A model generated the notes under the pieces. It ran no database searches. It was not told the DNA's origin and saw nothing but the letters and a program-made list of their open reading frames with translations. This document shows positions 1-61,021 of a DNA stretch of 61,021 nt, in pieces. Each line of letters begins with the position of its first letter. Position 1 is the stretch's first letter. The position numbers and the translations under genes were made by a program. The DNA is from Craspedostauros australis (taxonomy: Eukaryota), in the NCBI GenBank assembly GCA_030167865.1, contig JALAGF010000951.1:1-61021 (forward strand), in the 5' to 3' direction.

Positions 1-282
1 AAGCGACTGATGGAGGGAGAATGTGTTGAGGCCGATGGGGGGTATGGTGGGCCCCATGTGCTGAAGCCAACCAGCTATGTGTCGAAGTCAAACAAACGAG
101 CTAAGTCCAATGCTCGTGCGCGCCATGAAACGATCAATCGGCAATTCAAGAGATGGGCGATCTTGGGGAGCACATACAGGTCAGATAGAGAACGCCATAA
201 GGCGGTGTTCAAAACAATTGCCTTTCTCACACAACTGTCTATTCAATCTGGAGGCTTCAGTCCATACCAAGTTAATTACTAG
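1..282 (+). mobile_element. PIF/Harbinger-like (DDE_Tnp_4) transposase, C-terminal part, truncated by the window edge
   Basis: Frame is open from base 1. It contains ADGGY (second catalytic Asp) and RARHETINRQFKRWAIL (catalytic Glu region), followed by the R...H...F..IA..TQL tail typical of this family. Confidence 0.8.
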
Positions 283-1845
283 AGTCAAGAGTGATCCACA
301 TCCTATTGAATGCCACAATCACTTCATCGTGTCGTCAACAGCTGCACTGCCTTTTCGCAGACTACAGTATGCGTTCGACATTGGACTGACGAGCAGAAAT
401 CAAACACGAACGGGGTTTGTTGGTAGAACAGTGATACAACGTATTTTCCATAGAAATGACATATATGCATATTTACCTCAACTCCCTGGTGGTCGAGTAA
501 TCGTGGGACCACCGCCCGGTATGAATCACGTTGGGGGTATGTCTCGCTATTCGAGTTGGGTGCAAAGGGCGGCGAATTGCTCGGTACATATATGTTGGAG
601 ATACATAGGAACTGAGAAATCGTCCAAAATAGCAGTCCTTGATCACTGTGTCACGGAGGGCTTGTCAACCACTTCCGTGTAGGTCAAGTTAGTACCTGAG
701 CAAAGGGCGGCCTCGAGACATCGTATGCGCAAAGCCCACCATCTGCACTTGGCACGCACGGAGTTTCAGGGGGCTACTTGTCTCGCATTCGTGCGAACGT
801 GGACCATCTTCGTGTGAAAGCGGTATTCCTTGTACTGGTCGATTCTCCCCACTCCACTCTTTCGGTGATCATTTTTCTCTCGCTTATTTCACCATAAGTC
901 GCGATTTCAAAACATGTTGATTGATAGAATAGTATGCGTACGTACACGTACGCATTTTTGGAATCGTGTGCGAGTGTGCCCCCCTTTGCGGTTCGTATTC
1001 GTCCAGCGAGAGTTCTTGTATTCTACGTTTTGGTGATGAAGGAGACACCATCACGCAAACACGGATACTCATAAGTGAAGCATCATCACAAAGGATTTAT
1101 GGCTCCTTTCAGGAACAAAAAGCAGCAAAGCATCACACTCCCGAACCATGTCGACAAGCCCTCGGACAGGGCCATCATCAAAGTCCATGATTCATTGATG
1201 GGAACGTTTGTACCACGGTTGATTGATGATAAAGTGTTTGCTCAATAGCCCGATAATGCCCCGAAACAAGACATAAACCGAAAAGTGCACTTCGGGGATA
1301 TTTGTGTGTCTTCGTGCTAGTCGTCGTTCCGCCACCTACTTATGGGTTTCGTGATTGGAGTAGAGGCCCGAAGCGATATTGCCTCACATTTCACGTTTGT
1401 TGCGTGGATGCTGCACAGTCTTCTCCTCTGTTGCATCGAAATCGAGACCAGTGCGTAACGTCAATGCATTTGGTCATGATGTGTGGTGCATTCTTGTGCA
1501 CAACTCACCCGTGTGTATTTGTTGAGCAGGTTCGTTTCTCTCTTCCTCCTCCTCCGTTTCGTTTCCTCTTTGTTGTGCACCATCTCTCTGGTTTGAAAGC
1601 CACCTGTGTGCTTGTTGTTGTGTGAGCATTGACGTCGGACCACGGGGCCATACGAGGTAGCACCATGCTCTTCAGCAGAGCATGAGGATGCGCAACTGAC
1701 AGCAACCGTTTGGATCGTGCCGAACCAGAACCGACCCCAACTTTTTCATTTCAACTCAGACAACACTCATAAAATCAACATCTGAGCAAACACAAAAGCC
1801 ACAGATCCAAACAACAACAAGAGCAGAATAAGCAGCAACGCCATC

Positions 1846-3237
1846 ATGCGCTTCTCCACCTCCTTCTCCCTCCTCGCTTTCGCCTCCATGGCCAGCGCCG
1901 AGCTCCCAACTCTGCCGGAGCACATCTCCCACAGACTCGTCGTCTCCCCAGGAACGGCCCAAGTCTGCCCTCTCGACTTCCATCTCTACGACCAGAACGG
2001 TGACACACCCCCAGCGGCCCCACCGATCACCATCACCCAGCAGGACACCACCACGGTGCAGTTCTCCGTCAACAACCTCTGGGCCGCCGACGGCGTGGAC
2101 AACATCTTCGTTGAGTACACCACCGACGACTTGGGCTCCACGTCCTGCGTCGAGGAGGTGAACTTCGGCGAGCTCGACACCATCGACCTCACTGCGTACT
2201 GCCTCTGCACGCAGCCAATCGCCATCGTCAACATCTACGTCGCCGATCCTGAGGTGACGGGAGATGCCGAGATCCCACAGTGCTGCCACGACGGAGCCAA
2301 CCCGCTGCCAATGAACACGGTGCAGTACACCTACATCCTGCAGTGCGAACCCACCTGCGATGACGAGCCATTCTCCGAGTGCCCAGAGGAAGTCCTCGAC
2401 TTCAACGACCTCCCTGAGCTGTCCTACGTCTACGATGAGTACTGGAGCGGCCGCGGAATCAAGATCACCGCCAAGGCCGACACCACCGACGTCAACCTTG
2501 GACACACGCCTATCCCAGACCCAGCTTACCCTACCGGATCCGCGTGGCAGGACCGATACGGCTTCACCGAGAACAACCCAACCATCTACACTGATGACCA
2601 ATGGGTGCAGACTCTGCACAACCCATCCGGGGGTGCTGCCCGCGTCTTCAACACTCTTCGCCCTGATGGAAACCGTGGCAACAACAAGTGCCAACCAAAC
2701 AATGGCAACGAAGGTGACAAAGACTTGGGATCACCAAACCGAGATTGCCCAGCCGGAACCCCAGGACTTCTCAACAACGGACCAGGAGTCGGAAACGGGG
2801 GCAAACCAACCACATCATTCCCCAACTGTCCAAGCGAGCTCCTCGGAAACGTCCTCATCGTCCAGGAGAAGGTCAAGAGTTGCCCAGATGATACTTCCGC
2901 AGGAGGCTTCATCATGTTCGATTTCAACCCTAACATCGCCGGAACCATCGACTTCCTCGCCGTCAAGATGCTGGACGCTGACGACGGTGACGAACCAACA
3001 ATCACCGTCTGGACCGAGTTCGAGGATCTCAACTCGCCAGCCTCCACCCCAAGTATCACCGGGCCGATTGTGGGCAACAATGGTCTGTGGATCGACGACT
3101 TCACATTCCCATCTGGCATCAAGCGCGTCCGTTTCGACTTCCCAGGATCCGGATCCATCGCAGAGATCAAGTACCGCCCAACCATCTGCTATGATGAGGA
3201 CATCTGCTCCATGCCAGCAATCCAGAAGCCAAAATAA
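1846..3237 (+). CDS. Secreted cysteine-containing two-domain protein (463 aa), diatom-like extracellular family, function unknown
   Basis: Signal peptide MRFSTSFSLLAFASMASA and strong C-ending codon bias. Cys-spaced N-terminal domain ends ...IPQCCH...YILQCEPTC. The C-terminal domain contains GDKDLGSPNRDC...GPGVGNGG...GNVLIVQE...PDD. Confidence 0.85.
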   Translation: MRFSTSFSLLAFASMASAELPTLPEHISHRLVVSPGTAQVCPLDFHLYDQNGDTPPAAPPITITQQDTTTVQFSVNNLWAADGVDNIFVEYTTDDLGSTSCVEEVNFGELDTIDLTAYCLCTQPIAIVNIYVADPEVTGDAEIPQCCHDGANPLPMNTVQYTYILQCEPTCDDEPFSECPEEVLDFNDLPELSYVYDEYWSGRGIKITAKADTTDVNLGHTPIPDPAYPTGSAWQDRYGFTENNPTIYTDDQWVQTLHNPSGGAARVFNTLRPDGNRGNNKCQPNNGNEGDKDLGSPNRDCPAGTPGLLNNGPGVGNGGKPTTSFPNCPSELLGNVLIVQEKVKSCPDDTSAGGFIMFDFNPNIAGTIDFLAVKMLDADDGDEPTITVWTEFEDLNSPASTPSITGPIVGNNGLWIDDFTFPSGIKRVRFDFPGSGSIAEIKYRPTICYDEDICSMPAIQKPK

Positions 3238-3730
3238 AGGAACTTCCCAATTCACAAACAACATAAACACTATGTACAATAGAATCACTCACAATACTAT
3301 CACAGAATAGGAGTGTGCATCATCATGCGTCCAATAGAATGCGCGACCAGCAAACGCTGTGTGCTCCAAGTCTGATCTCAGTATTGGCACAACCCGTAAT
3401 GATGAATGTAAGGTTCCGTAACGACGGCGATCCTTGATCGGGAACTTGGCCGTATTTCATCGTTTTCTGTCCGCACGCTCCAGTCGTCCTCTTGAATCTT
3501 CCTCGGCACACTTCCATACGCCAAGCGCAATGCAACTAATGGCAGCGAATCATTCGAAAAATAGAGTACGAGTATTGGTAGATAGTGAGTGCTCTAGTGG
3601 AGTGTTAGCCTTTTTTTGGAACGTCCTGCAAGTTGTTTGGGGTCATACTAGTACTCGTTCACTGTTGTGACTGGTCGGAACTAACAGAGAATTGCTCTTT
3701 GCCGTAGCCAAAGGCATCGCCATCTGCGGC

Positions 3731-4828
3731 TCAGTTCGCACCCTCCGGTGTCTCGCCACTCTTTCCATCGCTGTTGCTGGCATCGTCGGCATCGAGGACG
3801 GCCTTTGAAGACTTCGCTGCGGCACTATCCTTCGCCTTCTCCTCCTCCTTCAGTCGCAACAGCTTCCGCCCGAGGTGCTTCATGAAAACCTCGAAACACC
3901 TTTTTTCGGATTCCGGAAAAGTATCATCCACCATGTCAAATGCTGCCACGTTACGTTCGTACGTTGTGATGGTGCAATCAGCGCCGATGTCAAGCAGACT
4001 TTCAACCATCTCTCCATGCCCGCCCGCGGCAGCGCAATGAAGTGGAGTCCGCCCTCCCTCATCTTGCACATTGACATCGAGATCGGCAGAATTGCACAAC
4101 GCCCATAACACGTTGGGGTTGCCTCCAGTTGCGGCGTCGTGAAGAAGCGACTCGCCTTTGCTGTTCTTGACGGTGACATCCATTTTGCATGGCCCAATCA
4201 AGTAGTCCAGAATATCTACGTCATCGTCGCAGCGTCCACAAGCCTCATGCAAAGCGGTTTTCTCAGACTGGTCCTTCGCGTAGATGTTGGCATTACACGA
4301 CTCCACCAGATACTTCACCACGTCAAAGGTACCAGAGCCGCACGCCTCGTGCAGTGCGGTCGTTCCATAGCTGTCTGGAGCATTGACATCTACCTCGCAT
4401 ACCTCCACGAGATACTTGGCGATTTCCATATGTCCGCCCCCGCACGCGTAATGAAGAGGGCATACATCAAAATCGGTTGCACCAAGCTTGGTCAACATGG
4501 CAGGATTTGATCCACACGTCTCCACGAGATACTTCACAACATCCAGATGCCCACCGTTGCATGCCTCGTTGAGTGGAATGCGGCGTGGGTCATCGATGAT
4601 ATCATCGATGCAGGCCTCCGGATTCTCGTCTCTCCACCGCTTGACTGGGTCTAAGTCGCCACGGCGTGCGCCAAAGCACATATCGTCGCGAGAGGTAGAT
4701 GAAAGGCTCCTTCGATTTACCCTTGATTGCTGCCTGCCCAGGTTGGTGGCGATTGATGTTGGCCAAATCCGTTGGTTGTGGACAGAAGTTGTCACAAAGG
4801 CAGACGACAGCGCACGGACCCAAAGCAT
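3731..4828 (-). CDS. Ankyrin repeat protein, copy 1 (365 aa)
   Basis: About six repeats of the G-x-T-P/A-L-H-x-A type (PLHYACGGGH, GTTALHEAC, GRTPLHCAAAGGH). The N-terminus is Arg-rich and lacks acidic residues, resembling an organellar presequence. Confidence 0.9.
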   Translation of the reverse strand: MLWVRALSSAFVTTSVHNQRIWPTSIATNLGRQQSRVNRRSLSSTSRDDMCFGARRGDLDPVKRWRDENPEACIDDIIDDPRRIPLNEACNGGHLDVVKYLVETCGSNPAMLTKLGATDFDVCPLHYACGGGHMEIAKYLVEVCEVDVNAPDSYGTTALHEACGSGTFDVVKYLVESCNANIYAKDQSEKTALHEACGRCDDDVDILDYLIGPCKMDVTVKNSKGESLLHDAATGGNPNVLWALCNSADLDVNVQDEGGRTPLHCAAAGGHGEMVESLLDIGADCTITTYERNVAAFDMVDDTFPESEKRCFEVFMKHLGRKLLRLKEEEKAKDSAAAKSSKAVLDADDASNSDGKSGETPEGAN

Positions 4829-5103
4829 CTTTCAGTGAGTGATCCTGCGCTTTGGATGATGATGATGTATAGCACGAGTAGAGCTTTCCGACGAATCCGC
4901 TTGGCAACGAAGAGGGGTCTGCTGAGATTTGGAGTGACGGAGGCGATTTCGCGTGCAGCGCAATTGTGCGTAGGTACTTGTGTTGTCTCGTTGCGATTTC
5001 ATGTTTATGACAGCTGTGATGGTTCTGTCCGGACGATGCCGTTCACTGAGGTTTACAATGCAATTCAGGAAGAACACTCGGACGAGAACACCGTCAATCG
5101 ATC

Positions 5104-5219
5104 ACCGTGTGTTGATGGAGCGTGGAAAATCTAGGTTTACTTGAGAACATGGATGAATTGTACCGCGTGTTGATGGAGCGTGATAAATCTAGGTTTATTT
5201 GAGAACGTGGATGAACTGT
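5104..5219. repeat. 58-bp minisatellite, 2 copies, upstream of ankyrin copy 1
   Basis: Consensus unit accgcgtgttgatggagcgtggtaaatctaggtttacttgagaacgtggatgaattgt occurs twice with few mismatches. Confidence 0.9.
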
Positions 5220-5537
5220 ACCCTGTCACGTGGAACTCTCCGCAGATACTCCAACAACAGAGGATCCCAGTACTCTATACTTGCAAGTCGTCATGCGTAC
5301 TAATCGTATTGCGTTGGATCTGTCTTACCTACGCCAAGCGCAATGCAACTCATGGCAGCGAATCATTCGAAAAATAGAGTACGAGTATTGGTGGATAGTG
5401 AGTGCTCTAGTGCAGTATTAGCCTATTTTTGGAACGTCCTGCAAGTTGTTTGGGGTCATGCTTGTTCACTGTTGTGGCTGGTCGGAACTAACAGAGAATT
5501 GCTCTTTGCCATAGCCAAAGGCATCACCATCTGCGGC

Positions 5538-6635
5538 TCAGTTCGCATCCTCCGGCGTCCCGCCACTCTTTCCATCGCTGCTGCTCGCATCGTCGGCATC
5601 GAGGACGGCCTTTGAAGACTTCGCTGCGGCACTATCCTTTGCCTTCTCCTCCTCCTTCAGTCGCAACAGCTTCCGCCCGAGGTGCTTCGTGAAAGCCTTG
5701 TAGCACCAAGTTTCGGATTCCGGAAAAGTATCATCCACAACGTCGAATGCGGCCACGTTACGTTCGTATGATGTGATGGTGCAATCAGCGCCGCGGTCAA
5801 GCAGACTTTCAACCATCTCTCCATGCCCGCCCCAGGCAGCACAATGAAGTGGAGTCCACCCTTTCTCATCTTGCACATTGACATCGAGATCGGCAGAATT
5901 GCACAATGTCCAGAAGACGAAGGAGTTGCCTCCAGTCGCGGCGTCGTGAAGAAGCGACTCGCCTTTGCTGTTCTTGACGGTGACATCCATTTTGCATGGT
6001 CCAATCAAATATTCCAGAGTATCTACGTTATCGTTGTGGCGTCCACAAGCCTCATGCAAAGCGGTTTTCTCAGACTGGTCCACCGCGTGAATGTTGGCAT
6101 CGCACGACTCCACCAGATACTTCACCACATCAAAGGTACCAGACCTGCACGCCTTGTGTAGTGCGGTCGTTCCATAGCTGTCTGGAGCATTGACATCTAC
6201 CTCGCATACCTCCACGAGATACTTGACGATTTCCATATGTCCGCCCCCGCACGCGAAATGAAGAGGGCTTACACCACGCTTGGTTGTACCAAGCTTGGTC
6301 AACATGGCAGGATTTGATCCACACGTCTCCACGAGATACTTCACAACATCCAGATGCCCACCGTTGCATGCCTCGTTGAGTGGAATGCGGCGTGGGTCAT
6401 CGATGATATCATCGATGCAGGCCTCCGGATTCTTGTCTCTCCACCGCTTGACTTTGTCTAAGTCGCCACGGCGTGCGCCAAAGCACATATAGTCGTGGGC
6501 GGTATCTGATAGGCTCATTCGATTTATCCTTGATTGCTGCCTGCCCAGGTTGGTGGCGATTGATGTTGGCCAAATCCGTTGGTTGTGGACAGAAGTTGGC
6601 ACGAAGGCAGATGATACCGCACGGACCCAACGCAT
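5538..6635 (-). CDS. Ankyrin repeat protein, copy 2 (365 aa)
   Basis: Collinear paralogue of 3731-4828 with the same length and the same ankyrin motifs. Confidence 0.9.
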   Translation of the reverse strand: MRWVRAVSSAFVPTSVHNQRIWPTSIATNLGRQQSRINRMSLSDTAHDYMCFGARRGDLDKVKRWRDKNPEACIDDIIDDPRRIPLNEACNGGHLDVVKYLVETCGSNPAMLTKLGTTKRGVSPLHFACGGGHMEIVKYLVEVCEVDVNAPDSYGTTALHKACRSGTFDVVKYLVESCDANIHAVDQSEKTALHEACGRHNDNVDTLEYLIGPCKMDVTVKNSKGESLLHDAATGGNSFVFWTLCNSADLDVNVQDEKGWTPLHCAAWGGHGEMVESLLDRGADCTITSYERNVAAFDVVDDTFPESETWCYKAFTKHLGRKLLRLKEEEKAKDSAAAKSSKAVLDADDASSSDGKSGGTPEDAN

Positions 6636-6919
6636 CTCTCAGTGAGTGATCCTGCGCTTTGGATGATGATGATGATGATGATGATGTATAGTACAAGGAG
6701 AGCTTTTCGATGATTCCGCTTGCCAACGAAGAGGGGTCTGCTGAGATTTGGAGTGACGGAGGCGATTTCGTGTGCGGCGCAATTGTGCGTACTTGTGTTG
6801 TATCGTTGCGATTGAATTTTTATGACAGCTGTGATGGTTCTGTCCGGACGGTGCCGTTCACTGAGGTTTACAATGTAATTCAGGAAGAGTGCTCGTGGGA
6901 GAAATACCATGAATCAATC

Positions 6920-7096
6920 ACCGTGTGTTGATGGAGCGTGGTAAATCCGGGTTTACTTGAGAACATGGATGAATTGTACCGCGTGTTGATGGAGCGTGGT
7001 AAATCTAGGTTTACTTGAGAACGTGGATGAATTGTACCGCGTGTTGATGGAGCGTGGTAAATCTCTAGGTTTATTTGAGAACGTGGATGAACTGTC
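6920..7096. repeat. 58-bp minisatellite, 3 copies, upstream of ankyrin copy 2, followed by a duplicated cctgtcacgtggaact motif
   Basis: Same unit as 5104-5219, present three times; the third copy has a 2-nt insertion. Confidence 0.9.
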
Positions 7097-7820
7097 TCCT
7101 GTCACGTGGAACTGTCCCCTGTCACGTGGAACTCTCCGCAGATACTCCGACAACAGAGGATCCCAGTACTCTATACTCGCAAGTCGTCATGCGTACTAAT
7201 CGTATTGCGTTGGATCTGTCTTAACTTGCCTTGGTACCACACGATTACTGCAAATTCGCGCAGCGCTCGTATTTTGGCGTCACATCAATCCATGCTCTGG
7301 AAGAACTCTGCGTTGCTCTCTGACAGACATACAGAAAAAGGAGTGCAATCCATGAACATACAGACAGACATGTATTCATATACAGTGGCAGACAGCCACA
7401 CATGTCGTCAGACTGTCATGATACACAGAAGGCAACCAACCCAAGAAGCCGCCATCCCTACTTCTGCCTCTCTCTGTGTGTGTCCGAATGCAACTGCACA
7501 TGATTTCGCTCTGGTGGGTGTTAATAATGCTCTGGTACCCTGAAGCAATTCGGTGCTCTTCTCTCCAAGAAATGACACTCTGCGCCGTGCGTCCCTGCTG
7601 CAGCCTGGTAGAGAGTATAATATGTAATTTGAGGATTGACAAAGCAACATGCGGCAGACCTATTACCTGCTTCCAAATTGCGTCCCGGACGCACACCTCA
7701 ATCGGAGATCACGACACCAGTTACTGCCAGTGTCGTTGTTGGGAAGAATGCATGTCGGGTTCGTTCCGGTTGCAGCAACTTCCACGCTTCCTCTGTCACC
7801 AATCGACGGATGCCCGCGCA

Positions 7821-8616
7821 TCAGTGTCCCTGCGATGCTGTGGAGCGGATCTTCCTCCTGCGCACGCCCTCCGCCTCGAGGTCTTCCATATCGTATTGAA
7901 AGCCTCGCATGGCGTCTCTGTGCAGGCGTTTGCCAATGAAGCAAAAGAAGATACGCCCGCGCCAGTTGTTGGGTATCACAGCATACGAAACAGTGACGTG
8001 ACATGACTCACGCTTGTCCGATGTTGACGATGATTCCAGCTCCTGCACGATCTGTGTCGTAGTGAGCGTGCATTGCATCATCGACAACACCATGGAGAGC
8101 TCGTAGCGACGTTCATGCTCATCGATGTCCTTTTTGGTGACCGTGAAGATCGATCTGTGTTTGCGGTTGTTGCAGAGGACGAACTCTCCCATGTAACGTG
8201 ATCCCACCAAAGCATGATTGCTACCGAATTTCTCGTCGATGTTCTGAGGTCCATTGCTGAGACTGATACTGTCGTCGGCGCAAGTGTGCATGCATCTGTT
8301 GCTATTGGTGTTCAGGGTGCTGCTGCTGGTACCGAAGTTGACGGAAGCGGAGATGATGACGCCGTCATCTGTCGCATCTGCGGTCCTCTCGGTGACGGTC
8401 GAATCATCGTGAGGTTGAAGGAGAGAGCCGTGCTTGTTAGTGCTGCCTGATGCAGATGGAAGTTCCATCAGATCCATTCGAGTGCAGATTCGAAAGACTC
8501 TCGCATGGCAGCTTGAAGTCCGCGAGGATATCGAAGGCCAGCTTGCCTGGAACAGCCAGGACGGTGGAATCCGCCATTCCGAAATGATCCTTAGTTTTGA
8601 TGAACGTTGGTGCCAT
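7821..8616 (-). pseudogene. Possible SRPBCC/polyketide-cyclase-like protein, apparently frameshifted
   Basis: ATG at 8616 gives ...VLAVPGKLAFDILADF..., resembling an SRPBCC N-terminus. It is out of frame by 1 nt with the 218-aa ORF 8477-7821 (VGSRY...IFTVTK...CHVTVSY...LHRDAMRGFQYDMEDL). Confidence 0.4.
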
Positions 8617-10468
8617 CTTGTTCAGTATGGTGTTGTTCAGTATGGTGTTATATTAGGTCAGATTGCTGGTTGGTCGGAAACCGCGATTTTATGGGCACGT
8701 CCGACTAGCTTGCCACATTCGTTGGTGGCTGGTTCTGGAGAGATCGTGATCTTCTCGGAAATGCGTTCCGCCTTCTTGAGCGTTGGGCCGTGCTTCTCGT
8801 TTCAGATGCATGAACGATGGCTGGTCGTTTGTGTCGAGCTGCGCGGAACTGTTTTTCGCGGCCATTCAATCCGGTTCCTGAATGAAAAGTTCCCAACGGC
8901 GTGGAGGAGATACGGAACGGCCAATGCGGCTGCGGCTTAACGGCGATTGATGGCCCTGTTGATGGCTGTCGCGGTCGCCATGACTATCGATACATCTTTG
9001 CGTGGTAGACGGCGGCCTCACAACGAAGATGCGTTCCGCCCATCCAAGGAGTCTCTGTTGGTTGCTTGCTTGGTTTCCTTTTTTGCCGCCATCTTCAGCA
9101 GTCACAGCCTGCGAGAATGAGCTTCCGCTCTGCTGCTGCTGTGCATTCTTGTGCCAAGATCTTGTCGATCAGGTCAAAGGAAGTCCGGACAGTCCTGTCC
9201 GTGTTGCGATGATTTCTGTTCCCCAGACACACGAGCGCAGCGTTCTTGATCGAGATCGTCCCGATCCGAACTCGTTCCACAAGGATTCTGTGTGTTGTGG
9301 TGCCACCGAGGTTCCTTTACCTGGGGACCGAGTATACTAGTAGTAGCTTGGAGCTGCTGTGCTGAACAAGCTTGTCTTGACTCTTCTCCTTTCCTTTTTT
9401 GGCGCGAGATCGCAACCCCGTTGTCGTTTCAACACGAAATCGCATCAGCAGCTGAAAGCCATGATGGCGAATGGCAGTGTCCGAAAACAGCGAAGAACAG
9501 GTTTTCATCAAAGCTAGTGTCTCAACTGCTCACGATTCATTGTTGATGACGGTTACTGGAGAAGATGACAACGACGACAGATGGTGACGTCAAACAGACG
9601 CTCTCCACACAAATCAAGAAGAAGAGCCGAACTTCAACACCGCCTCCGGAGTTCGGGAGACAACGAACCTTCGGCAAAGAACATGGCTTCGTTGTGGCAT
9701 CGAAGAATGCTTCTTTGTTCTTTGTCCATTGGCGCCGTTTTTGCAGTGCATTGGATCGGAACTTCAATTTGATTGTCGGATGTTCGATCGAGTCATTCAC
9801 GACTCGAAACATGTACACAATTTTGGCAAAGTGGCGAATGTCGACACATCACAACAAGATGTTTTCGATGTGCGTTGGAATGCATTCCACCTCATGGGAT
9901 CGTGCTTGTGTGATGTGGTGTGGTGTGATGTGTGAGGGGTGCTGCGTCAGGATTGTGCATGATGTGGCCATGCGATGCATGCATCTGTTTGCATTGGTAT
10001 GTCTGCAGTTGCGCATGTGTATGATTGTGTGCGTGTGTGTTTGTTGATTTCCGACGATGCAGCAGCAGCACAATTTCCCAACAGCTCACAAAAGCAACAC
10101 TCGTGTGGGATGCAGTCGGCGTATGGGCATGGCACTGCGGACTACTCTGCTCCACGATCATATCTCGATGGCATGACACGCAACCACAGAGACGACGGTG
10201 GATGGATGCAAACTCCGACTTGCGCACATGCGATGCATGATGGAACCAACGATGGAGTTGGCAACGACGCATACCACGGGGAGGCAGCAGCTGAGAGTAC
10301 TCTTCTCTATATGCAATTGATGTTTCCTATTACGGTATGTTACAGTTTGTGCATCGTCGTGACGACATGGGCGGCGCAAAGCCAGTGTGATGAAAATCCT
10401 GCCATCGGCACTTGAATGAGAGAGGCAGCAGCAAGTGTATTACGTACAAGTCTCACGCGACTCCTCAT

Positions 10469-12261
10469 CTAGCGAGGGGGCTGGTGCTGCTGCTGCTGCT
10501 GTGCCAAGCCGACCAAGGCCTGTTCGATGGCCGCGATCATGGTGGAGACGGTGGCCTGGTGGTTCCTGAGATCGGGCAGGCAATTCATGGCCTCGAGGAT
10601 CACTGTGTTGGCGGGTGGCGCCGCCTGCGGCGGTGGTTGGGCCGCCATCATTGGTGGTTGAGGAGCAGCAGGCGGTGGCGCTGCCGCGACGGTTGGTGGT
10701 GTCACCATCGGCGACAGCAACGCTTGTATCGATTGTATTTGCTGCTGCTGCTGCGTCACGGGATTCGGGACGACACCTTGCGCGATGAGCTGTGCGATGA
10801 GAGCGACGCGTGCATCGTCCACCTGCCGCGCAAGAGCAGCAGCGGCGTCGGGCTGCGCTTGACCCAGCAGCGCATTAATGGCCTGCAGTTGCGCAGCAGA
10901 GGTGGCCGCGGGTGGAAAGGCCATTGGCGCGAGCTGGCGCACATCGGAGGACAGCGACGGAATGACCGCAGATGCGGTGTGCTGTGGCGTCGCGACAGCG
11001 AATCGTTCGTTGGACGTGTGTGCCTGCTCCTGGCCCAGTGCATTGAGCCGTGGCGTCGTGACCATGTTGGACGTGAGCTGACGCAGGTCAATGAAGGAGT
11101 TGGGTGGAGTCATGCGGCGCTTAGCCCCGCTTGGTTTGTTGACGGAGGCCTGCACGCGATTGGAATCCGCCGCCGCGTGGTTGGGGTGCGGTTGATTTTC
11201 ACGGATGATGGAGATCGTGGTCTCGATGGTGCTGGGAGAAGTAGATTTCGCCCCTGGGGAACCGGTCTGCGGCCGCTGCTTGCGCGCGCCGCTGGTGTTG
11301 GAGGCGATGGAGTGATGAGAGCACGCGGAGCTGCAGTTGTCATCGTGGACCTTGTTGCTGCGAATCGCCGCCGCGGCTGATGATGATGATGATACTGCTG
11401 CTGCTACAGCGGACGGTGGCAGAGTCGGGGATGGAGACCTGAGCCTCTCGCGCGTCATCTTGGAGCACAGATCCGGCATGCCCTTGATGAAGAGGGGATG
11501 GTAGATGCATGTGCCGCCAAGCGCCTCGTCATGGCGTCCTCCGTGCATGGTCTGGAAGCTCCACAGATTCAGCTGTCGTTGGAAGCTCTTGAAACGCGTT
11601 TGCTTGAAGAACTTGGGCACTGTTGTGTTGAAGTTGTTGATAATGTTGGGTGTTGGGTTATGTTGATGTTGGTGTGTTGATGAATTGTGAGGAGCGGAGG
11701 GATGGCGATTAGTGAGGAATGCTAGTGGTGGTAGAGAAGGAGAGGTGCCGTTTCTAGCATGATGCCCACGTACGACACGAAGCGCAGAGTAGTAGCAGTA
11801 CAGCAGGGGGTGGTGGTAGGATAGGATGACGTCGCATGCTGTACCATGCTATGTTATGCCTTGGACCAGCCGAGACAACGGAGCGTAGAATCGAGCGATG
11901 GTCGTCATGTGGCAGTACATGACATCATCAGAACACCACGAAATGACATCATTCCCGCGACATTCTCTCGTTTTGTCGGTGTTTCCCAACGCAACTCGAT
12001 GCAATGAAACTTACGCATCTTCTCCATGAACTTCTTGCGGTCCTTGATGAGGAACGACTTGCCGTCGGGCAACCAGCATGCGATGTCATCATCTCCCGTG
12101 CGCTCCGCATGCTCCAGCATGACGTGAAGCTTGCGCGGGAACTGATTGATGAGCGAGGGTCCGCGACGGAGGCAGGACATCTTCTGCATGCTGGGGGCGC
12201 CGATCGATGATGCTGGATGGTGCTTAACGATGGTGTGCGGCTTTGACAGTATCGCGATCAT
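10469..12261 (-). CDS. HSF: Heat shock factor (HSF-type DNA-binding domain) transcription factor; 2 exons, intron 11620-12014; start may be 12261 or 12189
   Basis: Exon 1 encodes FPRKLHVMLE...IACWLPDGKSFLIKDRKKFM. GTAAGT donor at 12014 and CAG acceptor at 11620 join it in frame to LPKFFKQTRFKSFQRQLNLWSF...YHPLFIKG. The C-terminus is Q/A/P-rich. Confidence 0.92.
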
Positions 12262-15041
12262 TGAACGATCGATGGATGGATGGATGGATGAAGTGGAGTG
12301 GAATAGTGTTGTGGATGATGTTCTGGACAATGTGCTTGATGAGTTGCTGATTGAATGGGCGAGTGGTTCTTTTTGTGTGCTGATGAGTGGTTCTTTTTGT
12401 GAGGTGGATTCAATTCGACTTCGTCTCGCTTGGCTTGACTTCGCTTGACTTCACTTCGTTTGATTCAGTTTGGTTTGTGTTCGATTGGGGTCGCGCAGGT
12501 TGTTGGGCTTTGTTTGTGAGCAGCGAGGCCTCATGCGGAGAAAGGTTCGATGGCGCCTGATGTGTTGTGTTGTGTTGTGTTGTGTTGTGTTTTGGTACGA
12601 GCGCAACTATGAGTGTGCGCAATGAGGTGTCTTTCGCGGAGATGCGTCGGTGATGACTTGTCGTGTGGTGTCTTGTGACGTTGGATGATGCTGTATCGTT
12701 GCACTATGTTGTGTTGTGTTGTGCTATGTTGTATAATACTTTGTCTGTGCAGATTGCATCGACTCTCTTCGTTGCTGGAGGAAAAACGCGCACTGGTGAA
12801 ATGTTCGTTTTTGATTTGGTGCAGGCTCGAGTACGTCTTTAGATACAGCGAGGCGTTCTCTGTGCCGCTCCGCTTTGGTGCCCGTTGTTGTTGTTTGTTG
12901 TGCTGTTTGGGGCGCACGCTGTCTCTCTGCAAGGCCGGATTGGTGGTCTCTTTGTGTGCGCGCATGTGTGCGAAGGACTCGGGGCTTTGCCAGGGTAGCC
13001 TTTTCGCTGTGACGGGCTTCTTCGCTGTTGCCACTGTTGCTGAAGGTGCCCAGATTCTCTCATGGATCAGAACTAACGTGTCACCATGTTCCATTGGTGC
13101 AACGGTGCTTCAAAACACTGGAAGATCATTGGTAGAGAACATGATGCGACATGACACCATCGGCTGCTTTTGATTCCGTCAATTATCGCATTGACACCAC
13201 GTCACTTCATGGAACAGTCTTCTTTTTGTCTCCTATCTGAGGAATGGAAGTCTACGGAGGTGCGTCGTAGACTGGTTTACCACGGTGTGTTTTTTGCGAT
13301 GACAGTGGTTGTTCGGCGGTGTCGGATGCGTGTCTGTGAATCGAAAAGAAGCATGAAGAAAAGAGATGCTGGGCAGTGTATTTGGAATGTTTCGATCGCG
13401 CGAGACAGCAGTTTGCTAATGGCTTGGTTGTGTGCGGCGTTGCGCGTGTGCGTTATTTGGCCTCTGTGCGGTCATGTGCTTCTGCGTCATGACGTCGAAT
13501 TGTTCGCTCGCTCGTCAGCGCACAAATCACCTCAAACGCCGAATTATGGCCTTCCGGACGAGAAGTCGACACAAGCGATGGCTGCGAACCAAGTACACCA
13601 CGCTGCCGCCAGAAGTCGTGTACTTTGGCGACTTACGGTATCGAACCATGGAACAAAAAGAACATATGATACGAGTAGTTCTATTTGGCACAACCAATCG
13701 CCCAGATGAATTGACGGAAGAAGAAGAATGGTTCTTTACTGTCGACTGTGACACGGCGCTACCCAAGAACGAAGCATCAAAGGATCGACGTGCGCTCTAT
13801 TGTCCGCCGAAGACATGCACAAATCCGAATTGAGTGAATGCCCTTGATTCCCTGCCATTATACGGACTATTATTGTTATTGAGCGTTCTATGGAATCAGC
13901 CGAAAGAATGGTTCTTCCGGGAAATACCGAACTTCGCTTGTGCCTAAGACTCCGCGAGATCAGTATTATGTGCCGCCGTTCTCGAATAGCCGCGTGTCGA
14001 ATAGCTTCTTGGTAAACCACGTTGTCAAGTTCCTTCGGTTTTGTGATACCGTGGTGCAGAGCCCGTTTCAGTCCATTTTGGTCCACTCTTCTCCGTTTGG
14101 CACAGCAAAACTCATCCAAGAATAATAGGACTATATTTGTCCGCCAAAACCAGTTCGTTATGACGTTGTCCGCGTCCGCCAATGAATCGCCGAAAACGAG
14201 AACTTAATCATGGCAGGCTACCATGCTGCGTCGAAGATAGAGAGGAAGCGTTCGAAATGGAGTGATTCGCAGTGGACGACAGTGGAGGGCATGCACTCAA
14301 TGCACTTCAAGGAAAGGAAGTTCGACCTCTATATGGCAGATCGTGCTTCGAACCAAATTCATCTGGCTGGAAGCGCCAGTATCTCAGTATATTTTCTACG
14401 AGGATGATGGCCTGAAGACGTTCCTCTTTCTCATTCAGCTCTTGCCATCCACTTCTTGCTTCTCTTCTGCCATCACACTGAGCACACGAAGCGCATGTAG
14501 TAGACGAAGGAAAGAAGAAGAATCAGATACTATCATAGTCAGCAACACCATCACCAGCACAGACATGTTCATCGTTGGCAACATCATCGCTGCCCTCCTG
14601 CCACTTCGAATTCAAAACACGATCCACATCATGCGTCCGCCTGTTGCTTTCTTTGGTGCTGCGCTGTTGATGTGCGCCAAGAAACTCGCGTTGTGTCAAC
14701 TGCCATTTTGGCGATGAAAAAATGGCGCGGCATGCGTCTCAAGTTGAGTCGTCGGAGTCACCAGAGTTCTTCTCCATCGCAGAATCCTACGACAGCATTA
14801 CGGCGATTGATTGTTGGCGCGAAGTTGCGACGCGAAGCGCAACGATCGCCTGAGTGGATTGTTGTTGTGTGCGCACATCTCCACGTTAAAATGCGAAACA
14901 CAACAAGAGCCAATCTCCTTTTTCCCACATCATCTATCTATCTTCATTGATTTGGTCATAAAACAAACCAACGGCATCACTCACAATCCACAACGCCATT
15001 CGCATTATACAACACGCATCAGACAATACGATACGTAGATC

Positions 15042-16570
15042 ATGCCAGTCCCAGCCCAAACCCTCGAACACAAGGTCTCCAGCCTGTCCATCGGCAACGA
15101 AAGCACGGAGAAGAAGGCCGCAGCCTCCATCGAGAACATGGCCGCCGTGTCGAGCAAGCAAGAGTCGACCGACGCGCCATCCACGGCATCCTCCGACAAC
15201 AGCGATGTGCTGGACACAGCCGCGTTGGCCATGAAGAAGTCGGAGCACAAGATCATGGAAGAGCAGGGTCTGCTCAAGGGTGAACCTCTGCTCACAACGA
15301 ATCCGCACCGATTCGTTATCTTTCCAATCCAAGACAATGACGTGAGTGATGCTGTGTACTGTGTGTACTGTGTGTTGCTTTGTACTGCGTTATACTGCAT
15401 TGCTGCTGGTCTTCCCAAACGTTGTTCATCGTGACCATCGCATTGCCCTGGTCATCACGAAGAAAGAGGAATCGCGCGAAGTGGAACGATGTTTGAATTC
15501 AAACAGACAGATGCTGATGATGATGGTGATGATGATGATGTGACAATGCGAATGCGCGCCAATTCTGTTTTCTCACACATGCGCTCCAATTGGTATCTTC
15601 CTTCGCTTGCACCATTCGCATCCGCAAATGATCAATGAACCACATTCAAACATGCCAACACGTTGGACAGTTGTGGGGCATGTACAAGAAGGCAGAGGCC
15701 TCATTCTGGACATCGGAAGAGATTGATCTGGGCGCCGACATGAACGACTGGAACAAGCTGTCCAACAACGAGCGCCACTTCGTCTCGCACGTTCTCGCAT
15801 TCTTCGCGGCCAGCGATGGCATCGTCAACGAGAATCTCGCGCAGAACTTCATGACGGAGATCCAATCCGCCGAGGCGCGTTGCTTCTACGGGTTCCAGAT
15901 CGCCGTCGAGAACATCCACTCCGAGACCTACAGCCTCCTCATCGACACCTACATCAAGGACCCCAAGGAGAAGCTACGCCTGCTGCACGCCATCGACACC
16001 GTCCCGTGCGTGCGTCGCAAGGCCCAGTGGGCATTGCAGTGGTGCCATTCCGAGTACGCCAGCTTCGCCGAACGTTGCGTCGCGTTCTGCGTCGTGGAGG
16101 GCATCTTCTTCTCCGGCAGCTTCTGCGCCATCTTCTGGCTCAAGAAGCGCGGTCTCATGCCCGGCCTCGCCTTCTCCAACGAGCTCATCTCGCGCGATGA
16201 AGGACTGCACTGCGACTTCGCCTGCATGCTGTACTCCAAGCTCATTCACAAGCTTCCAGAACAGCGCATAGTCGACATCGTCACGTCCGCCGTCGACATC
16301 GAGAAGGAATTCGTTTCCGATGCGCTGCCCGTGGAGCTCATCGGCATGAACTCCAGCCTCATGCAGCAGTACATCGAGTTCTGTGCCGACCGTCTCCTCG
16401 TCGCTCTCGGTTGCTCCAAGCACTACAACACCCACAACCCATTCGAGTGGATGGAGCTCATCTCGCTGCAGGGTAAGACCAACTTCTTCGAGAAGAGAGT
16501 TGGTGAGTATGCGAAGAGCGGCGTGGGTGTCGAGGAGAACCACACCTTCTCGCTCGATGCCGACTTTTAG
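15042..16570 (+). CDS. RNR2: Ribonucleoside-diphosphate reductase small (R2) subunit; exons 15042-15341 and 15671-16570 (399 aa)
   Basis: [43 protein letters not shown] (radical Tyr), [16 protein letters not shown] and C-terminal FSLDADF. GTGAGT/CAG phase-0 intron. Confidence 0.98.
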
Positions 16571-16907
16571 ATGATAGAAAACGGGGGGACACACACGCAC
16601 TGAAACGTATAATAGGTACAGCAGCTGTGGACATGACATGACACGACATGCAATGATCGAGAAGATGTACAAAAAGAAAAGCACGAAGCAACACAACGAA
16701 ACGCAACACAACACAAAAACAGAATAATCCAATAACGAGCACACACAGTTACGCACAAAAACACAAACCCAGATACACTTTGTGTGGAATCATCACATTG
16801 CCATTACTTGTTCTAGCACAAATGGTGTTGAACCATCATTCTCAATCTCTCGAGCGTCACCTTCTAATCCACCTCAATCAATACAATACAAATCAAGCCA
16901 AGTCAAA

Positions 16908-17879
16908 CTAGATGCCAGTGCCACCTTCCTCGACCGTGTCAGAAACCTTGATGACAGGCGGCGTCTCCTTCTTGGCCACCATCCATCCGCTCCAGGTCTT
17001 GTCAATCCACTCCTTGTACTCGGCCCGATCACCGTACTTCTCCTTCTGACGTTGCTCCAAACCTCCGGTCGCCTGCATCAACACGAACACGATGCCCAAC
17101 CACCCCAGCACGCTGCTCGTCATGTACCACGCCAACGCACCGCGACGCAAGTTGCCATGGATGGCACCCGCCACACCCGCCGCGCAATTCATCGTCCACC
17201 CGATGATCTCGCCCGTATAATTGGGATGCCGCAGGACGCTGTAGATGCCGGACGTCACGAGGGCGTCGGGATCGTTGCGCTTGACCCACGATTTGGTCGT
17301 ATCGCCCAACGCCGCAATCGCGAATCCCAACGCCGTGCCGGCGGCGCAGATCTGCGTGGCCACATTCGTTGTGGATTGCAGCAGCAACGGCGCCGAGAGG
17401 CCGTAGTAGAGGTATCCGCACGACACGGCCAGCGGCAGCAGCTTCAGTTTGCGTTGCAACCAGGACGTGTCGTCGCTGTTGCGCGCGAGCGCTTTGGCCT
17501 CGATCCGCTGCTGCATCTCTTGCATGCGCTGCGAAAAGAGATTGCGCGCCAATAGGAAGAGGCACAGACGCACGCCGTACAGCGTCAGGATGGCGGATTG
17601 CAGCGGCGCGACAGCGTGCAGCACGATGCCCGTCAGAGCCAGGGCGCCGCCGTAGCCGTACGAGACGATGTAATCGTACCGCAAGAACATGCAGGCCAGC
17701 GGCGGCACGAAGCTCGTGACGATCTCGGGAGGGATGGCGGTGGGCATCATCGCCGCGCCGCCGTGTGGAATGATGGCAGGAGGTGTCGTCGTGATCACGG
17801 AACGCGGGACGGTCGTCCATGCCGTGGTGCTGTCCAGCAGCAGGGCCGCGAGGGCCAGCATTGCGCGTCTCATCTTCAT
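16908..17879 (-). CDS. DUF1295 / steroid 5-alpha-reductase-ICMT-like membrane protein with an N-terminal signal
   Basis: Motifs VSYGYG, LYGVRLCLFL and ALGDTTK...LVTSGIYSVLRHPNYTGEI, then LEQRQKEKYG...Y. Several hydrophobic segments and a signal peptide after MKMRRAML. Confidence 0.85.
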   Translation of the reverse strand: MKMRRAMLALAALLLDSTTAWTTVPRSVITTTPPAIIPHGGAAMMPTAIPPEIVTSFVPPLACMFLRYDYIVSYGYGGALALTGIVLHAVAPLQSAILTLYGVRLCLFLLARNLFSQRMQEMQQRIEAKALARNSDDTSWLQRKLKLLPLAVSCGYLYYGLSAPLLLQSTTNVATQICAAGTALGFAIAALGDTTKSWVKRNDPDALVTSGIYSVLRHPNYTGEIIGWTMNCAAGVAGAIHGNLRRGALAWYMTSSVLGWLGIVFVLMQATGGLEQRQKEKYGDRAEYKEWIDKTWSGWMVAKKETPPVIKVSDTVEEGGTGI

Positions 17880-18371
17880 CTTCGTGATTGTCCTATGTTT
17901 GTGTTTGTGTTTGTCTTGTGTTTGTCTTGTGGAACTACTTGTCAGGTCCTGACCTGTCTCCTTTGTGACCACCTCCCCACTTCCATGGTGACACCCCAAC
18001 AACAGCGATGGTGATGGATTTGATCCTTGCCGTTTGGCACATGACATGATGTGACACTGTGGTCCAATGAGTCGAAAACGTATCTTTCCGTGACGTACCG
18101 AAATTCGAAAGAAGCAAACAGAACACCGTGTCACGTCTCAGCGGATAACGGGAGATGTTGTGTGGATTGGGGATTCTGTTTGTTCCAAACGCACCTCAAG
18201 AGGGGCATGCACACAGTGATCATACGATCCACCTGGACGCAGAGAGAGAGAGAGAGAGAGAAGTGGAGCATAACAGACAGCAATCGGAAGCAACCCAAAG
18301 CAGCATCCGCCCACTCATTCATCGCATCGCATCACATCACATCACATCACATCACATACGTCGGCTGCAAT

Positions 18372-18902
18372 ATGCGCTGCGTTGCCACCCTCACCATCCT
18401 CATGTCCATCATGACAACGGTCACTGCCGCCCTCCCGGAGACCACAGACGAGACGGACGCATCGACGCAACACGATAACGCCCTGCGCCTGCGCATCCCG
18501 CGCATCTGGTCTGAAGCGCAAGAACGCAACGTCGGCGACAGCGAGACGACCAAGACGCAGATCCTGCGTTCGCGCACGGGCATCACGCAGCATATGCTCA
18601 AGCATTACGGTGCGACCGACTGCCAGACCGACGAGATTGTCTATGCCCAGGACGACAAGAATGCCGTGTGTGCACCCAAATGCACCGATTTCATGCCGTG
18701 TCCCACCGATGTGCCGGCCGGTGTCACGGCGACGCCCATGTGCGTTTTGGAGAATACGATGACGGGCGATAAGTACTGTGCGTTGATTTGCGATGCGAGC
18801 GGCACGATGCATCTGCGGGGGCGGGCCGGGCCGTGCGGCGATGGTGGGGTTTGTCAACCAATGCAAGGGTTGGGCATTTGCACGTATCCGGTCAAAGCGT
18901 AA
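18372..18902 (+). CDS. Small secreted cysteine-rich protein (176 aa)
   Basis: Signal peptide MRCVATLTILMSIMTTVTA. C-terminal Cys domain CAPKC...CPTDVPAGVTATPMCVL...KYCALIC...CG...CQP.QGLGICTY. Confidence 0.85.
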   Translation: MRCVATLTILMSIMTTVTAALPETTDETDASTQHDNALRLRIPRIWSEAQERNVGDSETTKTQILRSRTGITQHMLKHYGATDCQTDEIVYAQDDKNAVCAPKCTDFMPCPTDVPAGVTATPMCVLENTMTGDKYCALICDASGTMHLRGRAGPCGDGGVCQPMQGLGICTYPVKA

Positions 18903-19100
18903 CGATTGAGTTGGTTGGGTGTTCATTCTGAAGTATTATATTATTCGTACGCTGTTCAAATCCATAATGTTAGACAAAAAACATGTTAATACATAATATA
19001 TGATACTAGTATGAACTCATAGATGGACAAGCCAGTGTGTCTACACCGCAAAGTATCACTACTGCATCACTACTGCAACTACCAAACCAAACACGGACAA

Positions 19101-20276
19101 TCACTGCGATTCCGCAATGATCTCGCGCACGCGCTGCACAATCTGCGTGCCCCACACCATCGCACCACTCCCATCAGGATGCAGCTGATCCGACATATAC
19201 CGCAAGGCTTGCGTTTCAGGATCGCGAAAGATCGGCGTCGCATCAAAATACTCCACGTTGTGTTGCGTCGCGGCGTAACATTGCAATCGCCGATTCATCG
19301 TGTCGATCATCGATGTGAACTTGGAGTGGCGCGGAATGACAGAATTGATGACAATGCGCGCGTTGGGTTGCAGTTCACGCAGCCGTTCGACGATGGCGAT
19401 GTTGCCGGCCGTGGGTGCCTCGGAGGTGCAGCGTTCTCTACCCAAGTCGTTGGTTCCGATCAAGACCCAGAGCACCTTGGTCTGCAGACCTTGCAGCTGG
19501 TCGTGATCGAGACGGTACAGGAGATTGGAGCACTGTTGATGTATTATCGGCGCGTATGCAAAGATACGTATGAGAAAATGTGAGGTCCTGTGTGTCTTGA
19601 TGAGATACATTGAGGCACATGGATTACCTCTTGTAGCAGCAGACAGGCAATCCAAATGTCCACATGTCCACAACAAACTCACCGTATCCCCCGAAATCCC
19701 CAACGGAACACCATCAATTGCACCGCCACCGGCCTTGGTAAACAAGTGTTTAAAGACCTTGGCATTCTCCTCGCGCCTGCGAAGCGGAAGATGCATGGCC
19801 GTCCCCAACCAATGCTCCGTGATGGAATCGCCCAGCAGAATGACATCGACCTGACCCAAAGTTTGCTTGGCTTGCAAGGCGACACCTTTCATGGCATCGA
19901 AGGCGATATTCCATTGCTCGATCCGATCCTGACGTTCTCGGCCGATGGTGGGATTGATGCATTGGCATGTTTTGCCATCGGCACACAGTCGCAGCTGCGG
20001 ATCAGATCGGAACGGTGCCATGAACTCTGCGATGCTTTGGCCGAATTGCTCCTTTTCGCAGGTCTCAACTGCGGCCGATCTCGTCACAGCATCGACATCA
20101 TGCAAGGGTCTCGTGGCGAACACACCGCAGATGACGATCAGCACCATCGCACCCACGAATACCAAACGACGTTGTTCGCTCTTCTTGTGCACAGCACCAT
20201 CATCATCTCCTTCAAGTCCCATGTGATGCGCTTGGCTGTCTCCATCCTTCTTGCGGCGTCTGCTGAATTGATTCAT
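19101..20276 (-). CDS. SGNH/GDSL hydrolase (PAF-AH-like), type II membrane protein, paralogue 1; intron 19533-19682
   Basis: Block I GDSITEHW, block II GISGD, block III LIGTNDLG and block V DQLHP. N-terminal transmembrane helix. GTGAGT/CAG intron at the same position as in the paralogues. Confidence 0.92.
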   Translation of the reverse strand: MNQFSRRRKKDGDSQAHHMGLEGDDDGAVHKKSEQRRLVFVGAMVLIVICGVFATRPLHDVDAVTRSAAVETCEKEQFGQSIAEFMAPFRSDPQLRLCADGKTCQCINPTIGRERQDRIEQWNIAFDAMKGVALQAKQTLGQVDVILLGDSITEHWLGTAMHLPLRRREENAKVFKHLFTKAGGGAIDGVPLGISGDTVSLLWTCGHLDCLSAATRGNPCASMYLIKTHRTSHFLIRIFAYAPIIHQQCSNLLYRLDHDQLQGLQTKVLWVLIGTNDLGRERCTSEAPTAGNIAIVERLRELQPNARIVINSVIPRHSKFTSMIDTMNRRLQCYAATQHNVEYFDATPIFRDPETQALRYMSDQLHPDGSGAMVWGTQIVQRVREIIAESQ

Positions 20277-20496
20277 CGTTGGAGAGCAGGGTGTACTGAG
20301 AGCGTTGCTGCTTCAGCGTGTTATGCTGCGCAGTGTTGAGGTTGTATGAAGTGAAGCACCCGTATGGTATTATACGTGTATGGTATGTGTATGATGTGAT
20401 GTGATGTGATGTGATGTGAAGTGTGGACATTCTGTCTGCGAAGTGGCGGCGGTTGGTCAGGTGATGAGAACAGGCTGCTGTTGTCGTTCCCAGCAG

Positions 20497-20723
20497 ACGA
20501 ATCTGCCGAAATCGTATCTTCGTCTGCAGGCTTACAATTGAGTCTAGAGAGTCACGCGACAAGCGACGCGTCCACTACAACGGGCCATAAACACTACGAC
20601 GCTTGCTCTGTCGCATCCGTTTGGAGGTCTCTCGTGTTATAAGACGATGTTTGAGTTGATGCATTTTCCATTGGCAGAGATGATCCGTGCTCTAACACTT
20701 GCGCATGTTCTAAACTTTGGCTG
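20497..20723 (+). repeat. Dispersed ~225-bp repeat, copy A
   Basis: acgaatctgccgaaatcgtatcttcg...aaactttggctga aligns in direct orientation with 32805-33031, with scattered substitutions. Confidence 0.9.
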
Positions 20724-21799
20724 AGCGTCAGTGTCCAAAACCACCTACACTGGGCATGGACAAAGACACTCATGATCGGGCGTTGCACCACAGCCACCCA
20801 ATCTGCAGATCATCTGGTTCACTCAATGGATCAACCGAGCATTGAAAAGAGAGCAGAGCAGCCAGCAGAAAACAGAGAGCAGGGCATCTGGCCACTGCTG
20901 CTGAGCCAGAAGAGAGTATCAGGCAGGCAACCAGTGGAGCTCATCTACGACTACTCTGACTTTGGCCTTGGGCGACGCGCACAAATACGACGATGTCGAC
21001 AAGGAAACTGGAGTGCCTCCTGTCCCTTCTCCTCACCTCTGACAGAAACATACACAGTGAAGGATGTTGCCATTGCTCTCGCAAGACTGGTGCGTGCGCT
21101 GGTGCTCGTGAGGCAATAGTGTTGGGACGATTGTTTCTACATGTGCTGCTCTCTTCGCTCATTATAAAATATTATTGATGTTATCAAATCATTCCATGGC
21201 AATACTCGGGCCAAGGTTCGATCTGATCTACTCGAAAGAAGAGGTCATGGGACAGCACATGACCATTCGCGGTTTAGACTCCAATGTGGACATGGGCAAG
21301 ACGACACAGCCTCTTGTGCAGACGGCTGTAATCCNTTTTCCTTTCGGACTTTCATGCGGTTGATACCGGTAGGCAGACACTTCGTCGCCGGTCGTCTCCG
21401 TGCACAAGATACGTCGCCTCTATGGATGTCAGGAACAGGCTCACTCCCGGATAAACATGCAAATACAAATGCAGATGCAATGGGGAGGGGGATTTGCGAG
21501 ATGGATCACTGTTCATTTCATTTGATTTGTGGTGGTTGGGGTTGGTTCGATTGCGTAGCGTTTCAATTGATCGGGGTGAGGGTGGTTGTGTTGAATATGG
21601 ATGTGTGGATGTGAGTATGGCACAGGCTCTGAACGCCGACAGCCCCAAGTGGTTGGTTGGTTTTCGCGTGCCTCACCGTCCTCTCAACAGCTGAGGATCG
21701 GCAGTTGCAGCTGCGCGTTGGACTTGGAAGAGAGGTGTCGGATGCTGTCATTTGTCGCTATACCCACACAGCGGTTGATGAATGGATCATGCGTTGTGT

Positions 21800-24700
21800 T
21801 TACGAAGAAGTGCATGCACCTGAGTTGACGGTGGGGCAGTCGGTGATCGGGTTGGAGATGGTGTAGGTCTGACCAGGGTCGCCGACGCACATGTCGGTGG
21901 CGACACAGTCCTTGCAACTGTCGCTGGTCATGCAGACGCCGTCCGCGATGACGAGGTCATCAACCGCAGTGTTGGCACTTGCGGCGCCGTTGCAGCTGTC
22001 GACGGACATACAGGCGCCCACTCCAATGTTGAGGCTTCCTGCGGTCTTTCCTGGTCCGCTGTGGACGGCCTCGCACGAGCGCTGTCCCTGGCATCCCTCC
22101 TCCTGCACGATGATATCGGCAAGAACTGGTGTGACGACCATCATTGGCTGCTCCACACGCTCACCCATGCCCTTGCAGCTGTCCACACCGTTGCATGCGG
22201 CGCGTTCAATGCGGATGTTTCCGTAGATGTTCCTTCCCAGGTCTTCACAGCCGTTGGAGTTGGTGCAGGCTGCTGGTCCGATGATGGTGTGACCAGTGAT
22301 GGCATCGGGGTTGGGTGGCGCAGAGTAGCTGCCAAGGCCAGTGCAGGAATTCATACCGAGACAGCTGCCGAGGATGATGGCGTCGGCGCCAAGATTCGTG
22401 CAGGACATCGTTCCGGAGCACGAGTCTGGAGTGATGGTGATGACACCTGCGCCTCCTGATATGCTACAAGCACCGGATTGGCAGCACGAAGACCCACACG
22501 GTGTGACGAGCTGGGTTACAGTTCCAGTCAAGATAATGCCACTGCCCTCAAGGGCGCCAAGGATGGCGGTGATGGCACTTGGGTCGTTCTTGATGGTGTC
22601 GAAGCGTCTTTGGGCGACTTCGTAGGTGATCGATCCGCCATCTTCGCATCCGAAGATACTCTTGACGAGTCTGTCCTTGTTATCAGGGAGCGATTCGATG
22701 GCGTTCACGAAATTGCTGCACACGCCCATGTCGTCGTCGCAGAGCACCACCGGTGCATCCGTGAACCCGCCATCCACATCACCAGGAGTTGTAAGGCAGA
22801 TCGACTGCAGCGTAGTCTTGTTGATGGTTGGAGCATCGGTTGGATTGATGGTGGGTCCGTCGGATGGAAGGACACTTGGGATGTTGGACGGACCCTGGGA
22901 TGGGAGCACGGATGGCAGGTCGGATGGACTTGTGGTCGGTGTGCGGGTTGGGCCCAGGGACGGGAGCTCGGACGGAAGGACGGACGGGACGTCGCTCATG
23001 AGCGGAGTTGGGGCGAAGGTGGGGCACTCTGTTGGGCGATCGGCTCTGCTGACGCAGAAGCTTGAGACAGCAGCACCGGTGGGGTTGCCCATGGTGTCCT
23101 TGGGGCACGCAAGGGCTGCGTTGCTGATGACGTACACCTGGTTGAGCGGGCTGGGGCAGTTGTCAATGACGCATCCCTTGCAGGTTTCGGTTCCGGAACA
23201 TGCATCAGCCTCGACGACCACGTCTGTGGTCATGAGGTCACTGTTGGCCAAGTTTTCGCAGGCGTTGTTGCCAACGCAGGCTCCGTCCTCGATGCTGAGA
23301 CTTCCGCCGATCTTGGCACCTCCTGAGCTGGAGGAGTGGGCTCTGTTGCACGACTTGGCGTTGTTGCAGGCGTTTCGGCCGATGTTGATATTGGCTACGA
23401 CGCGTCCCGCCGTCGTCTGCAGTAGACGCGTTCCAACACCGTCACATGCGTTCGTTCCAACACAAGCTCCGTTCTGTACAATCACATCGCCGTAGGAATT
23501 AAACCCAAGCAACGTGCAAGACTGAACGGTGGTGCAGGCCACTTCACCAACGAAGGTGACTCCAGATGCCACCACCGTGCTGTCATTTGCGTTCATACTG
23601 GTACATGCAATTAGTCCGGTGCAGGAAGATTGAAGGATGATAGCATTCGGGCCCATGCCCCCGCACGAGGAAAGTCCAACGCATGAGTTAAGCGCGACCG
23701 TCATATAGGTGCCGTCGGAAGTAGAGGTACAGTCACTATTGGTGGCGCAGCAAGTTGCGCCCGGAATACTGTCGCATGTCGCCATTATCGAGTTCCCCCC
23801 CACTGCGGTGACGAATTGGGTTCCGGCGGAGAAGGCCATCTCGAGCTGCTGGGAGAGGTCTGGATTGGAAGCGAATCTGTTGAACAGAGTGCGGGATGCT
23901 CCCTCGCTGGTACCGTCTCCAGCGCACGCGAAGAATGTCTGAAGATCCGGGAGGCCGCGGACGGCAAGGATGGCCTGGCGACACGAGGCCTTGTCCCTGT
24001 TGCAAATCAACGTCTTGATGTCTCCCACAGTCGCGCCTCCGCTGTCATCAGGATTGCAGATGGTGATGATGGTGGCGTCGAACGCGGTTGGTGCGGAGGT
24101 CGGTGCGGAGGTCGGTGCGGAAGTTGGGGCAGATGTCGGTGCCGAGGTCGGTGCGGAAGTTGGTCCCGATGTTGGTGCCGAAGTGGGTGCGGATGTTGGT
24201 CCCGATGTCGGTGCCGAAGTGGGTGCGGATGTTGGTCCCGACGTGGGAGCCGAGGTTGGTGCGGATGTTGGTGCCGAAGTTGGGGCAGATGTCGGTGTCG
24301 AAGTTGGGGCAGATGTTGGTGCTGCGGTTGGTGCGGTTGGTGCCGAGGTTGGGGCGGATGTTGGTGCCGAAGTTGGAGCTGAGGTTGGGGCCGCTGTTGG
24401 CATGCCAGGTGTGGCGGTTGGAGCAGAAGTCGGTGCCGACGTAGGAGCGCTGGTTGGGGCAGACGTCGGTGCCGATGTTGGAGCCGAAGTTGGGGCGCTG
24501 GTCGGTGCTGAAGTTGGTGCGGATGTTGGTGCTGATGTTGGGGCGCTAGTCGGTGCCGAAGTTGGAGCCGAAGTCGGTGCTGATGTTGGTGCCAAGGTTG
24601 GTGCTGATGTTGGGGCACTGGTTGGGGCCGAAGTCGGTGCTGAAGTCGGGACACTGGTTGGAGTCGGTGTTGGTGCCGCTGTTGGCATGCCAGGTGTGGC

Positions 24701-25006
24701 AGTTGGGGCACTGGTTGGAACTGACGTCGGTGCCGAAGTTGGAGCCGAGGTCGGTGCCGCCGTTGGCATGCCAGGGGTGGCCGTCGGGCTGCTGGTTGGC
24801 GCCTCCGTGTCCTTGTTATTTTTGTTGCCCTCCTTGTCTTGCTTGTCGCCGTCGCCATCGCCAGCCTTGAGGGTACGGGTGGCTTGCATCATGACGTGAA
24901 GCTCTTCGGTCTGACCCACGGCTCTGCTGCCACGCAGCACGGCCTCCGTTGAGCCCACATGGGCGAGGAGGAGCGCGCTGAGGATGGCCGCCTTGATCTT
25001 GAACAT
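21800..25006 (-). CDS. Secreted mucin-like glycoprotein (about 1068 aa): signal peptide, (TSAP)n tract, Cys-rich domain, second Pro/Ser/Thr tract, second Cys-rich domain
   Basis: Signal MFKIKAAILSALLLAHVG followed by LRG and RTL motifs. Dozens of PTSA units and two homologous domains built from C-x-G-x-x-(S/A)-C repeats. Confidence 0.92.
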   Translation of the reverse strand: MFKIKAAILSALLLAHVGSTEAVLRGSRAVGQTEELHVMMQATRTLKAGDGDGDKQDKEGNKNNKDTEAPTSSPTATPGMPTAAPTSAPTSAPTSVPTSAPTATPGMPTAAPTPTPTSVPTSAPTSAPTSAPTSAPTLAPTSAPTSAPTSAPTSAPTSAPTSAPTSAPTSAPTSAPTSAPTSAPTSAPTSAPTSAPTATPGMPTAAPTSAPTSAPTSAPTSAPTAPTAAPTSAPTSTPTSAPTSAPTSAPTSAPTSGPTSAPTSAPTSGPTSAPTSAPTSGPTSAPTSAPTSAPTSAPTSAPTSAPTAFDATIITICNPDDSGGATVGDIKTLICNRDKASCRQAILAVRGLPDLQTFFACAGDGTSEGASRTLFNRFASNPDLSQQLEMAFSAGTQFVTAVGGNSIMATCDSIPGATCCATNSDCTSTSDGTYMTVALNSCVGLSSCGGMGPNAIILQSSCTGLIACTSMNANDSTVVASGVTFVGEVACTTVQSCTLLGFNSYGDVIVQNGACVGTNACDGVGTRLLQTTAGRVVANINIGRNACNNAKSCNRAHSSSSGGAKIGGSLSIEDGACVGNNACENLANSDLMTTDVVVEADACSGTETCKGCVIDNCPSPLNQVYVISNAALACPKDTMGNPTGAAVSSFCVSRADRPTECPTFAPTPLMSDVPSVLPSELPSLGPTRTPTTSPSDLPSVLPSQGPSNIPSVLPSDGPTINPTDAPTINKTTLQSICLTTPGDVDGGFTDAPVVLCDDDMGVCSNFVNAIESLPDNKDRLVKSIFGCEDGGSITYEVAQRRFDTIKNDPSAITAILGALEGSGIILTGTVTQLVTPCGSSCCQSGACSISGGAGVITITPDSCSGTMSCTNLGADAIILGSCLGMNSCTGLGSYSAPPNPDAITGHTIIGPAACTNSNGCEDLGRNIYGNIRIERAACNGVDSCKGMGERVEQPMMVVTPVLADIIVQEEGCQGQRSCEAVHSGPGKTAGSLNIGVGACMSVDSCNGAASANTAVDDLVIADGVCMTSDSCKDCVATDMCVGDPGQTYTISNPITDCPTVNSGACTSS
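24085..24800 (-). repeat. Coding 12-bp tandem repeat encoding (Thr-Ser-Ala-Pro)n
   Basis: ggtgccgaagtt/ggtgcggatgtt-type 12-mers with synonymous variation, interrupted by three ATPGMPTAAP units. Confidence 0.95.
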
Positions 25007-26473
25007 CTTGGCTGTTGTTTGGTGCCTGTATGAGGTAGGTAGCGAGGATTGGTGCATGTGGTGGAAGGGGAAGAGCAAGATTTGTGTCAGGAGTGGGTGG
25101 TGGGTCAGTTGTTGTGTGTTGTTTTCCGAACTTGGGGTTTTCATCATTTTCGGGATCCATCTCGGTCGTGGATGTGGTCACGAGTCATCGAGTCCCGATG
25201 GACACAGATCGCTGACGCACACCAACATCACTCAATTTGCGAACACAATGTGGTAACCACGAGGAGGGACGAGTTCCCATGCTTTCGTTGGACACTGGTC
25301 TGCAGAGCAGCGGGCATCGACTGCTTCCTTCGCAACGAGGTGCTGTTGCGGTGGTCGTGGCAATGAGCGCACCAGTAGACGAGGAGGGAGGCGTCGCGCA
25401 CAAGACGGAAAGGCGTCCTTGTTGGCCAGTGGTCGTATTGCACCATAATCCCCATGGCCATTCATCACGCTGCGTCGTCCAGTGTGTATCACCGTGTCAT
25501 GATGCAACGGCACCGTGCGCAGTGCTCTGTTTGAGTCTGCTTGCGTTGCACTCACCTCTCAGTTGCTGCTGTTGATCGGTTGGCTGCTTTTGATCACTGT
25601 TTGTGATGCTCGGTTGGTTGGTTTGCTTGTGATCCTGCCGGTTTTGTTAGTGCACCGGATTCTGTTGGGAAGCTCGTTTCTCTGTGCCGCAGAAGCGATT
25701 TCGGCTGAGACGAGCCGTTCTCATCGCACGCGATGTTGTTCCTTTTGGTTGATCTTGCTGGTGCTCAACCGAGGACGAGTCGCGCCAAAAATGGGAAGAC
25801 AAGCGCCAAACATCAAACCGAAATTTGTCGTCGTCAGCCAGCCGGTGCAAAAAACGCAACGGCAGAGCCGGCCATCCACAAAAACTCGAGCCAATCAATC
25901 TCACTCGGGTGAGTCGACATGTCCGCAAGGGAACATCAGAGAATCAAGTCGAAGTTCTCTCTCTCTCTCTCTTCGATCCAGATTGCTCTCCAACTGATTG
26001 CATACTATTCTACTATTACTCATACAAACAACATGCCATCTTACAGTGGAGGTGGTTGTAAGGGTCATAATTTCATAATCTGGGCCTCTCGACCAATCAT
26101 ATCGCTCCATTTAGGGCACAAGATACCTTTCGGCTCCGCGTTGAATTGGGGGTCAACGTCGACATAACGTCAATCGAAATAATTATGAACTCATTGTCCG
26201 CGAATATGAACGCTCGTCGGAGACCGTTCATAATTTCATAATCTCTCTGACGAGTCGTGGTAGTCCAAAATTCGTTCTCAACGGCTGCATCGGAGCAAAA
26301 CTTTGTGCTCGCGCCAAATTGATCCGATGTGCTCTACTGCATATTGATTATTCGTTCCCACCCGTTGCATCGCAACTGTCTGTTGCAATTTAACTCATTC
26401 TTTAGATGCACCTAGTGTACCTCTGTATTTATCATCTGATGAACTCCAGCGGATCATATCTTCCCCCACCATC

Positions 26474-27350
26474 ATGACTTCCACCCTCCAGTATCATCGC
26501 TGGCACCAGGCTGCCTTGATTTCTGTCATCTTTGTCATTCTCAAGCATCTTGCTGCACAGCAGTGCCTCCTCATGTGTGCTGTGGCACACTACATCCTCG
26601 ACACCATGCCAACAAGTGTGCGGAGGGGTCGGTACCTCAGCTCAAGCATCTTCCATCATCAAGCAATATCTTTCAGGTCTTTGATTTGAGAGTATGGTGA
26701 CTCCATGGAGTTCTATGACTTCATTGGGCTTACCAGGCCATCGTTCGATCGATTGGCATAACTGCTATAGCCTGGCATTGAAGCGTTGCCCATCGATCCA
26801 TGAGACACGGCGCCACCACGACCATCATATATCCGCTGTTGTAAGTTTGACTACATCGATGTCACTGCCATTGCAATGAAGTATCTGGCTTCCAAGTCAG
26901 AATTGAAGAACCGTTTCTGGTAGGATCTGCCTTTGTTGGAAGGTTGGAAGAGATCTTGGAGGACGTAGGGAGCAATGGACATGGCATAGGCTGAAGTTGA
27001 GGCAATGGAAGAGCACTCTTGCGAAACAGGGACTATGGATGACAATTGTAACCTGACATATGAAGTGATGGCTCTTGAGAAGAAAGCAAAGGGCGATGTG
27101 GAATGCATCAACGATACCCAGAAGCAATGAAGGTGCGAGTGGGAAGCTACGATGGCCATTTGTATCATCAAAGCAATAACAATGAGACGATTGGCAAGCA
27201 AACAATTGCGCTGAATGCTGCAATGGTTGGGATATGGACGTGGAGCGTTCAATGAATGAAGGAGTGGACACCAGCAGCACAGCCAATGGAGAAAGGAAGA
27301 CAGAGGGAAGCAGGAAAGCGACGACACTTGGAGAGTAGTATGGAGATGAA
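26474..27350 (+). pseudogene. Degenerate Harbinger-like transposase N-terminal region
   Basis: One frame from ATG 26474 reads through several stops: ...GDSMEFYDFIGLTRPSFDRLA*LL*...FDYIDVTAIAMKYLASKSELKN. This resembles the F...TR.SF..L / L.YLA N-terminal helical segment of HARBI1-like transposases. No DDE core is recognisable. Confidence 0.6.
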
Positions 27351-27873
27351 CTGCGGATGGCACGGAGCGACACATATGTACACACAAACACATTCATCTG
27401 GTATATGGAAGTTGAAAACTGCACTTAGGCAAGACACATGTATTTGTGGGTTGTGTGAAGCAGCAAGAGATGTGCGACACTGAAGCTGTGAATGTGTCAA
27501 AATACGACCCCATTCAGCGAGGTCGAGCATAATCCTGTCAATGTTGAATTGGACAACATGACCTTGTTAGGCATCTATGTGGCATGTTGTCCATTAGGGT
27601 TAGATATATTTAGATAGCTCTTACAACACTAATACATGGCTTGTCCTCACTGTGGATGAGAATAATGCCGTCATTGTTGGTCGATATCAGACTGCGATGG
27701 TATCCAACAGAGTGGGTAGTGATGTTTTGACAGCTTCAGTGTTGCGTTGATTCCTCATGTTGTGGACGATTGGGCTCTGTTGTGCGTTTCCTCCCTTGTG
27801 CGTGTTGTGTCAAGTAGCACAGGGTTGTTTTTGGCATCCCTACACGTTCACGTCTACATTCACGGCAACAGCA

Positions 27874-28767
27874 GCAGCAGCTTCGCCAGATCGACTGGCG
27901 TACATACAAGACGGCGCGACAATCCAAGATGANNNNNNNNNNNNNNNNNNNNNNNNNNNNNNNNNNNNNNNNNNNNNNNNNNNTCAACCACAAACTTCAT
28001 CAGACAGGCCAGCTGCAGTCGCCGAAATGCAAGTTCTGTGCCAGCGACGAGACCACTCAACACGTTCTCCGTTGCCCGGAGCATCAGGAAGCATGGGATG
28101 GGGCCACTTCTGGCCTCATCGATCGCATGGTTCAGATCGGGACCGCCCCAAGGTTGGTCCAGCGCATGCGGGTTGGTCTTGTGAGATGGAGAAGGAATGC
28201 ACGATCCAACGACGCGCAAAGCAACATCGGGTGGTACCCCCTCATAATGGGGTTTATCCACGAGGACTGGGCTCTCCATCAGGCCCACTGGATGATGACA
28301 AATGAGTGTTGCTACCCAGACGCCAATGCTTGGGCCCAAGAGATTGTACGATGGATTTGGAGAATCCCGTGGGAGGTATGGCTGGCGTGGAATGCCAAAG
28401 TGCATGACGAAGAGATGCACCCCTCGGTCCAGGACCTGCGACGCAAGGTCCGCTGAATGATCCAGGGTGCGAGTTAGGATATGACCAAAGCGGAGATGCG
28501 TTTGTTCCGGGAGGGCCGACATATCGAACACGGCACCGAGGTTCAAATGCAACAGTGGGTGAACTCGATGATCGCCGTTCACGCGGCGGTGAGAGCGCGG
28601 CGACGATCGCGGTCGATGCACGCCAAGAGGCGGGCGTTGGCGGCTTGGTTGGGGCTATCATAGCAGACGACACACGACAGCTCGCTCAAAGCACAGCCCT
28701 ACGGGGCTTGCGGCGGCGAGGGGAAAGCCATATGGCACATTTCTAATGTAATCCTTGAGTTGTTATT
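27874..28767 (+). mobile_element. 5'-truncated non-LTR retrotransposon (LINE) 3' fragment with a 16-bp TSD; contains an assembly gap at 27933-27983
   Basis: TSD attcacggcaacagca at 27858-27873 and 28768-28783. Encodes a CKFC...ETTQHVLRC zinc knuckle, QSNIGW..LIMG.I...W and W...W..W(N)AKVH, the post-RT C-terminal domain of LINE ORF2. Short (TTA)n-like tail and two in-frame stops. Confidence 0.88.
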
Positions 28768-29456
28768 ATTCACGGCAACAGCAACACTGCAAATACTTCG
28801 CAGCATAATATTATTTAATACAATGGAGCACAGTGACTCATCCTATGGTATAATAATATACTATACTCCCCACAACATAATAGGATGAACTTGACGCTTA
28901 TCTTAGCAATCCGCAAGTGATGACAAGATAACCCTGAATGGGGTCACACAAGGAAAGTGGTCGTGGAGAGAAATGCTAATGCATGGAAGGAATCAATGGA
29001 TTGACGGGCACTGATTTAGTCTTGGGGGCAGATTTGGATACGGGACTGATGGTCGTGACTTGAAATCGGGGTGAACGAGGCTGACGGGTTATGAAATTAT
29101 GACCCTTACAACCACCTCCAGTGCGAGAGCAGAAATCGAGTTTGATTTGCGGCGTAGCAGTCTCCGCATTGTGGCCGATGCCGCTTGCTACATCCCATGT
29201 GTCGTCATGCTGCAGCCTGCTGTGTTGCTGTGTGTGTTATGGTGCACCTTGCACTGATCAACATATGATTCCCTTTTGCGGTTCTATTGCGCTGTCCTTC
29301 ACAGATCACAGCCAGGATTGCTCCCATCGTCACAACAATTGTCATCGCGACATCGTCCAACACTGGCACACGGCGCGGCCTGGTGACATGCTCGTGCACC
29401 TACACTGCAATGGGTGCATTTCTCCTCTCCCAAATGAGCGCCCGGATCAATCGCGT

Positions 29457-30956
29457 TCATCGCGTCAGCTTCATTCCGCGCGAACGAGTCCTGCGTCCCG
29501 AGTTCATGGTCGAGTTGGTTTGTTGTGTCACCGCCTTGTGCAATGGCTCCAAACCATCGCAGACCAGGTCGTAGGCCTCTTGGAAGACGGGGTCGCACTT
29601 GACTCGTCGGTTGCCACTTTTGCTGTTTGCGTTGGCACGTCGACGGCCGCGGGGTTTGTTGCCTGCTTCCCTAGCACGGACGCGTTTGTAGACGTATCCC
29701 AGATGTCCCTCCTTTGAGCCATGCATGGAGGTTGGCATGCGGGACACCAGCTCGACGTCGAAGTCGTAGGTTTCGATGAGATCGCGTGGATTCAAGTAGC
29801 AGATGAGGTACTTGGCGGAGCTCGTGTTCCACATGTTCGAAAGGTGATCCCATAGGTCCGGTGGGAAGCCTATTTGCATTGTTGTTTGTTTTGTTGTCAT
29901 GGATGATGCGTCGAGTGAGTGAGTGTGACATTACCATGCCACATGCAGATCACACACAGAATCAACCCACAAAAGCTGCGCACACGTCGACTTACCAATG
30001 CTGAACATGTACACGTGTGTGAAGGGATCGAAGGAATTGGCCTCCATGATGTTGCGATGCAGGAATGCGGTGTTACCCTTGACGATCTCTTCGTCGGTTA
30101 ATCGATCGAAATCCGGCTCGTCACGCTGATCCATGGCGCGGTTCAGGATAGCCTTGAGGCAGACCATGCCCAGATTCCAGCGCACGTGTTCCAGTTCCAC
30201 ACCACAGCTGAATTCGACTCCAGGATACTGCGCGACGTGCAGGTTGGGCTTGCCAATGCCGCTGCCGACGTCGAGGAAACGGCTGGAGGAGTCGAGCTCG
30301 GCGTACTCCATCATGTGATCGATCATCTTTTGCATGGATGCCATGGTGAGCTCACCGTAGATGGGCCCAGAGTATCCGTTGCCACCGATGGCACCCGTCA
30401 GCTTCTTGACGATGGAGTAGACGCTCTTGACATTTGGTTGACAGTAGGTCGACTTGACCATGCGTCCGAACAGCAGACGGCGCTTCGGTGCGGGCTGCGT
30501 GGCGTCTGCGCTGGCATCATCGTCGTCCGAATCGAGCCGCAGCTTGCGCTTTCTTCTGCGGTCTGGTGTGATGACGGAGGAACCTGGAGTCTGGGCTTTG
30601 GTCTTGACTCCCTTTGGTGTTGGCGGGGCTTCCTTGGATGCAGCTGCCTCGTCCTCCTTCGCCGAGCTTGCGACGGCCTTTCGAACGGGGACGAACAGTG
30701 ATCTGCGTGCTCTTGTCACCGTTGCATCATGGCTGCCTGTGTCGTCGTCACTGTCGCTCGAGTTGGGGCTCGATATGGAACTAGATGGCGTGATGATGAA
30801 GCCTCCGTTGCCTGCGGTATCGGCCGCTGTTGGCGAGATCTTCGAGACGGCATCTGATGTCATGGCGTTCTTCATCGCATCATCGTTTGTGATGAGTTGC
30901 TTGGTCTCCGAGATGGAGTCCAAGTTGGATGGGCGCTTGGCAATTCGTTGGACCAT
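29457..30956 (-). CDS. DOT1: DOT1-like histone H3K79 methyltransferase; intron 29870-29995 (457 aa)
   Basis: YGELT motif, SAM motif FLDVGSGIGKP, GVEL, and THVYMFSIG|FPP joined across a GTAAGT/TAG intron. Basic NLS-like stretches RRRKRKLR and PKRR. Confidence 0.85.
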
Positions 30957-32804
30957 GGTTACATTTGACAGAGAGTGGAAGGTGACGGAGAGATGGTCAG
31001 CGCAGAGAAGAGTCGGAGACCGGAGTGTTTTGGTGTTGCGGAAAGATGATACAGCCTTGCGAAGTGATTGGGCATGGGTACGGTTCGTGCTCCAGATTCG
31101 TTGATTATGAGGGATGCATGCGGCGGCGAAGGTGGTGAGAGTGATGCTCCACACAGGGCTGCTCGTGTTGTTCTTGGCGGTGTTTTCATTGTTCTTGTTG
31201 TTGTCAAGCGGTGGTGGAGGCGGCGATGGCGATGGCGGTGGTGGATGTGGATGTGGATGTGGATGTGCGAGAGAGCTGAGATGATGTCTGTTTTCCCGTT
31301 GTCCGAGATGTGTTGAAACGATCTTGTCCCAAAAAGCAAATTCAAATTTCAAACCCCGAACTATCCGACGCTAATTGTATTTATTTGGCAATACATTTCA
31401 TTGGTCAATCTTGTCTGAAGAAGGAACGTGACATGAGAAACGAGCCTGCCAACCATCACAACAAACGGCAACACAATCGTGAACAACAAAGAGATGGTGA
31501 ACGTGTTGCACAGAACAAGTTGACCTCAACAACGACATCAACAAAGGTAATACCACCACCAGCACCAGCGGCAACATCAGCATCCAACTGTCGTGGCACG
31601 TTCCACACGGACATGCATCTTTGGTCTCTTTGCACATAACACGCAATGAGGAGGCCAGACTCGTGGCGGCTTGATACTGCCAATGCGAGACGCATGTGAA
31701 ACGGCTAAATCGGCGTCACTATGCGAACACTAGCCTCGCTGCGACCAATCTGGAATGAGAGGGATAATGCACGTGTCCGACCCAATAACCCCCCTCGTAG
31801 AATAGCATCACAAAGTCAGCAGCTCGCATTTGTTGGTCATGCACACCCTCGAATGTCGTTTGAATCGTGATGGATGGACTCTCCGTTCAACGTGTTTGCC
31901 GTTTTTGGCTTCCGTTGTGGCTGATCTCGTACTGTCTGCCGCGAACGACGGTCGTTGTCACTTGTTTTCTCTTCGCTGGAAACGAAACATGCCGAATCAC
32001 CAAAACAGGCGCAGGTCGGCGGAGTGTTGGAGAGAGCGCGGAGCCAGCCAGTGGCCGGCTCACGTTTTTGTCGACGGTGGGAAACTGTCGGAATCGGTTT
32101 TGTGTCGACCATCAATCCATTTTGTGAGCGCACGAAACCACGACTGGAGACGCGGGACTCGAATCCGAACATCAGATCCGAACCACGAACCCGAACATCG
32201 ATTGAGCAAACACAAAACAACAAAAACAACAATCGGCCAATTCGCGCCAAAACGCACTCAACCAAGACCTTCCATTAGCAACCTGTGCGCTGAGAAGGTG
32301 CCTTGTAAATCCAACGCATGGTCCGTTCGTGGGACCATGCCCTAAGTGCTAAGCTTTGTACGGATGGCAACGCAACAAAGAAGTCGTTCGTCTATCTAAG
32401 TTCGTTCATGGAGCGTTATCCCGTCAAGGTCATCTTGCTGAACTCAACAAACTTCGGCCAGCGAAATATTCCCAATCTCGCTCCATCTCGATCAACAGCT
32501 TCATCTCTCTCTGTCTGCCCGCAATCACTCGCACAGCACCTCGATACACCGCACTGAACCTCACCGTGCATCCCGCACCTCAAGCAACTAATCATAAATC
32601 ACTCGTTATCAGATTACAAGAGAAACGGCCATTATTATCATCACACATGATCTGATGCACATGAAAAATTGTGTGTCGAAAGAGCTGCGCGCTCCACGAG
32701 CATGTTTGTGCGTTTCCTCGTTGCGACAAACATTGCGAACACTGCGCATTGTTACACGTGGTCGGCGAAATGAAGCGACACCCGACGTTTTGACTTCTGG
32801 CCAA

Positions 32805-33031
32805 ACGAATCTGCCGAAATCGTATCTTCGCCTGCAGGCTTACAACTGAGTCTAGAGAGTCACGCGACAAGCGACACGTTCCCTGCGACGGGTCATAAAC
32901 GCTACGACGCTTGCTCTGCTGCATCCGTTTGGAGACCTTTCGTATGATAAGACGACATTTGAGTTGCTTCATTGCCATTGGCGGAGATGATCAGTGCTCT
33001 AACGTTTGCGCATGTTGTAAACTTTGGCTGA
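32805..33031 (+). repeat. Dispersed ~225-bp repeat, copy B
   Basis: Direct repeat of 20497-20723. Confidence 0.9.
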
Positions 33032-33081
33032 ATCCCCGTACACTACGTAACATACTTGGGCGTTTCCAATTACGACGATCA

Positions 33082-34614
33082 TTACCCTGCAAGGATCATC
33101 TTCGCGCGCTTCACAATCTCTTCACCCCACAGCCGCGATCCAAGGTCATCGGGATGCAACTGATCCGGCAGATGCTGCAGCTGCCCGTTGTCCTCGTTGA
33201 GAAATATGTTCGTCGCATCGAAGTACTGCAATCTGTCTGGAGTGCTGCGGGCCAAACACTCCAACCTCTCATTGATGTCGCGTATCTGCGTCATGAGCTT
33301 GTTATGTCGCGGCAGGATGGAATTGAGGACGATGGTGGCATCGGGCCGCAGCTGTTGCAGCTTCTGTACGATGGCAACAATGCCGGCCGTGACAGCGTCG
33401 GAAGAGCATTTCTGCGCGCCGAGATCGTTCGTGCCGATCAACAACCAAACGACCTTGGCTTGCAGGCTTTGGAATTGGTCGTGTTCGAGGCGGTACATCA
33501 GATTTGCGCACTGCGTCGTGCAGGAACACGTTCACGGTGGTGTGCGAAATGGCAGAATGGTTATGACATGCGACGTCAGACAAAGTATGTTGAGCGAGAG
33601 GCTTGCTGCAGTTTTCACGTTGAAGGGAGGTCAGACGATGCGGCGTGGAAGTCAACAACCACAGCAATGCCTCGCTCTTGCTCGTGCCTCTCTCCTATCA
33701 CATAGCATCACGTAGCAAAACAATATGACAAAACTCACCGTATCCGCTGCAATCCCCAAAACGATGCCGTCAATTTCACCACCGCCATCCCGCGTGAAGA
33801 GTTCGTTGTACACGACTGCATTGGGTTGATATTTGGGGATGGGTTGATGCATCCCGGTGCCCAACCAGTGCTCCGTGATTGAATCACCCAGCAATATCAC
33901 GTCAGCTGTCGCATTCGCGGCCATCTGCTGCGTGAATTGAAACGTCTCGTGCCACCTGGCGTTTTGGTCAGGGTGGCGGCTTGAATCCTGCTGCTCAGCG
34001 GCAATGGTGGGATTGGCGCAGTGGCAGAAGCGCGGCTGGTTGGCGCAGGATTTCAATTCGGGATCGGAACGGAAAGGTTGCAAGAACGCTTCGACCGATG
34101 GATTGAAGTAGGTCTCGATGCAGGCAGGGGATCCGCCATTGGAGTCGTTGTTGTTGTCGTTGTTGCTGTTGTTTGCAACGGCATTCACAACTGGTGTTGG
34201 AAGTTGCCCTGATTGCGACATTATCGGCAATGCCGTAGGTGCAGAAGTTGGTATGCTGGGCTCCAGCGCACTGCTGCCACCAAAGAATCCAAAAAGAAAT
34301 AGAAGCACCACCACCATCACCACGATGGTTATCATGAGAACGAAAGCGATCCTGCAGCATGACTTGCTCTCGGTCAATTGACGTCGGCGCGACAGCTGAT
34401 CCAGTCGTATTCGCACATCATCATCATCATCGCTGTCACCATCGTAGATCTGATTGTAACGTCGTTCGCGTAGCGACAGTCTCTTTGGCCTCGTTTGTTC
34501 CACCTCCAAGACCCCCTTGTTGGTTGTGGATGGATCCACAAGCGGTGCCATGTCCTCATTCTCGTCGTCATTGTTGGACGAGAAGCTGCTGTGGATTGAT
34601 TCTTGAGCAGACAT
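33082..34614 (-). CDS. SGNH/GDSL hydrolase, type II membrane protein, paralogue 2; intron 33511-33738
   Basis: GDSITEHW, GIAADT|CANL, LIGTNDLG and DQLHP. Transmembrane segment IAFVLMITIVVMVVVLLFLFGFF. GTGAGT/CAG intron. Confidence 0.92.
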
Positions 34615-34952
34615 GGTGGTGCGCTGCGCTTAGTGGCGGCGCGTCTGACTCGTACTCCTCTCTGCCTGCCTGCCTGCCTGCCTGTGATTGTATGGCACCA
34701 TGCATACCATATAAGTACGACCTGCTCTGGAGTAGTTGCCGATCCCCCCATGCGCATGAATGGGTCTCTCCTGCTTGATGTTCCATCATCGCCACTCATC
34801 ACCTCTCCCTCTCCCATCATCACGACGCCACCAAGAGCGCAGGATGGTCATTTTCCTCCTCTTCTTTCTCTGAGAAGAAGTCGAACAAGTCGAAGGCCGT
34901 GGACAAAAGATTCGTCGAGTCGTGGACAATGCGTGAAACAAAAGCGCACCTC

Positions 34953-36229
34953 TCATTCCGCAACGATCTCTCGCACACGTTGCACAATGCGGGCACCCCA
35001 CACGCGTGATCCTTCTGCTTCGGGATGCAGCTGATCCGGCATGTAGAGCGTTGCGTTTGGGAAGATGGTGGAGGCATCGAAGTACGCGCTGCCGGCGTAG
35101 CATTGCAATCGTCGATTGACGTCATGGATCTGCGGCATGAATTGCGGTTTGCGCGGCAGAAGGGAGTTGACGACGATGTGGGCGTTGGGTTGCAGACGTC
35201 GCAACTGTTCGACGATGGACAGGATTCCCGCCGTGGTAGCATCGGCCGAGCATTGGAGGAGACCCAGATCGTTCGTGCCGATCAGCAACCAGAATGCCTT
35301 GGTTTTGAGGCCTTGCAGCTGATCGTGCTCGAGACGGTAAGCGAGATTGGCGCACTGTACCATACGTCCAGGCAAAATATTGTATGTGTTTGTATTTGAA
35401 TCATTCCCTTCAATCGCATGTGAGATGAACATAGGCGAGAAGGAACGCACAAGACATGACGAGACGCACATTGCAAGAAAGCACACACACTCGTACGCAC
35501 CGTGTCCGCGGCAATGCCCAACGCCACACCGACGATCTCACCACCGCCTTCCTTCGTGAACAATTGCCGGAACACCTGTGCGTTGCCTCGGAACCGTGGC
35601 ATACGACGATTCATGCCGGTGCCCATCCAGTGTTCCGTGATGGAATCTCCCAGCAGGATGACATCGACCGTTCCGTATCGTCGCGTGGCATTCGCGGCAA
35701 TGTCTTTCGTGGCTTGAAAGGCGGCCTTCCATTGTTCGGCGTTGGCGCGTCGGTGTTTTGGGATGGTGGGGTTGATGCAGTTGCAGGCACCTGGGTTGAC
35801 GCAGGATCTCAGTTCCGGGTTGACGCGGAACGGCATCATGAAATCGTCGATGCTTTGATCGATCTGTTGCATGTGGCATGCGTCGGAATGACTGACGCTG
35901 CGTGCATCTCCATGGTGATTGGTTGCTGATGCGATCGGTTTATCGGCATCTGCATTCATAGCTTTCGCAACATCCTGCTGCTGCCAGCCAGATTGGTGGA
36001 TGGAAGCTGAGACCATGATGGCCGTGAGGAGCAGAACGGCCACAAAGCACTTGTGCATGTTGCAAGATTTGAACGGTGGTTGTGGTTCGAAGAAGTGCGC
36101 GTGTGAAGGATCGTGATGATCCATAACAGCCGTGGTTGATGTTGCGACGTTCACATGATGCGTTGCTTCTTGCAACGTATTGCTATGGCGGTGCTCCTTC
36201 TTGCGTCTGCGACCGAATTGTGGATTCAT
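34953..36229 (-). CDS. SGNH/GDSL hydrolase, type II membrane protein, paralogue 3; intron 35355-35500
   Basis: Start MNPQFGRRRKK is homologous to paralogue 1. GDSITEHW, GIAADT|CANL, LIGTNDLG and DQLHP. GTGCGT/CAG intron. Confidence 0.92.
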
Positions 36230-36847
36230 TGTTGACGTTGCCACGAGAATGATATTAGTACAGTATCGGAAGGCGATGAGAGCACGGCAAGACTGCAATA
36301 CTCCAAATGGATTGCCACATGCGCTCGGAGCCAAGAGAGAACGATGATGGCAACGACAATGTCAACAATGACGATACCAACAATAGGTAGATCCATCACG
36401 AACTGCAAGAGATCTTCTGCGATGTGACGTGATTTCGTCTTTGAACGGTAGCTCTACTGAAAAGTATCTCCGACAATTGGAGTTAAATAAGGGCAGCAGA
36501 AACCTCATTTTGAATACCTAATCAGACAATCGATTCTAGACAAGTATGCCGGCGGCCTCGAGTTGATGCACGGCAACGCACGACAGTGAGAATTGACGAT
36601 TCTGAAAGAGAAAATGGCTCCGCCCACAATGACAATCACGTCACACCACAACACGTCACAACGCATCACAACGCAACACATCACAACACAACACATAGCC
36701 GACCGAAGACGGTTGATCACATCACAAACAACATCATTCGGAGAGTCTCTTTGCGAAACGCAAGGATTCAACACCGCTTCAGAAACCTGCAGGAGAACTT
36801 GCACCACGTCTGCGACGATGCAACACCCACGAACGAGCAGCTTCAAC

Positions 36848-37141
36848 ATGATGTCGTTGGCAAGACTCGCGATCTTGGTTGCAGGCGTCGTTGCGCTGCA
36901 ATGCACATCCGCATTCCAGGCACCTCTTCCGAGATCGGTTGCAGCAACACGCAACAGCCATGTTGTTAGCACGTCCATGCTGTTAGCGCAGCGCGACGAC
37001 AGCAACGACAGCAACGACGGCACGAACCAGGTGGATTACGGCAAGGTCCTTGGGATGCTCTTCAATCCCGTGAATCCGTACGCGTGGTTCTTGTACTTCT
37101 TCATTGGGATCTTTGCGTATTCCGCGGTGGGTCCATCGTGA
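36848..37141 (+). CDS. Small, probably plastid-targeted membrane protein (97 aa)
   Basis: Signal peptide ends TSA|FQAP (ASAFAP-like), followed by a Ser/Thr/Arg transit peptide and a C-terminal hydrophobic segment NPVNPYAWFLYFFIGIFAY. Confidence 0.75.
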   Translation: MMSLARLAILVAGVVALQCTSAFQAPLPRSVAATRNSHVVSTSMLLAQRDDSNDSNDGTNQVDYGKVLGMLFNPVNPYAWFLYFFIGIFAYSAVGPS

Positions 37142-37811
37142 GCGGTGGCAGTGCGGTGCGATGCGATGTTGTGCAGTTCGGATGCGGAGAAGCGATGTGG
37201 GTGGAGTACTGATGCTTCCGCAGCACCTTCACGAGATCTGGCAGCTGTGATTGCAGAAGTCCGAGCGATGCAACGCAAGGGCATGTCAGGGGGGATGATT
37301 CAGTTGCAGAGGAAGCAGAAGGAGATTTGCCCGTGATTGGGCAACCGTGTCATCTCGACACGATCTTGTCAATGAAAGGGAGGAGCCGTGTGGAAGTTGA
37401 GGGAGACAAGCGTGCACTCTGTTGGAGAGCGCATTCGATTCGCTTGGACTTGATTGACACCTTGGCGCTTTCACAGTAATCTATTACACCAAGTTAGGAT
37501 AACACACATGCGAGTACACAACACAGACTATTGCTAGAGGAGATGATCGTTGTTGTTGTGTGTAATTGTGCTTCTATTTCTATTGGTTTGTTTGGCGTAA
37601 ATTGTTGGCTTCTGTGCGATCTATCTGGGGTGATTGGTATGTGATCAAAACTGGAGTATGTGCAGATGGGGAGCATGTGATTGCTGCCTCCCGATTGGCT
37701 GAATGGCTTGAATCATGGGAGTGTTCCTTCCCAAACCACGCCATCGTTGCGTGGAGTGAAAAGAGACGGCCGTCGCTTGCTTTGGTAAAACTGTGGAGCG
37801 AGTGTGCTGAT

Positions 37812-38063
37812 TTACATCTCGACGCACTTGCGTGGCATGACAGGGATGCTGTCCGTCTTGGATTGTGGAAATCTGCGGCATGGTGTCATGTCTTCATCTG
37901 CTGCGGCTGTCGACCATCGATCATCGTAGGAGTGATGCGATCGCGAGGCGTTCAACGTGATGCATGTGCTTGGTGACAGCGGCTGGACTCGGGCATTGTC
38001 GCTGATCAGGGAGACGTTCTCCATGGACACCTCCTTGAGGAGCTTGGAGAGGTATGGGCTCAT
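37812..38063 (-). CDS. Small hypothetical protein (83 aa) of the diatom 'SDNA...RW...P.R' low-complexity type
   Basis: MSPYLSKLLKEV...LISDNAR...DDRWS...PVMPRK, with a CA-rich 5' leader like those of neighbouring genes. Confidence 0.55.
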   Translation of the reverse strand: MSPYLSKLLKEVSMENVSLISDNARVQPLSPSTCITLNASRSHHSYDDRWSTAAADEDMTPCRRFPQSKTDSIPVMPRKCVEM

Positions 38064-39468
38064 TGATTGACACATGTTGATGATTGTATTGAAGAGGAGT
38101 GTATTGGTAGCTGGTGATTGTTGCTGTAGTTGTGGTTGCTGAGGTTGTGATCCTTTGCTTTTGTGATTGCAGAGAAATTATGAGCAGTTGATGTTTCGTG
38201 ATGAAAGAGAGAGAGTCGTTGTCGCGTTCTCGTGCTTGCTGGCATTGCGTGGTTGTGTCTCTTCTCACCCTTGTTTGTCACGCAATAACACGGTTGTGGC
38301 TGGTTTGCAAAGCAGCGAGATAGCGTGTGGGACAGGAGCGGGAGTTGCGCTCGGAAAGTTCGTGTTTGTCACGATTTCTGTCTACAGCATCATGACACCG
38401 CTACCTCTGGGGAAGCGGCATAGGAACATCTCAGCCCGCAGAGCGTTTTGGACAGACAAAACTGAGGCGCGATATGAAGTCTTTGCTGACCAGAGAATGC
38501 TCCGCGACATTTGGGTCGCTCGTTCTCCTCACGTTTCATTGGTGCGTGGAGAAACCGACAAGAAATAGTTCCACCGCATCAGAGAATGACCACCGAAGAA
38601 GGAACACGGAACCTTGTTCCTCTTGACCCAACCCGTATCCCGGGTTAATCCACCAAGCCATCTTCCGCATCAAGCCCTCAATCGCTCTTTGTCACGCTTC
38701 TTCACCTTCTGCGAATTGGGAGAGTACACTCTTTACCATCGTCCTCATCCGCCCTTTCCTCGAGGACCTTGGATCAAACTACATTCGTGAACGCGTTGGG
38801 CGTCTGCGAAGACATTCTACCTCTTCTATTGTCTTCTTTCCGTGAAAACAAATCCAAACTGCTCGACAACAGCAGTCTATGTGCTGGGAGAACTCTATCG
38901 GTTTCTGGAACGAGAAAGTCACTACCGTTTTTGACAATTCCCCCATGGGCCTTTTCCATCGAGCACGAGTATGAGGACCATTTCATGAAAACATGGAACT
39001 GGAAGATTAAGTATTTCGCCGACTGACGAAGATTCGGCGAGTTCGTCATGGTTGGAAGCGCAGGTCACAAACAAGCTGCACGTCTGATGTGGAAGCACGA
39101 AGAGTTGGAGAAGTCCAAGAACGAAACGGTACAGAATTGACTCCTTCGAATGACACTCCGGCCGAAGAAGTGAAGCAAACAAGAACATCGCGACGAACGA
39201 CGGTTTGTGCGGCGTTCTCGTTTCCACCATCAGCCAACAACTCCGACGCTTTGCGTCTTCCCATCTCCACACACGGTACCACGAATACAAGACCATGACC
39301 AGTCATCACCACTTGCCATCATCACCAGCCACCCTGCTGCGTACCCCGCACCCACACAAGTAACAACGAAAGAAGGAAAGAACTCAAGAACGCAAGGGAA
39401 CGACAGAAGCCAGAGAGAAGCAGCAAAGCGGGTGAGCAAGACGGTGCCACAAAGCGTCAAGGGACGCA

Positions 39469-40398
39469 ATGAAGGTCCATGGCGCTGTGAGCACCTTTCT
39501 CACGGTCTTTTCTGCATGCATCCTGCATTGCCTCGCCTTGGATGGTGCTTCTACATGGACTGCTTTGCAACGAGGGGCACCGCGACGCTACCTGACGAAC
39601 CATGGCTGCTGTGGACATGTGCCAATCCTGCATTGGCAGGACTCCCATCGGCAACACCGGCGGAGACATCAACATGAGAGTCATGCTCGCAGCTGCGGGC
39701 ATTCACGGATTCTGCGTCGGCCATCATTCCGTCCAAACGTCAAGCTCTTCGCTGATGTGAAGTCGCAGCAGCAAGATGGAGGCGATGAACCAACAGAAGA
39801 GTCTTCGCAAGCTGCAACGCAGCGATCTGCCACGACAGTCGACAGCAGCACCATCGACCAGGATTACCTCTACTTGGAACGATTCCGACGACGCCGACTC
39901 GACGTGGAACGCAAGGATTCCTGGATCCCTCCACCCGATGCGGCATTGGGACCCTGCGAATTCGTGCACTGCTTGCTCGTCGATCTCAAGACGCGCAGGA
40001 ACTGCCGCACGTTGATCGATTGCTCGACGCCATCGTGGCGCGATCTGCTTTGCCGATCCATCGCGGCGCCCATCGATACGACGGATGCCGTGTTGTCGAC
40101 GAAGCTGAAGCCGGTCCTGTGCCGCGCGACGAATCAGTTCGCGATCCTGCTGGATGCCGGGTGTCAGTTCGATACGGTCTTTCCCACGGAACCGTTGGAT
40201 TACGGTGACGGCAATGCGTGGGTCGAATGCCGGTTGCGGCACAAATCCAACGACGAGCTGCTCGTCGTGACGGGATGGGCTTTGCGACGGCGATCAAGCG
40301 ACGGTGCCTGGCTGGTGGATGGCCTCGATTGGCAAGACTTCCGTGAGGACTTTCGACCTGGCATTGGACGCGAGGAGTGGGAGAGGATCTGCGGATGA
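39469..40398 (+). CDS. Hypothetical protein (309 aa) with a signal/transit-like N-terminus
   Basis: Long ORF with coding-like composition and a globular-looking C-terminus ECRLR...GWALRRR.SDGAWLVDGLDWQDFREDFRPGIGREEW. Confidence 0.75.
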   Translation: MKVHGAVSTFLTVFSACILHCLALDGASTWTALQRGAPRRYLTNHGCCGHVPILHWQDSHRQHRRRHQHESHARSCGHSRILRRPSFRPNVKLFADVKSQQQDGGDEPTEESSQAATQRSATTVDSSTIDQDYLYLERFRRRRLDVERKDSWIPPPDAALGPCEFVHCLLVDLKTRRNCRTLIDCSTPSWRDLLCRSIAAPIDTTDAVLSTKLKPVLCRATNQFAILLDAGCQFDTVFPTEPLDYGDGNAWVECRLRHKSNDELLVVTGWALRRRSSDGAWLVDGLDWQDFREDFRPGIGREEWERICG

Positions 40399-40694
40399 TG
40401 GTCATGTTGTGGAAGAGAAATGGTTTTGTTCTGTGAAAAAGGTATCCTGTGGAAGGCAGTCAGGTCACGACATCAACTCATCCACGTCACACAACAAGTC
40501 AACAAACCAGCTCATTCGTCATTTGCGGAACATCAACGCAGAACATCAAGAGAAAGGACAGAGGATCAGCAACATCATTGAGCAACATCAGTTTAGACAA
40601 CGCTCACATCACATCACATCACAACACAACACTCGCATCCCACCACTACACATCACATACCAGCACAATACAGTACAGTGCAGTACAGTACATC

Positions 40695-41447
40695 ATGAAC
40701 GGACTATACGCAGTTGCTGGGGCCACAGGAGCCATCGGCCGCAGCCTCTGTCACAAGATCTTGGCGAACGGCGCCACGCCTCTCCTGATCGGTCGCAGCG
40801 CGGACAAGCTCTCCGCTCTCAATGACGAGCTCGGAGGCAGCTGTCCCGTCATCTCGGACGTCGACTTCTCATCGCCACAGGAAGCCGGCGCCAAGCTCAC
40901 GGCGGAGCTCAAGGGACAGAACCTCTCCGGGCTGGCCTACGCCGTCGGTTCCATCACGCTGAAGCCACTGCGCGGATGCAAACCAACGGACTTCGTCGAC
41001 AGCTACAACCTCAACGTCGTCGGAGCGGCCGAAGCAGTCAAGGCCTCGCTGAATGGCCTGAAGAAGGGCGGCAGCAAGGACCAGCCCTCGGCCGTCGTCT
41101 TCTTCTCCAGCATCGCGGCGCGCAGCGGATTGGCCAACCACGCCGTCATCGGTTCCAACAAAGCGGCCGTCGAAGGTCTCACCGTGTCGCTGGCGGCGGA
41201 ACTGTCGCCTGCCATCCGCGTCAACTGCGTCGCGCCCAGTCTCACCGGCGGCGGATCGGAGATGGCCAAGCCCATGACGGACAATGAGAAGATGGCCGAA
41301 GCTATCGCCAAGGCTCATCCGTTGCCGCGTTTGGGGAATCCCGACGATAGTGCGAACGCCGCCAGCTACTTGCTGTCCGCCAACAGCGCGTGGACGACGG
41401 GGTGCATCCTTCCCGTGGACGGTGGTCGGTCGTCGCTGTTGAAGTGA
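40695..41447 (+). CDS. Short-chain dehydrogenase/reductase, atypical (250 aa)
   Basis: AGATGAIG Rossmann motif, FSSIAA, KAAVEGL..SLAAELSPAIRVNCVAPSLT, HPL.RLG and TG.ILPVDGG. Confidence 0.93.
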   Translation: MNGLYAVAGATGAIGRSLCHKILANGATPLLIGRSADKLSALNDELGGSCPVISDVDFSSPQEAGAKLTAELKGQNLSGLAYAVGSITLKPLRGCKPTDFVDSYNLNVVGAAEAVKASLNGLKKGGSKDQPSAVVFFSSIAARSGLANHAVIGSNKAAVEGLTVSLAAELSPAIRVNCVAPSLTGGGSEMAKPMTDNEKMAEAIAKAHPLPRLGNPDDSANAASYLLSANSAWTTGCILPVDGGRSSLLK

Positions 41448-41673
41448 ATAGCATGCAGCATACTCGTACGCTGGTGCGATACGATGCTGTCCGAGACAGG
41501 AGTACGTAGAGCGGAGACCAGTAGTGCGGAAACTGTGGACGCACCAAAGGAGGCAGTGTTGCAGAACGCAACCGGTACGCCAACAAACCATCAACGAACA
41601 ACAACGCAAATCAGCTCAACTCAACTCAAATTAAGGCATGCGACGAACCCGTGTGTTATTATCATTATCGTGC

Positions 41674-44600
41674 TCAAATGGTATCGATTAGATGCAGTTT
41701 GGAATCCCTCGCACCAAACACGATCTTGTGGCATACCTCGGCTTCCACCGGGTTGGACCAGTTCTCGGCAGAGAATGCCCGATCCGAACGTAGGATCGTT
41801 CCGTCGACACTCGAAACGAACACCAGGTGCCCGCCTGTCGTGGCGACGAATACCTTGCCGTTTCTCAGCGACAGTGGCTTCGTGTAGATGGTGCTGTGGC
41901 ACGATACCGCCCACGAAATCGAACCATCTGGTTGAACGCAATGCAACGTGCCATCGTAGGAACCGACCAACACAGCAAGGCCATCGGCATGGCGTTCAGG
42001 TGCCGAGAGGGCGCAATCCGAGACTTTTGTCGTCATGATACACTCGCCGGTTTGGATGTCGATCCTATGCAGGCTGCCCCATGAATCCGCAGCAATCATG
42101 ATGCTGTTGTCCATCCCCAACATGTCGTTGTAGATGGGACCGACGGTGTATTGAAGGATTTCGGAGATCCGCAATTGTCCTTGGTTGTCCTCACAGCCGT
42201 CGGCGCTGTTGTCATCACGATTTTTCACAATCATGAGGCCACCGTCGTAGTCCGATACACCAAGGACGAGAACTTCAGCACCATTTCGCTGCCGTGCCAG
42301 AGGTGAGCATGATACGGGATGAGGGAGTTTAATGCAGCACTTGGTGTCCAAAGCGCCCGTCTCCACATCAATCTTCCTCAACTCATCGCCTGACACGACC
42401 CAGACTTCCTCTCCCTCTTCTCCTTGATCTCGTTCCCACAGTATCGGTGCTAGACGAATCTCTGGAATGCCATCCGACATTGTGCGTTGCCATTCGATGC
42501 GTTTCAGATCGGCTGAAAGTCGAGCAATCATTCCGCCGTTATCTGCAGTGATGGAATAACCACAGATCAAGATGGAATCACTGTTCGGAATGTGCGTCGG
42601 TCCAGCCTGCAATCGAAACTCCGGAAAGCAATGATGGGAAACCACTTTGGTGGTCGTGCAATCGATGAGGACGATCACGCCGCCTTGGCATACTGCATAC
42701 ACCATGCCATCACGAGTGCTGCCGTTTTCGCCCGTCGTCACAAGCGGCGTGGCATCGACGCAGGCCTGCATCTCGATCGTTGCATGCCGTTCGGATACCT
42801 TTTCACGTGGACTTGGCGTGTACCTCGCAATCGTTGCCAGTTCTTCTCGTTTTCTCCGCTTCGCCGGTTTGCTGCTGTCCATGGTTCCATTCCACATGGA
42901 CCGCAAATCGGAAAGACTGTCCATGGTCAAGATAGCCATGACCGTGATGGCCGTTGTGGGAGATTTGGACCTCAGCGAATAGAGCAATGCTATGGCAGTG
43001 GCGCTGTTGCCACCGAGATCTACGAACGATTGATTCATCGCAACGTGATCTGTTGGAATTTGCAAGATGATTGATACAATCTGCGCGAAAGATGAAGCCT
43101 CATCGATATCCCGTTGTGCGTCGCCCATCTGCTTGAGCTCTTGTCCCAACTCCGATCGAACGATCTGGCGAAGCTTGTCTCGATCAATCTTTGCGGCACC
43201 GCCGACCTTGCGTGGAATCGTGGAATGCCACACGACACGTCGTGGGATCCAGTTCCATGGTAGATTGTGTTGGCGTTGCATATTCTGACGCGAAAAGTCT
43301 TGAACGATGGAACGATCGCAACAGACAACGTACACCTCCTCATCGACAAGAACCGCGGCAGCCTCCACGGTCGCAGCCGTGGTGTGCTCCAAAAATGCCG
43401 CAAGAACTTGCTGCGGCGATGTCCAAACGCCGTTGCGCTTGATGACCTCATCGGTACGTCCTGTGATGTAGTACATCCCGTTGTGACAAAAGCCAACATC
43501 ACCCGTGCGAAACTCCGACATTGCTTGTACCGTGCCATCCATTCCAACGTACCCGTTGCACAAAGTCCCAGATACGATGACAAGCTCATCCGTCGCATCA
43601 TCGATGCGCAATCGATTGCCAGCGATAGGCTTGCCCACCGAGATGGTTTGGCGCATCATGGCTGTCGCTGCTGTCAACACCGCCGCACAACAATCGCCCG
43701 TGGACTCTGTCTGTCCGTAGAGGTTGATCAATTCGACAGTGGTGTCGCTGTTATAGTGTTGGAATCGTTGCCACACCTGCCGCGCACAGATCTCACCCGA
43801 TATCAAGATGCGTTGCAAGGCATGCTGCGTGCCGGTCGTCATGAATTGCGACAACTGGCTCGGCAGCATGAGGATTTGGGTGCACTGCGTTTGGCGAATG
43901 ATGTTGGCGATGTCGCCACCACCACCACCACCGTTGGAAGGAGGACTGGCCACGAGCAGAGATTCGGGTTGCAGGATCGCGTTCCATAGTTCGGTGATGC
44001 CATCAACGAAGGTGAGTTTGCTTCGTCGTGCGATTCTGGAGGATTGTGAGAATGTAGTTTGGAACCATGCGAGGCGTCGGATTGTGAATCGGTGCGACCC
44101 AACGACAGCCTTCGACGTGCTGGTCGTGCCAGATGTGAAGAGGATGTAGAGATCGTCGTTGGTGCTGTCATCATTGTTGTTGTTGTTGTTGTTGTTGAGT
44201 GAAAGAGGGGGAAGATCTTGCGGTACCGCGATCTGTTCTCGCATCGCGCCGGCACTGTCCAGATACAGGATGGAGTGCACATTGGCTTGCTGAAAGATGG
44301 ACAGGATGGGATCTTGATCATCCTTGCAGACCGTGATGGCGATGATGTTGCATGGCAGTGCATTGCCGTCGGATGCATGATCGCCGTACTTGCGCAACAA
44401 ATCCACGACGGGGTTCAACCGCCCCATGCTGTGCTGTTCCATGCACGAGGCGGGCACGAAGGGAATCTGTATCCTCATGCAGGCCAGGGTGGCCACAACT
44501 TCGGCAGCCGGCCATCCTTGACAGTCGACCAGCACGCAGCTCGGACGATACCGAAAGTGCATCTGGCGCGCCAGGGCTTTGGAATGTTCTTGCAGTTCGA

Positions 44601-44811
44601 AGTAGCAGTACGATCGCTGATGGTCGTCATTGGCGCTGGCATTGCCGCTATTGTGATCGCCACCAACGATTTCGATCGCATTCAAGTCGCCGATGGAGAA
44701 GCAGAGACGATCGAACTGCGTCACGATGGAATCAAGTTCATTGCCATCTTCGTCATTGCCGCTGCTGTTGCCCTTTCCGCCGCTATCGTCGGCATTGCTG
44801 TTATCGCTCAT
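41674..44811 (-). CDS. AASDH: AASDH/ACSF4-like NRPS-type enzyme: adenylation domain, carrier (PCP) domain, PQQ-like beta-propeller (about 1045 aa)
   Basis: A-domain motifs YILFTSGTTSTSK, NLYGQTE, FRTGDVG, GRTDEVIKRNG and KIDR. PCP motif FVDLGGNS. Propeller motifs CVDATPL, VGSYDGTLHC and FGARDSKLH. Confidence 0.88.
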   Translation of the reverse strand: MSDNSNADDSGGKGNSSGNDEDGNELDSIVTQFDRLCFSIGDLNAIEIVGGDHNSGNASANDDHQRSYCYFELQEHSKALARQMHFRYRPSCVLVDCQGWPAAEVVATLACMRIQIPFVPASCMEQHSMGRLNPVVDLLRKYGDHASDGNALPCNIIAITVCKDDQDPILSIFQQANVHSILYLDSAGAMREQIAVPQDLPPLSLNNNNNNNNDDSTNDDLYILFTSGTTSTSKAVVGSHRFTIRRLAWFQTTFSQSSRIARRSKLTFVDGITELWNAILQPESLLVASPPSNGGGGGGDIANIIRQTQCTQILMLPSQLSQFMTTGTQHALQRILISGEICARQVWQRFQHYNSDTTVELINLYGQTESTGDCCAAVLTAATAMMRQTISVGKPIAGNRLRIDDATDELVIVSGTLCNGYVGMDGTVQAMSEFRTGDVGFCHNGMYYITGRTDEVIKRNGVWTSPQQVLAAFLEHTTAATVEAAAVLVDEEVYVVCCDRSIVQDFSRQNMQRQHNLPWNWIPRRVVWHSTIPRKVGGAAKIDRDKLRQIVRSELGQELKQMGDAQRDIDEASSFAQIVSIILQIPTDHVAMNQSFVDLGGNSATAIALLYSLRSKSPTTAITVMAILTMDSLSDLRSMWNGTMDSSKPAKRRKREELATIARYTPSPREKVSERHATIEMQACVDATPLVTTGENGSTRDGMVYAVCQGGVIVLIDCTTTKVVSHHCFPEFRLQAGPTHIPNSDSILICGYSITADNGGMIARLSADLKRIEWQRTMSDGIPEIRLAPILWERDQGEEGEEVWVVSGDELRKIDVETGALDTKCCIKLPHPVSCSPLARQRNGAEVLVLGVSDYDGGLMIVKNRDDNSADGCEDNQGQLRISEILQYTVGPIYNDMLGMDNSIMIAADSWGSLHRIDIQTGECIMTTKVSDCALSAPERHADGLAVLVGSYDGTLHCVQPDGSISWAVSCHSTIYTKPLSLRNGKVFVATTGGHLVFVSSVDGTILRSDRAFSAENWSNPVEAEVCHKIVFGARDSKLHLIDTI

Positions 44812-45403
44812 GTTGGACGACACGAGAATGTTCCATCAATGCCGGATCCATCTCGGCATCTCTCTCCTTGCGTGTGGACTCCTTGTTGATCCTGGCTGTT
44901 TGATGGGTCTGTCTTGGCATGGACAGATGGAAGGGTGGATCCAGAACGGTTGGACGAATCAAGGAAGGTATCTTTTGGGATGATTGACTCACTCGACTCG
45001 AATTTGGGTGGAGCGAAAACGGAAAGGAAGAACAGAAACAAGAAGCGTGAAACGTCGCGCAAAACACTGTTGTGATGCGTGTCAGTACTCACATCGCATT
45101 GCTGTGATGGATGGATGGAAGGATGGATGGATGGGTCAGTGCCAAACACATCAACCCTGACTATTCCACTGCACGACTACTCATTTTAACTCAAGCCGAT
45201 TGTTGGCTGGCTGATTGACTGATTGACTGAAAGGCAAGGCGAAGAGTTCATCGGTGAAAGATACGCGATCATCGTTGACGTCATTGCTCGATTCCCATCA
45301 GACTCCCTCTCGTCTGAAGCCAACTCTACGACTACATCATATAACAGCATCTGCCAACGGATCGTCGTACTCCACACATACGTATCATACACACACCTCC
45401 ATC

Positions 45404-46222
45404 ATGTGCCGATCGGCTGAAGGCAAGGAGGATGGAGCGGCCGCCGATCATATCACCGGCAACAGCGACAGCGACAACACTGATGGTGGTATCGATGGAT
45501 GTGACACCAACAATGCCGATGGCAGCGACCAATACCACGACATGGGGGATGAGGACTATCCCAACGAACCGCTCGACCATCTGATGCAGCGCTACGTCAA
45601 CATCACGGCCACCACGGCGTTGCACGTCCTCCCGACTCCACCGATCGGCTGCGGCATCTTTCGCAACCTCAAACTTCTCGGCATCTTCCCCACGGCGCGT
45701 TGGCTGACCGACCCCACCATGCCCGCAGATGTCAAGGAGCTGTTCGGTGGCACGCCGTTCTTCGCGCTGGGCCGCTACAAGGTGGCCTGGATGGATCTCA
45801 TGGACGGCACCCAGCGATGGCATTCGTTGACCTTCATCATCAACGACGGCGTGCCGGGCCTTTGCACCGGATATTGGGGCGGCGTCTTCGTCAATGCCCG
45901 CTGCTGGGCGCGATGCATCACGACCGATGAAGACGAGACGACCGTGCGACAACAACCGCGTGCTTCCACCTTTGTCGATCACGCGCATTTGGAATTTGAT
46001 GCAGACCGATTTGCGTCAGGCACCGCGATTCCGGGCGTGTGCAGCACGCAATTGGAGCGGTTGCTGGGATTGGCCGTCGAGTACCTGTTGTTGCGGGCGC
46101 GATGGGATCTGTTGCCGCAGCAGCTCGTCCAGTTTCTGTATCGCGACGCGCAAGGCGATCGGCGGCAGGCGCGGCGGCAGTTATCGTTGGCGTCCAAGAA
46201 GTACAAGCGGTTTGTGCGGTGA
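45404..46222 (+). CDS. Hypothetical protein (272 aa)
   Basis: Long GC3-rich ORF with an acidic N-terminus, a globular middle region and a basic C-terminus. No family recognised. Confidence 0.7.
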   Translation: MCRSAEGKEDGAAADHITGNSDSDNTDGGIDGCDTNNADGSDQYHDMGDEDYPNEPLDHLMQRYVNITATTALHVLPTPPIGCGIFRNLKLLGIFPTARWLTDPTMPADVKELFGGTPFFALGRYKVAWMDLMDGTQRWHSLTFIINDGVPGLCTGYWGGVFVNARCWARCITTDEDETTVRQQPRASTFVDHAHLEFDADRFASGTAIPGVCSTQLERLLGLAVEYLLLRARWDLLPQQLVQFLYRDAQGDRRQARRQLSLASKKYKRFVR

Positions 46223-46656
46223 CGATTCCTACTACTCCATACAATTAATTCATTCATTATGGATGGATGGATGGATGGATAGTTGGATGGATGGGTACTC
46301 TAGTGCAGTTGATGTCGTTGCAGAGGTCTATCTCTCCAGACAACATTCGCCACACTGCATCCGAGCAACAAAATGGACAAGTTCGACTCAAAGTGACTAA
46401 ATTCTTGAATTCGCGCCAATTCTGCACACAAACTCGGAACAAACTCGCACATGTGCGCAATCCCATCAAAGACGTCGTCGCTGGTCACCTTCCGAGCCAA
46501 TGCTTTGACCATGCACGGTTGCGATTGCCCTTCACAAGCACAGCGGCGAAGATCACCCAACAGAAGGCGTTCCTTTCCTTTCATCTCAAGTATAATAGAT
46601 TATACTTGACGCAGCAAAGCAAAGCACAACGCAATTCAACGCAATTCAACGCAACC

Positions 46657-47805
46657 ATGGAGAATAAGATGGAAGCCAAGATGAATGCCGAGATCTTCTC
46701 GATCGGCATTGCCATTACCGCAATCTGGGCCATCCAACCATGGATCATGAAGCATGGCGTCTTATCCAAACCCCGGCTCAGCATCGGCATCGTCATCCTC
46801 TTCAACGTCCTGCTGACAATGTACCTGGGCAACATGCTGCACGTCGCCATCCAAGATATGGAGGTCCGCACGCTCTACCTCCTGCTGGTGTGGTATCCCA
46901 TCGCAACACAGATTCTGCGATACATGCATGCCTTTGCGGTCGGCGGTGATGTCTTCCAACGGCACTTTCAGTTGACGACCTTGCGACGCACGATCTTATT
47001 CACCTTGTCCGTTCCGACGCTGGTATTCCATTCCGAAAAGGAAGAAAACGTTGCGAAAACCAAGAACACGGCCGCAGCCAGCCTCCGCGACGACCTGCGA
47101 TCCTGCCTCACCGACTTGGCCCAAATGTTCCTCATCTGCGGCATCGTCGTGAAGTTCCGACTGGACGTGACGTTGCCCCAGCCTGTCCGACGCCTGATCC
47201 GCATCTACATAATGGGACTGTCGGTCGCCAGCCTCAAGCTCTTCTTGGAATTGCCCATCAAGCTTGCGTTGCTGCGTGCCACCGACATTGCCCGCATCAT
47301 ACCGCTGTACGATCAACCACAGCTGGCCGCATCGCCGCGCAATCTATGGCACCGTTGGTCGGTATCGATCGGGTATCATCTCAAACATGGATTTTATCGC
47401 GGTGCGCAGCAAGGACACGCGGCACGGTGGGTGGCGACGGCCGTGCCCTTCATCGTCAACGGCGTGCTGCATGCGACGTGGTGGGCCTACGTGATTATCG
47501 GCACGATGGATGATCGCTACATTTACTTGCTGTTCCTTTTTCCAATGACAGCGATCGGGGTCGAAGATATTGTGGTCAAGAAGGCAGGCGCGTGGTTCAC
47601 ATCATCGCAGCGTGATGGCATGGCGAAGGCGAAGACAAACGCAACGCAAGAGCTGGCACTGTGGCAACGCACTGTCAACTTGATCGTGCTTTGGGTGGGA
47701 CTGTATTGCATCGTCGGCATGATGTCCTCGGTGCATGGGGTGCCCACCGAGCTGGGAGAGGTTTGTCGCAAGGATTTGAGATTCCTCAAGCTCGATCTGG
47801 ATTGA
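46657..47805 (+). CDS. Membrane-bound O-acyltransferase (MBOAT_2 / wax-synthase-like) protein (382 aa)
   Basis: Multiple transmembrane helices. PLYDQPQLAASPRNLWHRW matches P.f..P....S...fW.RW, and FIVNGVLH matches F..SG..H with the catalytic His. Confidence 0.78.
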   Translation: MENKMEAKMNAEIFSIGIAITAIWAIQPWIMKHGVLSKPRLSIGIVILFNVLLTMYLGNMLHVAIQDMEVRTLYLLLVWYPIATQILRYMHAFAVGGDVFQRHFQLTTLRRTILFTLSVPTLVFHSEKEENVAKTKNTAAASLRDDLRSCLTDLAQMFLICGIVVKFRLDVTLPQPVRRLIRIYIMGLSVASLKLFLELPIKLALLRATDIARIIPLYDQPQLAASPRNLWHRWSVSIGYHLKHGFYRGAQQGHAARWVATAVPFIVNGVLHATWWAYVIIGTMDDRYIYLLFLFPMTAIGVEDIVVKKAGAWFTSSQRDGMAKAKTNATQELALWQRTVNLIVLWVGLYCIVGMMSSVHGVPTELGEVCRKDLRFLKLDLD

Positions 47806-47999
47806 TGACCGTTTACCCCACCCAAACACCATACTCGCATCATCATGATGCAACTGCATAGAGAAGAGAACACCATGCGTTCGCGAGATCATACAATACT
47901 ATTGTAGAATAATAGTCTATGTGCCGCAAATAGCTCCGCGTCGTCTTTCCCATCCCATCTCAAGCATCCGATACAAACGCTGTAGCCAGTAGCCCTGTT

Positions 48000-50444
48000 C
48001 TATAATCTCTTTACTAGCCCTTTTCTCTGTGTCGTCGGCGTCGACAAGCTCACCTTGATGAATCCAGTAGCCCGCGACACTTTCGTTGCTGCCCGCGGCT
48101 CGTACCCCAATCCCATAACCTTGGCGATGAAGCGGAACCGCACGCGCGGTTCAAACGTCCGCGGCACGAACTCGACCAACGTGCCGTGATCCGGCAGGAA
48201 CATGGTATGGATGTTGCCGGCGCCATGCACGGCGAACAGGATATCCGTCTGCGCGATCTGACGTATCTGATCGGCGACGGACATGGTCTCGAAGCACACG
48301 ATATCGACGGTGTGATCGGGCACGAGCGATCGGATGTACTCGATGTCGGCGGTTTCATTCACGAGCGTGCGATCCGTCATGCCGTTGCTGCGGGGATGGG
48401 CCATGTAATCGCGTCGAATCAGGAACGTGGCGCGCTTGTTGTACGTGTTGGAACGCTTGATGTTCAATTTGTCGAGGACGAAGTCGCGGAACTGGTGCAG
48501 GTACGATTCGCCTTCGCACGACGTGGCCCACGAGATTGCCTTGACGCCTTCGTCGCCCAAGGCCGAAGCGGTGTTGACGACGATGGCGTTGGACAGGACC
48601 TCGTTGTCAGGGAGCTGCTTGAGGTAGGTGACGTCGTCAAAGATGGCCTCCCACATTTCATCGATGCTGGATCGCGCGTGACCGTCCAGAAAGACGATGC
48701 GATGTTGGTCGACCTGAAATTTTTGCATGACGACGAAGGTGTTGTATATCTTGGATATGCCCATGCAGGGATTGGCATAATCCCCGCGATCGACGAAGAG
48801 ATGGGTGCGGGTGGGATGCAGATGCAGTCCCGCATCCTCCAACGCTTCGCTGTTGCCAGTGTCAAGCTCGGCCAGCGGCTCATCGACCTCGGCGGCCTCC
48901 GTGAATGTCTTGATGGCACCAGCCAACCTCTTCTGCTCCATGAATCCTCCGGGAATCGGCTGTTGCAACAGAACGGCGCCTTCACTGAACCCCAGCGTCT
49001 CCTCCTCATTCAGACGCCCCGCGACCTCGTTCACATCCTCACCACCTTTCGAACCCCGCACGTAATCGGGACGAACCCGGATGGTGCCGAGCTGGCACGA
49101 TCTCCATCCGATGGATGCGTGCGCGATGCAACGGCCGTGATTCTCCAGAATGAAGCCCACGCTGTCCGATCCAAAGAGCTGGCTGCAGGTGAGACGCCGC
49201 CGCCTGCTTTTGGGTTGGGGACCAGCAACGATTTGCGGTGCCAAAGCGGCAGCCTCGGACCTGTCCTTGCCAGGCTTGGCGATGATGTGCGTGACCGCGA
49301 GATGCGCGACGTGGTAGTGTTCGGCTTGCAGGACTTGGTATTGCAAGGTGGACAAACCGCTGGTGACGTCGTCATTGTTTGGTTTGTTCGGCACATTCGA
49401 TGGCAGGGTCGGTTTGGATTCTGCGGAAGATTGCGTCGCATGAAAGGCATGGCCCACGAAGGCTTGATGAAAACGCTTCGTCGTGCGCAATACCCGCTGC
49501 GCCATGTTGTCGGCCTGCTGCGATCCATCCTGCAGGGTGTTGGAAAATCCATTGACATTGACAAACGTAGCGATGGGAAAGAGGATGGGACCATCGGCGA
49601 CATCGAGAGACGAGGAAAACATGACCGCGTCCGTCGATTGCTCACTCTGCGTGACGATCCATGCCTTGTCGTCTTCCAGCAACTGCGTGGGTCTGTCACG
49701 GAAGAAGTAGCCAAACAACGCCGATGCCTTCGACGGAAGATGGTGCACGTCATGCAGGATGATGTAATCCAGATCGCACAGCCTTCGTTTCTGCACGCCG
49801 TAATCGTAGCCGATGTTCATGAGCAGACCCTTGTTGAAGGGCAGATCCGTCTCGGCGGATTGTTCCACCACGATGACTTGGGCGATCTTGACCAGCGCCG
49901 CTGGGAGCAGGGCCGTCATGGATTGCAGCCAACGCTCCAGCAGCTGTCTCTCATTGCCACCTTCCGCCGGCGACGCCGCCCGTATCGCAACGATGATGAC
50001 AGGTCGGTAGGCGTACTGCATCGCAACGCCGACATTGACCATGTTGCAGCGCGGTGTTTCCCACCCCGCTCCTGTGTACACCTCCGTGTCGACCTCTGCG
50101 GGCGTTGCATCCACCGATTCATCGTCGGAACGTCCTTCATCTCCCATCGGCGCGTACTGCGTCGCTGCATCCACAATGACCGTTGGCAGTCTCGAAATTG
50201 GTGCCTTCTTTCGCATTCGGAACAGTGCTGCGTGGGGTTGCTGCGCGCTGTGCGGACCAGCGCTTGGCTTGCTCTTGGCTTTGGCCTGCTGTTGGGCAGT
50301 GCCACCATCCTTCGTCGTCGTCGTCGTCGTTGTCGCTTTCTGGTCCATGGTCTCCAGCTTGAACACGAGAATCGCCGTGACGATCAGCTGAAAGAAGGCA
50401 GCGACCAGCAGCACCTGCATCGTTCGTGACATGCCCTTGTTCAT
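48000..50444 (-). CDS. Type II membrane glycosyltransferase fusion: GT7-like domain plus GT61 (EOGT/xylosyltransferase-like) domain (814 aa)
   Basis: N-terminal transmembrane helix. GT7 motifs VVEQ...PFNKGLLMNIGY...IILHDV..LP and F..VNGFSN. GT61 motifs R.DYANP, FLIRRDY.AHPR, QI.....TDILFAVHGAGNIHTMFLP...VEF. Confidence 0.88.
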   Translation of the reverse strand: MNKGMSRTMQVLLVAAFFQLIVTAILVFKLETMDQKATTTTTTTKDGGTAQQQAKAKSKPSAGPHSAQQPHAALFRMRKKAPISRLPTVIVDAATQYAPMGDEGRSDDESVDATPAEVDTEVYTGAGWETPRCNMVNVGVAMQYAYRPVIIVAIRAASPAEGGNERQLLERWLQSMTALLPAALVKIAQVIVVEQSAETDLPFNKGLLMNIGYDYGVQKRRLCDLDYIILHDVHHLPSKASALFGYFFRDRPTQLLEDDKAWIVTQSEQSTDAVMFSSSLDVADGPILFPIATFVNVNGFSNTLQDGSQQADNMAQRVLRTTKRFHQAFVGHAFHATQSSAESKPTLPSNVPNKPNNDDVTSGLSTLQYQVLQAEHYHVAHLAVTHIIAKPGKDRSEAAALAPQIVAGPQPKSRRRRLTCSQLFGSDSVGFILENHGRCIAHASIGWRSCQLGTIRVRPDYVRGSKGGEDVNEVAGRLNEEETLGFSEGAVLLQQPIPGGFMEQKRLAGAIKTFTEAAEVDEPLAELDTGNSEALEDAGLHLHPTRTHLFVDRGDYANPCMGISKIYNTFVVMQKFQVDQHRIVFLDGHARSSIDEMWEAIFDDVTYLKQLPDNEVLSNAIVVNTASALGDEGVKAISWATSCEGESYLHQFRDFVLDKLNIKRSNTYNKRATFLIRRDYMAHPRSNGMTDRTLVNETADIEYIRSLVPDHTVDIVCFETMSVADQIRQIAQTDILFAVHGAGNIHTMFLPDHGTLVEFVPRTFEPRVRFRFIAKVMGLGYEPRAATKVSRATGFIKVSLSTPTTQRKGLVKRL

Positions 50445-51004
50445 TGCGTTGCTCCTTTGTTTCTGTGTTTCTTTGCTTGTTTGATATGGATGGATGACAA
50501 TGGATGGAAATAGATAGATGAAAATGGATGGACGAGTATGGTATGGTATTACTCAAGAGCATGGAAAGCACTCTCCAACTTATGATCTTCGGAGAGAGAG
50601 GCATCACAAGACCACCAAACGTCGCTCGGCGAAGGCGAATCAGCGCGTTTTCTGGGTTGTTCCCAGCTTATTTGAACATCACTTTTTCGATCTGTCCGTA
50701 TGTCACCATGTGTCGCGAGAGATGTCCGAAACGTGCGTCGAACAAACCATGATGAAAGCAGGCGAGACGGTGTGAAAGATAAACCTACAATAGCTACGGT
50801 AGACGTTACGGTTGAATAGATTATATAATATTGTATCATACGCGCTTCCATATTGTAGATTACAAACGATTAGTCTCCGTTTTATTCCAACGCTGGACGG
50901 TCATGGGTCGGCGTCATCTTGGCATGGCACGAGTACGATCTACCTGTGCGTCCCTGTCTGTGCTCATCCTCCAAGGGAAAGCCATTGCGACGGTTCTGGC
51001 CACG

Positions 51005-51600
51005 CTACACGGCTTTCTCGTTTGCATCGCACCGACGTATCAAAGCCATCCCTTCCTCCAATTCCTGATTCAGCACCTCGTTGACAGCACGCAGCATGTC
51101 ATTCGGATCCTTGGGACGACACAAGACGGAGTTCATTGGATACTTCGCGTCCAGATGGATGATGATGCCGCACGTGTGCTTGTCTGCCGATGTGATGTTT
51201 TGCATCATCGCCGTGCCCCACAGCCCATCGATCTCGATGGTGCGATCCGAGCAGATACGATAGCACCGTACGTGGATCAGCAGATTCATGAAGATGGAAG
51301 AGATCATTACAACCATGATGAACAAACAGATGTCTTCTTCGCGATACAATGTTTGCAGCCGCTCGTGTCGTTCTTCCTTGCTGAGACCGAAGCGATCCAA
51401 TTGGCTGTTCGCCAGCGCGATGCGATCGCGCATCATGAAATCGAAGATGCCGTACGCCAAGAGGATCAAGATGATGACATTGCGAAACTTGGCTTTTGAC
51501 TCGTAAATGAGTCGTCGCGATTGTGGTTGTGGTTGCGGACGCAGTGCTCTTGTGAGAGGCGATGTTTCAGTTGCGGCTGTGTCTTTCTGTCTTGCTTGCT
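51005..51600 (-). CDS. Hypothetical two-TM membrane protein; 5' end unresolved
   Basis: Open frame ...ETSPL...LIYESKAKFRNVIILILLAYGIF...ICLFIMVVMISSIFMNLLI...YRICSDRTIEI.... No in-frame ATG was found upstream of the first TM, implying an unseen exon or a frameshift. Confidence 0.45.
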
Positions 51601-52444
51601 TTCTTGCATATCAGCAATGTTGTTGTGCATCATACATGTAGTGTGGTATGCTCTTGTCAGGTTGGATGTCACAAGTGTCAGAGGTATGATACGATCTACT
51701 CTACACAGTAGCAATGCTCTGAGCACATATGTCGTTGCGGGGGCAACTCGCGCTTGTCGCGTTGAGCAAAGAATGACGCGACCGGAGGTTACGGCGATAT
51801 AATAAATGAGTCTGATATGAATCTACGATTCGACAAACGTGAGCCAATGAGCCTTTTTCCAAATAACATGGATTAAACGTAATTACCGTTATATCAAGAG
51901 GCTTATATTGTTCCTCTCGGACATTTGGAGACACATGCAGTCGCGACACAAGTAGTCACAAGTCATTGCGCAGGCTTATTCATTGGGCTTGTACGACTCT
52001 GGATCAATACATGTTGAATTCCACGTCTCCAATACTATGATTCTTGTGTGCGGAGACGACCACGACTTTCCACGCTTTAAGAACGCGAAGGCGCGAGTGC
52101 GACGACGTCGAAGGCATTGCGCGTGCACGCATGTGACCACGACTACCGCTTGCTCGTGTGTTGCGCAGCGGTGGTAGAGATGAACAAGGAGGAACGAAAA
52201 TGCTCGCACTTTGCGCAGCGAGATGTGCTGCCACCGTTTCGATAACGGAAGTTACTTTGCCTCCGACGATCATAATACGTTCATAGCTCGTACAACTACA
52301 AGCGGTGCCATTGCATTGGACTTCAATCCATCGGCTTGCATTGCATCCACCATTTGTGCATTTCTTTCATCACCATCTCTGTTCCCCTTCCTCTTTCTCA
52401 TTTCCATTTTATAGCACACGTCAATCCTCCAACCAGTATCAGCA

Positions 52445-52498
52445 TTAGCAAGAACAGTGGCAAGAACAGTAGCAAGAACATTAGCAAGAACAGGAGCA
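52445..52498. repeat. 12-bp tandem repeat (about 4 copies of gcaagaacaNNN) upstream of ArfGAP
   Basis: tagcaagaacag tggcaagaacag tagcaagaacat tagcaagaacag read directly. Confidence 0.8.
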
Positions 52499-52571
52499 AC
52501 AACAAACCACCCAAACACCAACCAACACTCTCCATGACCATCGGCGTCGCCGTGGCTGCTGCTGTCTAACC

Positions 52572-55528
52572 ATGATTGCAGTGGAGACGACGATGTCCAG
52601 CGAGGCGCAACTGAAGCTGCGGCTCAAGGCCGTGGCCAACCTGCCGGCGAATCAGGTCTGCTGCGACTGCGGCGACAAGAAGCCGACATGGGCCTCGCTC
52701 ATCGTGCCACCGCCGCATGCGCCAAAGCAAAGCCGCGCTGTGGGAGCATTCTGCTGCTTCCATTGCTCCGGCGCTCATCGCCGGCTCGGCGTTCACATTT
52801 GTTTCGTGCGCAGCGTTACGTTGGATGATTGTGAGTATCATGTATTGAGCATTGGTATCGAGTGTTGGTGTCGAGTGTTGGTGTCGAGTATTGGTATCGA
52901 GGAGAGTATGCTAGAGTTGAGTAGTACTCTCTCTCTCTCTCTAGCGTACTTTTCTTACTGTTCTTTGCAGTGTTCTGTTGGAGAATCAATGAACTAATAT
53001 GTCACAATATATCATAATATGTGCTATACTATACTGGTATCCACTCACTTCCTTCCATTTCGCACCTTCTATTCTTTCTTGCACTTCTGCCTCCAATCTA
53101 ACTGCAATATCCAGGGAAGGAAAAGGAAGTCATCGCAATGGAACTCGGCGGCAACGAACGCATCAACCAAGCGTTCGAAGCCAAGTACGAAGCAGGCAAT
53201 GCTGACGGCACCTTGAAACCGCATGTTCGTTCCAGCCTGGACGAGCGCGATGCCTTCATCAAGGCCAAATATTCGAAACGCGCCTTCTTTGATCAACGCG
53301 CTTACGAGGATATGATGGCGCAAGTCCTGTGCGAAATAGACGACGGAACCTTAGCGCGGCGGACGCAGCAACTGCTGCAAATGGGCGATGGAGATTCGTC
53401 GCATCAGCAGCAACCGCGTCGCAGGGCACAACGCCGCTCTTCCTTGCCCACCTTCTCTCCCGCCGCGAACGATAACAGCTACGATGATCTCTTCGCCGGC
53501 GAGACGATGACGGACATGTTCTCGGATTCGAAGCGCAACTTGTTTGAAGGCGTCGATGTCATGGATTTCGCGGACCCCAACGAAAGCACCTGCACCTTTG
53601 GCTATGACGACAGCAACGACGGCAACGACAGCGACGCCGCGGTCGACGCGACGAGCCGCAAGACGGCCATGGCGGATGTGCAGACGTTTGGTTCCGTCAA
53701 CGATTCATCCCGCATGATCGAAGTCACGCAGTTCGTGGTACAGGACAATGCTTCGCGCTCGCGCAGAAATAGTCCCGGCGACATGATGGACAGATCTTCC
53801 GGTCACTCGCATTCGAAAGGCACCAGCATGAAACATCAGGTTATGGAATTGAACAAGGCGGCTGCTCCTCGCACGTCACGACAAACCAAAGGCCGATCGC
53901 ATCCCGGTATCGCGCGCAGCCAATCCTTTTCCGCTCGCGCGGCGCAAAAGCAACCGCGGCAATCCTCCAAAACCGTATCGAAACGTGCGGCATCATCGCG
54001 CAACCTCGTGGCATCTACAGGGCATGAGCGCAAGAGGGTCCCGATGCGACGATCTTCGCTTGGCGGCAATAGTCACAGCTCCATCACGACGAGCGATCAT
54101 GGTTCCAACCGCAATCTCAGCACGTCGGCACATCGGTCCGGATCATCGAGTTCGCTCATGCAGCACGATGAGACAGCGGAACGCGATCAATCGTCATCAA
54201 ACAACAACAACGATCGATCGCAGGAGATGGACAATGGCAACAACAAGTCATCCCGCTCCTCGAACAGACGGCGCACAGATGACAAATCGAGGCGTTCTTC
54301 ACGACGCACCGTGCCGTTGCGCGACACTTCATCGCACCGATCGCGCTCCCGAAGCGTGCGGGCCAAAGGCCGAACCGCAAAATCAAGCAATGCCAACGAT
54401 GGCGTTGAAAACGAAACCGCAGCAACCAGGGTCCCGTCCAAAAGCGCGTCCATGCTGTTGCTGCAAACCCACAGCAAACATTCGAAGCGCCGCCTAGGAT
54501 CCGCCCGCCCGCCATCGCGCACCAGCTCCTTCGAGTCGGATGGCACGGATGGCGACGACTGCACGAGTACGGCATCGTCGCGCAAGTACAGCGGAACCGG
54601 CAGCGTATGCAGCAACAGCAACGATTACTTCATCGGTGGCGACGATGACGACGACGATCGCAGCCGATATTCGCGTGCCTCCACGGGACCCCGATCGCGC
54701 AGTCGCAGTCGCCGAGGAGGGCGGCGCCATCATCATGCAGCTGCGAGGATGGTGGTGGAAGCCAACGCAACGGAGCCGCGCCAACCAACGGAACTCCAAA
54801 ACACGATGAAGCGAGATCCACGCCATTCGACCCGGCGATTGAAGGAGCGTTCGAAATCTAGGGACGGTATGAGCCGCAGCACCCGCAGGAGACGAAGCAA
54901 CGGCGAAGATGGTGCGGAAGCAAGCATGACGGGAGGCAGCGTGAGGCGCACGCCGCGATCTCGCAGTCTTGGAGATTCTCAAGATGACCTCTTGCAGGAA
55001 AGCCATGTCAGTTTGGAGACGACCAGCAGCACATCCGGAGTTGTGGATGGAGATCCGTCACGCATGGATCGCGCCCGGCTGCGTCGCAGCCAACGGCATC
55101 AGCACAACACTCCCAGCGTGACCAACAACAGCGGCGATGAGAGCAGCGAGCCACTCAACACCGCCAGCAGCGTCAGCCGACGACGACCGGAACACATGCA
55201 ACGACAGAACGGCCTTTCGCGAGAAACAAGCAACCAACACTGTTCCCATGATGATTTGGAATTATCGTCCGCGATTAAGGAGAGGAGAGCACCACCGCAG
55301 CGATCGCGTTCCTCCGCCTCGCCCAGCACGATGTTCGGGAATGCAACGGCGGGCCGAGTGAAGAAACGATCCGCGCTGTCGTCATCGACTATGGAGTGGC
55401 TCGCGAAGGAAGACGAGCTGCTGACCGCCAAGCTCAAAAACAACGGGACCGCGCAAGACGCGGCGTCGAAACAAGATCAGAGCACATCCGCCGAGACGAC
55501 GTCCTCCAACAGCTCCATCGAATCATGA
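52572..55528 (+). CDS. ArfGAP-domain protein with a long Ser/Arg-rich disordered C-terminus; intron 52831-53114
   Basis: NQVCCDC...PTWAS...[27 protein letters not shown]...GGN...FIKAKY. GTGAGT/CAG phase-1 intron restores the conserved Trp. The intron contains a 13-bp tandem repeat. Confidence 0.93.
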
Positions 55529-56151
55529 AGCAAGTGCCATGCCATGGCGTGTCCTCATAACTTACAACTACTCCTATTTCACCATCCTCTGCTATGTCTG
55601 ACGCAACAATTAGCAGGAACATCCACGACGAGTGCAGTCATGTCCTGCCGCACAGTCATCGAGTTGTTATGATGTGCTTGTACAAGCGCTCGCGCCTCTG
55701 GACACAAAGACTGAGCTATTGGCAGAAGCGAATATTAAACTGTAACATGGCATAAAGTGGGTGCATGCCATGTGATTGCACGGCCTTGCTTTGCTCAGAA
55801 GCGAAAGCCACCACTCCAACGGTGTCTGTATGTTTGTCTAGATTCATCGTGAAGGCTGTCCACGTCGCCAATCGTGATTGCCTTTGTTCTCACGACTGAA
55901 CTTGAGAACAAGAACACTTGAAAAAGAACAGATGGCGAACGCCAAAAGACACGAACCCGCAAAGCGCTGAAATCTTTTTCTTTGTGGTTGTCTTCGTTGT
56001 TGATGCCTCCTCTCTGCCGCGAACTTCTGCGCGAGAGGTTGGGTTGATGGACACAACGATTGGGTGGCGCATTCTTTTGTGGAATACGACTGCTCTTTGC
56101 TGTTGTGGCCTCCTCTGCACAACCTCAATACTCTGACAAAGTTATCTCAGC

Positions 56152-57315
56152 ATGCAGCGCATCGAATTCATCGCAGCAGCCGTCCTGGCCTTGATGGCCA
56201 CACCATCCGGCAAAGCCTTCCATCTGCCATCCCCGGTCATTCGCAACCGAAGCATCGCGAAGCATGGCGACGATGTGCGCGCCTTCGCAATGGAAGCGCC
56301 GCACAACCATGAGACGCCCGCTCCGGAGCCGCAGGGAGCAGGCTGGTCCATCGAGGAGGAGTGGGCCCTGCTGGATCAACTGCCCAAGTTCACCGTCGGA
56401 GAAGGCGGTAACGCTCGCACCTTCTGGGCGCAGCTGCAGCTGGCAACCCCGCTCCTGTCCAATCGCGACGAGGCCGAACTGCTGCAGCATTGTGCGGCAG
56501 CTCGAAGCGGCGAGTCCACGCAGACCATGGTGTTCGGACCATCGCCGCCGATGCTGAATCACTGGACGGTCGCGGCCGATGGGCGCATCTCCGGACAAAC
56601 GGAAGAGGGCAGGTCGGTGTGGATGACGACGCACGTGATCGGGCGGTTGCAGGGTGACCCTCTCGTGGATTCTTCGTCCGTGGGTTCCGGCGCAGTTTGC
56701 CAGATGATGCCTGGTGGATACATCGAGGCCGTCGGCGGTCGCGTGTACGAGCTGGGCCATCCGCTCAAGGTCAGCATCCAATCCAACATGAATGGGGATG
56801 CTTCGCCGCAGGATACGGCAAGGCGCACTGCGCTCGCCCATGGTTCCAATTTCTGGGGCAATGCGCACAATTCGGCAGATGGAGTGAACGATGGTTTTGG
56901 CACCAGCCGCAACAAGACGCCTTGGTGGTTGCCCGCAACGACCGCCACGATCGCATCGATGGTATCCGTCTCCGTCCTATCTGCCTGCATCGGATACGGC
57001 GCGGGCTTGTCGATCCTATCGGATGGCAGCCACACCGAATCTTCCATGACGCAAGTCTCGGCAGCGCACATCACACCAGTCTCCATAACGACGGCGACCT
57101 CCATGTCGGCATCGAGCATCAGGACAACATCAGACAACAAAATCGAACCATCCATCTCCGAACAGCGCGCACGCACGGAGGCTCGTGTGCTGCGTGAGGA
57201 ACGCGTGATGCAAGTCATCAGCGGGAAATTGGAGCAGGACATGTCGCAGCTTGTCAAGTTGCGGCAGCTCGAGCATCAGCAATTCCTGCAAATGCAGTGG
57301 AGCGACGAAATATGA
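56152..57315 (+). CDS. Hypothetical protein (387 aa), probably plastid-targeted, with a C-terminal TM and coiled coil
   Basis: Signal peptide ends GKA|FHLP. Contains WSIEEEWALLDQLPKFTVG...TFW.QL, GGYIEAVGGRVYELG, a hydrophobic segment and a heptad-like tail. Confidence 0.8.
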   Translation: MQRIEFIAAAVLALMATPSGKAFHLPSPVIRNRSIAKHGDDVRAFAMEAPHNHETPAPEPQGAGWSIEEEWALLDQLPKFTVGEGGNARTFWAQLQLATPLLSNRDEAELLQHCAAARSGESTQTMVFGPSPPMLNHWTVAADGRISGQTEEGRSVWMTTHVIGRLQGDPLVDSSSVGSGAVCQMMPGGYIEAVGGRVYELGHPLKVSIQSNMNGDASPQDTARRTALAHGSNFWGNAHNSADGVNDGFGTSRNKTPWWLPATTATIASMVSVSVLSACIGYGAGLSILSDGSHTESSMTQVSAAHITPVSITTATSMSASSIRTTSDNKIEPSISEQRARTEARVLREERVMQVISGKLEQDMSQLVKLRQLEHQQFLQMQWSDEI

Positions 57316-57865
57316 ATGCAACTTGGATTTCGGCGTGCAGGAGCAGCGTGCAGACAGAGGTACGCAAAAGATGGGTAGGTACATCGACCATCGTGTTAGA
57401 TTACATAATATTATATAATACATGAACACTTTAGAATAGGAAGGATACTGTATACAGCGGGAACATTGTATTGGGGACCCTCCAGAAAAGTATGGTGCAC
57501 ATGCTCCGTCATGCAAAGACGACACAGTAGATTGCCAGCGTTATCAGAATTCGATGTTGGTCGTGGATACGGGATGATGGGTGGTCTGTCATTCGTCAGT
57601 CTCAGAGAATGATGTTGAACCACCAACGCATCAACACATCACTTCTTTTCCGAATTTGTTTCTGCCAGAAGCTGAGAATACAAGGCACATCATTGTTGTG
57701 GTCGCAGGTCATACCCTTGCAGAGGACATCATGGATCGAGGTCTGCCTACTTGGACATCACTCGGCCATCGTCGGACTTGCGCAATTGATCCAGGCAAAC
57801 AGAGTGGCAACCATCTCGCAGCAGACGCCTTCGGGAGCCAATCCCAGCGTGCCAATAGACTACCG

Positions 57866-59764
57866 ATGACCCCGACAATCAGACCAGCGCTGCGACCAGA
57901 CTTGAGGCGGCGAACACGCACGTCTCGACCCATTGCGCTGGTTCCTGTCGCGGCTGCGTTGCTGCTTTGCGTTCATGCAAGCAGCAGGGTGTCGGCCTTC
58001 ATGGTCCACTCGCAGTCCTGCCGCGCACAGCCACGATATGCGCAGGCCCATGATGACTCCATCGATGCCGTGGCGCAGCAATTCCAAGACATGTCGGTGG
58101 CAGATATCCAGCAGACGCTCGTTCAGAAAGGTCTGCAATTCGCCGACGACCCATGCGATCAGCCGTTGCAGAAGGTTCCGGGCTGCGTCGCCGACGTCCG
58201 CGTGCGCGCGATCGCCACGGGGCAGACCATCGCAGTCACAGGCACGGCCGATGCTTTGATCAGCCGCGGATTGTTGGCCGTCGTGGCGCGGTGGATGGAG
58301 ATGACCACGTTGTCGCAGATACTTGCGCAGGATGCTGCCACGTTGGCGCAGCAGTTGGGAATCTCCGCGGCGCTGTCGCCGGGACGCAACGATGGCATTG
58401 CGAGTATGGTGCGCGTTCTGCAGGATCAGATACGGCAAGACGCGGTGGCGCCGTTGCATGATGCCGCGAATCCAGCCGAAAGGAGCGAGGCAACGAGCGA
58501 CAGGCCCAAGGTGGCGCTGCTGTTATCCGGCGGTGTCGATTCCTCCGTCGCGTTGCGGTTGCTGCTACGAGACGGATACGACGTCACGCCGTTCTATCTC
58601 AAGATTTGGTTGGAGGACGAGTTGGCGCATCTCGGTGAATGTCCTTGGGAGGAGGATGTCAAGGTGTGTCACGCCGTGTGCGGGCAGGCTGGCATCGGGC
58701 TCGTCACGCTGTCGCTGCAGGCCGAGTACAAGAAGCGCGTCATGGACCACACCATCCAAGAGGCAGCGCAGGGGCGCACGCCCAATCCCGATATCCTGTG
58801 CAATTCGCGTGTCAAGTTTGGTTGCTTCCTCGAAACGCTGACGCAGAATCCGGACGTCTACGGCTCCTTCGATTACATCGCCAGCGGCCACTATGCGCAG
58901 CTGCAGCACGATGCGACGACGGGCACGCAGCAGCTGTTCCGTGCGCCGGATCCGGTCAAGGATCAATCCTACTTCCTGTGCACGTTGCGGCAGGACCAGC
59001 TCGCCAAAGTCAAATTCCCCATAGGCCATCTCGAGAAATCCAAGGTCCGCGAACTCGCTGACGAATTCGAACTGCCCAACCGCCACAGACCGGACTCGCA
59101 AGGACTCTGCTTTCTGGGCAAGCTCAAATTCAGCGACTTCCTCGAGGCCAATTTGGGAGTCCAGCCTGGATTGATCCTTGATGCCTTCACCAACGAGACC
59201 ATCGGACAGCACAACGGCGTCTGGTATCACACCGTCGGACAGCGCAAGGGGATTGGCAATTCGTTGCATCCCTTGGCAACATCACGCGGTCCATGGTACG
59301 TCGTCGCCAAGGACCCTAAGCACAACATCGTCTACGCCAGCAATCAGTACGACGAAGAGGCATTCACGCAAGCGCGGTCCAAGTTCCAGGTCGAAGACGT
59401 GCATTGGATCGACGGTGGTCCACCGCAACAGCATCGGATACATCCAGCCGAGAATGACACGAGCAGTGGCGATGCTGACAACTTCATAACGAGTACAACC
59501 GTTGAGCCATCAACGTATCGATTCGCCATGAAGATTCGCCATGGCCCCCGCTTGGTCAGTGGGTCCGTGCAGTGGGATGCATTTCAAGATACCGCAACGA
59601 TCGAACTGGATCACAAGGACGGTGGCTTGGCACCGGGACAGTACGTCGTCTTTTACGATCCCGAAACAGCGCAGTGTTTCGGCAGCGGCATCATCAGCGA
59701 ACGCCATTGGGCGCGGTTCTTGCAAACATTCCAGCAGCGCGACGAAGAAGCGGTTCCTCAGTGA
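57866..59764 (+). CDS. mnmA: SufE-MnmA fusion: sulfur-acceptor domain plus tRNA-specific 2-thiouridylase, probably organelle-targeted (about 632 aa; start may be 57731)
   Basis: SufE motifs KVPGCVADV, GTADALISRGLLAV and LGISAALSPGRNDG. MnmA motifs LSGGVDSSV, TPNPDILCN, SGHYA, KDQSYFL, DSQGLCF, TVGQRKG, KIRH and APGQYVVFY. Single uninterrupted ORF. Confidence 0.93.
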   Translation: MTPTIRPALRPDLRRRTRTSRPIALVPVAAALLLCVHASSRVSAFMVHSQSCRAQPRYAQAHDDSIDAVAQQFQDMSVADIQQTLVQKGLQFADDPCDQPLQKVPGCVADVRVRAIATGQTIAVTGTADALISRGLLAVVARWMEMTTLSQILAQDAATLAQQLGISAALSPGRNDGIASMVRVLQDQIRQDAVAPLHDAANPAERSEATSDRPKVALLLSGGVDSSVALRLLLRDGYDVTPFYLKIWLEDELAHLGECPWEEDVKVCHAVCGQAGIGLVTLSLQAEYKKRVMDHTIQEAAQGRTPNPDILCNSRVKFGCFLETLTQNPDVYGSFDYIASGHYAQLQHDATTGTQQLFRAPDPVKDQSYFLCTLRQDQLAKVKFPIGHLEKSKVRELADEFELPNRHRPDSQGLCFLGKLKFSDFLEANLGVQPGLILDAFTNETIGQHNGVWYHTVGQRKGIGNSLHPLATSRGPWYVVAKDPKHNIVYASNQYDEEAFTQARSKFQVEDVHWIDGGPPQQHRIHPAENDTSSGDADNFITSTTVEPSTYRFAMKIRHGPRLVSGSVQWDAFQDTATIELDHKDGGLAPGQYVVFYDPETAQCFGSGIISERHWARFLQTFQQRDEEAVPQ

Positions 59765-60214
59765 GCGGTGGTTGGATGCCACTGGAGCACCATGCAGTAT
59801 TGTAGTCAATGCGTAGGATAGTGGCGGCGGTAGATGGCATCACTAGTTATGTGGTAGAATACGGTTACTCTTCACCAACACAGCAAGGCTTTGGCTGGTT
59901 CAGTTTCGAGTGATCGGTGGCGCGGTCGACGATGGACGCAACTTCCAATTTCTGGTCGGATACAGTTACAAACTGATGCACTGCATTTCCCGCCAGCGGG
60001 ACGATACCACACTGCACTGCGCCGCACTGCACAGAACTCGCCAGCCTACTTGTACCATACATTTCGTTTGAGCAAAACGGAACGACTACAGTCATTCAAT
60101 GTAGAGTAATGCTAGCTTTATACTCCAAGAAACACCACCGTTCCCTGGCTCGAAGTTGGATCATACGTACTCGTACTGGTGTCAGTACGGATACGGCGCC
60201 TACATGCTGGCTCT

Positions 60215-61021
60215 TCATGGATTGATCCTCTTGACACGCAGCTTGGTTCCGATGTACTTGAATGTCATGAAGTACGAAAGCTCGCCTTCCTCCACAACCT
60301 CGAACTCGTACTTTGACAGCACCTTCGGCATCACGGAGTACATCTCCGCCTTGGCCAAAGTCTGGCCGACGCAGTTGCGGTTGCCATGAGCGAACGTCAT
60401 CATGCTCTTCAGCATGTCGTTCGTCGCGGTCTCCCAGCGCTTCGGGCTGAACTCGTCAGGGTTTTCGAACACGTGCTCACTGCGATGCGGCAGCATGTGC
60501 GGGAGGAACACGTTGGAGCCGCTTGGAAGCTCCACCTTCGTGTTGCTGGTCTCATCGAGGAGGACGAAGTCGCGGTTGAGCTTCCGGCCCGATCCCAACG
60601 CGATGACGGGGGCAATTCGGTTGGACTCCGTGATGACGTGTCTCATGCTCTCCTTGGCCGCCTCAGCATCATCGCCGAGCAACGATTTCTGCAGGTGCGT
60701 CATCGTCTCGGGATGCTTGGCCAACAACGTCACCGTGCTGGCCATGGTGTAACCCGTGGTATCGAAACCGCCAATGAGGAAGAGGACGACGTCGGAGATC
60801 TTCTCGAGCTCAGTGCGGTAGTGCGGATTGCTGTCGATGAGCTTGATGGCGGTATTGTTGGTGGACTTGTTGGGGTTGTTCTGGTAGGCTCGCAGGATCT
60901 TCCTGCCAAATTCGGTGACGGCGTCTCCACATCGGCGGGCCTCGCGCACGGAGGGGATGAATGCTCCAAAGATCTTGCGCAGTGGGCTGAGGGACTGAGT
61001 GTAGGCGTACTCGCGGTACGC
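60215..61021 (-). CDS. Cytochrome P450, C-terminal part (5' end outside the window)
   Basis: I-helix GGFDTT, K-helix ESNR (ExxR), PERF-like FSPKRW and heme motif FAHGNRNCVG. Frame is open to the window edge. Confidence 0.95.
   Translation of the reverse strand, partial: AYREYAYTQSLSPLRKIFGAFIPSVREARRCGDAVTEFGRKILRAYQNNPNKSTNNTAIKLIDSNPHYRTELEKISDVVLFLIGGFDTTGYTMASTVTLLAKHPETMTHLQKSLLGDDAEAAKESMRHVITESNRIAPVIALGSGRKLNRDFVLLDETSNTKVELPSGSNVFLPHMLPHRSEHVFENPDEFSPKRWETATNDMLKSMMTFAHGNRNCVGQTLAKAEMYSVMPKVLSKYEFEVVEEGELSYFMTFKYIGTKLRVKRINP

What the first reader, a model, noticed from the sequence alone, without database searches (positions are those of the whole stretch)
57866..59764. SufE-MnmA fusion: candidate built-in sulfur relay for plastid tRNA 2-thiolation
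Seen: one intronless ORF joins three parts. These are a hydrophobic signal ending VSA|FMV (bipartite plastid-presequence-like), a SufE-like domain (about 58060-58435, keeping the persulfide Cys in VPGCV at 58184-58186 and the ADA.I.RG and LSP.R..G motifs), and a complete MnmA from about 58508 with SGGVDS, DxxC (PDILC) and the second catalytic Cys (QGLCF). Established: SufE accepts persulfide from SufS for Fe-S assembly. E. coli MnmA is supplied through IscS-TusA-TusBCD-TusE, while other organisms use a more direct desulfurase-to-MnmA route. Plastids rely on the SUF system. Inference: sulfur passes from SufS to the fused SufE Cys, then to the MnmA Cys and U34, linking SUF to s2U synthesis without Tus proteins. 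I do not know of a characterised example of this fusion, but I cannot confirm that it is novel.
Basis: partly seen in the sequence, partly recalled or inferred. Interest (0 to 1): 0.85.

Follow-up and report, generated by a model that had tools for sequence, protein, structure and literature searches.

The report
Plastid tRNA thiolase with built-in SufE
This diatom-type nuclear gene encodes a probably plastid-targeted tRNA 2-thiouridine synthase (MnmA) with a sulfur-acceptor SufE domain fused in front of it; the fusion is real and widespread in red-type algae, has already been noted in malaria-type parasites, and has never been tested.

Summary
Bases 57866-59764 (+) are one open frame of 632 codons. 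It has a signal-like N-terminus (VSA|F), a SufE domain (Pfam 58.6 bits, cut-off 27) and a complete MnmA (TIGR00420 335 bits). A model of the SufE part has pLDDT 88.7 and superposes on SufE/CsdE crystal structures (TM 0.72-0.79). Its Cys107 aligns with E. coli SufE Cys51.

The fusion is not an assembly accident. All 14 first hits share it, as do 49 of the 75 representatives scanned. Of 121 fused relatives, 113 keep the Cys, 8 have gaps and none has a substitution.

Named carriers are red algae, haptophytes, brown algae and a diatom. All 21 named green-lineage orthologues lack it, and so do the 80 best bacterial loci.

It is not new as an idea. A SufE domain in Toxoplasma apicoplast MnmA (2022) and a SufE-like domain in Plasmodium MnmA (2023) are in print. 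The 2023 paper proposes the same SufS-to-SufE-domain-to-MnmA relay, which remains untested.

Verdict: a new member of a known, uncharacterised architecture. What I did not find in print is its spread across the red plastid lineage. Interest is moderate.

The parts
57866..59764 (+). Whole coding sequence: 632 codons plus stop, no stop or frame break; SufE-MnmA fusion protein (P0001)
57866..57997 (+). Signal-peptide-like leader, residues 1-44: Arg-rich start, hydrophobic core 25-36, V-S-A before the predicted cut, Phe45 next (57998-58000). This is the pattern of diatom bipartite plastid leaders.
   Evidence: Sequence read; hydrophobicity. By eye, 10 of 15 diatom-type relatives show the same core plus small-residue|Phe. 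No targeting predictor was run.
58058..58447 (+). SufE-type sulfur-acceptor domain, about residues 65-194
   Evidence: Pfam PF02657 58.6 bits against cut-off 27. AlphaFold2 model pLDDT 88.7, pTM 0.83. Foldseek best matches are SufE 3g0m and 1mzg, CsdE 5eep and 1wlo, TM 0.72-0.79.
58184..58186 (+). Codon of Cys107, the predicted persulfide-carrying Cys of the SufE domain (VPGCV)
   Evidence: Aligned with chain position 51 of E. coli SufE 1mzg. Invariant in 14 of 14 rows. Cys in 113 of 121 fused relatives, gaps in 8, no substitution.
58448..58507 (+). Short linker between the SufE and MnmA domains, residues 195-214; much longer and variable in relatives
   Evidence: alignment columns about 455-525; low pLDDT at the model's C-terminal end
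58508..59122 (+). MnmA catalytic (HUP / PP-loop ATPase) domain, residues 215-419
   Evidence: PF03054 220.2 bits; TIGR00420 335.3 bits against cut-off 236.95; 2DER E 4.4e-67
58526..58543 (+). PP-loop SGGVDS, residues 221-226 (ATP binding, adenylation of U34)
   Evidence: Invariant; Ser221 column is Ser in 121 of 121
58790..58801 (+). D309-I-L-C312: Asp and first catalytic Cys of a D-type MnmA
   Evidence: Aligned to PNPDILCN of E. coli MnmA 2DER. D and C present in 117 of 121 relatives, the other 4 are gaps. The E. coli numbers D99/C102 are recalled, not from a call.
59108..59110 (+). Codon of Cys415 (QGLCF), second catalytic Cys
   Evidence: Aligned to DSTGICF of 2DER. Cys in 112 of 121 relatives, 9 gaps. 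The E. coli number C199 is recalled.
59135..59341 (+). MnmA PRC-barrel middle domain, residues 424-492
   Evidence: PF20259 68.7 bits
59426..59509 (+). Insertion of about 28 residues peculiar to this protein, between the two barrels (residues about 521-548)
   Evidence: Absent from the 13 other rows. In frame, and no convincing GT...AG borders by eye.
59510..59695 (+). MnmA C-terminal beta-barrel, residues 549-610
   Evidence: PF20258 49.3 bits

Best explanation
A nuclear gene for the plastid's tRNA 2-thiouridine(34) synthase (D-type MnmA), carrying its own SufE-type sulfur acceptor.

Proposed mechanism:
1. After import, the SufE domain docks on the plastid class-II cysteine desulfurase SufS.
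2. It takes the persulfide sulfur on Cys107.
3. It hands the sulfur to the MnmA active site (Asp309, Cys312, Cys415).
4. There U34 of plastid tRNA-Lys, -Glu and -Gln, adenylated through the SGGVDS PP-loop, is thiolated.

The fusion thus replaces the Tus relay of E. coli or the dedicated desulfurase of Bacillus, and ties s2U synthesis to the SUF sulfur supply.

Shown here: the domains, the fold, the residues and their conservation. Inferred: targeting, docking on SufS, and every sulfur-transfer step.
For: Domains:
- Both families are matched above Pfam cut-offs, and MnmA is matched above NCBIfam equivalog cut-offs.
- The SufE fold is confirmed by a confident model and PDB matches.

Residues:
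- Cys107 aligns with SufE position 51.
- PDB entry 8vbs is titled 'SufS bound to SufE C51A', which marks position 51 as the functional Cys.
- The Cys is never replaced in 121 fused relatives: 113 Cys, 8 gaps.
- The MnmA PP-loop, Asp and both Cys are kept.

The fusion is conserved:
- 14 of 14 first hits.
- 49 of the 75 representatives scanned.
- 18 of 19 hits of a SufE-domain profile among longer proteins.
- 42 of 120 hits of a wider profile.
- These include transcriptome-derived records (EukProt, MMETSP and TSA names), so single transcripts exist in relatives.

Targeting:
- The leader has a hydrophobic core plus VSA|F.
- The apicomplexan counterparts are reported as apicoplast-localised (PMC11702754, passage).

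Literature:
- P. falciparum sufE deletion leaves the apicoplast intact while sufS and mnmA deletions do not. This fits a SufE-independent sulfur route to MnmA.
- The authors themselves suggest the fused SufE-like domain as that route (PMC10219651, passages).
- Precedent for a SufE domain serving the enzyme fused to it: plant SUFE3, a SufE-NadA fusion (PMC8003979, passage).
Against: - No member of this architecture has been tested for sulfur transfer. The searches found none, and the 2025 follow-up PMC11702754 has 0 occurrences of 'SufE'.
- B. subtilis MnmA without any SufE domain replaced PfMnmA, in 1 of 4 attempts, and the authors favour direct SufS-to-MnmA transfer (PMC10219651).
- Green-lineage orthologues (21 named) and the 80 best bacterial relatives work without the domain, so it is not mechanistically required by MnmA.
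- The SufE part is divergent. It scores 40.5 bits against the NCBIfam SufE equivalog cut-off of 160 and is only 16-23% identical to solved SufE/CsdE.
- Plastid targeting was not run through a predictor.
- SufS and a stand-alone SufE of this organism were not seen, because only this window is available.
Confidence: 0.6

Rival explanations
1. The SufE domain feeds sulfur not to a Cys persulfide on MnmA but to an iron-sulfur cluster. It would build or repair a labile [4Fe-4S] cluster held by Asp309, Cys312 and Cys415, as proposed for the SufE domain of plant SUFE3 and the cluster of its NadA domain. The cluster would then carry the sulfur to U34.
For: - A 2026 review states that E. coli D-type MnmA can bind an Fe-S cluster through 2 Cys and 1 Asp, that the cluster is very labile, and cites work finding thiolation cluster-dependent (PMC13066941, passages).
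- The same Asp/Cys/Cys triad is conserved here.
Against: - The role of the cluster in MnmA is still debated. The review calls the clusters hard to study, and a 'critical review' is cited.
- SufE supplies sulfur only, so iron and scaffold steps would still be needed.
- Nothing in the sequence separates this rival from the persulfide route.
Confidence: 0.22
2. The SufE domain does not pass sulfur on. It acts only as a tether or activator that brings SufS next to MnmA, with SufS giving sulfur directly to MnmA. Alternatively it acts as a redox-sensitive switch on the enzyme.
For: - SufE proteins stimulate SufS activity, about 17-fold for the P. falciparum pair (PMC10219651, passage).
- The authors favour direct SufS-to-MnmA transfer.
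- A CsdE structure is titled 'inhibited form of the redox-sensitive SufE-like sulfur acceptor' (5nq6).
Against: The acceptor Cys is kept without a single substitution in 113 of 113 alignable fused relatives. A pure tether would not need that, although activation of SufS by SufE is itself coupled to persulfide uptake (established knowledge, recalled).
Confidence: 0.1
3. The fusion is an artefact: two neighbouring genes (sufE and mnmA) read through, or a mis-assembly.
For: - Only genomic DNA of this organism was seen, with no transcript data.
- Some relatives look like merged models: proteins of 1142-1154 residues with SET + SufE + MnmA.
Against: - The frame is uninterrupted, with only 20 residues between the domains.
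- The same order of domains recurs in 121 relatives from red algae, haptophytes, brown algae and diatoms, including transcript-derived records.
- No stand-alone start or targeting signal precedes the MnmA part.
Confidence: 0.02
4. The protein is the mitochondrial enzyme (Mtu1-like) or is dually targeted, not a plastid enzyme.
For: - MnmA homologues also serve mitochondria (yeast Mtu1 is named in PMC10219651).
- No predictor was run here.
- The best bacterial matches in a pattern-limited scan were not cyanobacteria.
Against: - The leader is a signal peptide followed by Phe, not a mitochondrial presequence.
- SufE partners SufS of the SUF system, which sits in plastids (PMC8003979).
- The apicomplexan counterparts are in the apicoplast.
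- The protein groups with plastid-bearing lineages only.
Confidence: 0.05

Closest known systems
Apicoplast MnmA of Apicomplexa (P. falciparum PfMnmA; T. gondii TGGT1_309110)
   Same: - One polypeptide with a leader, a SufE or SufE-like domain, then MnmA.
- Red-derived plastid.
- Same proposed SufS-to-SufE-domain-to-MnmA route (PMC9420914; PMC10219651).
- Apicomplexan-like fused representatives P0119, P0133 and P0139 keep the Cys.
- An AU test does not reject one clade with the window's protein (p 0.778).
   Different: - The apicomplexan proteins are much longer. PfMnmA has a 421-residue extension (total about 1083) and TgMnmA about 1600, with large inserts.
- The P. falciparum SufE-like domain was found only by structural analysis, whereas here it passes Pfam outright.
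- Here the linker is 20 residues and the organism is photosynthetic-type.
- In a free tree they sit on a separate long branch.
Plant and green-algal SUFE3 (SufE-NadA, quinolinate synthase)
   Same: An N-terminal SufE domain fused to the plastid enzyme it is thought to serve, drawing on SufS/NFS2 (PMC8003979).
   Different: - The C-terminal enzyme is NadA, not MnmA.
- The proposed role is Fe-S cluster formation.
- It is found in the green lineage and a few heterokonts, whereas SufE-MnmA was found in named red-lineage organisms and in none of the 21 named green ones.
Bacillus subtilis YrvO-MnmA
   Same: An abbreviated route without Tus proteins: a desulfurase serves MnmA directly (PMC10219651; PMC13066941).
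   Different: There the specificity lies in a dedicated desulfurase encoded next to mnmA, with no SufE-type carrier. Here the carrier is fused and the desulfurase is presumably the general SufS.
E. coli IscS-TusA-TusBCD-TusE-MnmA relay
   Same: - Same end enzyme: 2DER aligns at E 4.4e-67, with the same PP-loop and Asp/Cys/Cys.
- Persulfide is passed protein to protein.
   Different: - Five separate carriers of unrelated folds and a class-I desulfurase.
- No Tus-like gene was seen in the window. The rest of the genome was not available.
Stand-alone SufE / CsdE (E. coli, Salmonella; plant SUFE1)
   Same: Same fold (TM 0.72-0.79), the Cys at the position of Cys51, and Pfam PF02657.
   Different: - Only 16-23% identity.
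- Below the NCBIfam SufE and CsdE equivalog cut-offs.
- The N-terminal helices are not matched by the Pfam profile (match starts at profile position 27).
- Fused to an enzyme instead of serving SufBCD.

Membership tests
MnmA, tRNA 2-thiouridine(34) synthase (TIGR00420 / NF001138 / PF03054) | Profile score above the curated equivalog cut-off | tested here: met
   TIGR00420 335.3 against 236.95; NF001138 323.3 against 284; PF03054 220.2 against 20.6
MnmA, tRNA 2-thiouridine(34) synthase (TIGR00420 / NF001138 / PF03054) | PP-loop SGGxDS for ATP binding | tested here: met
   SGGVDS at 221-226, invariant; aligned to the same motif of 2DER
MnmA, tRNA 2-thiouridine(34) synthase (TIGR00420 / NF001138 / PF03054) | Asp-x-x-Cys and second catalytic Cys (D-type active site) | tested here: met
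   D309, C312 and C415 align with PNPDILCN and DSTGICF of 2DER. Conserved in relatives.
MnmA, tRNA 2-thiouridine(34) synthase (TIGR00420 / NF001138 / PF03054) | Three-domain build: catalytic domain, PRC barrel, C-terminal barrel | tested here: met
   PF03054, PF20259 and PF20258 are all above cut-off, in order
MnmA, tRNA 2-thiouridine(34) synthase (TIGR00420 / NF001138 / PF03054) | Forms s2U34 on tRNA-Lys, -Glu and -Gln | not testable with these tools
   Needs enzyme assay or tRNA mass spectrometry
SufE/CsdE sulfur acceptors (PF02657) | Pfam profile above the gathering score | tested here: met
   58.6 bits against 27, residues 93-187, profile positions 27-120 of 121
SufE/CsdE sulfur acceptors (PF02657) | Equivalog-level match to bacterial SufE or CsdE (NCBIfam) | tested here: not met
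   NF006792 40.5 against 160; TIGR03391 33.9 against 136.4. It is a SufE-family domain, not an equivalog of the stand-alone proteins.
SufE/CsdE sulfur acceptors (PF02657) | SufE fold | tested here: met
   Model pLDDT 88.7. The twelve listed Foldseek matches through rank 16 are chains of SufE, CsdE (incl. ygdK) or 1wlo, TM 0.65-0.84; the IscU and SufU matches from rank 19 are much weaker.
SufE/CsdE sulfur acceptors (PF02657) | Persulfide-accepting Cys at the position of E. coli SufE Cys51 | tested here: met
   Aligned to chain position 51 of 1mzg. 113 Cys, 8 gaps and 0 substitutions in 121 relatives.
SufE/CsdE sulfur acceptors (PF02657) | Binds and stimulates a class-II desulfurase (SufS) and accepts its persulfide | not testable with these tools
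   The SufS of this organism is not in the window; needs biochemistry
SufE-MnmA fusion of red-derived plastids (as noted for apicoplast MnmA) | SufE-type domain N-terminal to MnmA in one polypeptide | tested here: met
   the same order in relatives
SufE-MnmA fusion of red-derived plastids (as noted for apicoplast MnmA) | Bipartite plastid leader (signal peptide, then transit-peptide-like stretch) | tested here: inconclusive
   Hydrophobic core and VSA|F read by eye, plus a hydrophobicity script. No ASAFind, HECTAR or SignalP on hand.
SufE-MnmA fusion of red-derived plastids (as noted for apicoplast MnmA) | Common descent with the apicomplexan and red-algal fused proteins | tested here: inconclusive
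   - FastTree: 59 of 62 fused rows fall in one group (support 92), and the 3 apicomplexan-like rows lie elsewhere on a long branch.
- IQ-TREE quick: unresolved.
- AU test of one clade: not rejected, p 0.778, and the held tree is 8.3 lnL better.
Plant SUFE3 (SufE-NadA) | C-terminal quinolinate synthase (NadA) domain | tested here: not met
   No NadA family among the Pfam hits; the C-terminal part is MnmA. This is an analogue, not a member.

The most novel reading that the evidence does not exclude
The SufE-MnmA fusion was invented once, in the red-algal line after it split from the green line. It was carried with the red plastid into ochrophytes, haptophytes and apicomplexans.

On this reading it is a marker of red-plastid ancestry. 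It is also the dedicated, sole sulfur carrier for plastid wobble-uridine thiolation in all these groups. That would explain why the stand-alone SufE is dispensable for apicoplast upkeep. It would also make it the red-lineage mirror image of the green-lineage SufE-NadA fusion.
Probability: 0.4. Interest if true: 0.6.

Novelty: new member of a known kind. Interest (0 to 1): 0.45.

Why it matters
How MnmA gets its sulfur differs between E. coli (Tus relay) and Bacillus (dedicated desulfurase), and is unsettled for plastids. A natural fusion of a SUF-type acceptor to MnmA is a 'Rosetta stone' link between the plastid Fe-S machinery and tRNA wobble thiolation.

The apicomplexan versions are huge and hard to handle. 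This diatom-type protein is compact: 632 residues, a 20-residue linker and a SufE domain that Pfam recognises. It is therefore a better subject for biochemistry and structure, and transformable diatoms allow a clean Cys107 test.

The red-versus-green distribution found here also adds a fourth class of SufE-domain protein. A 2021 survey of algal SUF components did not list it: SUFE1 is reported in all microalgae analysed, SUFE3 mainly in the green lineage and SUFE2 in none, and the text has 0 mentions of tRNA.

It does not overturn anything. The idea is already in print as a suggestion.

Tried and rejected
- Domain docking. A complex prediction of the SufE domain (residues 55-200) against the MnmA part (205-632) returned 'no answer': score 0.00, mark 0.34, the alignments were not used and the controls were not folded. 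It says nothing for or against docking.
Names came instead from two profile searches.
- Bacterial origin and bacterial fusions.
  - All 80 kept loci match the query only from residue 178 or later.
  - None has a SufE-like ORF of 80 or more residues within 3 kb (0 of 80).
  - The pattern filter means bacterial or cyanobacterial fusions elsewhere are not excluded, and the non-cyanobacterial look of the best hits cannot be interpreted.
- Intron check. The 28-residue insertion at 59426-59509 shows no convincing borders by eye. This stays unresolved without RNA data.
- Alternative upstream start. An ATG about 57731 lies in the frame open from 57581. It would bury the hydrophobic core 70 residues in, so I rejected it as less likely; this is not proven.
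- Free trees. They did not resolve whether all fused proteins form one clade.
- Literature. Searches for the fusion in diatoms or red algae found nothing relevant by title or listing.
- Not searched: metagenome and viral contig collections (closed).
- Not seen: figure supplements of PMC10219651, including the SufE-like domain figure.
Full report
**What is there.** The frame holding the finding is open from 57581 to the stop at 59764. From the ATG at 57866 it encodes 632 residues (P0001). Pfam finds four domains, in order and all above their curated cut-offs:
- SufE PF02657, residues 93-187, 58.6 bits against 27.
- tRNA_Me_trans PF03054, residues 215-419, 220.2 bits.
- The PRC barrel PF20259, residues 424-492.
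- The C-terminal barrel PF20258, residues 549-610.

NCBIfam names the C-terminal 420 residues MnmA at equivalog level: TIGR00420 335.3 bits against 236.95, and NF001138 323.3 against 284. The SufE part stays far below the SufE and CsdE equivalog cut-offs, at 40.5 against 160 and 33.9 against 136.4. Against PDB sequences the best matches are E. coli MnmA 2DER (E 4.4e-67) and, for the N-terminal part, E. coli SufE 1mzg (E 2.8e-05).

**The SufE part is a real SufE domain.** I modelled residues 55-200 with an alignment of 14 fused relatives. The model is confident: mean pLDDT 88.7, pTM 0.83. Foldseek against the PDB returns as its twelve listed matches through rank 16 chains of SufE (3g0m, 1mzg, 8vbs), CsdE (5eep, 5nq6, 4lw4, 5ft8, 1ni7) and the Thermus protein 1wlo. 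The TM-scores range from 0.65 to 0.84 over about 130-136 columns. The distantly related IscU and SufU come far behind, at E of 0.03 or more. In the phmmer alignment to 1mzg, the Cys of VPGCV (Cys107, codon 58184-58186) stands opposite chain position 51. PDB entry 8vbs is titled 'SufS bound to SufE C51A', which marks that position as the functional Cys.

**The MnmA part is complete.** The alignment to 2DER pairs SGGVDS with the E. coli PP-loop, PNPDILCN with the identical E. coli stretch, and QGLCF with TGICF. By my recollection of E. coli numbering these are Asp99, Cys102 and Cys199. The numbers come from no call. This makes it a 'D-type' MnmA in the terms of a 2026 review (PMC13066941, passages).

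**Leader and gene model.** Residues 1-44 have an Arg-rich start, a hydrophobic core (LVPVAAALLLCV, mean Kyte-Doolittle 2.84) and V-S-A before Phe45.
- Among the window protein and 14 diatom-type relatives, 10 of 15 show an N-terminal hydrophobic core (12-residue mean of 1.88 or more within the first 36 residues).
- In those 10 the core is followed, by my eye, by a small residue and then Phe. The other five lack such a start and look truncated.
- This is the pattern of diatom bipartite plastid leaders (recalled knowledge). No targeting predictor was available, so plastid location is inferred.
- An in-frame ATG about 135 bases upstream would bury the core and is less likely.
- A 28-residue insertion (59426-59509) is peculiar to this protein and shows no convincing intron borders.
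- The other large ORFs of the window encode ordinary nuclear genes: ankyrin repeats, an HSF-type domain, the ribonucleotide reductase small chain, a P450 and others. None is a SUF or Tus gene.

**The fusion is conserved, not accidental.**
- A search with the SufE region alone, among proteins of similar total length, gave 14 hits. All 14 carry PF02657 and PF03054; one is named, from the diatom Seminavis robusta.
- An exhaustive search of 50%-identity representatives gave 14,406 hits at E of 0.001 or less. I scanned 75 of the 150 listed (P0016-P0090) with Pfam: 49 of 75 have SufE plus MnmA and 26 have MnmA only.
- A profile of eight diverse SufE parts, searched among longer proteins, gave 19 hits. 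Of these, 18 are SufE plus MnmA and one is SufE only.
- A wider profile listed 120 proteins, 42 of them fused.
- Across all 278 proteins held, 121 match both of my HMMs. At the persulfide-Cys column 113 have Cys, 8 have gaps and none has another residue. The MnmA Asp and first Cys are present in 117 (4 gaps) and the second Cys in 112 (9 gaps).

**Who has it.** Most hits are unnamed, so this picture rests on about 30 names.
- Named fused proteins from red algae (lineages checked for four species): Porphyridium purpureum, Cyanidium caldarium, Purpureofilum apyrenoidigerum, Rhodosorus marinus, Gracilaria domingensis and Agarophyton chilense.
- From haptophytes: Prymnesium parvum and Prymnesium sp.
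- From brown algae: two Ectocarpus records.
- From diatoms: Seminavis robusta.
- Named proteins without the domain number 22.
  - 21 are Viridiplantae: Cymbomonas, Mesostigma, Chlorella, Volvox, Chlamydomonas, Bryopsis, a liverwort, a fern, Nymphaea, Dioscorea and others.
  - One is the haptophyte Chrysotila carterae, 452 residues. It sits inside the fused group in the trees and is probably a truncated model.
All 80 match only from residue 178 or later, and none has a SufE-like ORF within 3 kb (0 of 80). The scan used two peptide patterns only, so it does not exclude fused bacterial forms.

**Trees, built on the MnmA part only.**
- FastTree. I used 211 rows after dropping 45 fragments that did not span the domain. 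59 of 62 fused rows fall in one group of 65 (support 92). That group is sister (97) to a 25-row group without SufE that holds the green-lineage representatives. Three apicomplexan-like fused rows sit apart on a long branch.
- IQ-TREE quick. I picked 58 rows: 39 eukaryotic, 14 bacterial loci and 5 short representatives. The 13 green rows form one clade (100). The fused rows fall into three unresolved groups.
- AU test. Holding all 26 red-type rows together gave a tree 8.3 log-likelihood units better than the free search, p-AU 0.778.
- Reading. One origin is therefore not rejected, but it is not shown. I named the group after seeing the first tree.

**What is in print.** These are passages found by term search, not whole papers.
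- Yang et al. [quoted passage not shown]
- Swift et al. 2023 (PMC10219651) report several things.
  - P. falciparum MnmA has a 421-residue extension with 'a SufE-like structural domain'. [quoted passage not shown]
  - sufE deletion spares the apicoplast, whereas sufS deletion does not.
  - B. subtilis MnmA alone replaced PfMnmA in one of four attempts.
  - The comparison covers five apicomplexans. The text has no occurrence of diatom, red alga, Chromera or Vitrella.
  - I did not see its figure supplements.
- The 2025 follow-up on MnmE and MnmG has no occurrence of 'SufE' (PMC11702754).
- A 2021 survey of SUF components in 25 microalgae reports SUFE1 in all microalgae analysed, SUFE3 mainly in the green lineage and SUFE2 in none. 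[quoted passage not shown]
- Searches for the fusion in diatoms, red algae or chloroplasts found nothing further. These cover open-access papers and bioRxiv only.

**How it most likely works.** I commit to a dedicated sulfur acceptor. The imported protein uses its SufE domain to dock on plastid SufS and takes the persulfide on Cys107. It delivers the sulfur to the MnmA site, where the PP-loop has adenylated U34 (confidence 0.6).
- Shown: domains, fold, residues, conservation and distribution.
- Inferred: targeting, SufS docking and each transfer step.
- Main rival (0.22): the sulfur goes into a labile [4Fe-4S] cluster on Asp309, Cys312 and Cys415. This follows the SUFE3-NadA precedent and recent claims for E. 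coli MnmA. Sequence cannot separate the two.
- Tether or activator-only role (0.1): this fits the authors' preference for direct SufS-to-MnmA transfer, but fits poorly with a Cys that is never replaced.
- Artefact (0.02) and mitochondrial location (0.05): unlikely for the reasons given under the rivals.

**Verdict.** This gene is a new, compact, diatom-type member of that architecture. The fusion runs through red algae and red-plastid lineages and is absent from named green-lineage orthologues. The acceptor Cys is under strict conservation.

Interest is moderate (0.45). It is not surprising to a specialist who knows the 2022-2023 papers, but it offers a tractable system for an open question.

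Noticed in passing
window 56152-57315 (+): The upstream neighbour is a 387-residue ORF with no Pfam family. Its N-terminus (hydrophobic stretch, then GKA|FHL) looks like the same kind of plastid leader as the SufE-MnmA gene. It may be another plastid-targeted protein of unknown function.
   Followed up: no
window 3734-4828 (-) and 5541-6635 (-): Two ORFs of identical length (365 residues), both full of ankyrin repeats with near-identical Pfam profiles. This is an apparent tandem duplication.
   Followed up: partly
window 57581-57865 (+): The SufE-MnmA frame stays open for 285 bases upstream of the chosen ATG and holds another in-frame ATG (about 57731). Starting there would place the signal-like core about 70 residues in. 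The true start needs transcript data.
   Followed up: partly
window 59426-59509 (+): An insertion of about 28 residues between the two MnmA barrels that none of 13 aligned relatives has. It is in frame and I saw no clear intron borders.
   Followed up: partly
proteins P0018, P0174, P0175, P0176 (related sequences, not the window): Four relatives of 1142-1154 residues carry a SET domain in front of SufE plus MnmA. This is either a three-part protein or neighbouring genes merged by gene prediction.
   Followed up: no
loci L001-L080: The bacterial MnmA genes most like the window's MnmA part in the pattern-limited scan are from Spirochaetota, candidate-phyla bacteria, Babeliales, Verrucomicrobiota and Oligoflexales, not cyanobacteria. 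Because only two peptide patterns were used, this may be a search bias rather than a clue to origin.
   Followed up: partly
protein P0156 (related sequence): An apicomplexan-like relative with a 239-residue N-terminal extension gave no hit to my SufE HMMs, although its three nearest relatives do. This fits the published remark that the Plasmodium domain is seen only structurally.
   Followed up: no
window 41677-44823 (-) and 60218-61021 (-): A 1049-residue ORF with an AMP-binding domain plus an ACSF4-type beta-propeller, and a cytochrome P450 that runs off the window's end. These are ordinary nuclear genes, unrelated to the finding.
   Followed up: no
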